This document shows, piece after piece, positions 1-64,000 of a stretch of 64,000 nucleotides of DNA; the first letter of the stretch is position 1; every line of letters begins with the position of its first letter. Below the pieces are notes generated by a model. The model was not told the DNA's origin and searched no databases. It saw nothing but the letters and a program-made list of their open reading frames with translations. The stretch lies in IMG/VR virus record IMGVR_UViG_3300008255_000002. One strand, 5' to 3'. The DNA comes from a virus. The position numbers were made by a program, and so were the translations under genes.

Positions 1-557
1 TCTTTTACTTTAATAACATGAGCACTTGAATCCCAAGCGCTACGCAAACCGATTGAAGAATCCTCGAAAATTATTGTATCTTTTGGACCGATATTTGCAG
101 AAAACATAGCATAAAGATATGGTTGTGGATGTGGTTTTTGAAATTCTGTTGATTTATTATGAATTAAAAAATCTACATATTCATATAATTCCATTTTTTT
201 AAGAACTATTTCTACGGTATGTTTGATTGCATTACTAACGATTGCTATTTTTATTTTGTTAAAATTACAATACTGAAAGATTTTTGTTTTTTCTTTGTCT
301 TCTCTTACAACATCATGAATTTTATCTATTGTTAGTATCTGTTTTAATCTACTAATAAAGTTAATTTCTTCTTGTTTAAAATTCATCATTTCTAATTTTT
401 TAGTTGTTGGAAGTCCATTATATTTATATTTATGATCTTCTTCGCTAATTATATATTTTTCCCCAACAATTTCTTTTATAGCACTGTTTAAAGTATCTTT
501 ATGTATATCTGATAAATTAACAATAGTATTATCTAAATCAAACGCAACTAATTTCAT
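1..557 (-). CDS. HAD-family phosphatase (C-terminus runs off window)
   Basis: Not in ORF track; read manually from ATG at 557: MKLVAFDLDNT (HAD motif I), VSN, KPHP..Y, IFEDS..G (motif IV). Confidence 0.85.
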   Translation of the reverse strand, partial: MKLVAFDLDNTIVNLSDIHKDTLNSAIKEIVGEKYIISEEDHKYKYNGLPTTKKLEMMNFKQEEINFISRLKQILTIDKIHDVVREDKEKTKIFQYCNFNKIKIAIVSNAIKHTVEIVLKKMELYEYVDFLIHNKSTEFQKPHPQPYLYAMFSANIGPKDTIIFEDSSIGLRSAWDSSAHVIKVK

Positions 558-1237
558 AGTTCTTTTCTCTTTAGAAATTTAACAGATGTTTTATCATTCA
601 TCTGATATTTTGCCTTATCTCTAATACGAAGTGACCATTCAATGTCTTCCCCGTCTCTATGGGAAAGATTTTCGTTAAGAGGGTTTTCTAACATGAATTC
701 TTTTTTTGCGATCCAAAAATATCCAGGTATTGCGAAATAAGGATTTGGTTGATTGTAATCGATGTTATTCCATGCATTATAGAATTCTATTCCTTTGGGG
801 CACCATTTTTCAGTACATATCCATTTATGTATTGGTTTTGTTGGGTCTGACCATGACACCCAATCTCTAAATCTTGTACCATTATTATTTAAAACTTGGC
901 ACATAGCAACATCCCAATCGTCGCCAAATGACTTCATTGAATTATAGAAATTCTTCCCTAATACAATGTAATCATGCATAATCACGCAAACGTCATATTG
1001 CGCATTTTCCACGCCTAAATTTTTCTTTTTTGTAATGTGGTGGGGAACTTCTGTTTCATCGAACGCAACCTGTTTATAATGTTCGCCAATATAATTATAT
1101 ATGTCCCAATTAAAATTTCCACCAACAACAACTAATTCTGTTTCGTGATATGGACACGTATCATATATTGATTTTGCAATTTCTACAATTCTTTCGGGGT
1201 TCTTACCATCTGTCGTTAATATATAAGATATTTTCAT
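554..1237 (-). CDS. GT-A fold (GT2-like) glycosyltransferase
   Basis: N-terminal beta strand, KKKNLG...YDVCVIMHD, C-terminal GEDIEWSLR. Confidence 0.7.
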   Translation of the reverse strand: MKISYILTTDGKNPERIVEIAKSIYDTCPYHETELVVVGGNFNWDIYNYIGEHYKQVAFDETEVPHHITKKKNLGVENAQYDVCVIMHDYIVLGKNFYNSMKSFGDDWDVAMCQVLNNNGTRFRDWVSWSDPTKPIHKWICTEKWCPKGIEFYNAWNNIDYNQPNPYFAIPGYFWIAKKEFMLENPLNENLSHRDGEDIEWSLRIRDKAKYQMNDKTSVKFLKRKEL

Positions 1238-1241
1238 TTTA

Positions 1242-1337
1242 TCACCCCTCTATTTTATTTAATTTAGCATATATACCATGTAGTTCTTTTGCTTTTTCAT
1301 TTTTTTTAACAAGATTGTGGTCGTATTTTACATTCAT
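1242..1337 (-). pseudogene. 31-aa ORF, remnant of the C-terminus of an HNH-AP2 endonuclease
   Basis: MNVKYDHNLVKKNEKAKELHGIYAKLNKIEG; compare NRKAKELFGDKAYQN at the end of ORF 4648..5403. Confidence 0.55.
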
Positions 1338-2227
1338 TTTAATATCTCGTTTAATGATTCTTCTAAATCTATAGATGGTTCCCAATCCAATAATGTTACT
1401 GCTCGATTAATATCTAAAACATATTTTGGTTTACCATTTGGTTTTGTTGCATCAAAATTAATAGATCCAGTATATTTCATTTTTAAACAAATTAATTTAA
1501 CAAGGTCTTTAATATTTATACCCTGTCCTGAACCGATATTTATTGGTAATTTTAAATCTTCTTTAGATTCTAAAGATAAATGAATCGCTCTACATAAATC
1601 TTCAACATCAACAAAATCCCTAATAGCTGTTCCGTCACCCCAAACTTCTAAAGGAGGCAAAGCATAAGTAGAAGCTATTTTTTTAATTTTATTAATAATA
1701 CTGACTACAACACCACTTCTATTACGCAAACCAATTACGTTAGAGGGGATTAAATATACCCAATTTAAATTGCTAGACTTTAACATATCTAAAATAGCTA
1801 AACGACTTGATCCGTATGGTGCCATATTACCAGTAATTTCACCACTATATAAAGATGTTTCGTATAATGGTTGTGGTGCGGAATCTGGATAACTAGCACT
1901 TGTCCCTAATTGAATGAATTTATCGACATTGTTTGATTGAGATTGTTCAATAAGATTCCCGGCAATTAACATATTTTCCCAAAACATATTTAAAGAAGCT
2001 TGTGTATGTTGATCAACCCCACCCGCGTGACCCGCACAATTAATAACAACATTTGGTTTAATATCTTTAAAAAGTTTTTCTGTGCATTCTCTATTTAATA
2101 GATTATATCTTGTTGATGTTGCCGGATAAACATTTCTATATCTTTTTTTTCTTAAATAATCAACAACATTAGATCCAATAAATCCGTTTTTTCCACCAGC
2201 CACTAAAATATTTCCAAATTCATACAT
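1334..2227 (-). CDS. GDP-L-fucose synthase-like SDR epimerase/reductase
   Basis: GGKNGFIG Rossmann motif, INCAGHAGG, YxxxR, VWGDGTAIRDF, INIGSG, KPNG. Confidence 0.8.
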   Translation of the reverse strand: MYEFGNILVAGGKNGFIGSNVVDYLRKKRYRNVYPATSTRYNLLNRECTEKLFKDIKPNVVINCAGHAGGVDQHTQASLNMFWENMLIAGNLIEQSQSNNVDKFIQLGTSASYPDSAPQPLYETSLYSGEITGNMAPYGSSRLAILDMLKSSNLNWVYLIPSNVIGLRNRSGVVVSIINKIKKIASTYALPPLEVWGDGTAIRDFVDVEDLCRAIHLSLESKEDLKLPINIGSGQGINIKDLVKLICLKMKYTGSINFDATKPNGKPKYVLDINRAVTLLDWEPSIDLEESLNEILK

Positions 2228-2228
2228 A

Positions 2229-2957
2229 TTATTTTACTCCGTAATAAACATTGTTGCCGACATACGGCATAGATTCGACATGGAAACCATTTTTCTTAAA
2301 ATATTCTAAATTATCCATATTTTCCCATTGTTTTGCAAAACTAACAAAATAGTGCTTCGCATTCATATTATGTATAAATATAGCTCTAGTTTCTTTATCT
2401 GTTTCAGATAAACTTTGGTGTGCTATAAACAAATCTACATTACTGTAATCAAAAAAAAGATCACCCATATTACTGTAAAACTCAACATTCTCAAGCAGAT
2501 TACATTCCCCTAAGTAAAACTTTTGTATTTCAATAATTTCTGGAAAATCGTATATGATATATTTCCCCTTAAAACCAAGTTGTTTAATGAGACGGCACAT
2601 CGAACCGATTCCGCCACCAAATTCAAATATGCTATCAAGGTGATTTACACCACATCCATTAGCGATAATAATCTTATCCTGAACATATTCCAAGTAATTT
2701 AAATGGAATAGTTGAACTATTGAGTTAGGTAGCCATGTTGTCCCCGGATAAAAATATTTTTTAGTTATAAAATCTGGTTCTTTAAGTAAATTATCAACTT
2801 TATAATTAAAAATAGTCTCATCTATCATATTTGCTATATAACCAGCATTTCCAACAATCATTGTTTGTTGTAATGGTGCCCATTCCATAAAATTTTTAAT
2901 ATCATCGGCTACAAGCAACCATTTAATTTGAGCAAGTTTTTGTTCCCAGAATGTCAT
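2229..2957 (-). CDS. Putative sugar O-methyltransferase
   Basis: IFEFGGGIG SAM motif, YIIYDFPE, SLSE; flanked by sugar SDRs. Confidence 0.7.
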   Translation of the reverse strand: MTFWEQKLAQIKWLLVADDIKNFMEWAPLQQTMIVGNAGYIANMIDETIFNYKVDNLLKEPDFITKKYFYPGTTWLPNSIVQLFHLNYLEYVQDKIIIANGCGVNHLDSIFEFGGGIGSMCRLIKQLGFKGKYIIYDFPEIIEIQKFYLGECNLLENVEFYSNMGDLFFDYSNVDLFIAHQSLSETDKETRAIFIHNMNAKHYFVSFAKQWENMDNLEYFKKNGFHVESMPYVGNNVYYGVK

Positions 2958-2994
2958 TTTATAACCTAAAATTATAGGATTTGGTTCTTTCGTT

Positions 2995-3942
2995 TTATTT
3001 TCCTAAAATATTACTATAATACCAATCAACCGTTTGTTTAATTCCATCTTCCAATAATATTTCTGGTTCCCAATTTAGAACAAGTTTCATTTTTGTATTA
3101 TCCATTAATTTTTTAATAGCCCCGTCTGCTTTAGTTGTATCAAAAATAATTTCACCTTTATATCCAATAATTTCAGAGATTAAAAATGCTAAATCTTTAA
3201 TTGTTATATCTGTACCAGTACCAACATTTAATACTTCTGTAGGATCGTTATAACTTTCAAAAGTTCTTACTAATGCATTTCCAACATCCATGCAATATAT
3301 AAATTCTCGCATAGGACGACCAGATCCCCATACAACTACTTGTGGAGTATTTTTTAATTTAGCATCTATAAATCTTTTAATAAGACCTCCAATAACTTTG
3401 GTTTTACCTTCATCAAATGAATCTTCTATACCAAACGAATTGTTTATTACAACACAAACAGAATTAAAGTTATATTGTTTGTGTAGATATTTAGAATATT
3501 CAAAAAAAACACGTCTTGCATGACCGTGCGAATCAACAGATGGATGAGAAGGACCGTTTAAAAAATCTTTTTCTTTAAGTAAATTATTGCTATCTGGATA
3601 AGAACAACTAGGAATAATAGATACGGTTTTTGGAACTTCTAGTTGTCTGGCGATTTCTAATGTATTTAATCCAATTTTAATATTATTGTAATAGAAATCT
3701 GCCGGTTGTGCAATATTCATATGAACATTACCATTAAATGCCGCTAAATGAAATAGTCCGGCTATTTTACCATAATACGGAGCTAATTTATTTAATGAAT
3801 CTCCAAACATTGTAAGATCAAATCCGGTTGTACGACAAACTTCAACTATCTCATAATCTTGGTAAAATTTCTTTATTGCAGCAATAGTTGCTTTACCCAT
3901 CATACTACTTGACCCAGTAACAATAAATATATTTTTATTCAT
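2995..3942 (-). CDS. Second GDP-L-fucose synthase-like SDR (degenerate catalytic motif)
   Basis: HLAAFNG, PADFY.NN, PSCSYP, VWGSGRPMREF, NVGTG, FDTTKADG; YxxxK replaced by HGHAR. Confidence 0.8.
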   Translation of the reverse strand: MNKNIFIVTGSSSMMGKATIAAIKKFYQDYEIVEVCRTTGFDLTMFGDSLNKLAPYYGKIAGLFHLAAFNGNVHMNIAQPADFYYNNIKIGLNTLEIARQLEVPKTVSIIPSCSYPDSNNLLKEKDFLNGPSHPSVDSHGHARRVFFEYSKYLHKQYNFNSVCVVINNSFGIEDSFDEGKTKVIGGLIKRFIDAKLKNTPQVVVWGSGRPMREFIYCMDVGNALVRTFESYNDPTEVLNVGTGTDITIKDLAFLISEIIGYKGEIIFDTTKADGAIKKLMDNTKMKLVLNWEPEILLEDGIKQTVDWYYSNILGK

Positions 3943-4015
3943 TATTATCCTTTATTATATTTTGGTATGTGTTATCTCCATAAATTTTAATTATTGATTT
4001 TAATAATAATTAATA

Positions 4016-4423
4016 TTATTTCTCTGTAACTGAAATGTTTAAGTTATATTTTGACTCAATCCACTCTTTAATATATTTATGTATGTGATCATGGATTGCT
4101 TGTTGTAAATTGTTGTTTCCAGCCGCATAATATCTCTTAAGTCCCCCATTCATTTCATATTCTACTCTTTCCATAATAACCTTACGAAACGAACTATACG
4201 AATCATTAAATAAGTTATCTATGTATTTATCGACCCTTTGTTCTATAATCTCTCTAATAAAATCCTTGTCTGCACCCAACTCATTAATAATAATGTTACG
4301 AATATGGTTGTGGAGTTTCTTATCAGAAACATTAAGCTTCAAAATACTATCACAAAAAGTACATTTAGGATCTTCTGAATTAAAATATCCAACTACTGCA
4401 CGACCACAGTTTTCACAATTCAT
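4016..4423 (-). CDS. Hypothetical protein with N-terminal CxxC pairs
   Basis: 135-aa ORF in operon; CENC...CTFC. Confidence 0.55.
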   Translation of the reverse strand: MNCENCGRAVVGYFNSEDPKCTFCDSILKLNVSDKKLHNHIRNIIINELGADKDFIREIIEQRVDKYIDNLFNDSYSSFRKVIMERVEYEMNGGLKRYYAAGNNNLQQAIHDHIHKYIKEWIESKYNLNISVTEK

Positions 4424-4691
4424 TATTTAAAGCCTCTTTTGCAATTTCTGTAGCATAAAAACCGATATCATCCCAAAAATATCGTCCCTGTAATTCAATG
4501 ATTTTTTCTAAAGCTTCACGATATCGTTTCTTTTCTTCGACTTCTGGTAGTTTTACAAAAAAGTCCCTTTTTTCTTCTGTTGGTATACAACGAAACCTGT
4601 AATCGCATTCCAAACAATTACCGTATCCACACGCACAACAGGTTGTATCAACTTCCTTCTGACATCGTGGACAATTCATTTTCCATCCCAT
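4413..4691 (-). CDS. Cys-rich hypothetical protein
   Basis: CPRC, CCAC, CLEC. Confidence 0.5.
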   Translation of the reverse strand: MGWKMNCPRCQKEVDTTCCACGYGNCLECDYRFRCIPTEEKRDFFVKLPEVEEKKRYREALEKIIELQGRYFWDDIGFYATEIAKEALNNEL

Positions 4692-5403
4692 AATCTTCCT
4701 CTATAATATTCTGATAAGCTTTGTCGCCAAATAGCTCTTTAGCTTTTCGATTGTAGGCTAAAGCCGCTTCCTTTTCTGATTCAAAAGTTCCGACTCTAAT
4801 CTGTTTTTTATTATATTGTATTCTAGCCATCCATTTATTTAATCTTTTGTCTCGTAAAACCCCCATATATCTAGAGCTAAAGTTCTTCCTGCTAATATTT
4901 CTAATCTGCTCTAATTGAGTAACACATCGGCAATTTGATGATTCGTAATTACCATTAGAATCTTTTCTGTCAATAGTTAATTGATCATTATATCCATTAT
5001 TTAATGCCCAATCTCTAAAAGATTCATAAGATTTGTTCCATTCGTCACAAACACGAACACCTTTTTTCCCATAGTATTTGTATACAGAATCATTTGGATT
5101 ATTACATCTCTTTTTCATCTGTTTCCAAATACCATAAAGTCTTGTTTCGCTTTCTCCGTGAGTTTTTTCGCCAAAAGAATGACCATATCTCTCTCTTGGA
5201 TAGCATCCACAACTAAAAACCCTATTTTTTAATAAATCGTATATACTGTTCGCTTTGGCTTTTGTTATATCTCCATTAGCACATTCGCACAACACCATAA
5301 CGGATGGATTTTTCCCTCTAATAAAAACTTCTGATACTACTTTTACCCTATTAAATTCCCTGCCTATATAAAACTCATTTTTATATTTGCCATTATAACT
5401 CAT
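4648..5403 (-). CDS. HNH homing endonuclease with AP2 domain
   Basis: SCGC, MKKRC.NPN...YKYYG.KGV.VCDEW, TIDRKD.NGNY, C-terminal SRYMGV...F.SE.EAA.AYN. Confidence 0.88.
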   Translation of the reverse strand: MSYNGKYKNEFYIGREFNRVKVVSEVFIRGKNPSVMVLCECANGDITKAKANSIYDLLKNRVFSCGCYPRERYGHSFGEKTHGESETRLYGIWKQMKKRCNNPNDSVYKYYGKKGVRVCDEWNKSYESFRDWALNNGYNDQLTIDRKDSNGNYESSNCRCVTQLEQIRNISRKNFSSRYMGVLRDKRLNKWMARIQYNKKQIRVGTFESEKEAALAYNRKAKELFGDKAYQNIIEEDYGMENELSTMSEGS

Positions 5404-6347
5404 AAATATTTATCCTTTGAATTATATAACGGCATTGAGTTGATTAGCATATCAACACTTTCTTCAAGTGTGATGGTCGCCTCAAACCCTTTTTCGTTAA
5501 TTTTTCGGTGCGAAATAATATAATCTCGCTGATCTAAATCTTTACCAATCTCTGCTTTACACGAAATAAAATCTAGTTTTGTGTGTAAGAAATTAATAAT
5601 ATCTTGTTTGCTATAGTTGTTTTTATCAGATCCAATATTATAAATTTTATTTTCATCATCTATTAATTTATCAAAATTCTCTAAACCAAATACTAAACTG
5701 CGTCCGATATCATAAACATCAATAAATGAACGTCTTGCATGTGATTCAAAAACAGTAATATATTTCTCATAATATGCCTTCCACACAAAATCATTTACCA
5801 TTAAACTAAGACGCATTGCAGGAGCAATCCCCATAGCTGTAGAAAAACGGTAAACCGCTCCGTTTGGAGTATTAAGGGTATGTTGTTCAGCTTCTAATTT
5901 ATGTCTTCCATAGGTTGATTGTGGGTTCACAGGGCTTTTTTCCGTACAAATCTCATCAAGTCTACCATAACAACTACCCGTTGACATTAATATCATAGGA
6001 GTTTCTGATTTTTTATATCTAGCTACATTAGATGTTCCAATAGCAGTATATAATTTACTAAGCTCTTTATGTCTCTCGCTTAACGGTGCGCCAACAATTG
6101 CCGCCCCATGTAAAATTGCATCACAACCATCTAACATTTTTTCAACATCATTAACATCAGACACATCTCCAACCATAAATTCAAAACCAGGATAACGAGC
6201 TAATGATAATAGACCATCGCAATGTTGGCTCTTCCAAAAGTTATCAACAACTCTAACTTTATAATTTTTTTCAAGAAGTTGTTTTGTTACTGTTGTTCCA
6301 ATAAAACCGCCACCAGTTACCAATACCTTATTTATTTCTTTACTCAT
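5400..6347 (-). CDS. NAD-dependent nucleotide-sugar epimerase/dehydratase
   Basis: VLVTGGGFIG, VDN, STGSCYG, YGRHK (YxxxK), YNIGS. Confidence 0.88.
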   Translation of the reverse strand: MSKEINKVLVTGGGFIGTTVTKQLLEKNYKVRVVDNFWKSQHCDGLLSLARYPGFEFMVGDVSDVNDVEKMLDGCDAILHGAAIVGAPLSERHKELSKLYTAIGTSNVARYKKSETPMILMSTGSCYGRLDEICTEKSPVNPQSTYGRHKLEAEQHTLNTPNGAVYRFSTAMGIAPAMRLSLMVNDFVWKAYYEKYITVFESHARRSFIDVYDIGRSLVFGLENFDKLIDDENKIYNIGSDKNNYSKQDIINFLHTKLDFISCKAEIGKDLDQRDYIISHRKINEKGFEATITLEESVDMLINSMPLYNSKDKYL

Positions 6348-6362
6348 TATATTATTTGTCCT

Positions 6363-6554
6363 TTATCTTAATGTAGAAATTATACCTTCTGATATATTAA
6401 TGTCTCTTGAGATAACATCGTGAACGTACCATCTTTCTCTTTCATAGTTATATTCTAGTATTGTACCGAGCCAAAAAAACCAATCATCATCTTTTTGATA
6501 TTTTGCCTTAACTAGAAAAATTTTATATAAAGGTATCATGGAGTTATAATCCAA
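6363..6554 (-). CDS. Small hypothetical protein
   Basis: 63-aa ORF filling the operon. Confidence 0.4.
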   Translation of the reverse strand: MDYNSMIPLYKIFLVKAKYQKDDDWFFWLGTILEYNYERERWYVHDVISRDINISEGIISTLR

Positions 6555-6955
6555 AATGGTTTATTTAGTTTCGCGCAATGTTCAACAGTATTTAGTGTTC
6601 CGCTATTTCTATATCCTAATCCATCATAAAAAGCAACAACACAATCAGCAAATTCGGCGATCTGTTTATTTCTTTCAAGATAGGCTAATTTATCTGATGG
6701 ATATCGTTTTTTAGGGAGGAATTCAGTTAGTTGTAAATTATAAAATTTTGCGACTGTTGCCGCTGTTTTATCTACAATGCCGCCCCCACCACTAACTATA
6801 TGTGGACATTTATATTCTAAGCAATATTTGATAAAAACATCAACTTCATTTGGAGATGGAAATCTTCTTGATCCAACAATACCTATTTTATTTAAATCTA
6901 AACTATATTTTGTTATAATTTCCGCCACATCATATACGATTTGTCTATTCATCAA
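6536..6955 (-). CDS. SLOG superfamily protein (YspA/DUF2493-like)
   Basis: IGIVGSR, IVSGGG.IVD, RN.QIAE..D.VVAFYDG..SGT..TV. Confidence 0.78.
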   Translation of the reverse strand: MMNRQIVYDVAEIITKYSLDLNKIGIVGSRRFPSPNEVDVFIKYCLEYKCPHIVSGGGGIVDKTAATVAKFYNLQLTEFLPKKRYPSDKLAYLERNKQIAEFADCVVAFYDGLGYRNSGTLNTVEHCAKLNKPFWIITP

Positions 6956-7167
6956 TTTCTCGATTTATTATAAATAGATATTGGGTAATAGATTGTATAA
7001 AAAACAATTGCTGTAAACATTGTTATTGGTGACACTAACCAAAAAAGAAGATAATCCATAATTGGTTCTTCGTCAAATAATTTTTCTCTTTTTGATTTGA
7101 TATATTGGGAAATTGTTATGTAACCAAAAACAATATAAGATGTTATTAGATATATAGTTATAATCAT
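6952..7167 (-). CDS. Small membrane protein
   Basis: Two hydrophobic segments. Confidence 0.5.
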   Translation of the reverse strand: MIITIYLITSYIVFGYITISQYIKSKREKLFDEEPIMDYLLFWLVSPITMFTAIVFYTIYYPISIYNKSRN

Positions 7168-7412
7168 TGTTCACAAACCACAAAAGGACAGTTTTCAAAA
7201 GTCCACAAACTATATATATTTGATCTTGGTGGCTTACACTCTAAAATATTAATAATCCAATACTCTCCAAAATTTAACGACCCTGCACTAGAGCATTGTT
7301 TATAATCGTCTTGTAACATCATTTTGCGCGACTTATAAACGATTATATCTCCCTTAACTAAATCTTTTGCGAGTTTAATTTTATACATTATTTCCCCTAA
7401 CCAAATCAACAA
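7164..7412 (-). CDS. Hypothetical protein
   Basis: ORF in operon, likely start MYKIKLAKDL. Confidence 0.45.
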   Translation of the reverse strand: MLIWLGEIMYKIKLAKDLVKGDIIVYKSRKMMLQDDYKQCSSAGSLNFGEYWIINILECKPPRSNIYSLWTFENCPFVVCEQ

Positions 7413-7805
7413 TTTTCTTAAGTTCTTTTATTTTACAAATCTTATAAGGGTCTTTGTCTTTATAATCATGTTTCATATAATTACTAATAATACAGAGTAA
7501 TGAATTAACTCTATTAGGTGTAAGATCGAAAACTTCTGCAACATCTTTTTTAAATAATTCTTGTTTTTCATACATCTCTGTCATATATTTTCTATATGGA
7601 GTAGTGTCTTTATCAAGGTTTACATTATAATAACCATCATTAATTCTACAAACCAATCCTGCATAATCTATTTTTTTTTTGGTGGAAGCCCAAAGTTTGT
7701 TGTGCATCCTTGGAAAAACATATTATATGGATCTTTTGATGTTAAATCTAATAACCAATTAAATACACAATTATTTATATTTAATTGTGCTACTCTATAA
7801 TTCAT
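7381..7805 (-). pseudogene. Hypothetical gene possibly interrupted at an A10 run
   Basis: 45-aa ORF from ATG 7805 ends in TAG right after A10 (7671-7680); ORF 7381..7707 continues through the run in another frame. Confidence 0.4.
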
Positions 7806-8177
7806 ATCTTTATCGAGCACAACTATATTATCTTTAATTCGTGATTGACCGATTTATATACATTCTTAGCTAGACGTATAACCAATACCGTTTTGTTTCC
7901 ATAGACAAGTAATTTTGTCGCCATATTCCATATAGGAGATAATAAAAAAAGTACAACACGAAGTATCATTTCTCTATTTTCTTTATGTGGTTGTAAAAAA
8001 AGAGGATGTATTCTTATTATAAGTAATAATATATCTGAATTTATCATTTTTTTGTTTCACCAAAAAGGATCGCTAACTTTGTTTGATTTTACTCTGATTT
8101 TATAAATTAATATGTTTATTAAAAACCATATCAGAATATATCCACAAATCGGAACATTTTGTAAATATGATATAAAA

Positions 8178-9194
8178 TCATTCATAAAATTCATCTCTTA
8201 ATTGAATAATGTTCCTATCTTGTAGATAACTTCTATCCCGTTCCTTTAGAAACCCATAAAATTTATTTTCTAGTGGCGTCTGGAATGATCCGGTTCTTAT
8301 CATATGTGGTTGTCCCTTTTGTAATCGTTCTAACGCGCCACGCATACGTTTCCATGTGTTATAATATGGGGTTTTTAGTTTGAATTGGAATCCTTCGTAA
8401 TCTTCAACAACAAATCCTTCATGGGGGAAATTTGGATTTTCTGAATTATCATTTTGAACATCATTGAGAAATTTTTCAAAATAATCCCAAGACGCAAAAC
8501 TATATGGTTGTTGTTTACATTCAAATTTTAAATGCGATGATATTGTTTTTAATTCTTTATATTCTACTTTTTCAAATTTTTCTGTTCTGCAAATTGCATC
8601 AAGTAATACTAATTTTGGTTCATCATGTTTAATAATATGTGGATCATTTTTAGGATCAATTACCTCAAAGACCAAACTTAAATTTCTATCTTTAAGTATA
8701 TGTTTAATTTGTGATGTGTGAGTCTTATATAATTGATCTTCAAACCACTCAACATAATCACTTTCATTAGTAGCTTTTGTACAAACAAAAAGATCGTTCT
8801 TTTCCCTATTATATCCAACAATCCCCAGATACCCATTATACTTTTCGTATACAGATACAGGGAATTTAATATTTTGCTTTAGGGAAGATAATTGTGTTTC
8901 GGGACGCTCACCATAATTGAAAAATTTCTCATATGACCGCGCAACAATTTCACCAGTCACCACATTAACGAATAATCCGCGAGCACGAATTGTATTTTCA
9001 TCCCAATTCTTTTTTGTGAATGCTTCGCGCGTAAAGTTGAATGATGATATATTTCCCCCTAATTGACGCTCTTTTATATATTTACTACTGTGTAGTTGTT
9101 CGATTAGAGGAATATTAGAATTAATGATTTGTTTCTTTTCTGGCAATGGTCTATATGTAGTGTTTGGTATCTCGATACAATTAAACTTGAGCAT
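8178..9194 (-). CDS. RNA ligase (T4 Rnl1-like nucleotidyltransferase)
   Basis: RARGLF, ARSYEKFFN, EKYNG (motif I Lys), SLVFE, EGFV, FKLKTPYY. Confidence 0.9.
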   Translation of the reverse strand: MLKFNCIEIPNTTYRPLPEKKQIINSNIPLIEQLHSSKYIKERQLGGNISSFNFTREAFTKKNWDENTIRARGLFVNVVTGEIVARSYEKFFNYGERPETQLSSLKQNIKFPVSVYEKYNGYLGIVGYNREKNDLFVCTKATNESDYVEWFEDQLYKTHTSQIKHILKDRNLSLVFEVIDPKNDPHIIKHDEPKLVLLDAICRTEKFEKVEYKELKTISSHLKFECKQQPYSFASWDYFEKFLNDVQNDNSENPNFPHEGFVVEDYEGFQFKLKTPYYNTWKRMRGALERLQKGQPHMIRTGSFQTPLENKFYGFLKERDRSYLQDRNIIQLRDEFYE

Positions 9195-9444
9195 TTTTAT
9201 CTCTATAAATGAATATTACAGTTGCGTTTTCATCTGTTATTTTTTCTTTATTATTCCCTATTTTAACGCTACCTTGTTTAATAAGGGTTTTAGCTTGTGT
9301 TTTACTTTGAGCAAAATCTATATGTACCATAACGTCATATAGTTTCATCTCTACACCAATAATTTTACCATTTAAAACTTCATTTTCAAATTCTGGGTCG
9401 GATGGATCTACATCATCACTATGAATTGTTGCAACATGATTCAT
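9181..9444 (-). CDS. Stand-alone S4 RNA-binding domain protein
   Basis: LYDVMVHIDFAQSKTQAKTLIKQGSVKIG..KITDEN matches the S4 consensus as in the TyrRS C-terminus. Confidence 0.78.
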   Translation of the reverse strand: MNHVATIHSDDVDPSDPEFENEVLNGKIIGVEMKLYDVMVHIDFAQSKTQAKTLIKQGSVKIGNNKEKITDENATVIFIYRDKNAQV

Positions 9445-10591
9445 TATAAATCTCTAATATCCTTAAATTTCCACCAAATTCTACTTGACCATCAAGATTA
9501 AAGAACCCCGAATTCACCTGTAGTGGTAGATGGTTAGGGTTTCTATGTCCTACTACACTATAGTGGTTTTTCGGCATTGTTTCGTGCCAAATTTTCGCGC
9601 ACTGGTCAACTTCTTCATAGGAACCAACCCCCTTAACTAACTGTTCTGTTGCGATAGCTAATAAATTTTCGGGAAGTGTTGGTAATCCTCCATGAGTCGC
9701 CAAAAAATAATTTTCGTGAAATTTAAAATAGCAAAGTTGCGCAAATCTTCTGGTCCATTCGCGAAGATCGCTTTTATTAAATTTTTTCAGTTTCTCGGTG
9801 GTATTTTTTTTAAATTCACCACTAAAGATTTCTTTTTCTTGGTTGTTCGCGTATAAATATGTCCACTGGTCATGATTGCCTAAAACCATACATACGTTAG
9901 ATTTATTATAAATTGATAGTGCGAATTCAACACATTGTTCTTCTTGTAATCCACGATCTACCCAATCACCCAAAAAGATATAGAAGTAATTTTCATTAAA
10001 TGGATTTTGTGTGAAATATTCATTAAGAGGTTCCCAACAACCATGAATATCTCCAATTAGAACAACCTTTTCATATTTAGATAAATCTCTTGGTTCATAT
10101 TTAAATGTTTCGTAAAACTCAGATGGTTTAATCGTTTTACACCAATTGGGCGGTTTTTGAGTCGCGAAGCGACTATACATATTATCAATTACATTTTCCG
10201 GCACAACCTTATATGATGGTGTACGATTTTTATTGCGACTTTTAGTGACTTCTATCGACACATCAGAAAAATCAATGCAATATGCACGATAACGATATTT
10301 TTCAACAAGAGTTTTATATTTACTGAAATCTTTGGTTTTTGAGTGGGTTGCATCTACAAAAATTAATTCGCCCCGCTTCATCCTTTCCTCTAACACACTA
10401 AATAATGTTTTCCATACAGAATTATCATTTTTTTGAGATATACCAAATTTTCCATCAACTTGCATAATTGGGGGTTGTGTAAGTAATCGGATATCATCAG
10501 CACATATTGTATATTCAGACAGGTTGTTATCTTTAATCCAGGTTGATTTTCCGCAACCCGGACTTCCGCGAAGTATATATATAACTCTCAT
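9419..10591 (-). CDS. Polynucleotide kinase (AAA_33) plus metallophosphoesterase
   Basis: GSPGCGKS Walker A, ADDIR, VDATH; GDIHG, GDWVDRG, GNHD, THGG, GHRN. Confidence 0.92.
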   Translation of the reverse strand: MRVIYILRGSPGCGKSTWIKDNNLSEYTICADDIRLLTQPPIMQVDGKFGISQKNDNSVWKTLFSVLEERMKRGELIFVDATHSKTKDFSKYKTLVEKYRYRAYCIDFSDVSIEVTKSRNKNRTPSYKVVPENVIDNMYSRFATQKPPNWCKTIKPSEFYETFKYEPRDLSKYEKVVLIGDIHGCWEPLNEYFTQNPFNENYFYIFLGDWVDRGLQEEQCVEFALSIYNKSNVCMVLGNHDQWTYLYANNQEKEIFSGEFKKNTTEKLKKFNKSDLREWTRRFAQLCYFKFHENYFLATHGGLPTLPENLLAIATEQLVKGVGSYEEVDQCAKIWHETMPKNHYSVVGHRNPNHLPLQVNSGFFNLDGQVEFGGNLRILEIYNESCCNNS

Positions 10592-10731
10592 TTTCTAGCC
10601 CATTCAATAACAGAGATTATTAGTGCTCCAAACGCAAATCCAACCATCATCATATAGATTATAATATTAAGTTTGATAAAGATACCAGTAATTAAACCAA
10701 TGATAATAGCCAAAAGTATTATATCAAGCAT
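10588..10731 (-). CDS. 47-aa membrane protein
   Basis: Read manually: MLDIILLAIIIGLITGIFIKLNIIIYMMMVGFAFGALIISVIEWARK; fills the gap exactly with overlapping stop/start. Confidence 0.55.
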   Translation of the reverse strand: MLDIILLAIIIGLITGIFIKLNIIIYMMMVGFAFGALIISVIEWARK

Positions 10732-11173
10732 CGCCAAATTCCTTTTTTAATCGTTTATATTCTGCGAGCTTGTTCTTTTTTTGAAGTTCTAATTGTTTTT
10801 TCTCATATTCTAACTCTTCTTCTGTGTGTTCTCGATATCCGAAAATCGCAAGTTCTTTTCCATCTCCATATTGTTCATCTACAGATTCTAATACAAATTT
10901 ATGAAATATCAATTCTTTTGTGTGTGGTTTTCCTATCGAATGACTTTCCCAAAAACCTCCAGGTGGTATAGGACGCCATATAACTTTAATTGGTTTACCG
11001 ATATTAGTTTGGTATTTATTATATATATCTTGAATCTTTTTAAGAACCTCGGATAATTCCCCCTCAAAATCATATATCTGAAATCTTTCAATTTCTTGTC
11101 TACAAAGTCGCAGTTTATCCATTTTTTCTCCTAAGAAAATCAAATTTGTCATCAGATTTCCAGCTTTCAGCAT
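10724..11173 (-). CDS. Hypothetical protein
   Basis: ORF with C-terminal coiled coil; likely start MDKLRL. Confidence 0.55.
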   Translation of the reverse strand: MLKAGNLMTNLIFLGEKMDKLRLCRQEIERFQIYDFEGELSEVLKKIQDIYNKYQTNIGKPIKVIWRPIPPGGFWESHSIGKPHTKELIFHKFVLESVDEQYGDGKELAIFGYREHTEEELEYEKKQLELQKKNKLAEYKRLKKEFGDA

Positions 11174-11594
11174 AATACGGTAAATCGCTATTTGGCATTA
11201 CAAGCAAACGAATTTTTGCACCATCTTTATCGCCAACATATCCGATAAAATCATCTATTAGAATATCAATATCTAGTTGTTTACACAACTCTGCTTTACA
11301 GGCTTCGCTATATTTTTCGTAATCCGCACTATAAACATTATCAGGATCTACTAGTATTGGACATAAATAGTTGCTTCGCAACATTTCTACAATTTTATCT
11401 TTTGGGTGCATATCACTAATTACATATATTGAAACTAATCCGCTATGTTCTAATGCTCTGATAAGTGTGTAAAATTCTTTAGGATATTTAGATAAAACTC
11501 CACCAACATCAATAGCCGTATTACAATTACAAAGAACTAAATCTAATTCAAAAATACAATGATGTTTCACATCTAATATTTCATAAATATCCAT
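11115..11594 (-). CDS. HAD-like (5'-nucleotidase-type) protein
   Basis: AIDVGGVL, YVIS, K..LC..L.IDILIDD. Confidence 0.55.
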   Translation of the reverse strand: MDIYEILDVKHHCIFELDLVLCNCNTAIDVGGVLSKYPKEFYTLIRALEHSGLVSIYVISDMHPKDKIVEMLRSNYLCPILVDPDNVYSADYEKYSEACKAELCKQLDIDILIDDFIGYVGDKDGAKIRLLVMPNSDLPYYAESWKSDDKFDFLRRKNG

Positions 11595-12835
11595 TAACTT
11601 ATTTCCTCTGTATCAACATATTGATCGTCTGCTTTAGCCAAATCTTCCATAACAAGAAAATTAAAATTCTTATGTTTGTATGTTTCAAATTTTGATGTGT
11701 GATTTCTTCTAACACAACATCCCTCTAAATAATGGTTTCCCATAGGATCTGGACCATCACCCAAAACCCTCACTTTTTCTAAAAGTTCTTCTGGATCACC
11801 ATTATATATAAAACGATCAAGTTCAACAGGTGTTTTAACTCCTAATTCATCAGCACGTTTTACAACATCATCCCAAGGTAAATCTATTTGTATTCCTTCT
11901 GGATTAACATACACAACCCTATATAATAGAACCTTAAATTCACCCTCGCGACAACCATAATTATAAATCATTTTAGATCCATATTTGGTTGTAAATTCTT
12001 TATCTTTGAGTTTGGTTGTGTCGTGCGATGGCATTATTGGGACTGGTCCGTCAAAACCCACAATCTCATAATACAAAATTTCGTTTTTATTCAGCTTCCC
12101 ATCAAAATATTCGTTGATTTTTTTTCTTAGATCATTATTAACTACCTTATTATCTTCTGTTAAAATAACATTACGACTACCACTAATAGTTTGATATGTT
12201 TGGTTAGGAAAGATATTATATAAACGATTAACGAGTTGTTTCCATTTTGGTAATTCAATATTGTGTAATACGTGTGCTGTGCGTCCTGAACTTCCGTGAG
12301 ATTTTTGAGTTATGACAAGAAAATCGCCATTTTTAAATTTATGAGGAAAGTATTTGATATTTTCCGTATCTATATGTTTTCTAAAGTAAATTGTTTCTCT
12401 GCGAACTTTTATTTTTTTGGAGTTTTCTGTCATGTTTTGACGTGTTGCTTTAGCGTAATATTTTTCACAAATACGAATATTGTTAACAACATCTCCGCGA
12501 AATCCCACATCAAGACTATCTGTTGTTTCTTTTCCTACTATTTTTTCCAAATATGATATAGGACAAACCAAACCCTCCGATATCGCTCCACGGAATTTTT
12601 GTGCCCTAATTCTTAGATTTTGTTCCAAATATCCGCCAAGTGGTCGCGTTAGTTTATTGGTTTCGGCAAACTCTTTTGAAACACAACCGTCTACAGGAAA
12701 AAATAAAACTTTATCCCCTTCTTTCGCATCCAACCCAACCACACATTGAGATCCAAGAACCTCACATAGTTGAATTCTGTCGGCGTTTGGATGAGCGTAT
12801 ACTTTTTTGATCGTTGTAAGATAGAAATAATACAT
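11594..12835 (-). CDS. RNA ligase, DRB0094/Rnl5-like
   Basis: N-terminal OB domain (HPNADRI, KFRG.ISEGL), TQKSHGSS motif I, SGSRN, YYEIVG, EGCCVR, YKHK. Confidence 0.85.
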   Translation of the reverse strand: MYYFYLTTIKKVYAHPNADRIQLCEVLGSQCVVGLDAKEGDKVLFFPVDGCVSKEFAETNKLTRPLGGYLEQNLRIRAQKFRGAISEGLVCPISYLEKIVGKETTDSLDVGFRGDVVNNIRICEKYYAKATRQNMTENSKKIKVRRETIYFRKHIDTENIKYFPHKFKNGDFLVITQKSHGSSGRTAHVLHNIELPKWKQLVNRLYNIFPNQTYQTISGSRNVILTEDNKVVNNDLRKKINEYFDGKLNKNEILYYEIVGFDGPVPIMPSHDTTKLKDKEFTTKYGSKMIYNYGCREGEFKVLLYRVVYVNPEGIQIDLPWDDVVKRADELGVKTPVELDRFIYNGDPEELLEKVRVLGDGPDPMGNHYLEGCCVRRNHTSKFETYKHKNFNFLVMEDLAKADDQYVDTEEIS

Positions 12836-12836
12836 A

Positions 12837-13221
12837 TTAATCCTCTATAATATTAATATATGCGTACTCACCAAATAATTCTTTTGTTTTTTCTTTATTA
12901 TCATCAAAAAGAATTTCTTCTTTATTTGTAAATCTAAATAAATAATAATTACCAAGGTTGAGAAGTCTTCCATCTCCAACTTTTACAGAAGTTTTTCGGT
13001 ATGATATATCGTGCCAACCTAATTGTTTTAGTTTTTCCTTAACGTCTAATATTGCTAATTTTAGAATTTCTTCATTTGTTATAATAGCATCTATATAAAA
13101 AAAAATCTATTCCTTTTTTCATCGCATGGTTTATATTAAATTCAATAACGTTAATTATTTTTTCTTTTTCTATTTTAATTAATTGTAATTTTTTCTGATT
13201 AAATTGTTCTGGAGTCATCAT
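12837..13221 (-). pseudogene. Hypothetical gene frameshifted in a T9 run, ending in an AP2-type tail
   Basis: Removing one base of the run at 13097-13105 gives a 127-aa ORF that fills the gap and ends KEKTKELFGEYAYINIIED. Confidence 0.65.
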
Positions 13222-13444
13222 TTTTAAATTCCAATTTACGAAGTATTTCAAGTTCTTTCTTTAAATCTTCCAACCAATGAGATAGATCACATGTCATTCT
13301 ATTACAACTTTCTCTACCAACCAATTTAAGATGTTCATGAATAATACTATCCGCCTCATCTCGTTGTTCTTCTAACCAAAAATAATAAGTCTTTCCTTTA
13401 GAAACTTGTCTGCGCAATTCTTTACAATTTTCACAAGGTTTCAT
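13199..13444 (-). CDS. Hypothetical protein
   Basis: 81-aa ORF, CENC. Confidence 0.5.
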   Translation of the reverse strand: MKPCENCKELRRQVSKGKTYYFWLEEQRDEADSIIHEHLKLVGRESCNRMTCDLSHWLEDLKKELEILRKLEFKNDDSRTI

Positions 13445-13922
13445 TACACTTCCTTATATATGAAACTGTTTCTAATACTGTGTTTACCGCCACACACAAT
13501 TTATTTTCCCTAACAAACCTTATTGCAATTCCCATAGCTTTATTGTGAACTTCACAATTTTGTATCTGTTCATATTCTGATCCGTCAGAATTTAATAATC
13601 TTCCTAAAAACTCTTCGTCAGTTAGTTCATTAGGGAGGAATCCTTGTAAGAATTCATTTTCTTGTTTTATATCTCCGCGAATCTCATGTCTCATTTTACA
13701 CAATTTATATGTTTCGTTATTTGATTTAACAAGCTTTTTAATTACTTTGATAATCCATTCGTCGTTTACCTTTTTGCCGCGACCTTCCTCTAACTGAACC
13801 TGTCCTATAATATATCTTAATATATCTCGTTGATATACTGGTAATAATCCCTTATTCGCCTCACTTAATAAATTAGTCAGTTGTGTTTTTAGATTCATTT
13901 TCAAATTCCAATGGGGTTTCAA
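13431..13922 (-). CDS. GatB/YqeY-like domain protein
   Basis: ILRYIIGQVQ, IIKVIKKLVKS..ET, E.EFLQGFLP.ELTDEE, MG. Confidence 0.62.
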   Translation of the reverse strand: MKPHWNLKMNLKTQLTNLLSEANKGLLPVYQRDILRYIIGQVQLEEGRGKKVNDEWIIKVIKKLVKSNNETYKLCKMRHEIRGDIKQENEFLQGFLPNELTDEEFLGRLLNSDGSEYEQIQNCEVHNKAMGIAIRFVRENKLCVAVNTVLETVSYIRKCNETL

Positions 13923-14760
13923 GGTGCGTGCAATTTACATTTCTTGTTAAATAATTAATAACGGGGTATAGACCTATTATATTACCAGAAAGATATTTTT
14001 GATTTAATTCTTCTACTGTATATGAATGATATAATCCGTGTTTGTTTCCCCAACCAGCGACATCATTAAGAGGGCACGCTACTAAACATTGTTTTTTTGG
14101 CGCAAAAACATTTGGTGGTAATTCTTTAACACGATTACTTAGCGATGCCTCTAAACTGTTTGGATTTTCCCACCATGTAGTTTCATAAAAATCTCTAATT
14201 AGATCGCTTCTAAATATATGTCCATCCACACTAAATATATATCCATAAGTTGAATGCTGAGGATATGGATAGTGGTTCCATTTAATAAATCCTCCACAAT
14301 CGACATATTCTAATGATGGAAGTTTATCATTTAAGTAATATGTCTGTATTGTTGTATTTAACCCAACTCGTAATGACACACAACAACTATCATCGTAATT
14401 TAATAAATCGTATATTTGATCTAACGTAAAATGTCTATATATAGGATTAAAGAAAACACAATCATCAGTCATAAAGCATGTTAATTGGTGCGAGTTTTTT
14501 TCTTCTGAGATTTCGTCTAATAAAGTTTCTCTAAAATTAAATCCATATTGGCTCTCATATCTAATTTTAAAGTTAGGGTATCCATAATCTTCTTTTCCAC
14601 TTTTGTATTGCAACCTCTTATAAGATTCAGTAAAAAAGAAATTACTCGCCTTAGTTATAATAGATATATCAAAATAATTTTTTGCATTTGTATGTATGGA
14701 TCTCAATAAGAGGTCTAATTGTGACGCTCTATCTTTTGAAAAGATTACTAGTTTGATCAT
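13873..14760 (-). CDS. Putative GT-A glycosyltransferase
   Basis: IFSKDRASQL.LLL.SI, CFMTDD (DxD-like), SLRVG; located in GT cluster. Confidence 0.55.
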   Translation of the reverse strand: MIKLVIFSKDRASQLDLLLRSIHTNAKNYFDISIITKASNFFFTESYKRLQYKSGKEDYGYPNFKIRYESQYGFNFRETLLDEISEEKNSHQLTCFMTDDCVFFNPIYRHFTLDQIYDLLNYDDSCCVSLRVGLNTTIQTYYLNDKLPSLEYVDCGGFIKWNHYPYPQHSTYGYIFSVDGHIFRSDLIRDFYETTWWENPNSLEASLSNRVKELPPNVFAPKKQCLVACPLNDVAGWGNKHGLYHSYTVEELNQKYLSGNIIGLYPVINYLTRNVNCTHLETPLEFENESKNTTD

Positions 14761-15850
14761 TCTTTATCCTTGATTGCATGTCGGGAATTATGTTAGAGTT
14801 TTGTTTGATAATATTATTTAGATTTATCGTATCGTCAATCTTCCCTAAATAACTCATGATATCCCTTATTCTCGAAAAATAGTTTCCATTGCTATAGGCG
14901 TACTCAATTCCTCTTAATCTATAGCGCATAGTTTCTTCGGGATTATCCAAAAAATTTCTAACTTGCTCGAAAAACTCTTCTTGATCACAACTTACAACAA
15001 TTTCATCGTTAATAAAAATTTCTTCCAAAGATTCGCAATATTGAGAAATACAAAACCCGCCACTAGATAAAATTTTGTAAATTCTTTCCGAGACATCAAA
15101 CCCATATTTTACAAGAGGTTCAAATACACTAGGGCATATTTTTGCTGAATAATATAAATTCTTAACGTGTTGTGTATCTATTGGTCCTAAATGTTGGGCT
15201 ACAGGATAATTTCCATAACCAAATAATTTTACATTTAAATCTTGATTACATAGAGGTAATAGATATTTCTTCATATTAACTGCTTTATAATCCCACCACC
15301 CACCAACCCAAGCGATATCAGATTTTAATTTTTCATCATATTCCCCTAAAGCATAATCATATAAATCTGCCGCAAGAGGAATACCAATTGGTTCTAGTCC
15401 AATTTCTCTCCATCCTCCATTTGTTCTGTTTGCCCATTTTTGAGTATAGGCAACAAAACAATATTTAATGTTATGTAATTTAACTAGTTCCTCAACCCAT
15501 CTTTTTTCTTGTTCATTTGCGATTAAAACACCATCATTAACAGTATCTATTTCTTGTATATCGTTATTTTCAAAATAAATTTTGTTATCCCAATTAGGAC
15601 ACCAAAGAATAATTTCTATATTTTCGCAAGCTTTCAATGCTTTCATTAGGGGGCGGTCAATCTGATAAGAACCTAACATAATTGTTGTTGGTTTAAATTT
15701 ATTAAACACATCAATAATAGATTCTTTAGATTCTTGATCGTAAAAATATAACTTATATCCAATAGCCTGAAAAACTTTTGCTTGTCCTAGCCTAATAAAA
15801 TGATTGGCACTCAATCCATTAAATACTATTAATCTTTTATTTTGTATCAT
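14729..15850 (-). CDS. Glycosyltransferase (CgeB/Glyco_trans_1_2-like)
   Basis: PLAAD, DIAWVG, LYYSAKIC, ERIYKILSSGGFCIS. Confidence 0.8.
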   Translation of the reverse strand: MIQNKRLIVFNGLSANHFIRLGQAKVFQAIGYKLYFYDQESKESIIDVFNKFKPTTIMLGSYQIDRPLMKALKACENIEIILWCPNWDNKIYFENNDIQEIDTVNDGVLIANEQEKRWVEELVKLHNIKYCFVAYTQKWANRTNGGWREIGLEPIGIPLAADLYDYALGEYDEKLKSDIAWVGGWWDYKAVNMKKYLLPLCNQDLNVKLFGYGNYPVAQHLGPIDTQHVKNLYYSAKICPSVFEPLVKYGFDVSERIYKILSSGGFCISQYCESLEEIFINDEIVVSCDQEEFFEQVRNFLDNPEETMRYRLRGIEYAYSNGNYFSRIRDIMSYLGKIDDTINLNNIIKQNSNIIPDMQSRIKNDQTSNLFKR

Positions 15851-15920
15851 AATACCACTCTTTTATTTTTGTAAATTTTTTCTGTATATCCAAACCACTT
15901 AATGATCACTTTATATTTTT

Positions 15921-16538
15921 TTATGATCTATAACTTACCTCTTTAATATTGCTATCTCTTGCTATAAATTTTCCGCCATTATCGATAACTTCTTTTAATA
16001 GTTCGTGAGAACACCAAAAATCTTTAATTTTAACAGATTTTGCTAGAGCTAATTCTTTGCCGGTTAAAAAAGATAGTTGTGCCCATTTATCATGATTTGT
16101 ATAATTAAATCCAATAACAAAATTATTTAATATATTCAACCCTATCTTTATTTTATCTATTTGTTGGGTTTTAGTTATGAAAGATTTTAAATCTGTCGCA
16201 TACAAATCAAAAATATCTAAAACAACATCTCCATGTATAATCATGGCGGATTTTTTTGTTGATAACTCTAAACATTTCTTAGCTGTATAAGCTGCTCCTT
16301 TTTTTTTATATTTTTTGTTTTCATAATATTTTACTTTATAATCTTTTAATGTTTTTTTAATTAGTTCGTTTTTATATCCAACCCCTACAATAATCTCGTA
16401 GAAATTATCGTTTTGGTATATATAATTTATAGCATTAATAGATTTGATAATATTATTATTAACTAAACACTTGGGAATTTTTCTTTCTCCAACGTCTGCG
16501 CCCGCGCATAAAAAAATAAAACTTATTCCTTTATCCAT
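15921..16538 (-). CDS. Sugar/phosphocholine nucleotidyltransferase (NTP_transferase, LicC-like)
   Basis: FLCAG...PKCL, VGVGYK, EN..Y, IIHGDV. Confidence 0.72.
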   Translation of the reverse strand: MDKGISFIFLCAGADVGERKIPKCLVNNNIIKSINAINYIYQNDNFYEIIVGVGYKNELIKKTLKDYKVKYYENKKYKKKGAAYTAKKCLELSTKKSAMIIHGDVVLDIFDLYATDLKSFITKTQQIDKIKIGLNILNNFVIGFNYTNHDKWAQLSFLTGKELALAKSVKIKDFWCSHELLKEVIDNGGKFIARDSNIKEVSYRS

Positions 16539-17308
16539 TTTTTATATTTCTCCCACATTAGTTGGTATTGTTTTGTATGGAACTCATTAGAATATCCAAC
16601 TGTTGTATTTTTGGGTGTAACCCTAACCCTTACTAAAGGTTCTGGAATATGAACACATATAAAAAATCTTGAAATTTTAAGCCACATTAAATAATCTTCT
16701 TTTGGGTATACATCCTCATCAAATAATCCAACTTTTTCTAATGCTACTTTTGATATAACTCCACCGCTATGCAAGTGGCAATCTCTCATAAGTAATTCTT
16801 GAGAATATGGAGGTTTAAATTCTAGTGTTTTGGTTCCTTCTTCTGGACACTCAATATAATAATCTGTATGAACAGATCCTATTAATTCTGGATGTTCTTG
16901 GATTTTAGCAACACACTTTTCTATTTTAGTTGGTAGCATAATATCATCGGCATCAAGTATAGCAAAATATTCGCATCCATCTTTTAACGCTTGTTCTATA
17001 GCGATATTTCTTGCGTGCCCTTGTTTAACATTAACTCTTGTTGACCAAAATTTAATAGTTCTATTATTAAATTGTCCGCCACTATCTTCTTTGAAAAAGA
17101 TACCTCCTGTATGTTCCCAATAATTTTCCCCTAATAAACTCTTAATTTTTTCTACTGAATCGTCTGTGCTACAATCATCAACAACATATATATTGATATT
17201 GTCGTATGTTTGATTTGCGGCACTTTCGATTGCCTCACAAACAAATTCTCCGTAGTTATAATTAGTTAATATTATACATGCTTTTGGAAATTCTTTGTCT
17301 GATTTCAT
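16523..17308 (-). CDS. GT2 glycosyltransferase
   Basis: TNYNY, VVDDCSTDDS, ARN, ILDADD, EDYLMWLK. Confidence 0.93.
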   Translation of the reverse strand: MKSDKEFPKACIILTNYNYGEFVCEAIESAANQTYDNINIYVVDDCSTDDSVEKIKSLLGENYWEHTGGIFFKEDSGGQFNNRTIKFWSTRVNVKQGHARNIAIEQALKDGCEYFAILDADDIMLPTKIEKCVAKIQEHPELIGSVHTDYYIECPEEGTKTLEFKPPYSQELLMRDCHLHSGGVISKVALEKVGLFDEDVYPKEDYLMWLKISRFFICVHIPEPLVRVRVTPKNTTVGYSNEFHTKQYQLMWEKYKKWIKE

Positions 17309-18111
17309 TCATCTTATCCTTTTTTCTAGTAAGCGAGAATTCGTTATGTTTATAAAGATTTTCACAAAGAAATAAAATCTGATTTTGATTGGTTATCATC
17401 CACTGATAACAATTAGTTTTTCCGAGCTTGTACACATTCCCAAAACTATTACCAAGATTTTTCATTATATTTTGTAAAAATAATTCCGATCCCGAACATA
17501 TGGAAAAGGTTGCTCTTGTTTGTTTTTTAGTTGAGTATATACCACAAGTCCCATCTCCGTCAAATAATCCCAATAGGTATGAATATTTATATTTTATTGG
17601 TATATCACATAACCATTCTTTTCCTGTTTTATTTGGTATTATTCCATATTTTGATAAAGTTTCATGAAATTCTGTAGCTCTTATATTTATTCCAACTTGT
17701 TTGTTTTGTTTTTCTGCACCTTTATATTTGTATTTTATAGACCGTAAATATATAGGTTTTGTAGGACATAATTCGTTTTTTATAAAATTTATTATCTCTA
17801 TATCATCAGCCTTACACTTATATACTAGAGTGTAATTATTTTTATTTTTTGATAAACTGCCATCAGCCATAGTATATCCTAATATATAAGCCATTTTAAA
17901 AGACCATTTATTAAAGTAATTACTATTTACTAAATATTTTTTCTCTTTACATAAAAAGGCATCGCTGTAAGACCTTCTTTTAATTCCAAATTTCTTAAGT
18001 TTTTTTTCTAATTGTCTCAACACAAAATCCTAATCCTCTAGATATTTCTAATGTTGATAATTTTTGATTTACATATTTTTCATATAATTCTTTTTTATCT
18101 ATATTTAACAT
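17262..18111 (-). pseudogene. HTH plus LAGLIDADG homing endonuclease frameshifted in an A8 run
   Basis: LGYTMADGS and LLGLFDGDG motifs; N-terminal HTH from ATG 18111 joins after removing one base at 18000-18007. Confidence 0.78.
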
Positions 18112-18123
18112 TTCTTTCTCTAC

Positions 18124-18369
18124 TCATAAAATATAATCCTCTCTAATCAAATCCTCATCAATATTATGAAGTCTATCTTCTAATTTTTTATAAATTTCAA
18201 TTTTGTCAAATTTCGCACATTCTATATCTGACATTACTATTTTTTTATTAAATAAACAATCTTTACAATAACATTCAAAGATATATTTCTTATTTATAAT
18301 TCTGTTATCAATACTATGTCTAATTTTGAAATTATGTTTGCATGTGGACGCATACATTAACGACTCCAA
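18124..18369 (-). CDS. Hypothetical protein
   Basis: 81-aa ORF, CKH...CKDC. Confidence 0.45.
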   Translation of the reverse strand: MESLMYASTCKHNFKIRHSIDNRIINKKYIFECYCKDCLFNKKIVMSDIECAKFDKIEIYKKLEDRLHNIDEDLIREDYIL

Positions 18370-19142
18370 TATTTAATGTGATATTGTTTGCTTTCTTTTT
18401 TCGCCATATATTGAATTTTATTGATGATATCTCCCTCTAATTCACCTTCTGGATCTTTTCCAGTATTTCCTCCAAGCGCAAGATAAAGTTTGCGATTCAC
18501 TAACATATCGTTTGAATTATCGCTATACATGACCAAAGAAATATATTCTAATTCATCGTTATACGATTTATCAAGTCTTTCCGAAAAATCTTCTGGTATG
18601 GTATAACCACTAACAATAAAATAAACAAACATAGAATCAAATCGTTTAATATTAATATCATATAGATATTCTTTGGATTGATTCTTTTCAATTACAAAAT
18701 TGATTTTATAAAGCATTTTCACTTTATGTTTTGTAAAGATTGATGTGATTTCTTTACTAAATGAATAATTGTGATTATTAAGAAGAAAAACTATATTTGT
18801 TGGATGGATTTTTTGTTGGTTGATCGATAAAATTGTGTCTTCTAATTCTTTAATAGAGGTAGATTCGTTAACATATACCATAACCCCATAGTTTACTTTT
18901 GTTTCTTCAATAACAATAGACTTGGTTTGTTCTACAGAATTATAAAGAGTTGTTGTGTGCCGATTACATTTTCGATCAAAGAAAAAAGACCCTTCATCTT
19001 CATCACGAAAAACATCAACTGTGTTTCGTAATTTTTCAGGACGCCCAAACTCACATCCAATTTGCATATTTTGATTATCTCTAATTTGAAATACGCATTC
19101 TTTACAAGACTGTTTCATTTCTTCAATGTTATACCCGCTCAT
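18357..19142 (-). CDS. Hypothetical protein, possible degenerate GT-A domain
   Basis: N-terminal Cys cluster; TILSINQQ..P..IV and LYLALGG resemble GT2. Confidence 0.4.
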   Translation of the reverse strand: MSGYNIEEMKQSCKECVFQIRDNQNMQIGCEFGRPEKLRNTVDVFRDEDEGSFFFDRKCNRHTTTLYNSVEQTKSIVIEETKVNYGVMVYVNESTSIKELEDTILSINQQKIHPTNIVFLLNNHNYSFSKEITSIFTKHKVKMLYKINFVIEKNQSKEYLYDINIKRFDSMFVYFIVSGYTIPEDFSERLDKSYNDELEYISLVMYSDNSNDMLVNRKLYLALGGNTGKDPEGELEGDIINKIQYMAKKESKQYHIKYWSR

Positions 19143-19143
19143 A

Positions 19144-19605
19144 TTAACCCTCTCTAACCAAAGTTAAATAATATCTATTGTTTTCAACTGATTTTTTTAC
19201 AATTTTAAAATTTTTAGTAACTAACGATAATAACTGTTGTATTGATGTTATGGAATTTATATAAGATAAAATTTTATTAAAATCCTGTAATGATGTCGTT
19301 TTATTTCTAATGTTATATAGTAATAAATCTAACTCATAACCAACGATAGTTAACGTGCCGCCAATTGCCGTTTTCTTAAATAAATCCGTTAGGTGTAATA
19401 CAGAACTTTCATAATCCATACTGTCTAATGTATGATATGAATAAAGATTATTTACTTCTCCATCATCGATATCGCTCCAAAAATCATTTGCATCGGCAAC
19501 ATAGCTAGCTCTAGCTTCTGGTTTATGAATCATATCTATATGTATATAATCAACTAATTCTGGAATATCAACCTCTAATTTATTTGTTAATAATATATTG
19601 ATCAT
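19144..19605 (-). CDS. Possible class I SAM methyltransferase-like protein
   Basis: IDDGEVNNLYSYHTLD...L..KTAIGGTLTI resembles Methyltransf_11 core; motif I absent. Confidence 0.45.
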   Translation of the reverse strand: MINILLTNKLEVDIPELVDYIHIDMIHKPEARASYVADANDFWSDIDDGEVNNLYSYHTLDSMDYESSVLHLTDLFKKTAIGGTLTIVGYELDLLLYNIRNKTTSLQDFNKILSYINSITSIQQLLSLVTKNFKIVKKSVENNRYYLTLVREG

Positions 19606-20636
19606 TTATTTCCTCTATATGGTAAATCTGCCACTGTTCTTATAACATTATTCCAATTATTAATATAATCATTTAGATTGAATTTATTTAATATGAGTTG
19701 TCGGGCGGCTTCCCCAAGACGTTTGATCTCTGTTGGATTATTTAATAGTGTTATTGTTTTTTGTTTTAATTCCTCTGGGTTATTAGACGCAACACAATTA
19801 ACACCATCAACAAAGAAATCTGGAATTGCACAAGTTAATGTTGTGGAGATTGCACAACCACATGCAGCAGATTCGAGTAACGAATGAGGAATTGGTGAAA
19901 AAGTGCTTGTATTAAGGAATATTGTTGATGATTGATAATGATTTAATAGTTCATATTGATCTTTTGCGGGAAGTGATAATCCTGGAGTATTTCCAATAAT
20001 TTTAAATGGTATATCTTTAACAATATGTTTCCAAATTGGAAATCCTAGTAGTGGTCCGCGATTAACAAAATCATTTGCCACACTTAATACATGGTTTTCT
20101 TTTAATACATTTGGGTCTGGTTTAAAAAAATCTGTATCAATTCCATGATAAATTACAATCGCTTCATCGTCTTTATATCCCCAAGATTTTTTACTATAAT
20201 CCGTAATAAAAATTTTCACATCTACAGGGATACTTCTATAGAAATCATATGTATTTTGATCTCTAAGGACCATATCACAATGTTCAAGAGATATTACAGG
20301 AATATGTAAATATTGAGAAATTTGTATTGCTTTTTGACTGTGAGCTAATGTATTTTGTATAAGAATTAAATCATAATCAAGCTTTGGGATATTTTTTATA
20401 TCCCCTTTAATATCAAATCTATGATAGTTATCGGGAACCTCTCGATATTTTGTGTCCCATTTTTTTAAGCCGTCCCACCATAAACTATACCATTCTGTAT
20501 TTGGAATTCTGCATTGTTCTGTTTGAACAGCTTCGTGTGTATCCCATGTTAATATTCGTAATGGATTATCTTTTCTTATCGCTTGTCTAATCACACTTCT
20601 AATAGCTCTATCACTCATAATTTTCCTCAAATTCAT
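19602..20636 (-). CDS. GT4 (GT-B) glycosyltransferase
   Basis: IYHGIDTDFFKP, FLNTS..SP.P.SLLESAACG, LGEAARQ. Confidence 0.9.
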   Translation of the reverse strand: MNLRKIMSDRAIRSVIRQAIRKDNPLRILTWDTHEAVQTEQCRIPNTEWYSLWWDGLKKWDTKYREVPDNYHRFDIKGDIKNIPKLDYDLILIQNTLAHSQKAIQISQYLHIPVISLEHCDMVLRDQNTYDFYRSIPVDVKIFITDYSKKSWGYKDDEAIVIYHGIDTDFFKPDPNVLKENHVLSVANDFVNRGPLLGFPIWKHIVKDIPFKIIGNTPGLSLPAKDQYELLNHYQSSTIFLNTSTFSPIPHSLLESAACGCAISTTLTCAIPDFFVDGVNCVASNNPEELKQKTITLLNNPTEIKRLGEAARQLILNKFNLNDYINNWNNVIRTVADLPYRGNK

Positions 20637-20781
20637 TAAAATTACAAACTTGTAGTTCTACTTCTCCGTTTTTATATCCTAGAAATAAACCAGTTCCATT
20701 TCCAAAATCTTCTTTCAATATACATATTGTATTTTCATCAAAGTATGATGTTTTTTTTGTAATATAGATTTTTGTTATCAT

Positions 20782-20985
20782 TTATAATTGTATCCTTGGT
20801 TCATACAATTCAACTTCTTTAGAAATCTCTTTAACGATTTGTTTCCAATAACCCTGATCTGATAAGCTTTCCTCTAAATCAAAGTATACTTTATCTGCAT
20901 TTTTTAAACAACTATAAGTATAAAATACATTTTCAAGATTCTTCCACATAATATATACTTTCATATAGTTCAAAGTTGTGCTCAT
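20782..20985 (-). CDS. Small hypothetical protein
   Basis: ORF in array of short genes. Confidence 0.4.
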   Translation of the reverse strand: MSTTLNYMKVYIMWKNLENVFYTYSCLKNADKVYFDLEESLSDQGYWKQIVKEISKEVELYEPRIQL

Positions 20986-21118
20986 TCAAACCATCTCTAC
21001 AACGATATATTTTATATTGCTTTGGATTTTCTCTAATAAAGTGTTCTGCCCAATATTTTTTGGTATAGGCTTTAATTGGAGTGTTATCTAATTTTGTTAT
21101 TAAATATATATATTTCAT
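20933..21118 (-). CDS. Small hypothetical protein
   Basis: ORF in array of short genes. Confidence 0.45.
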   Translation of the reverse strand: MKYIYLITKLDNTPIKAYTKKYWAEHFIRENPKQYKIYRCRDGLNEHNFELYESIYYVEES

Positions 21119-21215
21119 TTTTTGTTATGTATTACAACGAGTTCTTGATAACGATTAGTGAATCTTTTTTCTTTAGAAAAAAATAAATTATCATATTCGA
21201 TTTTAATTTCTAAAC

Positions 21216-21836
21216 TCATAATAAATCATCTCTAACAAAAAAATCGTCAATCTCAAAGAATTTTTCGTGTATGTAGCCTAATTCTTTCATAAATTGTCGT
21301 AATTCACTTTGTTGTGGTTCCTCTTTATTCTCAACTGTCAGCACTCTGATATTGTACTTTTCCCAAGGAAAAGCTTTCAGAATACTTAATTCACTTCCTT
21401 CCGTATCAAGAGAAAAATAATCTATGGTTTTGGGCGCATTATATTTTTCTAGTAGCTCTAGCGGCGTAATACATTCTTTTTCTACTGTTGTGAAACCATC
21501 CCAGTAACTAATCGAAGTTGCCCATAACTTATGTTCGTCACTACATTCATCTTCAATCCCCCCTAATAAACTACCTTCAATAAAACTAATTTTTTGGTTA
21601 GAGGAATATAATACTTTATTTTCGGCGTAAGCCTTGCGATTATTAACTAAATCTAAATATAGTGAAGTATTTGGTTCTACAAGAATTCCATTCCACCTAT
21701 AAAAATTTTCTAATAGATACGTGTTACTAAATTGAATTCCGTCTGCCGCGCCACAATCAAGAAAGAAACCATTTCGTTTATTATTCAGTTTCTCTAAAAC
21801 CCATTGTTCTTGTCCGATTTGTGAAAAACTTTTCAT
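21216..21836 (-). CDS. FkbM-family methyltransferase
   Basis: SQIGQ, FLDCGAADG..SNT, GILVEPN, IDYFSLDTEGSE, TVEN. Confidence 0.9.
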   Translation of the reverse strand: MKSFSQIGQEQWVLEKLNNKRNGFFLDCGAADGIQFSNTYLLENFYRWNGILVEPNTSLYLDLVNNRKAYAENKVLYSSNQKISFIEGSLLGGIEDECSDEHKLWATSISYWDGFTTVEKECITPLELLEKYNAPKTIDYFSLDTEGSELSILKAFPWEKYNIRVLTVENKEEPQQSELRQFMKELGYIHEKFFEIDDFFVRDDLL

Positions 21837-21990
21837 TCAAATACCTCTATTTCATCAATGAATAAATATTTTCTATCATTACCTCTTTCAACAAGATTAT
21901 TTCTGATACGCTCAAGTATTAATTTATTTTTTGAAACGCCAGCAACCCAAAAATTTTCTTTATCCTCATCTAAATAATATAATAAATACA

Positions 21991-22618
21991 TTATAATTTT
22001 AAATCCTTATGGTAATAGAATTCGTCTGGTGGCACATACTTATCTAAAATATATCCTAAATCTGTTAATAGATTTCTGATTTTTGTTTTGTTTGGTTCGT
22101 GATTATTTTCAACCGTGATTAATCTAACTGAATATTTATCCCAAGGGAAACATTCTAAGATTTTGAATTCACTACCCTCGCAATCTAATGATAAATAATC
22201 AATAGTTTTTGGACAATTAAAATGATCTAGGATTTTTAATGGAGTTAAACATCTTTTTGTTTTTAGTGTTGTTTCGTCCCATGATGTTTCTTTTTTTAAT
22301 CCACTCTTTATGAAAATCAGCACATTCCTCTAATACACCCCCGATTTGCCCGCCTTGTTCGATGAAGTCAACTAAACCATTTTTATTATAAACGACTACA
22401 TTTTCACAATAACACATTAGACGATTTATAATTAATTGGTTAAACACTTCTGTATTTGGTTCTACGTAAATACCAACCCAATCATAATCCTTCTCTAATA
22501 AATATGTATTGTTGATGTGTACTCCATCCCACGCGCCCCAATCAAGAAAGTATCCATTAGTTTTATATCTAAGTTTTTCTAAAACCCATAAGTCTTGGGC
22601 GACTTGACTATAACTCAT
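21991..22618 (-). pseudogene. Second FkbM-family methyltransferase, frameshifted in an A7 run
   Basis: ORFs 22217..22618 and 21991..22323 are the N- and C-halves of a paralog of 21216..21836; join at 22291-22297. Confidence 0.85.
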
Positions 22619-22691
22619 GTTTTCTTCCTTTTAACATAATCGAGAAGTGTTAGTTTCTGTAAAAATAAGATTGTCATCTTTGATTTCTAAT

Positions 22692-23810
22692 TCAATCATT
22701 TAAAATCTTCAAAAAATCTACCCCAACATTTTCATAAGAATAATGATCCATACCTTTTCTTAAAAAATCTTTAGTTATACTTGATTGATTTTTTTTATCA
22801 TTATATACTCTTTGCATTATTTTAACTAATTCTATTATATCTAATTGCCACCATGTATTACGAGAATTATATATGCCATTTGGGGAATTTGGATCATTCG
22901 CCGGAACTAGATTAGTAGAAACGCCACAAAAGTCTGTATTAAGCATCCAATCATTAAAAGCTGTATGCATTCCTGCAATTAAGTTATTACCATGTGCGAT
23001 TTGTGCTTCCCATGCCGGAATACACCATGCTTCTCCATGACTAGTTGTTACAAAACAATCGCAATCATTGTGGATTGCTTGAATTGCATCTTCTGGCAAT
23101 CTATGAACAATTAAAATCTCTTTCTTGTAATCTTCTAACGATGGATATAATCCCATACTTAATTTAATAGCATTGCAAAATTCACTGATAATTTTAAGTG
23201 ATTCTTCGGGTGATTTTCCAGGAACATTTGATTTAATAATTAATTGAACAAGATCACTTGGATGGAACGCTAGATGAAACGCCCTAATTAAAGTTTCGTA
23301 ATCCTTACGCGTAACAAATTCACCGATTGTATAAAAAAGAAAATCGTTTTGATAATTTTTACGTAATTCAGTTGGTTTATATTCTTTTCTATATTTATTA
23401 ATATCAAATGTATGCGGCAACACGTAAATAGGAACATTGACCCCACTATTTTTAAGTGCTGATTTTCCAGAATTTGTAAATGTAATAATAGTATCCATCA
23501 TATTGCATTTGTACACCCACTCTAAAGGAACACTATTAGTTTCGATAGCTACCATCCCAATATTTTTACGAAAATTTCCATCGTATTCATAAAAAGTTGG
23601 TAGTGTATGTTGAATACAAACATCACATCCATCAGAAATTTTATCTTCTAAATTTTCAATTGTTTTTGGTATTGGTTCCTTGTTGTTGTTTAATCTAAAT
23701 GGTCGAGCAACCACATCAATACCAATATGATTAAGTGCAAGGATGTAGTTTTCTGCCGCTTCTCCATATCCTGTTTTGTCTCTATAATGACCTATATAAA
23801 GTATTTTCAT
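22692..23810 (-). CDS. GT4 glycosyltransferase
   Basis: TGYG.AA, ET..P.EW, RKD..TLIRAF, DCFVTTSHGEAWCIP. Confidence 0.88.
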   Translation of the reverse strand: MKILYIGHYRDKTGYGEAAENYILALNHIGIDVVARPFRLNNNKEPIPKTIENLEDKISDGCDVCIQHTLPTFYEYDGNFRKNIGMVAIETNSVPLEWVYKCNMMDTIITFTNSGKSALKNSGVNVPIYVLPHTFDINKYRKEYKPTELRKNYQNDFLFYTIGEFVTRKDYETLIRAFHLAFHPSDLVQLIIKSNVPGKSPEESLKIISEFCNAIKLSMGLYPSLEDYKKEILIVHRLPEDAIQAIHNDCDCFVTTSHGEAWCIPAWEAQIAHGNNLIAGMHTAFNDWMLNTDFCGVSTNLVPANDPNSPNGIYNSRNTWWQLDIIELVKIMQRVYNDKKNQSSITKDFLRKGMDHYSYENVGVDFLKILND

Positions 23811-24547
23811 TTTGTTTTTTTAACTCCTGCCCTTTTTAATATTTCTACCACACTATCTTTTGGTATTTGTAGTTTTTTTGCAATTTCTTTAATTTGTATT
23901 CCATCTCTACGTAATTGAATTATTTTATTGATCTCATCTTCTTTATATTTTCTTTTATCATAATCTGGATTTCTTGGAGTATAATTATTATCAATCCATG
24001 TTAAATTTAGACAAATGTTTCTAGAGTTAGATTTTGAAATATTGTATATTTTTCCTATACTTGTCATGTCCATTCCGTCAAGATACAATCTTCTTATTTC
24101 CTTAACTTGAAACCATTTTAATTTATTTGAAGGTGCATCCTCTCCCTTACTTCCATACTTTCTTCCTCTTCCCTTTCTTGACATATCTTTCATATTATCT
24201 GAATTTGTACCTAAGAAAATATGATCTGGTCTTACACATTTCACATTATCACATGTATGACAACAAAGCATCCCATTAGGAATTTCTTTATAGTATAGGA
24301 CAGCAGAAAATTTATGAGCTACAAGACATTTAGATATTCTTCTAAAACTAAATGTTCCATATCCCGAATCGCCCAAACAACCCCTCCACTCCCAACAATC
24401 GCCATTTGGACCCAACCCAGGTTTAAAGCTAACCTTACTCCAAAATCTACAAATGTCTTTATCGGTTACATTTGCTGTTTTATTATTTATGGTTATTTCC
24501 ATTATTTTTTTACCAAGAATTCTCCACCACTCAATTTTATTATTCAC
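23807..24547 (-). CDS. HNH endonuclease with C-terminal HTH domains
   Basis: RFWSKV, CWEW.G, GYG, AHK, CHTCDN..CV.PDH...GT..DNM.D. Confidence 0.88.
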   Translation of the reverse strand: MNNKIEWWRILGKKIMEITINNKTANVTDKDICRFWSKVSFKPGLGPNGDCWEWRGCLGDSGYGTFSFRRISKCLVAHKFSAVLYYKEIPNGMLCCHTCDNVKCVRPDHIFLGTNSDNMKDMSRKGRGRKYGSKGEDAPSNKLKWFQVKEIRRLYLDGMDMTSIGKIYNISKSNSRNICLNLTWIDNNYTPRNPDYDKRKYKEDEINKIIQLRRDGIQIKEIAKKLQIPKDSVVEILKRAGVKKTK

Positions 24548-25034
24548 TCCAACTAATACCTCTACATATTCTTGATACTTGAGATTTTCCCAAATTGAAA
24601 AAATCTGCTAGTTGAGTATAATTCATCCCTTTTTTATTTAATTTTCGCATATCATCGACCTTTTCTTGCGTAAGTTTTGCTCTACCATTTTTATCTCCTA
24701 ATAAGATTGCGCTACGTTTTTTGTTAACCATATCTTTCATATTTTGTTCATGTGTCCCCATCCATATATGATACGGGTTTACACAACTTTTTTGATCGCA
24801 CATATGACAACCAAACAATTCTTTAGGTATAGACCCAAATGTAAGAGCGTAATTGAAACGATGTGCCGTATAATACTTTCCATTAAAATAGAAACGTCCA
24901 TATCCATTATCTTTTTGTTGACATTTCCAAATCCAACAACCAGTTTCGTAATCTATATTAATTTTTGAATAAAATCTAATAATATCTTTTTGTTGAATTT
25001 TTAATTCTTCTTCATTATATAATATTGTTTTCAA
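24540..25034 (-). CDS. HNH endonuclease
   Basis: CWIW, GYG.F, AHR, CH.CD...CVNP.H...GT..QNM.D. Confidence 0.88.
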   Translation of the reverse strand: MKTILYNEEELKIQQKDIIRFYSKINIDYETGCWIWKCQQKDNGYGRFYFNGKYYTAHRFNYALTFGSIPKELFGCHMCDQKSCVNPYHIWMGTHEQNMKDMVNKKRSAILLGDKNGRAKLTQEKVDDMRKLNKKGMNYTQLADFFNLGKSQVSRICRGISWSE

Positions 25035-25236
25035 TTAAAAAAATCCTAATTGTTAAAATGATACCCAAAATAATAGTTGAAAATATAAAAAAACTACAAA
25101 ATAGATTAAAAAGCATTAATTTGGTAATAAAACTAGTTAATTTATCACTTTTGTCTGAAAAAATATCATATAAAATAAAAGTTGTTATGCATAATATATT
25201 GATACATATATAACTTCTTAGTATTAATAACTCCAT
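25015..25236 (-). CDS. Small membrane protein
   Basis: Two hydrophobic helices. Confidence 0.45.
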   Translation of the reverse strand: MELLILRSYICINILCITTFILYDIFSDKSDKLTSFITKLMLFNLFCSFFIFSTIILGIILTIRIFLIENNII

Positions 25237-26738
25237 TATCTTACCCTTATAAAATTAGCATTATTACGTAATTCTATTAAATTTTTAGAATTTGTATATG
25301 TGCATGTAGACCTTAGCCCTCCAAGAAAATCTTGAACAACATCATTAATAGATCCTTTATAATCTACTAAACTAACCTTCCCTTCAGATGCTCTATAAAA
25401 CTGTTGATTATTATACTTTTTCATAGCTTCTGAACTTGCCATTCCGTAAATTTGATGATATTTTTTATGACCATTCTCATCATATATCCATTCTCCATCA
25501 CATTCTTCGCACCCTCCAAACATAGATCCAATCATTATAAAATCTACCCCAGCCGCAAAGGCTTTAGCGGCATCTCCAGAAGTTTTAATCCCACCATCTC
25601 CACACACATATATATTATGTTCGTGTGCTAATTGAACACAATCAATAATTGTTGATAATTGTGGAACACCTACCCCTGTAACTTTTCTGGTTTGACATTG
25701 AGAACCTGGACCAATACCAACCTTAATAATTTTAATACCTAATTTTATTAAGTCTGAAAAACCGCTTGGGGTACAAACATTACCAACCATTAAATGTGTA
25801 TTTGGTAGTTTTTTTCTAAGTATTTTAACAACATCTCGAAGTTTTCGTATGTATCCATTAGCCACATCAACACATAATAATCTAATAGGGATTTGTTTAT
25901 TTATTTCGTATATTTTTTCTAAATCTAAATCATTTATACCGCAACTAAGAAATATATTATTTGTTATATCTTTTTTTTCTTTCATAAATTTTACTACTTT
26001 ATCTATATCATAATATTTATGCAGACATGTCATCATATTATGATTTTTTGCTAATACTTCTCCTATCTTAAGAGTGCCGCAGAAATCCATATTTGACGCT
26101 ATAATAGGAATAGCATTTATCTCTAAATCATCAAATTTTCTATCTAATACAACTTGAGACCTACTGTCTATATTGCTTAAAATAGGTTCTATTAATACAT
26201 CATCAAAATCAATTTTTTTATTCATAATTCTGTTTTGGTAAAATGAAATTTTTGAGATATGTTCCAAAAATTCTGATTGATTACTAGACCATTTAAATTT
26301 ATTACATTTTCCACAACATGTTACAATATTACTTTTTATATATCCAATATCATTCTTAACTCTATCTATTCCATTATGAATAAAAGAAGATATTTTTTGT
26401 GATGGCAAATTCCCACAATAATAACAATGCTGTTGTGTTAACTCGTAAAATTCTTCTTTTGTTAAATCGAATTCTCTATTACGTTTTAATGCATTTTTTT
26501 TATATGTATTATACATACAATAAAAACCGCCAGGATATTCATCGACAATTCTTCTAATACATCCACAACTTTTCTTGGTTTTTATTTTATGAACTGGAAG
26601 TGGTTTTGTTAAATTATCATAATATCCACATTTACATATCCATAAATGTCTTCCTTTTTCTTTTTTACCTACATATTCTACAACCTTAGGTTTGCCGAAT
26701 TTTTTTTCTAATAAACCTTTTTTATACTTTATCGGCAT
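25236..26738 (-). CDS. guaC: GMP reductase (from Met at 26225) fused in frame to an N-terminal HNH-like endonuclease
   Basis: DFDDVLI.P, IIASNMD, DVANGY, KVGIGPGSQC.TR, DGG, YGMAS, YRASEGK; first 171 aa have CYYCG, NGIDR...GY...N.V.CC..CN. Confidence 0.88.
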   Translation of the reverse strand: MPIKYKKGLLEKKFGKPKVVEYVGKKEKGRHLWICKCGYYDNLTKPLPVHKIKTKKSCGCIRRIVDEYPGGFYCMYNTYKKNALKRNREFDLTKEEFYELTQQHCYYCGNLPSQKISSFIHNGIDRVKNDIGYIKSNIVTCCGKCNKFKWSSNQSEFLEHISKISFYQNRIMNKKIDFDDVLIEPILSNIDSRSQVVLDRKFDDLEINAIPIIASNMDFCGTLKIGEVLAKNHNMMTCLHKYYDIDKVVKFMKEKKDITNNIFLSCGINDLDLEKIYEINKQIPIRLLCVDVANGYIRKLRDVVKILRKKLPNTHLMVGNVCTPSGFSDLIKLGIKIIKVGIGPGSQCQTRKVTGVGVPQLSTIIDCVQLAHEHNIYVCGDGGIKTSGDAAKAFAAGVDFIMIGSMFGGCEECDGEWIYDENGHKKYHQIYGMASSEAMKKYNNQQFYRASEGKVSLVDYKGSINDVVQDFLGGLRSTCTYTNSKNLIELRNNANFIRVR

Positions 26739-28398
26739 TTTGCATCCTTTGGATATATTGTATCCTAGTTATTTCTAACTGATTATATTCCATCCTACGA
26801 TTATATAGTTCTTGTAATAATATATTTCTATCGAAATTTCTTGGGCGATTTTGAGATACAACACTCATATCAGCAAAAATTGTTGTCACGCCACCAGTTA
26901 AATTAACACCGAGATTTAAATATCTGGTAAGTTTCATAGCAAAATAACTATTACATAATTCAGGAAGACCTAAAACATTAGCAATTGCCCAATTTACAAA
27001 TTCATCATTTTTTAAATTATTTGGAATTTGTTTTTTAGGTTCGTGGATTCTTGGCGGGGAAAACCATGTATATCTAATGTCTTTTAGGGGAAGTTGATCG
27101 AATATTTCCATCCACTTATTTGCAGTTGTGTCCCAATTATAATTTTTTCTACATGAAGATGCAACTTCAAATTTACGTTTATTGCGCGGCAACTTAGGTA
27201 AACTTAAATAAGTAATTAACTTATCAACCAAATCTTGTTTGTCTGGAAGTGCGAATAATCTATTTGTTTCAACTTCTCTATAGTAATTTAAAACCTTAAT
27301 AGGATATGCTTTAATTGTTTCTGGGAAATCTTCAAGTGCGGAATAGTTTAAAACAAATCCAGGAATACCAGCAGCAGCAGATTCGACACAAGGAACCTCA
27401 AATCCAGACGCACAACTTAAATGTACATAACAATCGAATAAATTGTAAATTTGATTTAGTTCATCTTCCTCTAACCCAAATTCAACGCCGGGAATAATTA
27501 ACGATGGACTTCCGCACTTTTTACAAACAGCTAATCCATCCTGAAAGAAAGATGGCATATGAGTTTGGCATTTTTTACATTTGTATGAAAATAATACCTT
27601 ATTTGTTAATCCATATTCTTTAAGTAATGTTGGAAGTTCCCATCCCATATCAGGATATGATGTATGTAGATACAGATATGTTTTATTAACTATTTCTTGT
27701 GGTGCCTGCCCACAAAACATTTCAAATGCTTCTAGTAAATCTGGAATTAGTTTTCTTTTTTGATTACGTCCAATAAATCCAAGAATATTAATATCTTCCT
27801 CTAATCCATAGAATTTTCTTAGATTTTTAAGATCCTGGATTGGTTTATAGATATTATAGTCTGGACACGGAGGAACCCAACCTAAATAATTAATATTTGA
27901 ATATTCTTTAAGTAATTCTCCAGCCCACTTAGAATAAGTTAAGATTCCATCAGCTTCAGTAAATGCAGCAATCCATTCATCTGCTTGTGGTTTTGCATCG
28001 ACTGTTGCTTGATGGAATAAATAATAAAATGGGCGAAATGGAGAATCAAACTCAAATCCGCACATAAAAATATCTCTTACGTCAACAACAATATCTGGCA
28101 TCCATTCTATACATACATTATCAAATGAAAATTTACCTAATTGATTAATAGTTGATGAATTAAATCTTTCTTCTTCGCCAGGATTTGGTAAATTAAAAAA
28201 TACTTTCCAGTGGCAATTTGTTTTGCTGTTTTGTGGATCTCCATAAATAGCTAATTCAGCAATTTCATATTTATTTGTTTTATGCCACCTTTCTAATAAA
28301 TTTTTTGTGATACGTGCATATCCTGTATTTAGGTGGTGACTCTCCCCAACAAATAAAATCTTTGGTTTTCTATTATTCATTATCGTAAATTGCTCCAT
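26722..28398 (-). CDS. GT4 glycosyltransferase with inserted Zn-ribbon
   Basis: TGYA, RNQKRK..PDL, YLHT, CKKC...CKKC, GFEVP.VE.AAAG.P. Confidence 0.85.
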   Translation of the reverse strand: MEQFTIMNNRKPKILFVGESHHLNTGYARITKNLLERWHKTNKYEIAELAIYGDPQNSKTNCHWKVFFNLPNPGEEERFNSSTINQLGKFSFDNVCIEWMPDIVVDVRDIFMCGFEFDSPFRPFYYLFHQATVDAKPQADEWIAAFTEADGILTYSKWAGELLKEYSNINYLGWVPPCPDYNIYKPIQDLKNLRKFYGLEEDINILGFIGRNQKRKLIPDLLEAFEMFCGQAPQEIVNKTYLYLHTSYPDMGWELPTLLKEYGLTNKVLFSYKCKKCQTHMPSFFQDGLAVCKKCGSPSLIIPGVEFGLEEDELNQIYNLFDCYVHLSCASGFEVPCVESAAAGIPGFVLNYSALEDFPETIKAYPIKVLNYYREVETNRLFALPDKQDLVDKLITYLSLPKLPRNKRKFEVASSCRKNYNWDTTANKWMEIFDQLPLKDIRYTWFSPPRIHEPKKQIPNNLKNDEFVNWAIANVLGLPELCNSYFAMKLTRYLNLGVNLTGGVTTIFADMSVVSQNRPRNFDRNILLQELYNRRMEYNQLEITRIQYIQRMQNADKV

Positions 28399-28441
28399 AT
28401 TCTATCTTAGTTTTCATAAGTCTTTTCGCTGTAACATGTTA

Positions 28442-28840
28442 CTAAAATGGTACTTCTTCTGTATCCTCTACTTCTTCTTCTGTTTCCACTTCTAATTCCG
28501 GTTCTTCATCTTCCACTTGTGTTTGAGTTTCATTTCTATCTTTTTTAGGAGCACTAGCATTTTGATCAAATTGTAAGAATGAAGCTAAAATATATTCATA
28601 TTTCTTATCATTATAATCTTCTTGAACCAACAATCCCATAATTTTGATGCGATTTCCAGGTTTAAGTTTTTGGGCGAATTTTGCTGTATAATCCCAACAT
28701 TTTACTACCTTAAATGTTTTTTGTGTTTTTCCGTTGCTATAGAAATTACTTACAACATTAAATTGTGCCCATTCATTGCCATTTTTAGCTTTGCCGCTTT
28801 TTACTTCACGAACAACCGTAACATTATCTGATACTTGCAT
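28442..28840 (-). CDS. ssb: Single-stranded DNA-binding protein
   Basis: OB-fold pattern (V.CW..A..LKPG....G.L), acidic tail ending EEVPF. Confidence 0.8.
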   Translation of the reverse strand: MQVSDNVTVVREVKSGKAKNGNEWAQFNVVSNFYSNGKTQKTFKVVKCWDYTAKFAQKLKPGNRIKIMGLLVQEDYNDKKYEYILASFLQFDQNASAPKKDRNETQTQVEDEEPELEVETEEEVEDTEEVPF

Positions 28841-28870
28841 TATTTATTCCTTTTTAAAATATTAAATTAT

Positions 28871-31654
28871 TCAAATTCGTTTAGCTCCATTAATAATTAA
28901 TGATTTTTTATACTTTTCATCTTTGCTTGTGCTACGCGCACATTCAACTAAAACGCAAGCTCCTTCATAGACAGTTTTATCTTTTGTTAATTCTTTTAGC
29001 GTATCGGGAAAAATAACCGCGTTTACTTCTCCGGTTTTATCTTTCAATGTAACAAATGCCATATTCTGTCCGGCACTTGCTCCACCTTTACAAGTATGGT
29101 ATCTTAGCGAAGCAATTTCGACCAAAAAGTTTAGAGAATGATTGTCTAGTCGATCTTCTAGGAAGTCTTCTATTGTCGATGCTGTATTATTTTTATATTT
29201 ATCTAGGTTATTATAGGTTAAGCTAATTCCAAGTAATTCAGTTTCTTTTTCAATAATTTCGTGTTCAAAATCACTTAAATCCATTGGTGGTTTTTTTAGA
29301 ACATTAATAACGTCGTTGATAATAGAGACTCTGTTTTTATTGTGACACGCACCCCCTTCTTTTTTAGTTTTCGCGGCACTTGTTAATAAATCAATTATGT
29401 TATCGTGATTATGATAATTTTCCCTAACCCAAAGCTTTTCTTTTTCGTTGACTATAGAGAATTGAGCAACTTCAAAAGCCATTTTTTTTCTATCAGAACT
29501 AATTTTCCTTAACGCACCGCACTCAATTAATATTTTTAAAACTGATGGAGATAAATCATTTAAAACTAAAAATTCGTACCAGCTACAACCGTTTAATTTT
29601 AATTTTGATAATTGTTCTTTGGTGTGAATTGTGGTCGTTTCACCTATACCTGATATATCTGATAAACCAAATATAATTGTGTTTTTATCTAAAATTTTAA
29701 ATTGAATATCACTATTTATAATACATGGAGGAATCACATTAATATCAAACTGTTTCGCATCAACAACTAATTCAACTATAGATTCCTTTTCACCGTTACA
29801 ACCTTTGAGCCATGCGACGAACCAAGGCAAGACATGATTAGCTTTTAAATATGCTGTTGTGTAAGTTCTTATCCCATAACCATATGCGTGCGATGCATTA
29901 AAAATATAGCGCGCAGATGCTTTAATATTATTTGCAATGTTTTCAGCTTCCTCTTTAGTAACAATGCCTTTTTCTGTAGCTTTTTCAACAAATAATTTTA
30001 GAATATTTGTCATTTCTTCTGCGTTTTTCTTTCCGGCGGAATTATGTATAACCATTCCGTTTGCGATAATATATGGTGAATCTTCATCAGCAATTGTAAA
30101 ATCATATACGGGAATAGTTTTTACTTCTTGTCGTTCTGTTTCCAATATTTCATATGTGTGCTTTCCATTAGAAAGATTGATCCAATATGGATCGTTGGTG
30201 TTTATAGCTAATCTTTTAAATTTAGTTATTGATAAATCTTGAGAATAAACAGATCCTCCATCATTATTACAAATACATTGTGGGTATTGATCTATCATTT
30301 TTATAACAATATGATGTGGCACTGTATCTGTTGTAAATTGGGAAATTCTATTAATATTATTGATTAGGTCTTGTTTTTTATAATCTGCCCAAAACTCATG
30401 TAGATTTTCATTAATTAATTTCTTTTGATCTTCTACGTCATTAATGTATAATCTATAATATGTATCATTATATCCATCAACCTTCCTTTCTCTAATATAA
30501 CTTCTAATACCAAATCTTAACAAAAGTAGTTTTACCTGATTTATTAATTTGTTTGATTTGGATGAAAATTCTAATTGTCCGCCATCTTTATTTACTCCAG
30601 CCTCATGACCTAATAAATGAGATAAAAACACTCGTGTAGTTTCTTTTGTCATTCCCATCATAATATCTGGTAGTTTCTTTCTGTCTGAGCGACCAAAATC
30701 CATATATTTTAAAAGAAAATCTATATGTTGTTTGTGTAATCTTGCAACTCTACCACACGAATTCATTGGAGGATAATGACCAAAAACATTTTTAAATGAT
30801 TCTTTGTAAGAATTCATTACATTTTCATCAAAGTTTGTAAAATGACCATATCCGCCTTCTTTATTCTTATTATTAAATAATCCTTCGGCAACTATTCCGA
30901 CAATCACAATAGCTAAATCTTTACTTATTAAATCATCTCCATCATATTCGATTTCTCTTGTACAAACCATTACATCTTTTTGTGGTTTTAATCTAGATCT
31001 AGCTTTCCACCCCTGACTTGTTAGAAGTTGATGAAATTTTGTTGCTTTAACATTGAATCCGCTGTTTGTTTTAACAACCCCTGTATTACAAATTTTTGTT
31101 TGCCAAATTCTTTCTATTTTCTTCCATTGCTGCTTCCCATTCTCATCCATTACTAAAAAAAGATCATTTTTATATCCTTCTTTTAATAATCTATCTATAG
31201 TAATCCATCCCCGCGTTTTAGAAACAAACATTGTATCGCCAGATACACACTTCCTTAATTTATCAACCTCTAATAAACTAAAATCTGCCAATTCTCTAGC
31301 AATAGCCATCATCGCTTCTTGATAAATCATCAATTGTTCTGTATCACTTAACATTTTATCTAATGATGGATGCCACGAAATAGCTTCTTCTTCTTTGTTT
31401 TTTCTAAGTATATAGTGGTCTGTAATAGATATATTTTTTTCGTCGCGGGCATTGAGACAGCCGGGGCGAAGTAGGCTTAATAAGGCGGCTATATGATGTA
31501 TATTTTCAGGTTTTAACCTAGCACACATCTTACCCGCCCACTTCTTTTCTAATTGAAATACTCCGGCTGTTCTACCAGTCCAAAATATTTCTTCATATGT
31601 TTTTCTATCATCTAGTGGAATTGTTTCGTAGATGTTATTTGTTGTAAATTTCAT
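28871..31654 (-). CDS. dnaE: DNA polymerase III alpha, C-terminal half (1 intein)
   Basis: GVFQLE, LLRPG, IYQE..M, FNASHA..Y, AYLKA, FGL..I.GIG, E.ELLG, MAFVTL.D OB fold. Confidence 0.92.
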   Translation of the reverse strand: MKFTTNNIYETIPLDDRKTYEEIFWTGRTAGVFQLEKKWAGKMCARLKPENIHHIAALLSLLRPGCLNARDEKNISITDHYILRKNKEEEAISWHPSLDKMLSDTEQLMIYQEAMMAIARELADFSLLEVDKLRKCVSGDTMFVSKTRGWITIDRLLKEGYKNDLFLVMDENGKQQWKKIERIWQTKICNTGVVKTNSGFNVKATKFHQLLTSQGWKARSRLKPQKDVMVCTREIEYDGDDLISKDLAIVIVGIVAEGLFNNKNKEGGYGHFTNFDENVMNSYKESFKNVFGHYPPMNSCGRVARLHKQHIDFLLKYMDFGRSDRKKLPDIMMGMTKETTRVFLSHLLGHEAGVNKDGGQLEFSSKSNKLINQVKLLLLRFGIRSYIRERKVDGYNDTYYRLYINDVEDQKKLINENLHEFWADYKKQDLINNINRISQFTTDTVPHHIVIKMIDQYPQCICNNDGGSVYSQDLSITKFKRLAINTNDPYWINLSNGKHTYEILETERQEVKTIPVYDFTIADEDSPYIIANGMVIHNSAGKKNAEEMTNILKLFVEKATEKGIVTKEEAENIANNIKASARYIFNASHAYGYGIRTYTTAYLKANHVLPWFVAWLKGCNGEKESIVELVVDAKQFDINVIPPCIINSDIQFKILDKNTIIFGLSDISGIGETTTIHTKEQLSKLKLNGCSWYEFLVLNDLSPSVLKILIECGALRKISSDRKKMAFEVAQFSIVNEKEKLWVRENYHNHDNIIDLLTSAAKTKKEGGACHNKNRVSIINDVINVLKKPPMDLSDFEHEIIEKETELLGISLTYNNLDKYKNNTASTIEDFLEDRLDNHSLNFLVEIASLRYHTCKGGASAGQNMAFVTLKDKTGEVNAVIFPDTLKELTKDKTVYEGACVLVECARSTSKDEKYKKSLIINGAKRI
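30041..31249 (-). mobile_element. Intein (403 aa) in DnaE C-half
   Basis: LRK|CVSGDT...VYDF...ANGMVIHN|SAGKK; degenerate LAGLIDADG. Confidence 0.9.
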
Positions 31655-31661
31655 AATTCGG

Positions 31662-31910
31662 CTATTCCTCTATCTCTGGTTTTTCAATCGGTCCATAAAA
31701 CCAACCAAATTCTTCGGCTACATATTCAGAATCTACCCCACATTGATAAATTTCTATATTGTCTGTTGCGAACTCAAATACATATTGTATGATAATTATT
31801 TGATAGGCTTTTCCTAAATCATCAAACCAATATTCCGCCCAATAAAAACCTTCATCTTTTGGAAGTGTATCTTTTGTCCAGCCGCGATGCGGTTTTTTAT
31901 ATAATTTCAT
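31662..31910 (-). CDS. Hypothetical protein
   Basis: 82-aa ORF, W...P..EG.YW, W.GPI.KP. Confidence 0.55.
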   Translation of the reverse strand: MKLYKKPHRGWTKDTLPKDEGFYWAEYWFDDLGKAYQIIIIQYVFEFATDNIEIYQCGVDSEYVAEEFGWFYGPIEKPEIEE

Positions 31911-32533
31911 TTTGGACCCAAGCTCCCACTACGTATAGCGGGTTTCCAATAATTAGCAGTACTTCTAATATATTGCTCGTTTCGTTTCACAAAACTGACA
32001 AGTTCATCAAGTGTCCCAAATGTTAAATTACTATGATATTCAATCCACGGATGAGGATTTGGCATAACCGTTAATACTAATTTATTCATTTGTTTTGCGT
32101 AAACTAATTCCATAGCACTACCACAACCAATCTTCCAATAGTTACATATAATAATATCGGAATCTTTAATCCATTTGATATCCCTCTCAACCAATGTTTT
32201 CCAGTCGCTTTCATGTCGCGATGGATCGCAATATTCATATGTATCGCCAAGCTCCACAACAACTTTATCGCGCCACCCATGAGTTGCTTCTTTATCATTA
32301 TCAATAATTCTTCCACTAAGATATATCTTTAATTTATTATTTGTGTTAATCATTTTTTTCCTGTTTAAGTAATCTGTAAAGAATCTAGCTTGATTCCACC
32401 CTCTAACATAATCTTTATATTGTTGAGAATCTTTTTCATAACCACAATCATCTACATTTAATTGTGGTGTGTATTTATAGGCTTTATATCCTTCATGAAA
32501 TTTATAAGATGGTTTTCTGTATCCATTATTCAA
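31907..32533 (-). CDS. Nucleoside 2-deoxyribosyltransferase-like protein with N-terminal Rmf-like segment
   Basis: IYLSG.I, WR, DP, RD..WI..SD.I, GSAMEL.YA...K. Confidence 0.72.
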   Translation of the reverse strand: MNNGYRKPSYKFHEGYKAYKYTPQLNVDDCGYEKDSQQYKDYVRGWNQARFFTDYLNRKKMINTNNKLKIYLSGRIIDNDKEATHGWRDKVVVELGDTYEYCDPSRHESDWKTLVERDIKWIKDSDIIICNYWKIGCGSAMELVYAKQMNKLVLTVMPNPHPWIEYHSNLTFGTLDELVSFVKRNEQYIRSTANYWKPAIRSGSLGPK

Positions 32534-32588
32534 ATCAATATGATGGTCTGGTAATTTTTCAAATGGTATTGTATAAGTATGATATTTA

Positions 32589-33275
32589 TTAGAAATTCTG
32601 ATAATCCTCTGGAAAATTAAGTTGAGCCCCTGTTTTATATTCTATAGTAGCACGATCATATGCTTTTGCAGCATCTATCTCATTTACAAATCTTCCAATA
32701 TTTTTTGCAGAATTATTTGTTAGCCAAATTCTACAAATCCATTTTTTATTTTTTCTACTCTTGTCTAAAAACACACCATAATAATTAGATGTGCTATTTT
32801 TTACCTTTCTTCTATTGCGTTGTTGTGTTGTACGATTAGTCCATCTCATATTTCCATAAGTATAACCTTCATTATTTTTTATTCTATCTAACGTCATTCC
32901 ATCAGGCGGATCACCCATATATTTATAAAATTTGTTTATATCATTAAAATCTGGATGATATGTTATTCCCCGACCACCATAATCGTTCCATTGTGGATGA
33001 TTAGGATCAGAACATCTTTTTATCATTTTTCTCCATGATTCATATACTTTAGAATTTGCAAAACCATGTTTTTCTCTATGTTCTTTTAACTTTTCTCTTC
33101 CTAAACAACCACAACTTTTTGTAGATCCAAATTTTATACTCGATCCTACTATTGGATGAGTTCTTTTTGTCCCACAACTACATTTACAAATATATCTTTT
33201 TGAACCTCCTTTTGTTTTATCATAAAATTCTATTACTGTCAATCTATTAAATTCTTTCCCTATCATATTATCCAT
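32589..33275 (-). CDS. HNH homing endonuclease with AP2 domain
   Basis: C.C.CG, SCGC, M..RC, YGGRGI, TLDRI.N..GY, AP2 YYGV...AAKAYD. Confidence 0.88.
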   Translation of the reverse strand: MDNMIGKEFNRLTVIEFYDKTKGGSKRYICKCSCGTKRTHPIVGSSIKFGSTKSCGCLGREKLKEHREKHGFANSKVYESWRKMIKRCSDPNHPQWNDYGGRGITYHPDFNDINKFYKYMGDPPDGMTLDRIKNNEGYTYGNMRWTNRTTQQRNRRKVKNSTSNYYGVFLDKSRKNKKWICRIWLTNNSAKNIGRFVNEIDAAKAYDRATIEYKTGAQLNFPEDYQNF

Positions 33276-33939
33276 TTTTCATACTACCTCTGAAATCATA
33301 ACGTTTTGCTAATCTTCTTTTCCATGATTGAAATCTAATAAAAATTTTTGATAAATCATGAATATCTCTAGTTGCTGTATGTTTTTTTCCGTACATATCA
33401 TCGTCTGGCAAACCAAGATAATTTCTAGCATAATCCATACTAAATGACTCAACCTCCCAATCGCCACCCAATCCTTCTACCCATGTATACCACTCAACCA
33501 TCATATCAATAGAAAATCTTTTATTAAATGGATATTTTGTTTTATATTTTTTGCAATAACGTTTCGTAATTAAATCGTCGAATCCGTTATTATTCCAACC
33601 TATATTAATACACCTATCCCATTCAGATTTTCCACCAGCATAACGTAAACAAAAATCTATGAAATTGTTCCATACAATTTTTTCGTTAGGGAAGGTTAAT
33701 ATATCTTCGCGCGAAACACCCGCAATATTAAGCGCTTGATCTTCTATATTGGAATCTTTATAAACATCCTCTATTGTTTCAAGGTGTGCCGGTTTCATAT
33801 ATGATGAGAAAAATCCACCATCAACCTTTTCCAAGGTGTGACCATCCAAAATTAAAATTGCTACCTGTATCGGATAACAATTTTCTGGGTCTGGAGAACT
33901 TGTCTCATAATCGTAAGGAGAAAAACAAATATTTTTCAT
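33268..33939 (-). CDS. DEDD 3'-5' exonuclease (DnaQ/epsilon-like)
   Basis: DYET (ExoI), GWN...FD (ExoII), HTA..D (ExoIII). Confidence 0.82.
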   Translation of the reverse strand: MKNICFSPYDYETSSPDPENCYPIQVAILILDGHTLEKVDGGFFSSYMKPAHLETIEDVYKDSNIEDQALNIAGVSREDILTFPNEKIVWNNFIDFCLRYAGGKSEWDRCINIGWNNNGFDDLITKRYCKKYKTKYPFNKRFSIDMMVEWYTWVEGLGGDWEVESFSMDYARNYLGLPDDDMYGKKHTATRDIHDLSKIFIRFQSWKRRLAKRYDFRGSMKNG

Positions 33940-34496
33940 TTTGTTAATCCTAATTCATAAGCCTTCCTATCTACCGCCGGGATGCTACGGTTAACGAATT
34001 GTGATACTTTCTCTTTCGATTTTTTACATTTTTTAATGTAGTTATTTTTTAAATATTCTATTTGTTCTATTGTCCACCATCTCGAACTTGGAATGAAAAC
34101 ATCCTTATACATAACATTTCTTTTTCTTTCTAGACAAAAGTTATAACCTTTATATATGTTATCTCTAAATAGAATAGTATCTCTATAACCCATATTCCAA
34201 TAATATAAAGTATATGTTTTTTTATTCTTTTTTGTTATAATTTTATTGATAGATCCTATATCCTCACACCTACGTTTTAATTCAATTAAAAAATCATTAC
34301 TCTTACAAGTTATACTAGAATTAATTCTCTTTGAAGTTGAATTTATCCAAGCTGATCCGTCTGCATCAAAATATCCTCTAACATAATTCCAAAAGTATTC
34401 TGATGGTATATCAAAATTTAACAGATGTCTACCTGTTTTATTGGGGAATATTTGATATTTTTCTAGTTCTTTTATTATTTGTTCAGAATAAATCAA
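33936..34496 (-). CDS. N-terminally truncated LAGLIDADG endonuclease
   Basis: VRGYFDADGS; begins at the PNKTG segment that lies mid-protein in paralog 17262. Confidence 0.72.
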   Translation of the reverse strand: MIYSEQIIKELEKYQIFPNKTGRHLLNFDIPSEYFWNYVRGYFDADGSAWINSTSKRINSSITCKSNDFLIELKRRCEDIGSINKIITKKNKKTYTLYYWNMGYRDTILFRDNIYKGYNFCLERKRNVMYKDVFIPSSRWWTIEQIEYLKNNYIKKCKKSKEKVSQFVNRSIPAVDRKAYELGLTK

Positions 34497-34975
34497 TCAA
34501 TTTTAAAAGTTCCTATAGATACATCTTGATTATTTAGACATACAAAAGAATAATTTTTTTTATTAGTAATATATTTTAGATTTTTAGTGTCGTGAATATA
34601 GATAGCTATACCACCACTAACATCTAAATTAAGAAATTTAAAATATTCCCTTACCATATCTGATTCTTGTTCATTAAGAAGTATCTCGTTTTCCTTGTTT
34701 CTTTTGTGTGTTGTTATAATATATTTATACTTTATATCTTCTGTAAAACATAGATATTTTAAATAACCGCTAATTATTAAAATTTTTAAAATTTCAATGT
34801 TTTTATCGTTGTTATTTTTAAATAATGAAACTGTTATATTTTTTTCGCATATATGTTTTATAGGTATATCAGGAAAATTTTTATCGTATAATATAGAGGT
34901 AAAAAAATAATCACTTTTTAACTTATAATTATTTTTATCGGTATGTATTTCATCAAATAATTCTATTAATTTCAT
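34493..34975 (-). CDS. Hypothetical protein
   Basis: 160-aa ORF in operon. Confidence 0.5.
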   Translation of the reverse strand: MKLIELFDEIHTDKNNYKLKSDYFFTSILYDKNFPDIPIKHICEKNITVSLFKNNNDKNIEILKILIISGYLKYLCFTEDIKYKYIITTHKRNKENEILLNEQESDMVREYFKFLNLDVSGGIAIYIHDTKNLKYITNKKNYSFVCLNNQDVSIGTFKID

Positions 34976-35262
34976 TTAATCCAATCCCATACACAATTTG
35001 AGTTTTTAATTTCTTCTATATCTACGTTATCACATGGATATTTTTCTAATGCTTCCAAGAACGATTTTCGTAAAGGGTCTATTTCTTCTTCGATATACTT
35101 TTGATCTCCATCTTTATCTAATGAATATACAGCCGTCCAACTATTTGAATATGATGTACTACTTTTCCACACGACTCCTGTATTAAGCTTCCTAATTATT
35201 ATATAATAATATCCACATCCGCATTCAGGATCAGTACATCCTCTATCATAAGCTGTATACAT
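34972..35262 (-). CDS. Hypothetical protein
   Basis: 96-aa ORF, CTDPECGC. Confidence 0.5.
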   Translation of the reverse strand: MYTAYDRGCTDPECGCGYYYIIIRKLNTGVVWKSSTSYSNSWTAVYSLDKDGDQKYIEEEIDPLRKSFLEALEKYPCDNVDIEEIKNSNCVWDWIK

Positions 35263-35267
35263 TATTT

Positions 35268-38200
35268 CTAACTTCTTTCCATATCATATTTCTCAATTTC
35301 CTCTAAACACATCATCGTCTTGTCTAAATCATTTACTCCGAGAAAATCAAACTTTACCATTCCAACATCTTCTGATGAATGCATATCAAACGCGCAATAT
35401 GGTTGATCTGGATTTTTTGTATCGTAAGCCATAGGAACTAATTCTCCTAATGGTTGATCTGATAATAAAATAGCGCTTGCGTGTTTACTAATTTGTCTCT
35501 TACACCCCTCTAAACGAATTGCCTGTTTAAAGTATGGCGCGAAATCTCCCTCAATTTCACCACTATCTGTCAAGTGTGCCCATTTTGCTAATTTTTTTGC
35601 ATTATTGCGAAGCGACCAAATAATAATAGATGGCGTTTCTCCAATTTCTCGCATTTCTTCTAATTCATCAGTGATTGCAGCTTCATCAGGAATATATGTT
35701 GTAATTTCATTTTGAATAAATTGGTCACAAGCATTATTGATACGTAAACAATCCTTAATTGCAGCGCGACCTTTCATTGTTCCAAATGTACAAATGTGAC
35801 CAAATTTATCTGCTCCATATTTTTCTTTAGTATATTCAAATACCTTTTTACGAAAACGTGTTGGGAAATCTAAATCAATATCCGGTAATGCTACACGTCC
35901 AGGTTGACAACGACCTTCATTAAAAAATCTTTCAAAAATTAATTTATATTTAATTGGATCAAGTGCTGTTGTGATTCCTGTTAGATGTGATATCATACAT
36001 CCTCCAGCACTATTATGTATTAAACATGTTGATGTTAAGTAGTTGTGATTATTTTCCACATGAAGATCATATACTTTATTTGACGTTTTAACTTTATTTA
36101 TTTCTCTGATTCTAATTAGTATACCATTATCTAGTTGAAAATAACGATATTGTTGATTTCCGTCATATCCATACAACCATTCTAATTTTGGGACAGAAAT
36201 AACATAAGATCTTTTGATGTTTTCAAATCCCTTTCTTTTATCTTTTCTGTCATCAAATCTAATACCAGCAGGAATTCTTAATCTATAAAATAAAAATCTT
36301 GTTTGATATGCTAGTTTAGAAGAAATTGTAGTAAAACTAGATCTCCCACTATTAGAACCGTCTGTTTCGGAATACCCTTTTATAAAATCTTTAATATATT
36401 GTTCTTTTGCAAAGATAACAATATCCGGTATATATTTAGATTCTGCACAAAAATTATAATTTGGCAAAATATCTTTAATAAAACATCTTAAATGACACGA
36501 TATAATCTCTAATTGGGTTAGTTTGCTTGTTTTACTATCTCTTCTTCTTACTTCATAACCCATCCCTTCAAAGTAATTAATAATAAAATCTATTTTTTCA
36601 GTGTGTTCGGAATTGAATGCAACACCAACAATATTATCTTTATGCGTATTAAGCCATCCGTTACCAACAAACATTCCTAAAAATCTATAAAATTTATCAT
36701 CACATAATATATATCTATTATTAGATTGAACCCAATTTATTTTTTTTGTCAATCCGTTATATTTATTATGATAAACATTATTTTCATCGTGTGTCAATCT
36801 TTTAGAGTCGGAATATTTCGACAAATCAATTAATTTTATATTGTGTTCTTGCACTATTGGTTTTGGAATAAATACATATCCGCCGACCTCTAATTTATCC
36901 GCTCTTATCCATTTCAAACTTCCTACAGGATCTTTTCTGGATTTTATTGATTTTTTTGTTAGCTCTGATAAATTATCCCAATTAGGGTGTAATTCTGGTA
37001 TTTCCGCAAAAACCTCATGATCTTTAGTTAGTGTTAAATTTGTTGAATCTCCATACCAACACTTGATTTCTAATAACTCTTCATCACAATCATATTCAAA
37101 GACATCTAAAACTTTATTAATAGATCCGTCTATTGTATAGACGCAATCTCCTTTTACAACATCTTTAATTTTTTTTACATTTCCATCATCCATAACAATA
37201 GGATTATTGGGATGATTACAACCTCGCGCGCACCCAAGTAACGCTCCCTGATTTTTAGACCAATTAACAATATCTTGAACAATAAGGAAGTACCCAGCTA
37301 ATCCCCATTTTTCAACAACATCTAATTCCATCTTAATACGTTCGATATAAACAGGATTTTTCTTTTCTTCTGGCGAAAGTTTTATTTTCCATCCATCGCG
37401 ACACATTTGTTTTAAATAATCAATATCAGATTTACCATTTGTATCGGGAAATTTCGGAAGCATTGGTTGCGCTGTTACTTCGTAATCCTCACACATATCC
37501 GCGATTAAATAGGTGTTTTTTAATTCTTCATCAGTATTATATTTCATTTCCTCTAATGAAGGAATATGATATATTGCATCAGTAAAGAATCCGCCCAAAC
37601 TAACATCTTCGTTGTTTTTAACTCTCTCTATAACTGTTTTAAAATCAACTTTAAGATTGTTAGCTACAAGAATTTGTTGGTCTTGTTTATATTCCGGTGA
37701 AGCATAATGAGCATCGGCGGTTGCGACACAAGGTATTCCGGTATCTTTACTTATATCTCTTAATACCTCGGCAATAATTTTTGCTGCGGGCATATGATTT
37801 TGATTGAGATTTTGGATTTCCAAAAAGAAGTTTTCCTTACCAAAAATATCGCGGTGATATTCAGCTAACCTTTTACATTTTTCATAATGATCAGGATCTA
37901 AACATGATCCGGCATCTTCAATTGTTTTTGCGTTATATGCTTCTGAAAATCTATCTCCAAATAATATATCTGCAAGATCACTACCTACGTGCCCCGGAAA
38001 ACTAATAATGTTACCATCTAAAAATTGTGATAACCTCTCTAAATCAATCCTTGGTTTATAATAATAAATATCTTTATGGTTTGTTTTTGTAACAATTTTA
38101 ATTAATTGTTTCCATCCCTTGAAATTTTTAGCAAGAATAACCAAGTGTCGCGTTTTACGATTACTGTTATCTTTAATAGATGCGTCATGTTTAGCTATAT

Positions 38201-39533
38201 CGATCTCACAGTTATGTAAACAGAAATCTGATACATAACTGTTATCTTCTTCTACTTCAAAATTAAACACATCAACAGAATCATTTTTTAATATCTCTAC
38301 ATGTGATATTGGTTTATATGTATAATTTTCATCTGATAGATTTTTATTATATTTTTTATTCAGTGTGTAAGAAACCGAATAACTAGGTATGTCTGTATAA
38401 TTATATTCTGATACGTTTGACCAATCTCCAAAATCTACAACAATTCTCTTAAATTGCCATGCTAAAATTTTAGAAGATACTTTTAAAGTATTTTGAATAC
38501 CTTTTTTGCCATCTCCATCTAATAACCCAACTACAAAACTTCTTCTACAACTTATATCAGATTCAAAAATTTCATTTGGTATTTTTTTATTATAACTTCC
38601 AATACCACACATACCAGATATAATATAGGCTAATGGTAAACAACATGCATAAACTTCTCTTATTGACTTATCTTCTCTTATATGTGTTGTTGCATCAATA
38701 TTAAATTTATCTTTCAGTAATTTAACACAAAAATCAGAAAATTTAATTTCATTTATATTAAAAGAAAGTGTAATTTGACCGCTTAAAGATCCATCTTTAT
38801 TTCTATCAACACTTCCTTCTGCAACATACAATCCAAGAAAATATGAAAAATCCTCATCAATTATAATTTTTTCTTTTATATTGCTCCATATCTTACCAAT
38901 ACTATCATATTTATTCAATTTTGAAGTTTTTTGAACAAACCCATCAATACAAGATAGGTGGTTTGGGAGATACCTATTAACATCAATAATACTAATAGTA
39001 TTAATATTATTTTTTGGAAAACAAACATGTTCTTTCCAATATTTATGTCCTAATGTTTTATTTTTTCTTCCTCCAACTATTTTATCTGCTCTTACCCAAT
39101 TAATATTACCATTTATATCTCTAATTAATACAGGGTGTTCACCTGTCATGATTATGCTTTTCTTAGAATTTCCAGACAGACAAATTTTATAAAGTTTATC
39201 TGTATGATTTCTTTTCATTATACCGCTAACCCTACGATACCTACCTTTATGAGTTAATACATAATCTCCTTCAACAATATCCTGTACATTTTTAATTCCA
39301 TCTTTCGTATATATTGTTTGATTTTTTAATAAACAGCCCAAAATAGGTTTAATTCCAGCTTTCTTTATAGTCTTGTGAAACTGGATACACCCTGATATAT
39401 TCCTATGATTAGTGGTCGCTATAGCAGGCATATTTAGTTTTATACATCTGTCTGCTATTTGTGATGGTTTTGCTGGCGAATCTAATAAACTATAAAAATC
39501 GTGATTATGCAAAAGTATATAGTTTTTATCCAT
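35268..39533 (-). CDS. dnaE: DNA polymerase III alpha, N-terminal half (PHP + palm; 2 inteins)
   Basis: HNHDFYSLLD, KPILG.E, YYKPRID, DAHY, YFLIV.D, RG|SAGG, FERF.N..R..LPDIDLDF, KHAS, KFDFLG then stop. Confidence 0.95.
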   Translation of the reverse strand: MDKNYILLHNHDFYSLLDSPAKPSQIADRCIKLNMPAIATTNHRNISGCIQFHKTIKKAGIKPILGCLLKNQTIYTKDGIKNVQDIVEGDYVLTHKGRYRRVSGIMKRNHTDKLYKICLSGNSKKSIIMTGEHPVLIRDINGNINWVRADKIVGGRKNKTLGHKYWKEHVCFPKNNINTISIIDVNRYLPNHLSCIDGFVQKTSKLNKYDSIGKIWSNIKEKIIIDEDFSYFLGLYVAEGSVDRNKDGSLSGQITLSFNINEIKFSDFCVKLLKDKFNIDATTHIREDKSIREVYACCLPLAYIISGMCGIGSYNKKIPNEIFESDISCRRSFVVGLLDGDGKKGIQNTLKVSSKILAWQFKRIVVDFGDWSNVSEYNYTDIPSYSVSYTLNKKYNKNLSDENYTYKPISHVEILKNDSVDVFNFEVEEDNSYVSDFCLHNCEIDIAKHDASIKDNSNRKTRHLVILAKNFKGWKQLIKIVTKTNHKDIYYYKPRIDLERLSQFLDGNIISFPGHVGSDLADILFGDRFSEAYNAKTIEDAGSCLDPDHYEKCKRLAEYHRDIFGKENFFLEIQNLNQNHMPAAKIIAEVLRDISKDTGIPCVATADAHYASPEYKQDQQILVANNLKVDFKTVIERVKNNEDVSLGGFFTDAIYHIPSLEEMKYNTDEELKNTYLIADMCEDYEVTAQPMLPKFPDTNGKSDIDYLKQMCRDGWKIKLSPEEKKNPVYIERIKMELDVVEKWGLAGYFLIVQDIVNWSKNQGALLGCARGCNHPNNPIVMDDGNVKKIKDVVKGDCVYTIDGSINKVLDVFEYDCDEELLEIKCWYGDSTNLTLTKDHEVFAEIPELHPNWDNLSELTKKSIKSRKDPVGSLKWIRADKLEVGGYVFIPKPIVQEHNIKLIDLSKYSDSKRLTHDENNVYHNKYNGLTKKINWVQSNNRYILCDDKFYRFLGMFVGNGWLNTHKDNIVGVAFNSEHTEKIDFIINYFEGMGYEVRRRDSKTSKLTQLEIISCHLRCFIKDILPNYNFCAESKYIPDIVIFAKEQYIKDFIKGYSETDGSNSGRSSFTTISSKLAYQTRFLFYRLRIPAGIRFDDRKDKRKGFENIKRSYVISVPKLEWLYGYDGNQQYRYFQLDNGILIRIREINKVKTSNKVYDLHVENNHNYLTSTCLIHNSAGGCMISHLTGITTALDPIKYKLIFERFFNEGRCQPGRVALPDIDLDFPTRFRKKVFEYTKEKYGADKFGHICTFGTMKGRAAIKDCLRINNACDQFIQNEITTYIPDEAAITDELEEMREIGETPSIIIWSLRNNAKKLAKWAHLTDSGEIEGDFAPYFKQAIRLEGCKRQISKHASAILLSDQPLGELVPMAYDTKNPDQPYCAFDMHSSEDVGMVKFDFLGVNDLDKTMMCLEEIEKYDMERS
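36012..37220 (-). mobile_element. Intein (403 aa) in the RG-SA motif of DnaE
   Basis: ARG|CNHPN...TKDH...GYSETDG...VYDL.V..NHNY...IHN|SAGG. Confidence 0.92.
38211..39335 (-). mobile_element. Intein (375 aa) with LAGLIDADG endonuclease in PHP domain
   Basis: KPILG|CLLKN...TGEHP...LGLYVAEG...GLLDGDG...CLHN|CEID. Confidence 0.92.
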
Positions 39534-39630
39534 CTCTATCCTTTATATATTTAATCGTATTATGTAATTTTTCTTTATATATAGCACTATGTTTTTTTAT
39601 ATTTTTTGCATCACAAGAGTTAAACTAAAT

Positions 39631-39975
39631 TTATCGATTATCTCCACTTCCACCTAACACACCACGATCTTTTCTATCGTATAATTTATCGATATTTGAT
39701 TGTGCGACATCATCTAGTTTAGTATTCAATTCTTTAGATACTGCCGCTAAATACCACATAACATCTCCTAATTCATCTGTAATTTTTTTGATAAATTCTG
39801 GAGAAACAACACACTTATCATCACGAATAAATTTCTTTAGTTTTCCTGCTACTTCGCCTGCTTCATTAGTTAAACCCAAAACTGTATAAAAAAGCCCTGT
39901 TAATTCAGGTGGAATTTGTACATCCTGATAAATTGCACAAACCATTGCTTTGTCTTGATATTCGTTTAGTTCCAT
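39631..39975 (-). CDS. MazG-like NTP pyrophosphohydrolase
   Basis: NEYQ, LGL.NEAGEV..K.KK..RD, ELGDVMWY, NI.KL.DR..RG...GSGDNR. Confidence 0.9.
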   Translation of the reverse strand: MELNEYQDKAMVCAIYQDVQIPPELTGLFYTVLGLTNEAGEVAGKLKKFIRDDKCVVSPEFIKKITDELGDVMWYLAAVSKELNTKLDDVAQSNIDKLYDRKDRGVLGGSGDNR

Positions 39976-40166
39976 TAGATTTTAACTCCGTAATTTTTGT
40001 TAATAATATCAATGATAATTTGTTCACGTTCATCCATCTGACTATACAAATCTTTAAGTTGTTCAAATACAATTTCATATTGTGATTCTTGTAACCAATC
40101 TGGAATTTCGTTATTAGAATTTAACATATCACTTAATTTAGATAGATAGATTTTTAGGTTTTTCAT
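39975..40166 (-). CDS. Small hypothetical protein
   Basis: 63-aa ORF in operon. Confidence 0.45.
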   Translation of the reverse strand: MKNLKIYLSKLSDMLNSNNEIPDWLQESQYEIVFEQLKDLYSQMDEREQIIIDIINKNYGVKI

Positions 40167-40188
40167 TTTATATACCTCTGGATTTAAG

Positions 40189-40521
40189 TTAATTTTTTTT
40201 ATTAAGATTATTATTGATTATAAATTTATCATACGCTATAACAGCAGCTAATTTGTTTTTAAAATAACCTATAGTTTTAACTTTATTATTCTCTAATCTT
40301 ACTTTTGATATATAAATATTTAATTTTCTATGTTTATGAATTCCTATATATTGGCTTGTTTTGATTCTATTGGTAACTTTGTTTATTTTATAATTTGTAT
40401 AATCGAAATTTGAAAAATTTAACATTGCAAAAATTTTGTGGTATTTTAATGCATAAAAATCATCGTCTAACAGTAACCATTTGCCTTTTCCATATGTTCC
40501 ACAAATTTGAATAAATTTCAT
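40189..40521 (-). pseudogene. HNH-AP2 endonuclease with nuclease core deleted
   Basis: N-terminus MKFIQ..GKGKW.LLDDD joined to AP2 (SQYIGI...IGYF...AAV.AYD); no HNH motif. Confidence 0.65.
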
Positions 40522-40527
40522 TATTCT

Positions 40528-41502
40528 TTATACTTCCTTACTTTTTTTGCCGCCACCATCACCATATGTAAAAGGTTTTTTTCCATCGCTATATTTATCA
40601 GTTACATAATCGACTCCATGTTTTTCTACTTCTCGTTTAAAAAATTCACATTGAGTTAATCCTGTGTCTTCATGATTATTTTTAGCAAAACTACAAACGT
40701 ATTTACAAAACCAGTCATACTTTCTGAGTCGTGGTTTCTTATTCCTTTCTATCTCTCTAAACTTACATATAATCTTGTTTTCTATTTTTGGAACGTCTTT
40801 CTTGGATATTCCAAAGGTAAATGGTCCGCCATTATTAATAAACCATATAGTGAAATATATTATATCTTCGTTGGGATAGATTTTGTGCGCGGCATACAAA
40901 TATAAGTTGATTTGAAAGTCATCGTTTAAATCGCTCCAGGATTTTTCTTTTCCTGTATTGATATTTGATCTCTTTCCGGTTTTATAGTCAACTAAATGAA
41001 TATGCCCATCAGAATCTCTAATAATACAATCTATTGTCCCTTTTAATCCGATATACCCTTCAACCAAATCCCCTCTAAATAAATAAGAGAATTTTTCTTT
41101 TTTTATTACAATATTGAAGCGTTTTTCAACTCCTATGATATTTTTATTAATTGGATTTGCCGGTTGTTTTAAAGCTTTGTAAAACCATTTCTCTATAGTT
41201 TTAAAAACGCTATCATCCCAATGAGGTTGTTCTAACTCACGATAGTACCGAAACGCCGTCGTAATCGCCCAATTTTCTGTCATTTTCTCTTTTTCTATTA
41301 AGCCTATATCCTCACAATCAACCAAGTTATCTTTGGAGATTTTCTTTAAAGAGAGTAATTCAAAAGCTTTATGAAAGACGTTACCTTGGCTTGCTTTCTC
41401 ATTTGTATCTGAGGGTAAACCTAAGATATATTCGAGTAAGAATTTATGTTGGCAAACATTATAAGTTCCTACATTTGAACTGCGTATGAATGTTATAACC
41501 AT
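40528..41502 (-). CDS. PD-(D/E)XK nuclease, RecB/AddB/Cas4-like
   Basis: C..K, G..FH..E, E..F, GTID, DYKTG, Q..LY, C-terminal C.xxC...C. Confidence 0.82.
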   Translation of the reverse strand: MVITFIRSSNVGTYNVCQHKFLLEYILGLPSDTNEKASQGNVFHKAFELLSLKKISKDNLVDCEDIGLIEKEKMTENWAITTAFRYYRELEQPHWDDSVFKTIEKWFYKALKQPANPINKNIIGVEKRFNIVIKKEKFSYLFRGDLVEGYIGLKGTIDCIIRDSDGHIHLVDYKTGKRSNINTGKEKSWSDLNDDFQINLYLYAAHKIYPNEDIIYFTIWFINNGGPFTFGISKKDVPKIENKIICKFREIERNKKPRLRKYDWFCKYVCSFAKNNHEDTGLTQCEFFKREVEKHGVDYVTDKYSDGKKPFTYGDGGGKKSKEV

Positions 41503-41524
41503 TATTTCTCACAATCTATATAAT

Positions 41525-41629
41525 TTATGATACATCTTTTTCTATAATGGCGGTACGTATAAATTCTTCCATATCTACTAAAGCGTTTATACCAACACCA
41601 TATTTCCCACTCAAAGGAATCTCTTTCAT
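41525..41629 (-). pseudogene. 34-aa remnant of an HNH-AP2 endonuclease N-terminus
   Basis: MKEIPLSGKYGVGINALVDMEEF, similar to the N-terminus of 40189..40521. Confidence 0.55.
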
Positions 41630-42393
41630 TATGAAAACCACCCAAATTCAACAGCGGCATCAATAATGTATTCAGAACATTCTTTAATATCCATATCTTT
41701 ATTATCTAATACAGCAGCAATACCATTAGAATCTTTATTAATAGAGTTCTCACTAGAATGATCGTCGCCACTATCATAATTTCTTAAAAGATATATTACT
41801 TTACCGCCCAACTCATTAACAATATCTATAGCGACTTGGTGACGAATATCCGCTAATACAACCATTTGCGCGCCGCAATTTTCTACAGATTCTTTCCATA
41901 CTCTTTCCCAACAATCTTTATTAGGCGACATTTCTCTAAATGTTTCTCCTACCCATTTCATAATATCTCTAGATGTCATAAAATCAGTTTTCTTCATACC
42001 GGGTTTTAAACGTGTGCCGCAATCACCCCATGTAATATTTGTTAGGGTTTCTTTAACGCCTTGATTTCCATATAACAATTCGTATGGAATATCAAACATT
42101 GTATTACATAATGATTTTAGTGGGGTAGCTAAATCAATATGTTGAATATTTCCCCATAAATATTTTGCACAAAAACTTGCATGTTCTTCGTTAAGGAAAC
42201 CTGTTGTATCTAGTGGGTCTTCAAACTTATCAACTACAATTAATCCATCATCGTTTAAACGAATACTTTCTACAACCGGATTACCATTTTCATCTAATGT
42301 ATTTCCTAACACTGTAGCTTTTAGAATATTTGCACATGTAGTTTTTCCCGCACCGATTTTCCCAGCAAAACCAATAATTTTAATATCACTCAT
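41629..42393 (-). CDS. Deoxynucleoside monophosphate kinase
   Basis: IIGFAGKIGAGKTT, A.PLK, R.IM..VGE, ADIR, DHSSE. Confidence 0.82.
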   Translation of the reverse strand: MSDIKIIGFAGKIGAGKTTCANILKATVLGNTLDENGNPVVESIRLNDDGLIVVDKFEDPLDTTGFLNEEHASFCAKYLWGNIQHIDLATPLKSLCNTMFDIPYELLYGNQGVKETLTNITWGDCGTRLKPGMKKTDFMTSRDIMKWVGETFREMSPNKDCWERVWKESVENCGAQMVVLADIRHQVAIDIVNELGGKVIYLLRNYDSGDDHSSENSINKDSNGIAAVLDNKDMDIKECSEYIIDAAVEFGWFS

Positions 42394-43498
42394 TATACAA
42401 CCTATTTTTTAAATCGTTAAAATTAATTTTTCCATCACCAATATCTTTTCCATTTATATTTATATTTGGTACAACTATATTATAGTATCTACGATACTTT
42501 TTAATAATTTCGTCTATTCCGCTTTTTCCGCCATTATCATTATCTAATAACAATATAACTTTTAATATACCAATAGAATCTAATAGTAATGCCTGTTTTT
42601 GGGTCAATGAATTACCAAACAACCCAAGAGCACATTGTATATTATTCTCCTCTAATCTAAGAATATCTCCAACACCTTCACATAATATCGCCGTTTTGGT
42701 TTTTTTTAATTCTGTAATAGACTCATAAAAATTAAATATGTGATCTGTTTTATTAAAATCCTTGTTAATCCACTTAGCACTTTTATTAAAAACTAAACGA
42801 TCTGATGTTTTGGGGCACTTTGAATCTTTTTTGTGGTATCTATTACATTTATCGCAAGAATCAAAAACTGATCGCGCCGTAAATCCAGCTACAGTTTTAT
42901 CTTTATTATAAATAGGGACAACTGCCCTATCACTAAGATATTTATTTTTATATAAATAATCCCCAATATCATATCTCTTTAATATTTTTTCTGAAAAGCC
43001 GCGACTAATAAAATATTTTGAAGGGATATCTAAGTGTTTAATAACATCATTTCTAGTTAATATATTAAGGTTTTCTTTAGGGGGATTACAACCATTCTCC
43101 CTAATGAAACGACGCCTTTCTAGTTCCTTCTCGTTGATCTCCGCTAGGGTTTCTATTTTTAGTAGTTTCTTACACCAATTTATCGTTTGGGGAAAACTAA
43201 CCTTAATATCTCCCGGCGCACACCAATTTTTGTATTTCACTGATAACATCGCTCTCACAAAACCCAAGATCGAAGAAACAAATTCATTCTCACAATGCCG
43301 AGTATAACAAATATATTTACCAGCATATTGATGTCCGTATTTATTTAGATGAAACGCATCACATCTATCGCCCTGATGTATTGGACATTTTCCCGAATAA
43401 GTTTCGCCGCAATCTTGTAGGTCTATTTTAAAATAATCTATTATATCATCAATTTTTAATAATAACATTTCCTCTAATGCACTGGTATCAACTTTCAT
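42386..43498 (-). CDS. dnaG: DNA primase
   Basis: CPIH..D zinc finger, YF..RG, R.V.PI, GF.AR, TOPRIM LCEG..D and DND.GG. Confidence 0.88.
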   Translation of the reverse strand: MKVDTSALEEMLLLKIDDIIDYFKIDLQDCGETYSGKCPIHQGDRCDAFHLNKYGHQYAGKYICYTRHCENEFVSSILGFVRAMLSVKYKNWCAPGDIKVSFPQTINWCKKLLKIETLAEINEKELERRRFIRENGCNPPKENLNILTRNDVIKHLDIPSKYFISRGFSEKILKRYDIGDYLYKNKYLSDRAVVPIYNKDKTVAGFTARSVFDSCDKCNRYHKKDSKCPKTSDRLVFNKSAKWINKDFNKTDHIFNFYESITELKKTKTAILCEGVGDILRLEENNIQCALGLFGNSLTQKQALLLDSIGILKVILLLDNDNGGKSGIDEIIKKYRRYYNIVVPNININGKDIGDGKINFNDLKNRLYNE

Positions 43499-43835
43499 AT
43501 TTAAACTTAGTATTAGGATATTTGTTTTTTAAGTATGTATAAAATTCTTCTTTGTTGTATTTACATATATATTTTACTAGTTTTCCGCTATTTATATATG
43601 TATCAATAAGTTTACAATCATTATCTAAAAATAATTTTTCTACATCCTTCTGTTTTAATCTTCGTAAATTTCCCCTTCTTTCTAATCCACATTGAAGACA
43701 TCTCATTCCATAAAGATGATTTCCTACAGATTGTTCAAATGTTCCATGCTTCTTACATATAATAATTATTTTTTCATAACAACTTTTATATATTGTAGGG
43801 CTATAATCATATTCTGTATTTACTTTTTTTCTCAT
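43488..43835 (-). CDS. DUF723-like Zn-binding repeat, homing-endonuclease remnant
   Basis: YDYS..Y....KIII.C..HG.F.Q....HL.G..C..C; no nuclease domain. Confidence 0.6.
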   Translation of the reverse strand: MRKKVNTEYDYSPTIYKSCYEKIIIICKKHGTFEQSVGNHLYGMRCLQCGLERRGNLRRLKQKDVEKLFLDNDCKLIDTYINSGKLVKYICKYNKEEFYTYLKNKYPNTKFKYES

Positions 43836-45241
43836 ATAGATTCTTCTGTATCATTTATTTCGTTATCTTTTTTATTATCTATTATTTGTGATCTTAATCC
43901 TAATTCGTAAATCCTATTAGTATTAGTGTCAAAATTTAAACATAAATAATCGTCATCTGGGATTCCGGGTCCAAAACGAATTCCTCTTCCTATAATTTTG
44001 CGATTTCCAGCTTCGATAGGATCTTCTGATATTTCTTCTGGAGTTTTTTTCTGAAACATCAATACGGTACTACCTAACCAAAGTATACGATCAGATTGCG
44101 ATAAATCCCCATCTCTATTTTCTTGTACAAAAGTTAATATTGGTATATCTAGTTGATTAGATATAGTTGTTAATTTTTGCATGATAAATCCAAAACTTTG
44201 ATATTCAGCAAGTTTATTAAGTCCGTTTTCATTCATCATTTTTAGATAATCAAGAACAACCAAACAATCATTAGTTTTTCCTGTTTCTTTATTTATTCCA
44301 ACATAACGCATAACCCATCTTTTGATATATGCAATAATTGAATCAAACTCGAATCCATTAATACTTTTATAGTATAAATTATATTTTTCTAATTCATCAA
44401 CAGCTTTCATTACTTTAGATTTATCAAATTGATGTTTCCCAAATTTACCAGTTTCAACATCAGAAATTTTAACACCAGCTATTGTTGCTAACATGCGAGG
44501 GATTTGATCTTCTGGTTTCATTTCTGTATCTAAAATTAAGGTTGGTATTTTTAATTTACCAGATACATGTAATGAAATATTTGATGCTAAAGATGTTTTG
44601 CCGCACTTGGGACGTGCCGCAATTACCCATACCGACCCCCTTCTTAATCCACCACCAGTTAATTGATCTAAAATAGGGTATGATGTAGATATTCCAATAA
44701 TATCAACAGGATTGTTTAAATAATTATCTACACATTCTCTAGTTATATCACTAATTATTTTTGGATTATCGTCATAGTTACTAAGATTTAAACTATAATC
44801 AAAAACTGGTTGCTCTACAGAATTTAATATTTCTTCCATAGATTCTGAACCGTTTAACCTGTCTACATTATCTTGTGATTGACCAATTACCTTAGATTGC
44901 AAATCTCTAATAACAGAACATTTTAAAACTTTTATTGCGTGATTTCTAATATTAGTTTTTTCGACGTGTAATGTTTTTAAACTCTTTAAGTAATTATTAA
45001 TCTCTTTATCTTTAATAAATTCGCTTAGAGAGAGTTCTTGAGCCGATGATCTAAAAGTTCCATAATCAAATTTAGTGTTTGGATTTTTATGAAAGGTGTG
45101 TTCTATAATATTCCATATAGTAGAATTGATATTATCATCAAAATAATTACCTTTGATAATATCCGACATCTCAATATATGCATCGCTTCCATATTGGATA
45201 ACAGAAGCTAGACATGCTCTTTCCGCCGCTAAATCTATCAT
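43832..45241 (-). CDS. dnaB: Replicative DNA helicase
   Basis: AERA.LA, G.ST.Y..LD..GG, AARPKCGKT, DTEM, LDYLK, Q.NR. Confidence 0.92.
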   Translation of the reverse strand: MIDLAAERACLASVIQYGSDAYIEMSDIIKGNYFDDNINSTIWNIIEHTFHKNPNTKFDYGTFRSSAQELSLSEFIKDKEINNYLKSLKTLHVEKTNIRNHAIKVLKCSVIRDLQSKVIGQSQDNVDRLNGSESMEEILNSVEQPVFDYSLNLSNYDDNPKIISDITRECVDNYLNNPVDIIGISTSYPILDQLTGGGLRRGSVWVIAARPKCGKTSLASNISLHVSGKLKIPTLILDTEMKPEDQIPRMLATIAGVKISDVETGKFGKHQFDKSKVMKAVDELEKYNLYYKSINGFEFDSIIAYIKRWVMRYVGINKETGKTNDCLVVLDYLKMMNENGLNKLAEYQSFGFIMQKLTTISNQLDIPILTFVQENRDGDLSQSDRILWLGSTVLMFQKKTPEEISEDPIEAGNRKIIGRGIRFGPGIPDDDYLCLNFDTNTNRIYELGLRSQIIDNKKDNEINDTEESI

Positions 45242-45606
45242 TAGATAAAATCTCTCATTTTATGAGCTATGCATTGATCACAAATAAAATTATCAGAAAA
45301 TTTATCATACCCCTTAATTACAAAGACTTCTTTGCCACACTTTGTACAATTGATAGAAACTCTTTCTGGAGCATTTCTTTTTTCTTTTTGAGTGAATATA
45401 ATTTTATCTTTATTTAATAATTCTTTTTCTATTTCTTCTCTTTCTTTGTTTGGAATATGTCCAATGTATTTAGATTCGTCTATTTCTTCAAGACTTCCTT
45501 TTTTTTGCCAGGGAACTTTTTCGCACGGTCTATCGTTTGATGAATCTATATTATTAGTTTTTTTATTAGGTTTATTTGCTTTAAATTCACTTAAATCAAC
45601 TTTCAT
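45241..45606 (-). CDS. Zn-ribbon hypothetical protein
   Basis: CTKCG...CDQC. Confidence 0.55.
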   Translation of the reverse strand: MKVDLSEFKANKPNKKTNNIDSSNDRPCEKVPWQKKGSLEEIDESKYIGHIPNKEREEIEKELLNKDKIIFTQKEKRNAPERVSINCTKCGKEVFVIKGYDKFSDNFICDQCIAHKMRDFI

Positions 45607-46088
45607 GATTTTGACCTTTCTGATTTGATATATTTAATGCCGTTTAATGAAGAACATAGATTATCGTAAGATTTTGCTATATCGTACATAGAATCGTGTC
45701 GTACCTGAAATTCCATAATATATTTATATAACTTATTACAATAACTATCACTATTAATAATGATAAGTCTTTTTTCTTGCCAATAACCAGAATAATTTTC
45801 GGTAACACTTCCTATATATCTCTCTAATTCTGATTTTAACCAATTTAAAAAAGCATATGTTTTATTGATACTTTTTTGTAAGAAGATTTTGTTTAGGGAG
45901 ATTTCTGCTATGATTATAGCAATTTGATTTGGTGTTAATGATTCTAATTCTGTTCGACTATAAGAAAAATATTCTTCTATATTAGTATTGTTTTTATCAG
46001 CGTTAAAACCTATTACATTATAATATTTTTGTATTCTTTGGTCTAATTCCTTTAATTTGTTTTGTAGTTTAGAAGTTTGTTCCGCCAT
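45603..46088 (-). CDS. Helical hypothetical protein (possible UvsY-like mediator)
   Basis: Coiled-coil character, position between recA and dnaB; function is inference only. Confidence 0.4.
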   Translation of the reverse strand: MAEQTSKLQNKLKELDQRIQKYYNVIGFNADKNNTNIEEYFSYSRTELESLTPNQIAIIIAEISLNKIFLQKSINKTYAFLNWLKSELERYIGSVTENYSGYWQEKRLIIINSDSYCNKLYKYIMEFQVRHDSMYDIAKSYDNLCSSLNGIKYIKSERSKS

Positions 46089-46456
46089 TCTGATACCTTT
46101 TCGTTATATGATAACTCTACTAAATAGAATTTATTATTTTTACAGAACTCACGCTTTTTATTATCTCTTCCTTGAGAGTTATAGAAATCAAGTTTATCTT
46201 TATAGTGAAATTTATTAAAATTAAAATGTTGTGCGCCGTGAACTTCTATAACTAATTTAAAATCTGGAATAAAGAAATCTAGGTATAATTTTTCTATTGG
46301 TATGTACACTTCCTCTAATACAACACGCATTTTAAAGACTTCTTTTATTAAATCTCTACATTTTAGATGTAATGAAGATTTATTTTCACCTTCTTTATTA
46401 TAATATTGTGATAAATTAATATTATATATTTTGTTATTATAGCAAATAACTTTCAT
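46052..46456 (-). CDS. Vsr/DUF559-like PD-(D/E)XK endonuclease
   Basis: LYLDFFIP...IEVHG.QH, RD..K..FC..N. Confidence 0.75.
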   Translation of the reverse strand: MKVICYNNKIYNINLSQYYNKEGENKSSLHLKCRDLIKEVFKMRVVLEEVYIPIEKLYLDFFIPDFKLVIEVHGAQHFNFNKFHYKDKLDFYNSQGRDNKKREFCKNNKFYLVELSYNEKVSEWRNKLLNYKTN

Positions 46457-47487
46457 TTTATAAACGATTTAACTGTTGTTTTTAATAATTGATATGCTGG
46501 ATCATTTTCTTTCAGAAAATTAATAACATTTTCTTCGCCTTGAATTTTTTCTTCATCAAAAAAATCTAATATATACCATCCGGCGTTTTTTTTAGTAATA
46601 GTGTTTGGGAGATTCAAACCTAAATTAAATATTTCGGCTACTTCATCAATACCAACACCAAATGTAATTCTTCCTTCGATAGTTCTCATCGGTCCTGTAA
46701 TTGGAGAATGTTCACTAATCCATGTTGGTTTTAAACCAATTGGTACAGCATTTCCATCTGTAATAATTTCTGTTTTATTTGCTCTAATTTTATAGTTAGC
46801 TTGATGCTTTAATGTATTAGGAATCTTTTCTACATATTTTTTTCCATATCCAGAAACATTAGCAGAGTCCTGAACAATAAATATAACAATACTACGTTTG
46901 ATAGGGATAGCTGTTGCGCATTGGCGAAAGAATTGTCCAACTAATTTATATATAGGGGGTGCCATATATTGTTTTCCTAATTCTTCTGACATTTCATCTT
47001 CACTGCAAAGCATGGAAAGAGAATCAAATACAATTACACATCCTGGGTCTTCAAATATTGCACTTTTAGCTATTTTAAAATATTCCTCTCCAGATATAAT
47101 TTTATCTTCTGTTGATTGAGGTACAAAAAATTTATCTTTATTTAAATCTTTAATACCCTCAATATCTCTTTTATTTAATCTTCCTTCAATTGGAAGATAC
47201 CAAACATTCCTATTTCCGTTTTCAGGTTTTTGGGCATTTGCACAAATCGATAATGCTAATAAACTTTTACCGTTTTTTGGTGGTCCACTAGCAATCATAA
47301 CGCTTCCTTCTAGTAAACCACCAGTAATTATATCTAAACACGGACTAATAGGAATAATTTGTTTCTCTAACTCAACCAAGCTATTTCCACTAAGAAATTG
47401 TTCTTTATTAATATCTCCACATACACGAGACACTAAATCAGAACAACTATCATTTTCAACACCTATATCTTTTTTTCTTTTAGCCAC
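46453..47487 (-). CDS. recA: RecA/UvsX recombinase
   Basis: SP.LD...GG, GPPKNGKS Walker A, IEGR, FDSL, I.FG.GID, GWY, QG.EN. Confidence 0.85.
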   Translation of the reverse strand: MAKRKKDIGVENDSCSDLVSRVCGDINKEQFLSGNSLVELEKQIIPISPCLDIITGGLLEGSVMIASGPPKNGKSLLALSICANAQKPENGNRNVWYLPIEGRLNKRDIEGIKDLNKDKFFVPQSTEDKIISGEEYFKIAKSAIFEDPGCVIVFDSLSMLCSEDEMSEELGKQYMAPPIYKLVGQFFRQCATAIPIKRSIVIFIVQDSANVSGYGKKYVEKIPNTLKHQANYKIRANKTEIITDGNAVPIGLKPTWISEHSPITGPMRTIEGRITFGVGIDEVAEIFNLGLNLPNTITKKNAGWYILDFFDEEKIQGEENVINFLKENDPAYQLLKTTVKSFIK

Positions 47488-47918
47488 TACAAACCTCTTA
47501 CATTTGTTTTTGTTATCTGTTTTCTAGGTTTTTGGGTTGTATCTATTTCTACAATATCTATATTTATATTATTATTTTTAGAACTTACAACCTTTTGCCC
47601 CTCTACACACAAAGGTTCAATGACACTTTTTAAACCCAAACTATATATTTTTTTACATCTTCTATGATTAAGTGCCCATAAGACAGCTTTTAATTCATAT
47701 TTATCTAATAGATATTTTGCATGTTTTAATTGGGCAAGAAATTCGCGTAACCATTCCTTTTTTTTCCAATATAAAATTGGTAATTTTTTGCCATCACGAA
47801 TTGCAACCCTCTCTAATATAATCTCAATTAAATATTTATTATCATCAAGATATTCTGGATTTCCAGGTTCAGAGTATTTAGATATATATTTACTTTTTTC
47901 AGTTCTTTGTTTTGCCAT
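47487..47918 (-). CDS. Hypothetical protein
   Basis: 143-aa basic ORF. Confidence 0.55.
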   Translation of the reverse strand: MAKQRTEKSKYISKYSEPGNPEYLDDNKYLIEIILERVAIRDGKKLPILYWKKKEWLREFLAQLKHAKYLLDKYELKAVLWALNHRRCKKIYSLGLKSVIEPLCVEGQKVVSSKNNNINIDIVEIDTTQKPRKQITKTNVRGL

Positions 47919-48207
47919 CTTTGTAAATTTTCTCTACACAATTATTTGTTTTTTGTTTTTTCTGATTTTTAGAATTTGTTTTGTAATCCGCAAAATCAGG
48001 ATGCATAATTGTAACACCGTCTTTTGGACTTGAAACCTGGACAAGAAATGGTTTTTTAGTTATTTCTTTTTCTTGTAATTCATCTATTTTACTTAGTACA
48101 TCTCTTTGACTTTTGCTAAGATTATTTGATAATTCTTCTAAATTATCTACACTTCCATTTTCAATAATATTTTTTAGAAAATTAAGTTCTACATTACTCC
48201 AACTCAT
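47899..48207 (-). CDS. Hypothetical protein with N-terminal HTH-like segment
   Basis: WS..EL.FLK...LEELS..L.KS...V..K. Confidence 0.5.
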   Translation of the reverse strand: MSWSNVELNFLKNIIENGSVDNLEELSNNLSKSQRDVLSKIDELQEKEITKKPFLVQVSSPKDGVTIMHPDFADYKTNSKNQKKQKTNNCVEKIYKDGKTKN

Positions 48208-48554
48208 AAGCTACGCTCCGCATTTAAAAGATACCCTTGATTTTTTGTTTTTAAAAATTTGATATATAAATCATGGACATTTTTATCAACCTTTCTCCAT
48301 GTATATAGCGGTTTACCAACTAAATTTAACCTTCTTATTTCGTTTGACATACTTAATGTATCCCAAGGATTAAACAATCTTCCTTTGTTTTTTCCGTCAT
48401 TACACTCTTTAACGAAAAAAGTTAATATATTATTTGTATCTATATATTTTACTAATGCTATAGATTCATCACCAACCTCAATAATATTTGAGTGCTGTAA
48501 AGCAAATAAAAATTCATTAGTAATTATTTCTTCGCCAACATAAAATTCTTTCAT
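48204..48554 (-). CDS. Hypothetical protein
   Basis: 116-aa ORF in operon. Confidence 0.55.
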   Translation of the reverse strand: MKEFYVGEEIITNEFLFALQHSNIIEVGDESIALVKYIDTNNILTFFVKECNDGKNKGRLFNPWDTLSMSNEIRRLNLVGKPLYTWRKVDKNVHDLYIKFLKTKNQGYLLNAERSL

Positions 48555-48934
48555 TACTTCTTTCCTTCTAGTATATATTTTGTCTGTTGTTCTGGTGTCA
48601 TTTTTGCTAATGATTTATCTGGACCTAACGTACCCTTTCTCCAGAACGGTGCATTTTCTCTAGCTTTCTTTTTCTGTTTTAAAATTGGATTTGTTTCTTC
48701 TAGTTTGGATCTCTCTTCTTGTACTCTTGTCTTATCAATTATGGTATTTCTTTCAGCCTGTGTTCCTAATGTTTTTGGTGTTCCATCGAAAAACATAAAA
48801 GATCCAATCTTAACTTTTAGTGTTTCTTTTTTGCATAACGGACATATTTTGGGTAATTCTTCCTTAATTGAAACATATCGTTCTTCATAGAAATCGCATC
48901 CTTGCGATTCGCAATAAAAATGTTGTTCTGGCAT
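48554..48934 (-). CDS. FmdB-like zinc-ribbon protein
   Basis: MP...F.C...C...E...CP.C...L. Confidence 0.65.
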   Translation of the reverse strand: MPEQHFYCESQGCDFYEERYVSIKEELPKICPLCKKETLKVKIGSFMFFDGTPKTLGTQAERNTIIDKTRVQEERSKLEETNPILKQKKKARENAPFWRKGTLGPDKSLAKMTPEQQTKYILEGKK

Positions 48935-48943
48935 ATTGATCCC

Positions 48944-49762
48944 TTAATCATATAATTGGCTATAATTTCTATCGTATCCATCATATTCTCTATATCCAAC
49001 AAATCTTTCTTCTAAAGATTGTGGTTTATCTATCCCTTCAATAATATCAGTAATAATATTAACAAGTTTATGTCTTTGAACATCAACTTTCTCTAAGTAA
49101 ATAACTCCAATACCATCTATTCCTGTTAAAGACTTTGACAATTTATAAAAATCATTATTATCATATTGTCCAAGGTCTGATTGGTTTGGATCTCCAGTAA
49201 GAATAATTTTTGCCCCCTCACACATTCTAGTAAGCAAAAGTTTTAATTGTTTAATAGTTGCGTTTTGTGCTTCATCTAAAATAACCGTTCCTTTGAGATT
49301 TCTTCCTCTCATAAAACATAATGGTACAATATCAATAATTCGTTCTTTAATAAGCCTATCTATTTCTGACTGTGATGTAAAATCTAACAATTCATCATAA
49401 ATAGGAATAAGAAATTCGTGCATTTTTTCTTTGATATCGCCAGGACGAAACCCTAATTTTTCCCCCTCTGCTTCAATTGCCGGGCGAGAAATAACAATTC
49501 TATCTGTTTCTCCTTTCATTAACATTTCATAAGCAATTCCAATAGCGATCCTAGTCTTACCTGTTCCTGGACAACCAACAGCAAAAGTAATATCATTTGA
49601 AATAATAGATTTAATATATTCCTTTTGATTTTTTGTCCTTGCTACAACAGGTTTAAATTTTAATTTATTTTCATTTTTTAGACCCTCTGGAATTTCAATG
49701 TCTTGTTGAAAAAAATTTGGAACTTCAATCATTTTTCTTCGTTTTGACATAATAAATCTCAA
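48944..49762 (-). CDS. phoH: PhoH-family ATPase
   Basis: RT.NQ..Y, G.PGTGKT, ISRPAIE..E.LGF.PG..EK, FMRGR, DEAQN, TGD..QSDL, RH. Confidence 0.95.
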   Translation of the reverse strand: MRFIMSKRRKMIEVPNFFQQDIEIPEGLKNENKLKFKPVVARTKNQKEYIKSIISNDITFAVGCPGTGKTRIAIGIAYEMLMKGETDRIVISRPAIEAEGEKLGFRPGDIKEKMHEFLIPIYDELLDFTSQSEIDRLIKERIIDIVPLCFMRGRNLKGTVILDEAQNATIKQLKLLLTRMCEGAKIILTGDPNQSDLGQYDNNDFYKLSKSLTGIDGIGVIYLEKVDVQRHKLVNIITDIIEGIDKPQSLEERFVGYREYDGYDRNYSQLYD

Positions 49763-49790
49763 CTGTTAAAATAGGTTGTTAATCCATTTG

Positions 49791-49800
49791 TTAATACACC
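49791..49800 (-). promoter_or_regulatory. Putative phage promoter motif GTGTATTAA
   Basis: 49 nt before ATG 49750 of phoH. Confidence 0.45.
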
Positions 49801-50291
49801 TATAATTTATAGCACACAACTTGTATATTACTTGGTGTTAAATCTTCTATAATTCGACTAATAATTTTAAAATCTCCGCCGCCCAATCCACCACCAATCA
49901 TAGGAATTGCAATATTATTAAAATTATTTTCCTCTAACCAAACAAATAGTTTTTTAAAGCATTCTTTAATTGCATCATAACTTACATATTGGTGTCCATT
50001 ATATCCAAATCCAGCTTGTGTAATTAAATTTATAACGTATCTAGTATTATGAATTTTAACTACCTGAATCTCCCCTGTTTTCCACCCATATTTATCGTAG
50101 TGTTTTTTATAAATCTTATATGCTTCTGGATATTTGGAACGAATCGCTTTAGCTACTCCTGAACCCATAATACCCATTGAGTTTGCACCATGAGCTATCA
50201 CAACCTCAGTCGCTTCTAAAATATCTCCAACCTTATACTTAATTTTATTCATGCCATCTCCATATATAGACATCTCGTTTTCACCATACAA
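49800..50291 (-). CDS. Macrodomain (ADP-ribose binding/hydrolase) protein; likely start Met at 50252
   Basis: GDI, IAHGAN..G.MGSGVAKAI, INL.TQ, P.IGGGLGGG. Confidence 0.88.
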   Translation of the reverse strand: MYGENEMSIYGDGMNKIKYKVGDILEATEVVIAHGANSMGIMGSGVAKAIRSKYPEAYKIYKKHYDKYGWKTGEIQVVKIHNTRYVINLITQAGFGYNGHQYVSYDAIKECFKKLFVWLEENNFNNIAIPMIGGGLGGGDFKIISRIIEDLTPSNIQVVCYKL

Positions 50292-50382
50292 TCCACCCGC
50301 AAAACCTTCGATGTATGTTGTTTTTGATTTATCAATATGTTTCTGAATTTCTTTAATTTGGTATCTTAATCAATGGTAGCAT
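50280..50382 (-). pseudogene. Remnant of a Dam-type (D12) DNA adenine methyltransferase N-terminus
   Basis: MLPLIK then, in shifted frame, RYQIKEIQKHIDKSKTTYIEGFAGG (cf. motif I Y.EPF.GG). Confidence 0.55.
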
Positions 50383-50993
50383 TAAATCTCTTTTCTATAA
50401 ATTCTTCCACCTAACATATATGTAATATAATGTCTTGTATTTTCATCAGCAGGAAACTGTCTTAATGTAGAATGTGGTGTTAATTGATCTATTCTAATCT
50501 TATGTGGATATATTATAGTCGTTCCTGTATTAACATAATAATATTCGGTATAACCACCATTGATATAATTAATAACATCAATATAACCAGATGGATTATA
50601 AATAATATAAATATTAGGAGCTACAGAATTAATATAACTATTAATCCCGCTAATTTGTAATTCTGTTAAATTTGAATTAACGTTATAATCAAGACAACTT
50701 AAAAGATAACCAGCCTGACTTTCTACATTAAAAAAAAATTCATTTATAGAAGTTCTTTCTATTTCTATTGTATGTGTGAATCCAGAATTCCAAACCAAAG
50801 ATAATCCAGAATAATATAAACGTTCTGTATTATTTCCTATATCTTCTCTGTCATAGTAATACAATTGATTTATTTGCAATGGAATATTATCCATCATTTC
50901 TGAAATTGAATAATAAACACCAGAGACAACATCTGTCATATCTGTATATATATAATTTTTATATTTATTTGGCAATATTTCTGTTAGTGGCAT
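50382..50993 (-). CDS. Hypothetical protein (Tyr/Asn/SG-rich)
   Basis: 203-aa ORF with AGGAG RBS. Confidence 0.6.
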   Translation of the reverse strand: MPLTEILPNKYKNYIYTDMTDVVSGVYYSISEMMDNIPLQINQLYYYDREDIGNNTERLYYSGLSLVWNSGFTHTIEIERTSINEFFFNVESQAGYLLSCLDYNVNSNLTELQISGINSYINSVAPNIYIIYNPSGYIDVINYINGGYTEYYYVNTGTTIIYPHKIRIDQLTPHSTLRQFPADENTRHYITYMLGGRIYRKEI

Positions 50994-51122
50994 TATATAA
51001 CTCCTATTATTAGTTATTTTATATATAAAGACACTAATCTACTTTATAATACTATCTAAATACATTTTATTTAAATTTTCTAAATCATTCTTTAGAAAAA
51101 ACTCTTTTTCTTCTTGCATTGT

Positions 51123-54100
51123 TTAACCACATTTAGAGAAACCACAAGGACAAGAAACACACCCTTCTGATCTAATTAAACTCTCATTAGAACAATTAGG
51201 ACATATCTCGCCTTTTACAGATGTAATAGATTGATATTTTCGTAAGATTCGTGCAATAGCTTTAGCAAAACTATTAACATCGCCTTTTACCTTAGAGAGT
51301 TGATCACATACAAATTCTAAACTTACACCATGACGCAATGACATAGATACCATTCTAGTAATTGTATCTTCGTGTTCGTCGCACGTAGAAGAAATATCTT
51401 CATAAATATCTTTATTATCAATGTTTACTAATTTATAGTGCCCACTTTTTACTTTAACTATTTTTCCTTTTTCTTCCTTTGTAACATTTCCGCAAATTAC
51501 AAATACTTCATATGGATCTTCCCCTAATAAACCAATCAAAATTGTATGTAATTTACCTTTTATTTTAGTAGAATAAATATCACATATAAGTTCTTTTTTT
51601 CTTTTTGGTGCGTCGTATTTATCTATATTTTCTGTTGTTTTTATATTTAATTGCGTGAGTTCTTCATCTGTAAAGTTCTGATTGTGTATCTGAACTCCTT
51701 CTCTGATTAATTTAAATGCAAGGTCTTTAAAATTTATAAATGAAACAATGCCATACATCTTTTTATCTGGAAACGCCGCAATACTTTTAACTTCACGTTT
51801 CCACGCTTCTAAAATAAAATTGTAGACATCTTTCCAATCAGAACCTTCAGGTAACATATATGTAACACTAATAGAACTATCAATCCATTTCATAACACGA
51901 GACATCATATCTAATTTATCTAATGGTTTAATTTCTGTAGCATTCTTGAATTTAATACCAACCAATTCTTTATGTTTATCGATAAAGTCGGCTATTGGTT
52001 TTCCATATTTACCATCCCATGTATCTTTAATAGCATCTGAATTAATAGGTATTTTGTATCCGGTTCTTTCAAAAACATCTCTAACAACAGCGGGAACACA
52101 AAAATAATATTCATATTTACCAGATATACGTGTTCTTTTCCAAAAGTAAATTCCAAATGCGGGTTCGATACCATATGAAAAGCAAAGGTCACGAAACATA
52201 AGTGTTAATGTGCCTGTTGGAGCAATACTTGAACATGTTACATTTCGCATCGCATCGAAAATCAAACCCATTTCAATCATACGTTGAACAAATGGAGATT
52301 TTTCAAATTTATCATGATCAAATAATCCAAAACTACCTTTTTCGCGTCCCAACTCAATTGAAGATTTATACAAGTAGTAATTGTAATATTTAGTAAAATC
52401 CTCGACCGCTTCATTCCCCTCTAACGAACCGTATTCCAAATTCTTCTTAAATAACCAACCAGCAAGATTGGTGTATCCGGCACCTGTACGCCTTAACAAT
52501 TCAATTGCCATCTTTTGATGCGGCGTCGCATATGTCTTATATACAAGTTCGCATTGATTCACATTATCAAGAAATCTATTAACAGATGGACCGATAATAG
52601 ATAGTTCTTGATCGTACTGGGGTTTATTAGGGGAGAATCTACCGGCGTTGAGTGAGGCTAGAACACATAATGATTCGCGGGAAAGATATTGCTCACTGCA
52701 ATTTGCTACATTGCAATTACCAGTCCAATATGTGTGATTATTACCATCAACAGTAATATGAAATACTTCTTCCTCAGAAATAAGTTCAGAAGAAACTATA
52801 TCATATGTTTGTTTTTGCGGTTTGTCTGCCCTCCCTATAGTATTGACTATATTTTCTAATTTATCATTTTTGTATTTTTGAACAAAACCAATTATATGAA
52901 AGAATTTATCTCTGTCTACTGTTATGCTCACATCATAACTTTGTTTGCTTAAATACTCTCCATTTTTCCATTGAATAACTTTTGCTTTATTGGTTGTAAA
53001 ATAAGAACGAATACCAACAGATGACAACATTAATTGGACTTGTTCAATCACCTTATATGATGATGCTTTTAGAGCAATACGATTTCCAGACATTCCGCCG
53101 TTGGCAGTAAATAACCCTCTAAGAAATCCACATACTTTATTACGATCTCCATATAAAAACCTATCTGGAATTGAACGATTGTAAGTATAATCTAAATCTT
53201 CTGATTTAATCGTAGTTTTTACATCATAAGAATATCCATCATTGATACCGTTTTCTTTTCCAATTAAAGTAGATATTTCACTATCAAAGTAATCGTAATC
53301 ATCTTTGCCAACATTTAAGTATACTAAATCATTAGATGCTTTATGAACAGGTCCATCGCCAAACACAATACCATCAACAACATCTTGTATGTCAATATTT
53401 ACATCGGATTGATATTCTCCAGTAAGGATATCAATAGATTCAGATTCATAAACTTCTATTTTTGTACCATTGGAAACAATACGATGATCTTCCGTTCCAT
53501 AAAAAACACCTGCTGTAGTTCTGTATTTATATACTTTTTTAATACCATTTGACCACTTATTAGTGACTGTAACCCAACCATTTTGTGACCAAATACGTTC
53601 TCCAATATAGACTTCTGATAAAGGTCGAATTCCATATTTTGTTAAAATTGGCGACCAACTTGGTTGACATGCATTTGTTGATAAAATCCTACTATCATAT
53701 TCATGTGTTGGGTCATATAGATAATCACTATTACTATACTTACGTGCTATGTCAATATTTTGAATACCCGGCTCTGCATTTTTAGTCATGCATTTGGCGA
53801 GTAATTCTAATAGTTCTACAGAATTAATGGTTTTAGACCATTTTTCTAGTGGGCGATCTTTTTTAGCAATATAGTACCATTTTTTATTACCATTAATTAA
53901 TTCGTATTCACAGTCTTTATCAATTGAATGTTCGTCTATATATACTTTGCTTCCAGCTTTGATTTCAGGAATCTCAAATGTTAATTCCCAATCTCCATTA
54001 ACTAGAACTTGTTCGTAAAAATCGTTTGTGATCTGTACACTAATATTAGCGTTTTGAATTTGTGTGTAATCACTTTTGACCTGAATAAACTTTTTGATAT

Positions 54101-54671
54101 CAGGATGTTTAATATTTAGCGAAAAGAGCATTGCGGGAATTCGCCCTTTTTGTCCAACCTTATATCCAATTGAATCAATAAATCCTAACCAGTGTACAAC
54201 TCCTTCGGATTCATTAGCAGAGTTCAATATACTCATTTTTGCCGGTCTTATTCTAGATCCATCTAAACCAAGACCCTGACGATATGCAGCACATTTAGCA
54301 ACTGTATATGCAGTATTTTTAAATATACTTTCTAGATTGTCCCATTCATTTTTATCATCAATAGTACCCATTGATATAGTTGTACAATTTGATAAGCTGA
54401 TTTTTTTATTACATCCTGCTCCTTGCATGATAGATCCGGCAGGATGCCACCAATCATTATAAATTTCATCAAACCATCTTTCCGCCCAATACTTTTGTAA
54501 TTCTTCTGTTTCTTCTACAGATGCTACATAATCACAAACTCTTTTAAGCGATTGTACATATGTTTCATTTTCTATAGCAGTATACTTTTTATTAAAAGCG
54601 TCTATACTAAATCTATTTCCATAAAAATAATCTTCTGTAGATTGATCTTTTACATCTTCATATTTAATCAT
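51123..54671 (-). CDS. nrdJ: Class II (B12-dependent) ribonucleotide reductase with intein, TSCPD domain and Zn ribbon
   Basis: SLSNC, NISV, EPG, TNA|CSEQ, C.L.S.N, RR.G.G, IAPTGT, GIEP, DSSIS.T; C-terminal CPNC...EGC..C.CG.SKC. Confidence 0.92.
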   Translation of the reverse strand: MIKYEDVKDQSTEDYFYGNRFSIDAFNKKYTAIENETYVQSLKRVCDYVASVEETEELQKYWAERWFDEIYNDWWHPAGSIMQGAGCNKKISLSNCTTISMGTIDDKNEWDNLESIFKNTAYTVAKCAAYRQGLGLDGSRIRPAKMSILNSANESEGVVHWLGFIDSIGYKVGQKGRIPAMLFSLNIKHPDIKKFIQVKSDYTQIQNANISVQITNDFYEQVLVNGDWELTFEIPEIKAGSKVYIDEHSIDKDCEYELINGNKKWYYIAKKDRPLEKWSKTINSVELLELLAKCMTKNAEPGIQNIDIARKYSNSDYLYDPTHEYDSRILSTNACQPSWSPILTKYGIRPLSEVYIGERIWSQNGWVTVTNKWSNGIKKVYKYRTTAGVFYGTEDHRIVSNGTKIEVYESESIDILTGEYQSDVNIDIQDVVDGIVFGDGPVHKASNDLVYLNVGKDDYDYFDSEISTLIGKENGINDGYSYDVKTTIKSEDLDYTYNRSIPDRFLYGDRNKVCGFLRGLFTANGGMSGNRIALKASSYKVIEQVQLMLSSVGIRSYFTTNKAKVIQWKNGEYLSKQSYDVSITVDRDKFFHIIGFVQKYKNDKLENIVNTIGRADKPQKQTYDIVSSELISEEEVFHITVDGNNHTYWTGNCNVANCSEQYLSRESLCVLASLNAGRFSPNKPQYDQELSIIGPSVNRFLDNVNQCELVYKTYATPHQKMAIELLRRTGAGYTNLAGWLFKKNLEYGSLEGNEAVEDFTKYYNYYLYKSSIELGREKGSFGLFDHDKFEKSPFVQRMIEMGLIFDAMRNVTCSSIAPTGTLTLMFRDLCFSYGIEPAFGIYFWKRTRISGKYEYYFCVPAVVRDVFERTGYKIPINSDAIKDTWDGKYGKPIADFIDKHKELVGIKFKNATEIKPLDKLDMMSRVMKWIDSSISVTYMLPEGSDWKDVYNFILEAWKREVKSIAAFPDKKMYGIVSFINFKDLAFKLIREGVQIHNQNFTDEELTQLNIKTTENIDKYDAPKRKKELICDIYSTKIKGKLHTILIGLLGEDPYEVFVICGNVTKEEKGKIVKVKSGHYKLVNIDNKDIYEDISSTCDEHEDTITRMVSMSLRHGVSLEFVCDQLSKVKGDVNSFAKAIARILRKYQSITSVKGEICPNCSNESLIRSEGCVSCPCGFSKCG
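52701..53669 (-). mobile_element. Intein (323 aa) at the RNR thiyl-radical Cys
   Basis: TNA|CQPSWS...TEDH...GIVFGDG...VFHITV..NHTY...VAN|CSEQ. Confidence 0.88.
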
Positions 54672-54712
54672 ATAACCCTCTAACTATTTTATGTTTCGTA
54701 ATTCCATGAAGA

Positions 54713-54723
54713 ATATATACACT
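54713..54723 (-). promoter_or_regulatory. Putative phage promoter motif GTGTATATA
   Basis: 51 nt before nrdJ start. Confidence 0.5.
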
Positions 54724-54726
54724 TAA

Positions 54727-55527
54727 TTATTCTACCAGAATTTTATCTATATCGCTTTGACTTGGATGCTCAGAATCATCAAATAACCACATTAAATTAT
54801 TATCTTTTGCCCATACTTTTAATTCACGAATTGGGGTTACTAGATTAAATGTCTCTCCCGCGCCGCGAACTAACATTGCAATCCAATATCCATTTTTATC
54901 ATAGATGCCACCACCAGAAGAACCGGGAAACGCACCAACAGAAACTTGATCTAACACTCTATTATTAATAATTCTTCCGTGTTGTGATATAGATCCTTTT
55001 GTGACTGAATTTGCACCATCTTCCCCTAATAAACTCCCACAATGTAGTACGTCTGAAAGAACAGGAGGAATGATATTATCTTTATAAAATTCGATATGTT
55101 TATCAAATGCTAAAGGTTTTCTAATTTGTAAAACAGCTACATCATATCCATTATCAGCATCACTATATTTAACAACTTTAGCTTGATATTCAATACGTCC
55201 AACTGTTCTCCCTTCATAAATAACAACCTGCATTATTGTAGCATCATCAAATTCTATAATTTTTACTTCTTGTTTATTTTCAATGCTTGTGCGAACTTTC
55301 CTTAAACCTTTTACAACATGTGCGGCTGTTAATACAAAATCATTATTTCCTTTTCTTACAATAACACCGCTTCCTTGTGAGAAACCAGCTTTAATTGTCA
55401 CAGACACATCTTGTAAATAAGAAGGAACTTGATTAACGTCTTGTGGAACTTGAGCTACGACTACACTACTCATTAATAATAAAAAAAATAATGACTTCAT
55501 ATTAAATCTCCTTATCCATTGAAACAT
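54727..55527 (-). CDS. Secreted trypsin-like serine protease
   Basis: Signal peptide MKSLFFLLLMSSVVVA; GSGV, LTAAHV, DVAVL, PGSSGGG. Confidence 0.88.
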   Translation of the reverse strand: MFQWIRRFNMKSLFFLLLMSSVVVAQVPQDVNQVPSYLQDVSVTIKAGFSQGSGVIVRKGNNDFVLTAAHVVKGLRKVRTSIENKQEVKIIEFDDATIMQVVIYEGRTVGRIEYQAKVVKYSDADNGYDVAVLQIRKPLAFDKHIEFYKDNIIPPVLSDVLHCGSLLGEDGANSVTKGSISQHGRIINNRVLDQVSVGAFPGSSGGGIYDKNGYWIAMLVRGAGETFNLVTPIRELKVWAKDNNLMWLFDDSEHPSQSDIDKILVE

Positions 55528-55762
55528 AAGTTATATTTACAAATTCGTTTTCTTTTGGTTGTTTTTCTAGTAAAAAACTTAAATATTCTTCAAATTTAGT
55601 TGGGTGTTTGAATTCTTTTAGTGTTGCAGAAATTATCGTTTCTTTATATGGTCTTTCATAATAATATATCTCTGTATTTTTTGATAAATATCCACCAGTT
55701 ACAACACCAGTAACACGTTTAAATAATTCTCTTCTGAACATCAATAATTTCTTACCCCCCAA
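55502..55762 (-). CDS. Hypothetical protein
   Basis: Likely start MFRRELFK. Confidence 0.4.
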   Translation of the reverse strand: MGGKKLLMFRRELFKRVTGVVTGGYLSKNTEIYYYERPYKETIISATLKEFKHPTKFEEYLSFLLEKQPKENEFVNITYVSMDKEI

Positions 55763-56295
55763 ATAATAGTGTTTCGGTTAGGGAGTGTTCCAACATATCC
55801 GGCAAAAGTAGAAAACTCAATAATCGCCCCATCATACTTTTCTAGTAGTTCAAATATATCGTTATAGCTATTAGGATCTAACAAACCCTCTAACAAAAGT
55901 TTTGCCTTGATACCTTCAGCACGATTATAATTTTTCTGTAGTGCGTGGCGCAAGTTCCCTTGATTAAATGTATATTCTAAGACAAGACCAGTATCGCTAT
56001 AATATAACTCGTCTTGGATTAAACGATACTCTTTTTCTTTTATGGGGATTTCCCCAAATGTGAATAAATTTAGATTTGCACCTTTTTTAATTAAATCTAC
56101 TAGAATTCCGTCAATATCTTTATATTCTACAACAGGAACAAAGTATCCAGAATCCCTGATTAGATATCTAAGAGTTATTAACCCTTTATATCCGCTTTGA
56201 ATATATTCATCATATGACATCCAAACACGAAATGTATTTCCCAATAATCCTTCTTGTGATTTTTGATAGAAGTCTTTTTTATTAGTTATTTTCAT
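55741..56295 (-). CDS. Hypothetical protein, paralog of 62265..62816
   Basis: Shared KK.FY...LLGN, RY, LIQ.E, DPNSYND..LL..YD.A.IEF, NRNTI.W.VRNY. Confidence 0.65.
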   Translation of the reverse strand: MKITNKKDFYQKSQEGLLGNTFRVWMSYDEYIQSGYKGLITLRYLIRDSGYFVPVVEYKDIDGILVDLIKKGANLNLFTFGEIPIKEKEYRLIQDELYYSDTGLVLEYTFNQGNLRHALQKNYNRAEGIKAKLLLEGLLDPNSYNDIFELLEKYDGAIIEFSTFAGYVGTLPNRNTIIWGVRNY

Positions 56296-56533
56296 CTAAA
56301 ATTCTAAATGTATAGATAGATTCTTTATTGATTGTAAAATCTATTTTAGACAACACTAATTTTAAATAAATTTTTCCTGATATAAAATTGTATGTCTGTA
56401 GATTACTACCGCTCCCTAAATCAATATCATTACCAAGACTTCTTTTTACTATTAATTCTTTACCATTAGTTGTTGCTTCAACATTTGTATTTAATAATTC
56501 TTCGTCGGAATAAAAATTCCCTATTATATCCAT
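56282..56533 (-). CDS. Hypothetical protein
   Basis: 83-aa ORF in operon. Confidence 0.45.
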   Translation of the reverse strand: MDIIGNFYSDEELLNTNVEATTNGKELIVKRSLGNDIDLGSGSNLQTYNFISGKIYLKLVLSKIDFTINKESIYTFRILDENN

Positions 56534-57045
56534 CTATATTCCCCTCCCTTAAAAATTCTTTCCTTTAATACACCATCGTATACATCAAATTGAATACCGG
56601 ATTCGTGTAATATTTCGTGCCCTAATTCTATCGAATCTAACCATTTAGTGTTTTTATCTAAACTAATTTTATGAGTTACGACCCTTTTAATTCCTACACC
56701 AGCTATACTTAAACAACATTCAATACACCCAACCCAATAACAATATAAGGTTGAATTAATTATATGATTATGTTTTTTTATAGCATCATAAATTGCTGCG
56801 CGTTCTGCATGAAGAATTTTCTTTTTGTTTTTATCAGGCACTACACCGTTAATATAATGATTATATCCTTCTCCGATAATTAATCCGCCACAATTTATTA
56901 AGATTGCTCCTATTTTTGTTCTCGGGTCTGGACTATTATTACTTAATGTAATTGATTTTTTTAAAAATACAATATCTTGATTATTAATCATGTTTATCCT
57001 TATTATATTTAGATACTTTATTACACCATTCAATAAATTCTTCAT
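56524..57045 (-). CDS. dCMP deaminase
   Basis: S.DP.TKIGA, GYN, HAE..AI, TLYC, C.EC, GIKRVV. Confidence 0.85.
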   Translation of the reverse strand: MKNLLNGVIKYLNIIRINMINNQDIVFLKKSITLSNNSPDPRTKIGAILINCGGLIIGEGYNHYINGVVPDKNKKKILHAERAAIYDAIKKHNHIINSTLYCYWVGCIECCLSIAGVGIKRVVTHKISLDKNTKWLDSIELGHEILHESGIQFDVYDGVLKERIFKGGEYRWI

Positions 57046-57778
57046 CGGTTAAATCTTGTTTCATTATATTTATAATTTTATGAACCCATTGTACGTTTTC
57101 ATTAATGTATCCTTTAGAAGAATTTATTCTATCAAGAGATGCTGTTGTTTCTTTACTGTATTTATTTCCCCATTTTTTACAAAATTTAATTGTTTCTCCG
57201 GTTAGAGTACATTTTTTATCTTGTTTTAAAAATAAATTCCATAAAAATTCTGCCGACAAACTAAATTCTAAACCTCTCGAACTAGCACCCCTTTTAATAC
57301 TGTATATATGAGCACCTGAAATTTCTTTAAATCCAGTAGATCTAATATGATTGTTTTGTGAGTGGTTTTCTTTGCATCCACATGTTGTATTGTTTCCGCT
57401 TGTTAATGAATTACTATTAAGTTTTTTTAATTTTCCACAACTGCATTTGCATAACCATAAAGCACCACTATATTTAGTCTTTTCTGGACATAGCTCTAAT
57501 ATAGTTAATTCTCCAAATTTCTTCCCTGTTAAATCAACAAAATTATATTTTGGTCTGCTTTTGTAATAACATCCACAAGACATAATCCTTGTTTTTTTAT
57601 AACAATTTAGATTTCTATGTTTTACCTTAATTTCTATGCCACAATCACACCTACAAAGCCATATAATTCTACTAGTATTGTGTTTTCCTTCTAATTGATT
57701 TGGTAATCTTTTTATTACAGTTAACATACCAAATCTTTGATTTTCTTTATCTATAAATTTTCCCATAATATTTATCAC
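56984..57778 (-). CDS. HNH-type homing endonuclease
   Basis: Two W.C.C.CG...CGC repeats, SLDRI.SSKGY...NVQWVHK.IN.MK. Confidence 0.85.
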   Translation of the reverse strand: MINIMGKFIDKENQRFGMLTVIKRLPNQLEGKHNTSRIIWLCRCDCGIEIKVKHRNLNCYKKTRIMSCGCYYKSRPKYNFVDLTGKKFGELTILELCPEKTKYSGALWLCKCSCGKLKKLNSNSLTSGNNTTCGCKENHSQNNHIRSTGFKEISGAHIYSIKRGASSRGLEFSLSAEFLWNLFLKQDKKCTLTGETIKFCKKWGNKYSKETTASLDRINSSKGYINENVQWVHKIINIMKQDLTDEEFIEWCNKVSKYNKDKHD

Positions 57779-58050
57779 TTATCATATAACTTATCCATAT
57801 TAACTTTGTGTTTTTCTATTGTTTTATTAACACAACTACATGTAATTAATATATCTCTTTCCATGTGAGGTTGATTAATATGAAGATATCCTTTTCCATG
57901 ACACTTTTTGCATTGTCTGCAAGAAACAGGGGAGTTTTTCCATTTATCTCTCCCCTTGCTTCTTTTTGCATAAAATTCGCATGTTTCTTTATCAATTTCT
58001 GAATTACTGATTTTTCCTAGTGTCTTGTGATCTAGCATTTCTACTATCAT
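57775..58050 (-). CDS. Small Zn-finger protein
   Basis: C..C..C.G.G...CSC. Confidence 0.55.
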   Translation of the reverse strand: MIVEMLDHKTLGKISNSEIDKETCEFYAKRSKGRDKWKNSPVSCRQCKKCHGKGYLHINQPHMERDILITCSCVNKTIEKHKVNMDKLYDK

Positions 58051-58528
58051 ATAATTTAATCCTATTTAATTGGTTGTCAATTACAGATTGTGTAATTCCT
58101 TTTGATGCTCTATTGATGAGTAGTTCGTACACGTCATATTGTACATTTTCCTTGAAATTCCTATCTGGATTTTCCAGCTTATCAGATGTTGCTTTTTTGA
58201 TATATCTCCATAAAATCCATCTATATAATGTATTAGGGTTACTAAAACGTTCTGCTTTTGTTTGACAATTTTCGATTAGCAATTTAACCACAAAGGTAGC
58301 AACAACAATGATAACGTCAACGTATTGTACTGCTCCCTCATCTTTTAATTTAAAGTATTCGTCTTGATATGCAGATGGAATACCTATTTCATTTGCGATA
58401 TTATAAAATTCGTTATATAATGGGTGTGTTTTATACATAATATTATTTCCATAAATAAAAGTCTGATTTTTGTAATTCTTTAGATCTTTCTTCAAAACCA
58501 TTAACATTACTATATGTGTATGAATCAC
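58004..58528 (-). CDS. Hypothetical protein with one hydrophobic helix (likely start MYKTHP)
   Basis: VDVIIVVATFVVKLLIENC segment. Confidence 0.5.
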   Translation of the reverse strand: MIHTHIVMLMVLKKDLKNYKNQTFIYGNNIMYKTHPLYNEFYNIANEIGIPSAYQDEYFKLKDEGAVQYVDVIIVVATFVVKLLIENCQTKAERFSNPNTLYRWILWRYIKKATSDKLENPDRNFKENVQYDVYELLINRASKGITQSVIDNQLNRIKLYDSRNARSQDTRKNQ

Positions 58529-59372
58529 CTTGTTTTAACATTTTATCTAAATATTCTCCGCGAACACGTAAACATCCTGCCGGTAATTGTTCACCAGTTT
58601 GAAAATCAACTAAACGACCATGAACATTACCCCAACTATTTAAAATAATGAAATATAAACCATATTGAGGGTGCCATTCAAATCCACAAATGGACATGCA
58701 ATGATTCCAAACGCCTCTTGGAGCGTGAAATCCATCACGCGAAGCTTGCATATTAAACCCCCAATCACTACATACGCTTGTGTAGTATCCATTCATTAGG
58801 GCAATAGCACAATCTTCAGCGCTTGTTACTTTTGCGGTTACTCTAACTAAATGTTTTTTACCTATTTCTAAGAAGTTAGATGGTGGTCCGTTTCTTCCCC
58901 AGCTTTTAGCAATACTTCCTTGATATTTTTGTAATCCAGGAGTATCACTTGCTAATATTCCGTATTGTTTAACTGCATCTTGTTGCCAAACACCTAAACT
59001 ACCATCTCCCCATAATCGACCCCCACCAATTTGTACCCTACCAGTACCATAAAAATATGGAGCATATAATTCTTTATAGTTATCAAATTCTGTTGGACGA
59101 ATAAAAATATCTGCCAGAATATTATATTCATTAACTTGTTTTGCGCCGAAACTTACACAATCACCGATTTCTTGAATATATACTGGTAAATCTTTTCCTA
59201 GGACTTTGCGGTTGATTTCCCAACCCATAAATCTTTTATCTTTAATATCTGTGATTAGTTTATAGGTAGAAATATTATCTACATTATCACCAAATAGATA
59301 AAAATGCTCTTTTAAAACATCTTCACCTGCCCACCCACAATAATTACTAGAAACGTCTTTTGTAATACGCAT
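58443..59372 (-). CDS. Papain-like (C1) cysteine peptidase
   Basis: Q..GDCVSF (Gln, Cys), NHCM (His), ILNSWG (Asn). Confidence 0.85.
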   Translation of the reverse strand: MRITKDVSSNYCGWAGEDVLKEHFYLFGDNVDNISTYKLITDIKDKRFMGWEINRKVLGKDLPVYIQEIGDCVSFGAKQVNEYNILADIFIRPTEFDNYKELYAPYFYGTGRVQIGGGRLWGDGSLGVWQQDAVKQYGILASDTPGLQKYQGSIAKSWGRNGPPSNFLEIGKKHLVRVTAKVTSAEDCAIALMNGYYTSVCSDWGFNMQASRDGFHAPRGVWNHCMSICGFEWHPQYGLYFIILNSWGNVHGRLVDFQTGEQLPAGCLRVRGEYLDKMLKQGDSYTYSNVNGFEERSKELQKSDFYLWK

Positions 59373-59405
59373 AAAAATATCCTCTTAATATAATTTAACC
59401 TTAAG

Positions 59406-59417
59406 ATTAAATACACT
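59406..59417 (-). promoter_or_regulatory. Putative phage promoter motif GTGTATTTAAT
   Basis: 44 nt before peptidase start. Confidence 0.55.
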
Positions 59418-59434
59418 ATTAAGAATATCTATCT

Positions 59435-60235
59435 TTATTTAACATTCTCTAATCCTATAGCAATATCGTTCCAATAATCCGCATATTGAGGAACAGTTAT
59501 TAATAATTTATTATTATACTGAACCCAAAGATAATCTTGTAAATTATACAAAAATTTAGAAATATGATTTTGTGTAATTCCAAGTGGTTCTAGTTTCTGT
59601 TGATTTAATATTGCTGTGCTTGTTGTAATTGTTTGTGGTGTTGATGTAGAATTTATTGATCTAGCCACTTCTCTAAAATTTTCTGCCATTACTTTAGCAA
59701 CATTTTTATCTAAATTTAATTCATTAAACCATTTAAGAGATAATTTAGATGTTTCATTTAAATCTGGTAATGGAGGGTCTGGATCAGGGTTTGGTGTTGG
59801 ACCTATTCCGTTTACAGTTACTTTTGTTTGTGCATCAATTGTTTTTGTAAATGTTTTATCGTCAACTTCATATATTAAATCAACAGAAACTTTTATATCA
59901 AATTCATCTTTTGCAATAACCCAATTATTATTATTAATAACATAATTAACACCAACACCCAAGATAATTTCATCATTAAAAACCCTAAAAGGTTTTGTAG
60001 ATTCCCATTTTATTTTTTTATCTTTAATATTATCTGGAGCATGATCTTTCAGATTAATCCCAAAACTAGCCAAATCACCTGGATTATATGGGCGTTCTGC
60101 GCCGGTAATACTAACACTTGGTTTAATAATTGAATCAACAACAATAACCTTACCATTAAGAATTGCTAATTCAGAAGAGAACGTATTTTGTGATCCTAGA
60201 ATCAAAACTAAAGACAGAACGATATATTTAAACAT
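59435..60235 (-). CDS. Secreted protein with Pro-rich linker
   Basis: Signal peptide MFKYIVLSLVLILG; GPTPNPDPDPPLP between beta-rich and helical halves. Confidence 0.65.
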   Translation of the reverse strand: MFKYIVLSLVLILGSQNTFSSELAILNGKVIVVDSIIKPSVSITGAERPYNPGDLASFGINLKDHAPDNIKDKKIKWESTKPFRVFNDEIILGVGVNYVINNNNWVIAKDEFDIKVSVDLIYEVDDKTFTKTIDAQTKVTVNGIGPTPNPDPDPPLPDLNETSKLSLKWFNELNLDKNVAKVMAENFREVARSINSTSTPQTITTSTAILNQQKLEPLGITQNHISKFLYNLQDYLWVQYNNKLLITVPQYADYWNDIAIGLENVK

Positions 60236-60267
60236 AAAATTATCCCCTTAATAAAACTGTATTTTAA

Positions 60268-60279
60268 ATTAAATACACC
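60268..60279 (-). promoter_or_regulatory. Putative phage promoter motif GTGTATTTAAT
   Basis: 43 nt before start of 59435..60235. Confidence 0.55.
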
Positions 60280-60298
60280 TTATCAAGAGGATAATATA

Positions 60299-60565
60299 TT
60301 ATTTACCTTGAGCTTTCTTGTGTAGCAAAGCAACAACAAAAATAACCAATGCGTCTACGACAGCTTGAGCATCAAAAGTTGTCCAATCAACAGTAACAAA
60401 TAAATGTTTAACTAACTCTGTTAGCTCGCCACCAAAAATAACATAAAGAATAACAAGCAGAATCGCTGATACAGCTTCTTTCCAAGAAATCTTTCCTTTA
60501 ACTGAATCAGCAAAAGGTTGCCATAATTTTGTAATCAAAAAACTAACTACTTTTAGTTGTGCCAT
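60299..60565 (-). CDS. Small two-TM membrane protein (holin-like)
   Basis: 88 aa, two hydrophobic helices, basic C-terminus, GGAG RBS. Confidence 0.5.
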   Translation of the reverse strand: MAQLKVVSFLITKLWQPFADSVKGKISWKEAVSAILLVILYVIFGGELTELVKHLFVTVDWTTFDAQAVVDALVIFVVALLHKKAQGK

Positions 60566-60581
60566 TTTAAACTCTCCATTT

Positions 60582-61061
60582 TTATTCTAAAATAACCTTA
60601 TAAAGCATTTTAAAGAAACCAGTATTCATACTTAAATCTATAATTAAGCTAATCCACCCTAAAATTAAAACTAATATCAATATATTTTTTTTTTGAGATT
60701 CTTTCTGAACTTTTACATCAATTTTATTAAATTGTTGTCTTAAATTATCTATATCACTTTGAAGTTTAAGTATCTGTACATCTATTTTTTCTTCAAATTT
60801 TTCTAATTTTTGATCTAGCTTATTAATAACTGTAAGATTTTTCTCAAATAACTTATTTAATTGTTCTTGATTTTTATCAAAACCCTCAAGTCTAAATAAG
60901 ACAGAGGATTTTCCTTTATACATTGTATTATTTAACCCTTCAATATTATGATTTAACTTATTAAGAGTTAAAGATATGTCATCTAAGGAATCTTTTATCT
61001 TTCCTTGGATTTGTTGTGTTCTTTCGTCAATAACAGCTATTTGAGTATTAATATTACTCAT
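60582..61061 (-). CDS. Coiled-coil protein with C-terminal TM helix
   Basis: Heptad pattern then ILILVLILGWISLII. Confidence 0.55.
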   Translation of the reverse strand: MSNINTQIAVIDERTQQIQGKIKDSLDDISLTLNKLNHNIEGLNNTMYKGKSSVLFRLEGFDKNQEQLNKLFEKNLTVINKLDQKLEKFEEKIDVQILKLQSDIDNLRQQFNKIDVKVQKESQKKNILILVLILGWISLIIDLSMNTGFFKMLYKVILE

Positions 61062-61576
61062 TATACTTTGCTATCGTAGTTTGTTTGTTCGGGAACAGGA
61101 TCACCAGTTAGATAAGTAAGTTTGCTTGTAGTTGATCTTGATACGCGAGCAGCATTATCATTACCAAAAGAATCTGAAGATACAGGTATTTTCGATGAAG
61201 GTAAACCAGTGAATAAATCAAAAGTTACAAGGTCTGGACGTAGCGAAAATCTTGTTTCATTATATCTAATTGATTTACGACTTGTATTTCGTGGCGACAT
61301 TAAAATTGTTGAATTGGAAACACCACCAGCAATTGCTCTTGTTACAGCACGCATAATAAAATTACCGACACTTGTATTTGCAAATACGCCACCAGAAATT
61401 AATTTTTCAGTAACATTAATTTTTTCTTTCATAGGATTGGAAGACTGTACAGCAATTAATGTTCTTCCAATTTCTTTAGTGATAACATTATCTCTAGTTT
61501 TACCATAAATCATAACGCCACCGTTGTTTTTAACAGCGTTAGCATCGATTATTTTCTCTAATACAATTTTAGCCAT
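61061..61576 (-). CDS. Hypothetical protein (possible virion protein)
   Basis: 171-aa ORF, AGGAG RBS, Ser/Thr/Gly-rich. Confidence 0.55.
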   Translation of the reverse strand: MAKIVLEKIIDANAVKNNGGVMIYGKTRDNVITKEIGRTLIAVQSSNPMKEKINVTEKLISGGVFANTSVGNFIMRAVTRAIAGGVSNSTILMSPRNTSRKSIRYNETRFSLRPDLVTFDLFTGLPSSKIPVSSDSFGNDNAARVSRSTTSKLTYLTGDPVPEQTNYDSKV

Positions 61577-61587
61577 AACGAACTCCT

Positions 61588-61613
61588 AATATAAAAAAGC
61601 GGCTTTTTATATT
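61588..61613. other. Imperfect inverted repeat (terminator- or operator-like)
   Basis: AATATAAAAAAGC-G-GCTTTTTATATT in intergenic DNA. Confidence 0.5.
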
Positions 61614-61623
61614 ATAATACACT
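61611..61623 (-). promoter_or_regulatory. Putative phage promoter motif GTGTATTATAAT
   Basis: 46 nt before start of 61061..61576. Confidence 0.55.
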
Positions 61624-62338
61624 AATCTTTTAGAACAGAATTTATTTTAGGTTGTATATCTTCCCAATCAAATAATTTGCCCAAGATAACTAATAAACAG
61701 TGTTTAGAAAAAAAATGTGTAAATTCTATTCCGTTAATCTGAGATATTAATTTAACGTGATATTCTTGTATTGGAAAATTTGTATAACATATCCAACATT
61801 CTCTTTTTAGATATTTGTTAACTTGTCCGTTATGATTATTATTTCTGATTAATTCTAATAACATAACATTTTCGTTCTTTTCAACAAACTTTTCGTCATC
61901 ATCATCATCTTCATCATCATCGTCATTATCTTCATATAAACTCGAAGTATTATAATAATCCCATTTTATTTGTTTTTTAAATTTTTTATCTTTTATTAAT
62001 CCAAGATATGTATCCTGGACTTTTAAAACAACTTGATTTATAAAATCCTCTGATGCTTGAATAATTTCTGATTTTGTTGTTTTATCAGAGTCCGATTTAT
62101 TATTAATAGCATCAATAACAAACTCTCCAATTGTACCCGCACGGATCGCCCCAACAAGATATCCAAAATCATTTGTGTTGATATCTTTATCATCCCAATT
62201 ACATTTAATATTTATGTCGCCATTATCTAAAAGGCTTATATTAATACTTTTTTCGTTTACCATATTAATAATTCCTAACTTCCCAAAAAATTGTGTTTCT
62301 GTTTTTAATAATTCCAACGTCACAAGAATATACCCCAA
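61622..62338 (-). CDS. Hypothetical protein with poly-Asp tract
   Basis: EDNDDDDEDDDDDE; C-terminus resembles Nfu N-terminal scaffold. Confidence 0.55.
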   Translation of the reverse strand: MGYILVTLELLKTETQFFGKLGIINMVNEKSINISLLDNGDINIKCNWDDKDINTNDFGYLVGAIRAGTIGEFVIDAINNKSDSDKTTKSEIIQASEDFINQVVLKVQDTYLGLIKDKKFKKQIKWDYYNTSSLYEDNDDDDEDDDDDEKFVEKNENVMLLELIRNNNHNGQVNKYLKRECWICYTNFPIQEYHVKLISQINGIEFTHFFSKHCLLVILGKLFDWEDIQPKINSVLKD

Positions 62339-62816
62339 ATTCTATAACGGCATTATCATAAGTATCTAATAGTATTTCTAAATCATTATAGCTATTTGGG
62401 TCCATATAATACTTTAATATATATAATGCTTGTGATCGTAATGCCTGATTTGCGTAATTCATTGCGGTGCTTAGTGGTATTTTTTCAAAACTGTATAATA
62501 AATTTAAACCATCATCAAATCTAAAAACCTCACCCTGAATTAACAATTTATGATCTGGTGGACTTTCATTAAAATAAAATTTATTAATATCTGTATTAGA
62601 ATAAAGAGATTTAGATATACAAAATTGTAATGCATCATAAACTGGTATATGGTATTTTTTGAAATCTTCTCTATTTTTATCTTTATATCTTATGGAAACA
62701 TTACCAGCATAATCAGAATTAAATAATTCATTTATGTTATCAAACGATCTTAATTTATTGCCTAACAACTCATTTTTATAGAGTTTATAGAATTCTTTTT
62801 TAGTCTTGATTTTCAT
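62265..62816 (-). CDS. Hypothetical protein, paralog of 55741..56295
   Basis: End-to-end similarity to 55741..56295. Confidence 0.65.
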   Translation of the reverse strand: MKIKTKKEFYKLYKNELLGNKLRSFDNINELFNSDYAGNVSIRYKDKNREDFKKYHIPVYDALQFCISKSLYSNTDINKFYFNESPPDHKLLIQGEVFRFDDGLNLLYSFEKIPLSTAMNYANQALRSQALYILKYYMDPNSYNDLEILLDTYDNAVIEFGVYSCDVGIIKNRNTIFWEVRNY

Positions 62817-63375
62817 TTAGTAATTCGCCCAATACTCTATTAATAAATGTTGCATCTCCATACTCAGAACTTCTAATGGTGTCAATTACACTTCTTATAT
62901 AATAATTATCTATATTATCTGATATATAATTATCAAGAGTTAATTCCCTTAATACAATATTGTTTTGGGTTTTTCCTACTAGATATTCAAAACAACACCC
63001 ATTTGAATATTGCCAATTCTTATTAAAGATGATTTCTGATACAAATTCTACTATAATAGTTTTCCACATATATAAATAATCATATCGTGTCCAATGATCT
63101 ATATTAAATTCAGCAGGATTTATGATTTGTACAAAAGATTGCTTCCCATACTTATCGTGTGATTGAATATATTTTTCAAACTTATACGCTTGATTTTTAT
63201 TATATTCTATAACACTTTCTTTATATGGATTTTTTAATGATTCTAATCCTGTTGTTATTGGCGTGCTAAGATAAACAACATATTTCCCATCTAATATATT
63301 TTTATATGCTTCAGCTACCGCATTTACTTCATCAATATGTGTAACTTGTGATTCTATTTCATCTATTAAATTCAT
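62800..63375 (-). CDS. DUF4406/NDT-like protein
   Basis: VYLSTPITTG, INPA, W...DY, W..SNGC..E. Confidence 0.62.
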   Translation of the reverse strand: MNLIDEIESQVTHIDEVNAVAEAYKNILDGKYVVYLSTPITTGLESLKNPYKESVIEYNKNQAYKFEKYIQSHDKYGKQSFVQIINPAEFNIDHWTRYDYLYMWKTIIVEFVSEIIFNKNWQYSNGCCFEYLVGKTQNNIVLRELTLDNYISDNIDNYYIRSVIDTIRSSEYGDATFINRVLGELLNENQD

Positions 63376-64000
63376 ATAATATAATCCTTTTCTTTGTATT
63401 TTTCTAATCTATTTTTGTCAAATTTATCACAACACTCATTTTTTAATAGTTTTCTATGTTGAACCCATCCATAGAAATTCCCAGACCACTTATATTCATC
63501 GGTAGCCATACCTTGTGCTTCTGCTGGTGATGAATGTGGTGGATATTTTTGATGGTCTTTATTTCCTTCTAGGTTTAATTTTTCCCAAAGATTTAAGTCG
63601 TCTTGTGGATTAGCCGAATTGCCATCAAAAGTTTTATAAGAAATTCTAGCACACCTGGCAGCACTAAATTTAAGAAGGTCTTTGATATTATAAATCTCGC
63701 GCTCATCATCATTAATATATGGTAGGTGCCATTCTCCAACCTCTAATTTTTTTGGTGTAGAGTTATAATATAATTTAGCCATCATAGATACAATTTTTTG
63801 TGCCTCTGGTTGGCTATCATTATGAATCCTTAAATTAAACAGATTATCAAAATTTGTTGCTGTTATTAATTCATCTACAAATAGGTATGGTTCAGAAACT
63901 CTATTTGAATATTGTTTATGTACACCTAACTTATTTAATAGATATTGTGTTAGGAGAGATGTATATAATCCAAATTTCCATACCTGATTAGCTAACCACG
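63372..64000 (-). CDS. thyX: FAD-dependent thymidylate synthase (N-terminus beyond window)
   Basis: Frame open to the edge: GVHKQYSNR..EP, F.LR.H.DSQPE, WHLPY, SAARCARISY, H.SP.E. Confidence 0.85.
   Translation of the reverse strand, partial: WLANQVWKFGLYTSLLTQYLLNKLGVHKQYSNRVSEPYLFVDELITATNFDNLFNLRIHNDSQPEAQKIVSMMAKLYYNSTPKKLEVGEWHLPYINDDEREIYNIKDLLKFSAARCARISYKTFDGNSANPQDDLNLWEKLNLEGNKDHQKYPPHSSPAEAQGMATDEYKWSGNFYGWVQHRKLLKNECCDKFDKNRLEKYKEKDYII

Follow-up and report, generated by a model that had tools for sequence, protein, structure and literature searches.

We have identified an arrangement of RNA-repair genes in an uncultured 138-kb phage in which a small S4-domain gene lies at the exact seam between a kinase-phosphoesterase (Pnkp) and an RNA ligase that most relatives encode as a single protein. 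The arrangement is genuine, and to date no second example has been found. It was found in a window of 64,000 nucleotides of the phage DNA, where the locus (8178-10591) consists of three intact, overlapping open reading frames (ORFs) on the minus strand. Healing and sealing enzymes that repair tRNA are a classic means of counter-defence for phages, and our preferred reading of the locus is a split version of such a heal-and-seal operon for tRNA/RNA repair, to which we would give a probability of about 0.45. The anatomy of the locus, as described below, is itself very probable.

Along the minus strand, the first ORF (9419-10591) encodes a 390-residue Pnkp, with its kinase and metallophosphoesterase identified from the ORF list, Pfam, phrog_8238 and sequence motifs; the second (9181-9444) encodes an 87-residue S4 protein that resembles the C-terminus of tyrosyl-tRNA synthetase (TyrRS) by its Pfam matches (PF22421 and PF01479) and by alignment to TyrRS; and the third (8178-9194) encodes a 338-residue ATP-dependent RNA ligase of the Rnl1/Trl1-LIG type, according to Pfam and phrog_8238. 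The Pnkp and S4 ORFs share 26 nt (9419-9444) and the S4 and ligase ORFs share 14 nt (9181-9194). With 5' coordinates that equal 1, 0 and 2 modulo 3, the successive ORFs are each shifted by +1, which confirms the gene layout reported in an earlier, sequence-only reading of this DNA. Overlaps of this kind are ordinary here because neighboring genes in the phage genome commonly overlap by 8-44 nt according to the gene table. Each of the three ORFs has the sequence TAGAGAT 4-5 nt before its start, and the surrounding repair island also encodes a DRB0094-type ligase and a YqeY-like protein.

Both enzymes appear complete. Residues ~1-164 of the Pnkp correspond to a 5'-OH polynucleotide kinase and residues ~165-385 to a binuclear metallophosphoesterase (AAA_33 at 3.4e-13 and Metallophos at 7.7e-19 in Pfam; phrog_8238 positions 1-381 at E 4.6e-116). 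The kinase P-loop GSPGCGKS follows the pattern GxxGxGKS, with G12, G14, K15 and S16 invariant in our Pnkp alignment (A2), and the phosphoesterase motifs GDIHGC, GDWVDRG, GNHDQ, THGG and GHRN fall in columns that are likewise invariant. Structural comparison, for which the model of a fused relative (51% identical over its Pnkp part) stood in for the window protein, matched the kinase of Clostridium thermocellum Pnkp (CthPnkp; 4gp7) at Z 19.5 over 154 aligned residues (rmsd 1.9) and its phosphatase (4j6o) at Z 23.9 over 227 residues (rmsd 2.7). The closest Pnkp is a 382-residue protein (P0003) with 50% identity that ends in LRILEITK*. Assignment to the bacterial Pnkp equivalog of the Pnkp-Hen1 system (TIGR04075) was rejected, the score being 48.3 bits where 750 are required, and a search for Hen1_L gave no match in the phage and no signal in the control genomes either. 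The ligase comprises the short strand described below (residues 4-11), a linker (12 to ~30) and then adenylyltransferase and C-terminal helical domains. It matches RNA_lig_T4_1 in Pfam at 9.2e-39 (134 bits against a cut-off of 28.3) and phrog_8238 at positions 420-730, its matches by sequence in the PDB are to fungal tRNA ligase, and it retains the invariant K118-x-N120-G121, E259-G260 and K272-x-K274 of our ligase alignment (A4). Compared with the model of the fused relative, Trl1-LIG scores Z 29 and T4 Rnl1 Z 24. By sequence, the ligase is a member of the Rnl1/Trl1-LIG clade, and it is predicted to seal RNA with 3'-OH/5'-PO4 ends in tRNA loops.

The two halves are ordinarily one polypeptide, as the sequence-only reading had stated: phrog_8238, with 737 positions, spans both, and 220 of 240 related loci encode a fused protein of about 730 residues. 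Alignment to 16 fused relatives showed that the window Pnkp and ligase are collinear with them and located the break precisely (...LRILEIYNES | CCNNS* ... MLK | FNCIEIPNTTY). On its Pnkp side, the strand LRILEI (strand A; Pnkp residues 376-381, 9449-9466, minus strand) aligns with LRCVQI or LRIVTL of the fused proteins and closes the conserved part of the Pnkp ORF. On its ligase side, the N-terminal strand FNCIEIPN (strand B; 9162-9185, minus strand) aligns with FERIEIPN or FNCIELKN. In the AlphaFold2 (AF2) model of the 51%-identical fused relative (L019), strands A and B are extended strands at residues 374-381 and 384-391, a disordered linker follows at 399-408, and alignments to phosphatase folds (the CthPnkp phosphatase, ApaH and PP5) extend to model residues 391-401. 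As modeled, the broken turn is that of a β-hairpin within the phosphoesterase fold, such that strand A would close the Pnkp and strand B would open the ligase. The model and the fold alignments thus support the earlier suggestion that FNCIEIPN is the last phosphoesterase strand.

In place of the hairpin turn, the window carries a segment of about 251 nt (9186-9436, minus strand) that has no counterpart in the fused relatives and holds almost all of the S4 ORF together with the stop codon of Pnkp and the start codon of the ligase; the five-residue Pnkp tail CCNNS is also read from this DNA. Because the length of the segment is 2 modulo 3, the reading frame changes between Pnkp and ligase. A search for structured RNA found no Rfam match at E<=10 across 7500-13500, and the fold z-score of the segment was -0.58. 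A group I intron or homing endonuclease insertion was rejected on these two results and because the ORF within the segment encodes an S4 domain and not a nuclease. By contrast with the window, one relative (L010) has a LAGLIDADG ORF in the ligase part of its gene. Direct repeats at the borders of the segment were limited to ATTTATA and TAGAGAT, both of which were discounted as short and AT-rich.

The split may have arisen in either of two ways. The sequence-only reading proposed that insertion of the S4 gene broke an ancestral fusion, which is one possible history; yet a clade of stand-alone Pnkp proteins of ~398 residues ends at the same hairpin turn, and phylogenetic trees place the window ambiguously next to that clade. 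It is quite possible, if short of an even chance, that the enzymes were already separate when inherited from the stand-alone lineage, and that S4 is a later intergenic acquisition with no fusion split at all. The stand-alone proteins end in ...NLRILEI(x)K(x)*, nearly identical to the window ending, and strand B is carried by the separate ligase of the same clade. A quick tree of the Pnkp part grouped the window with this clade and two fused loci, at an SH-aLRT of 90 that is not significant, and in the ligase tree the window lies in a basal polytomy together with the split clade. On the other hand, the stand-alone clade has its ligase upstream of Pnkp or kilobases away, whereas that of the window is downstream and collinear. 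Strand B of the window (FNCIEIPNTTY) is also closer to the fused FNCIELKNNVY and FERIEIPNTVY than to the IKEILIRNTMF of the separate ligase in L009. Moreover, the long branch of the window (0.77-0.81) renders its placement unsure.

By sequence, the S4 protein itself is a bacterial TyrRS C-terminal domain that stands alone. Pfam assigns it to SYY_C-terminal (PF22421) at 1.6e-6 and to S4 (PF01479) at 4e-5, each by a narrow margin (28.3 bits against a cut-off of 27, and 23.7 against 22.8). The sole NCBIfam match is to tyrS (positions 337-378), BLASTP aligns residues 9-86 to residues 338-418 of a 422-residue TyrRS, and all 49 of the longer proteins matched by a profile of the S4 family are TyrRS. 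The likeness to the TyrRS C-terminus noticed at the outset is therefore borne out. An AF2 model gave a confident compact fold (pLDDT 85.7) whose top structural matches are all S4 domains at modest Z values of 4-6.4 (uS4 6.4, TlyA-like 5.7, E. coli TyrRS 355-406 5.4); Foldseek against the PDB also returned S4 proteins, with weak E-values (best 0.048). The protein combines an acidic N-terminal segment of 29 residues with a basic S4 core, giving a pI of 5.2 for the whole and 9.06 for the core. That the whole protein is acidic, and only its core basic, counts against a role in repair.

Relatives of the S4 protein were elusive in some collections and plentiful in others. Searches of 50,697 phage records by tblastn with S4 and two homologues (P0124 and P0123) gave no match, PHROGs holds no family for the protein, an IMG/VR single-protein scan found nothing, and a word-indexed search returned only the query itself. 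Among ESM-Atlas clusters, free-standing SYY_C-terminal/S4 proteins of ~90-120 residues are numerous and mostly viral (22 of the 30 nearest). Five homologues of 85-111 residues share an N-terminal (H)VAVI start. Small S4 proteins of the TyrRS-C-terminal kind thus recur among phages. In other large phage contigs they sit among unrelated small genes, and no conserved neighbors common to them were found. A TyrRS catalytic domain is absent from the entire phage record.

According to our preferred reading, the three ORFs would be made as three proteins through coupled translation, as suggested by the TAGAGAT sequence 4-5 nt before each start. Pnkp and ligase would then be held together non-covalently because the N-terminal strand B of the ligase is expected to pair with the C-terminal strand A of the Pnkp. 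A second lineage (P0079/L009), in which the break falls in the same turn and strand B is again on the ligase, suggests that the strand pair tethers the two proteins. The strand pair may nonetheless be dispensable, since another locus (L099) has lost strand B and retains both ORFs. Two lineages broken at the same hairpin turn, each with strand B on the ligase, would point to a natural strand-complementation tether, a device of relevance to protein fission and fusion and to protein engineering.

As for S4, in bacterial TyrRS the C-terminal domain recognizes the long variable arm of tRNA-Tyr (PMC1934993). By homology, S4 would bind tRNA, most plausibly at the elbow between the variable arm and anticodon stem of long-arm tRNAs such as tRNA-Tyr, in the manner of its TyrRS counterpart. 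It may serve the same counter-defence task as the enzymes, either by bringing broken tRNA to them or by shielding or holding it. No tRNA genes were found in the 138-kb phage record, so the phage must keep host tRNAs usable. Gene position is the basis for proposing that S4 participates in the repair function, as it is for the three-part complex with S4 as adaptor that the sequence-only reading put forward. We offer the participation of S4 in repair tentatively and at less than an even chance; that it directs repair to tRNA-Tyr is speculative. Co-folding of Pnkp and ligase with S4 as partner (score 0.00, mark 0.32) weighs neither way.

In the most specific form of this proposal, S4 would be a trans-acting specificity subunit that delivers tRNAs cut at the variable arm by PtuAB-type nucleases of Septu and retron systems to the hairpin-tethered Pnkp-ligase. 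Septu and retron-Eco7 do cut tRNA-Tyr in its variable loop (PMC13096335, PMC11555353). We regard delivery of this kind as improbable. If it were true, no adaptor that targets tRNA would have been described before S4 in a phage system for RNA repair, and S4 would answer variable-loop nucleases by way of repair. To our knowledge, how repair enzymes find their substrates is understood mainly for the T4 Rnl1 and Trl1 domains. The presence of a synthetase-derived tRNA-binding module precisely where a repair enzyme is split raises the question of whether a subunit of its own can direct repair. The locus also joins two threads, namely the cutting of tRNA-Tyr at its variable loop by Septu and retron-Eco7, and the small, uncharacterised TyrRS-C-terminal-like proteins of phages.

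Alternatively, S4 might be an independent accessory decoy or shield that binds tRNA with no physical or mechanistic link to the enzymes, at a site that merely tolerates insertion; it might cover the variable arm of tRNA-Tyr against PtuAB-type nucleases or compete with the host TyrRS. Uniqueness of the S4 linkage to this contig had been named in the sequence-only reading as one part of what would refute its proposal, and within our survey no other instance was found: at none of the 240 related Pnkp-ligase loci does an S4 gene lie within or next to the Pnkp-ligase gene, and neither enzyme occurs near S4 relatives in seven other contexts, within the flanks read. The latter result implies a function of the S4 family that is independent of these enzymes. 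The lack of S4 at the 240 loci favors an accessory protein, as do the mostly viral clusters of free-standing proteins and the unrelated genes that surround the relatives in other contigs. Full independence at this locus is nevertheless less likely than not in our view and not the simplest interpretation, because S4 and the repair functions are both tRNA-related, the gene forms part of a tRNA/RNA-repair island, and its tight overlap with both neighbors implies co-expression.

The proposed repair operon has several partial precedents. Closest are the fused kinase-metallophosphoesterase-Rnl1 proteins of phages and Bacillota (phrog_8238), among them Staphylococcus phage Twort ORF008, Brochothrix phage A9 gp147 and those of SPbeta-like phages and Fusobacterium phage Fnu1. 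They share its three catalytic modules and the order of these, are collinear with the window up to the hairpin turn and share 35-51% identity over the Pnkp part and about 33-47% over the ligase part; they are encoded by one ORF of 717-768 residues without S4, whereas here there are three, with S4 occupying the break. C. thermocellum Pnkp, from the Pnkp-Hen1 system, has similar kinase and lambda-phosphatase-like folds, as judged from the relative's model. In Capnocytophaga, the ligase of the Pnkp1-Rnl-Hen1 system has a polypeptide to itself and joins Pnkp1 in a complex (PMC4411300). These systems (PMC3675462, PMC4411300) have no S4 subunit, and the window ligase is instead of the Rnl1/Trl1 type. 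T4 Pnkp and Rnl1 mend tRNA-Lys after cleavage by the anticodon nuclease PrrC and, as in the window, are separate phage healing and sealing enzymes with a similar ligase fold (Z 24). T4 uses a HAD-type phosphatase, unlike the window metallophosphoesterase, is not known to have an S4 partner and has its Pnkp and Rnl1 genes at non-adjacent sites. The counterpart of S4 is the S4-like domain formed by the last ~80 residues of bacterial TyrRS, to which residues 9-86 align; the window protein, for which tRNA binding is predicted, differs in being free-standing and in having an acidic N-terminal segment. Hsp15 and RqcP/YabO are small stand-alone S4 proteins that bind peptidyl-tRNA on 50S subunits. They resemble the window protein in size and fold (7aqc_Y at Z 3.8, 1dm9 at Z 3.7), but sequence profiles indicate TyrRS and these scores are below those of uS4, TlyA and TyrRS.

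We also considered whether the insertion inactivated the repair enzyme and left decaying halves, with only S4, or nothing, functional. Disruptions do exist in the family (frameshifts in L012, L035 and L105, and the LAGLIDADG ORF of L010), yet decay is very unlikely here given that both enzyme ORFs are full length with all catalytic motifs intact, the start and stop signals of the three ORFs are neatly positioned, separate Pnkp and ligase genes are common elsewhere, and the locus reads the same in the 2017 samples as in that of 2025. The same DNA occurs without indels in Logan/ENA contigs from three studies: an aquifer run (2017) that may be the origin of this DNA itself, a hot-spring run (2025) with one substitution, at 8388, and a groundwater run (2017) that matches in pieces, including the S4/ligase junction (9176-9331). 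This indel-free agreement makes an assembly frameshift unlikely. A single kinase-phosphoesterase-S4-ligase polypeptide, produced by two +1 frameshifts or hidden by two one-base assembly errors, has in its favor that both junctions change frame by +1 and that the S4/ligase junction has an A5 run (GATAAAAATG), but we consider it scarcely credible, since five adenines are short for slippage, the Pnkp/S4 junction has no homopolymer or slippery site, and overlaps of such size are usual in this genome. Programmed +1 frameshifting was rejected on the lack of a shift-prone site at the first junction and because the S4 start, M-N-H-V-A, coincides with the M-A-H-V-A start of an independent homologue (P0122).

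Three consecutive ORFs on the minus strand make up the locus: a 390-aa kinase and metallophosphoesterase (Pnkp; 9419-10591; Pfam AAA_33 and Metallophos), an 87-aa S4 protein (9181-9444; SYY_C-terminal, 28.3 bits against a cut-off of 27, and S4, 23.7 against 22.8) and a 338-aa ligase of the Rnl1/Trl1 type (8178-9194; RNA_lig_T4_1, 134 bits). Neighboring ORFs share 26 and 14 nt, each being stepped +1 relative to its predecessor, and all kinase, phosphoesterase and ligase motifs are intact. This anatomy, first noticed in the sequence-only reading, is real, as the ORF listing, Pfam and contigs of three studies all confirm. A 154-kb ENA contig and Logan contigs match the DNA of this locus at 100% identity, and contigs of aquifer (2017), hot-spring (2025) and groundwater (2017) runs differ from it by no indel and a single substitution (8388); we count these as two to three independent samples because this DNA may itself derive from the aquifer run. 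Overlaps of 8-44 nt are usual among the genes of this phage (IMG/VR record of 138 kb, of which the window is a part, ~30% G+C, 90% complete by CheckV estimate), so those seen here are not special in themselves.

The premise that kinase, phosphoesterase and ligase normally form one polypeptide was borne out. PHROG 8238 (‘RNA ligase’) spans 737 positions, of which 1-381 match Pnkp and 420-730 match the ligase, and the 144 GenBank phage records matched by tblastn include Twort, phiIBB-SEP1, Brochothrix A9, SPbeta-like phages and Fusobacterium Fnu1, with a single ORF of 722-739 aa in those inspected. Among 240 related loci (the best 80 relatives each from IMG/VR, JGI metagenomes and GTDB genomes, the last mostly Lachnospiraceae and other Bacillota and probably prophages), the gene is fused in 220; of the remainder, 11 are cut by a contig end, five have a broken ligase part, two are split elsewhere, one has the ligase upstream and one has Pnkp only. 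The nearest relatives are mostly from gut Bacillota, and the runs carrying the sequence bear aquifer, groundwater and hot-spring labels.

Alignment of the window Pnkp and ligase to 16 fused relatives was collinear and placed the break within a hairpin. The fused pattern GG-LRCVQL-xxxG-F-x-IEI-N-VYK is replaced in the window by GGNLRILEIYNES, followed by CCNNS and a stop codon, and then by MLK and FNCIEIPNTTYRP at the start of the ligase. The extra DNA amounts to ~251 nt (9186-9436), which is 2 mod 3 and thus accounts for the two +1 frame steps. In an AlphaFold model of one fused relative, L019 (734 aa, 24-row alignment, pLDDT 89.9), strands 374-381 and 384-391 pair as a hairpin, a disordered linker follows (pLDDT <50 at 399-408), and the ligase domain begins at helix 411. 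Structural alignments to this model, whose ranges give first and last aligned residues only and describe L019 rather than the window proteins, matched the CthPnkp kinase (4gp7; 1-164, Z 19.5), the CthPnkp phosphatase (4j6o; 161-401, Z 23.9), ApaH (173-394, Z about 21), PP5 (163-396, Z about 18), the Trl1 ligase domain (406-732, Z 29) and T4 Rnl1 (410-674, Z 24). Since the phosphatase-fold alignments reach past the second strand, that strand belongs to the phosphoesterase fold; the window encodes it at residues 4-11 of the ligase, and the suggestion that the ligase N-terminus is the last phosphoesterase strand is therefore supported at the level of the model.

It is plausible that S4 insertion split an ancestral fusion. 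Either the window was split independently in this way, keeping the fused order of Pnkp then ligase, or the two genes were separate before S4 arrived between them. Stand-alone Pnkp proteins (~380-400 aa) were also numerous in a word-indexed search, and one clade of these (P0079, with 188 members, and others) favors the latter, since it ends in NLRILEI(x)K(x), breaking at the window's own hairpin turn, and its separate ligase at locus L009 carries a segment (IKEILIRNTMFRE) that resembles strand B, the hairpin strand at the window ligase N-terminus, after a 20-residue leader. However, at L009:2418-4697, as in L135, the ligase gene immediately precedes a stand-alone Pnkp of ~398 aa, a permuted order in a bacterial or prophage clade that looks as if a tandem duplication had lost its outer halves, whereas the window keeps the order of the fused genes. 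In a quick Pnkp tree the window has a long branch (0.77) and groups with the stand-alone clade and two fused loci (SH-aLRT 90, below the 95 mark), and the ligase tree left it in a basal polytomy. Under either scenario, in the lineages that break the gene, the break falls at the same turn and strand B stays on the ligase, which suggests that the strand pair may tether Pnkp to the ligase, but locus L099, which lacks strand B, is a counter-example. The fused gene is also interrupted in other ways: frameshifts disrupt it in L012, L035 and L105, and in the 177-kb phage-like contig L010 a 249-aa LAGLIDADG-type ORF (5530-6279; LIGLLASDGY and LAGYIEGDGC; PF14528, 9.8e-6), probably an intron or free-standing homing endonuclease, lies just before the ligase motif-I region, so that the gene remains as two ORFs (496 and 251 aa).

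The proposed likeness of the S4 protein to the TyrRS C-terminus held up well. The TyrRS C-terminal domain is its top Pfam family, NCBIfam matches it to tyrS only (positions 337-378 of 406), and all 49 longer proteins matched by a profile of the S4 protein and its five homologues are TyrRS, so that three sequence methods point to the TyrRS type over other S4 families; by BLASTP, residues 9-86 align with 338-418 of a 422-aa TyrRS. The best TyrRS match of the profile came from a Candidatus Spechtbacterales (CPR) MAG. An AF2 model was confident and compact (pLDDT 85.7, six-row alignment), and its structural neighbors are S4 domains with modest Z scores (uS4 6.4, TlyA-like 5.7, E. coli TyrRS 355-406 5.4). 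The phage record lacks a TyrRS catalytic domain by a search whose control was positive in 14 of 14 genomes, ruling out the gene as a remnant of a phage synthetase.

An exhaustive phmmer search of 1.84 billion representatives found the five homologues (85-111 aa, 39-43% identity), which share the extreme N-terminus (MNHVATI versus MAHVAVI) and so fix the S4 start codon at 9444. In the ESM Atlas, 22 of the 30 nearest clusters are small, largely viral SYY_C-terminal/S4 proteins (~90-120 aa), and free TyrRS C-terminal domains are thus a recurrent, uncharacterized sort of phage protein. The seven contexts read (L013, L014, L015/L016, L017, L260 and L261) contained neither Pnkp or ligase near the S4 relatives nor a common neighbor. 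Conversely, the family HMM found no free-standing S4 gene in the 240 Pnkp-ligase loci, and none of the several hundred relatives surveyed shares the arrangement seen here. The HMM's only match was a complete TyrRS gene (L212:8906-10153) 0.7 kb downstream of a fused gene in a Lachnospiraceae MAG contig, a single case in 240 that may be chance.

The system is a variant of phage heal-and-seal RNA repair, already known as a kind. Healing of 5'-OH and 2',3'-cyclic-phosphate ends is the task of Pnkp-type kinases and phosphoesterases, and sealing of tRNA loops that of ligases of the Rnl1 type (PMC3675462, PMC6379707). In bacterial TyrRS, the C-terminal domain recognizes tRNA-Tyr by its long variable arm (PMC1934993), and Septu and retron-Eco7 restrict phages through cuts in the variable loop of this tRNA (PMC13096335, PMC11555353). 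By its family, the S4 protein may thus be a tRNA binder serving repair or protection: three proteins would be made by coupled translation, Pnkp and ligase would be tethered through the split hairpin, and S4 would bring broken long-arm tRNA to Pnkp and the ligase or else protect it. However, gene position is the sole evidence for a role in repair, the family occurs elsewhere without Pnkp or ligase, and the whole protein is acidic (pI 5.2, core 9.06); we put the strong form of this testable adaptor or complex idea at roughly 12%. The sequence TAGAGAT, a weak Shine-Dalgarno-like element resembling those before other genes of this phage, lies 4-5 nt before both the S4 and ligase starts, a placement compatible with coupling. 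Reading of all three ORFs as a single polypeptide is very improbable, as the A5 run at the S4/ligase junction has no counterpart slippery site at the Pnkp/S4 junction and the S4 start is homologous to the independent start of its relatives. An intron or structured RNA in the insert is disfavored by the lack of an Rfam match and an ordinary predicted fold (z -0.58), and a sequencing frameshift by the agreement of the three studies.

The phage encodes another RNA ligase nearby, this one of the DRB0094/DraRnl type (11594-12835, minus strand; N-terminal PHA02142 OB domain, 5.1e-8; RNA_ligase domain; TIGR02306, 9.2e-13; phrog_968), and so has two ligase families within 4.7 kb. The upstream end of this gene block encodes a YqeY-like protein (13431-13898, minus strand, equivalent to L005:547-1014; PF09424, 1e-6, above cut-off), and modules of this sort are frequently associated with tRNA or aminoacylation. 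ARAGORN found no tRNA or tmRNA genes in the 138,177-bp record (G000), and together these features fit a strategy of tRNA repair, not replacement. About 1.2 kb downstream of the Rnl1-type ligase lies a gene for a DprA/YpsA-like SLOG protein (6536-6955, minus strand; PF02481, 1.5e-6, below cut-off; cpYpsA, 4.5e-4), and a similar gene is found upstream of Pnkp-ligase in L010.
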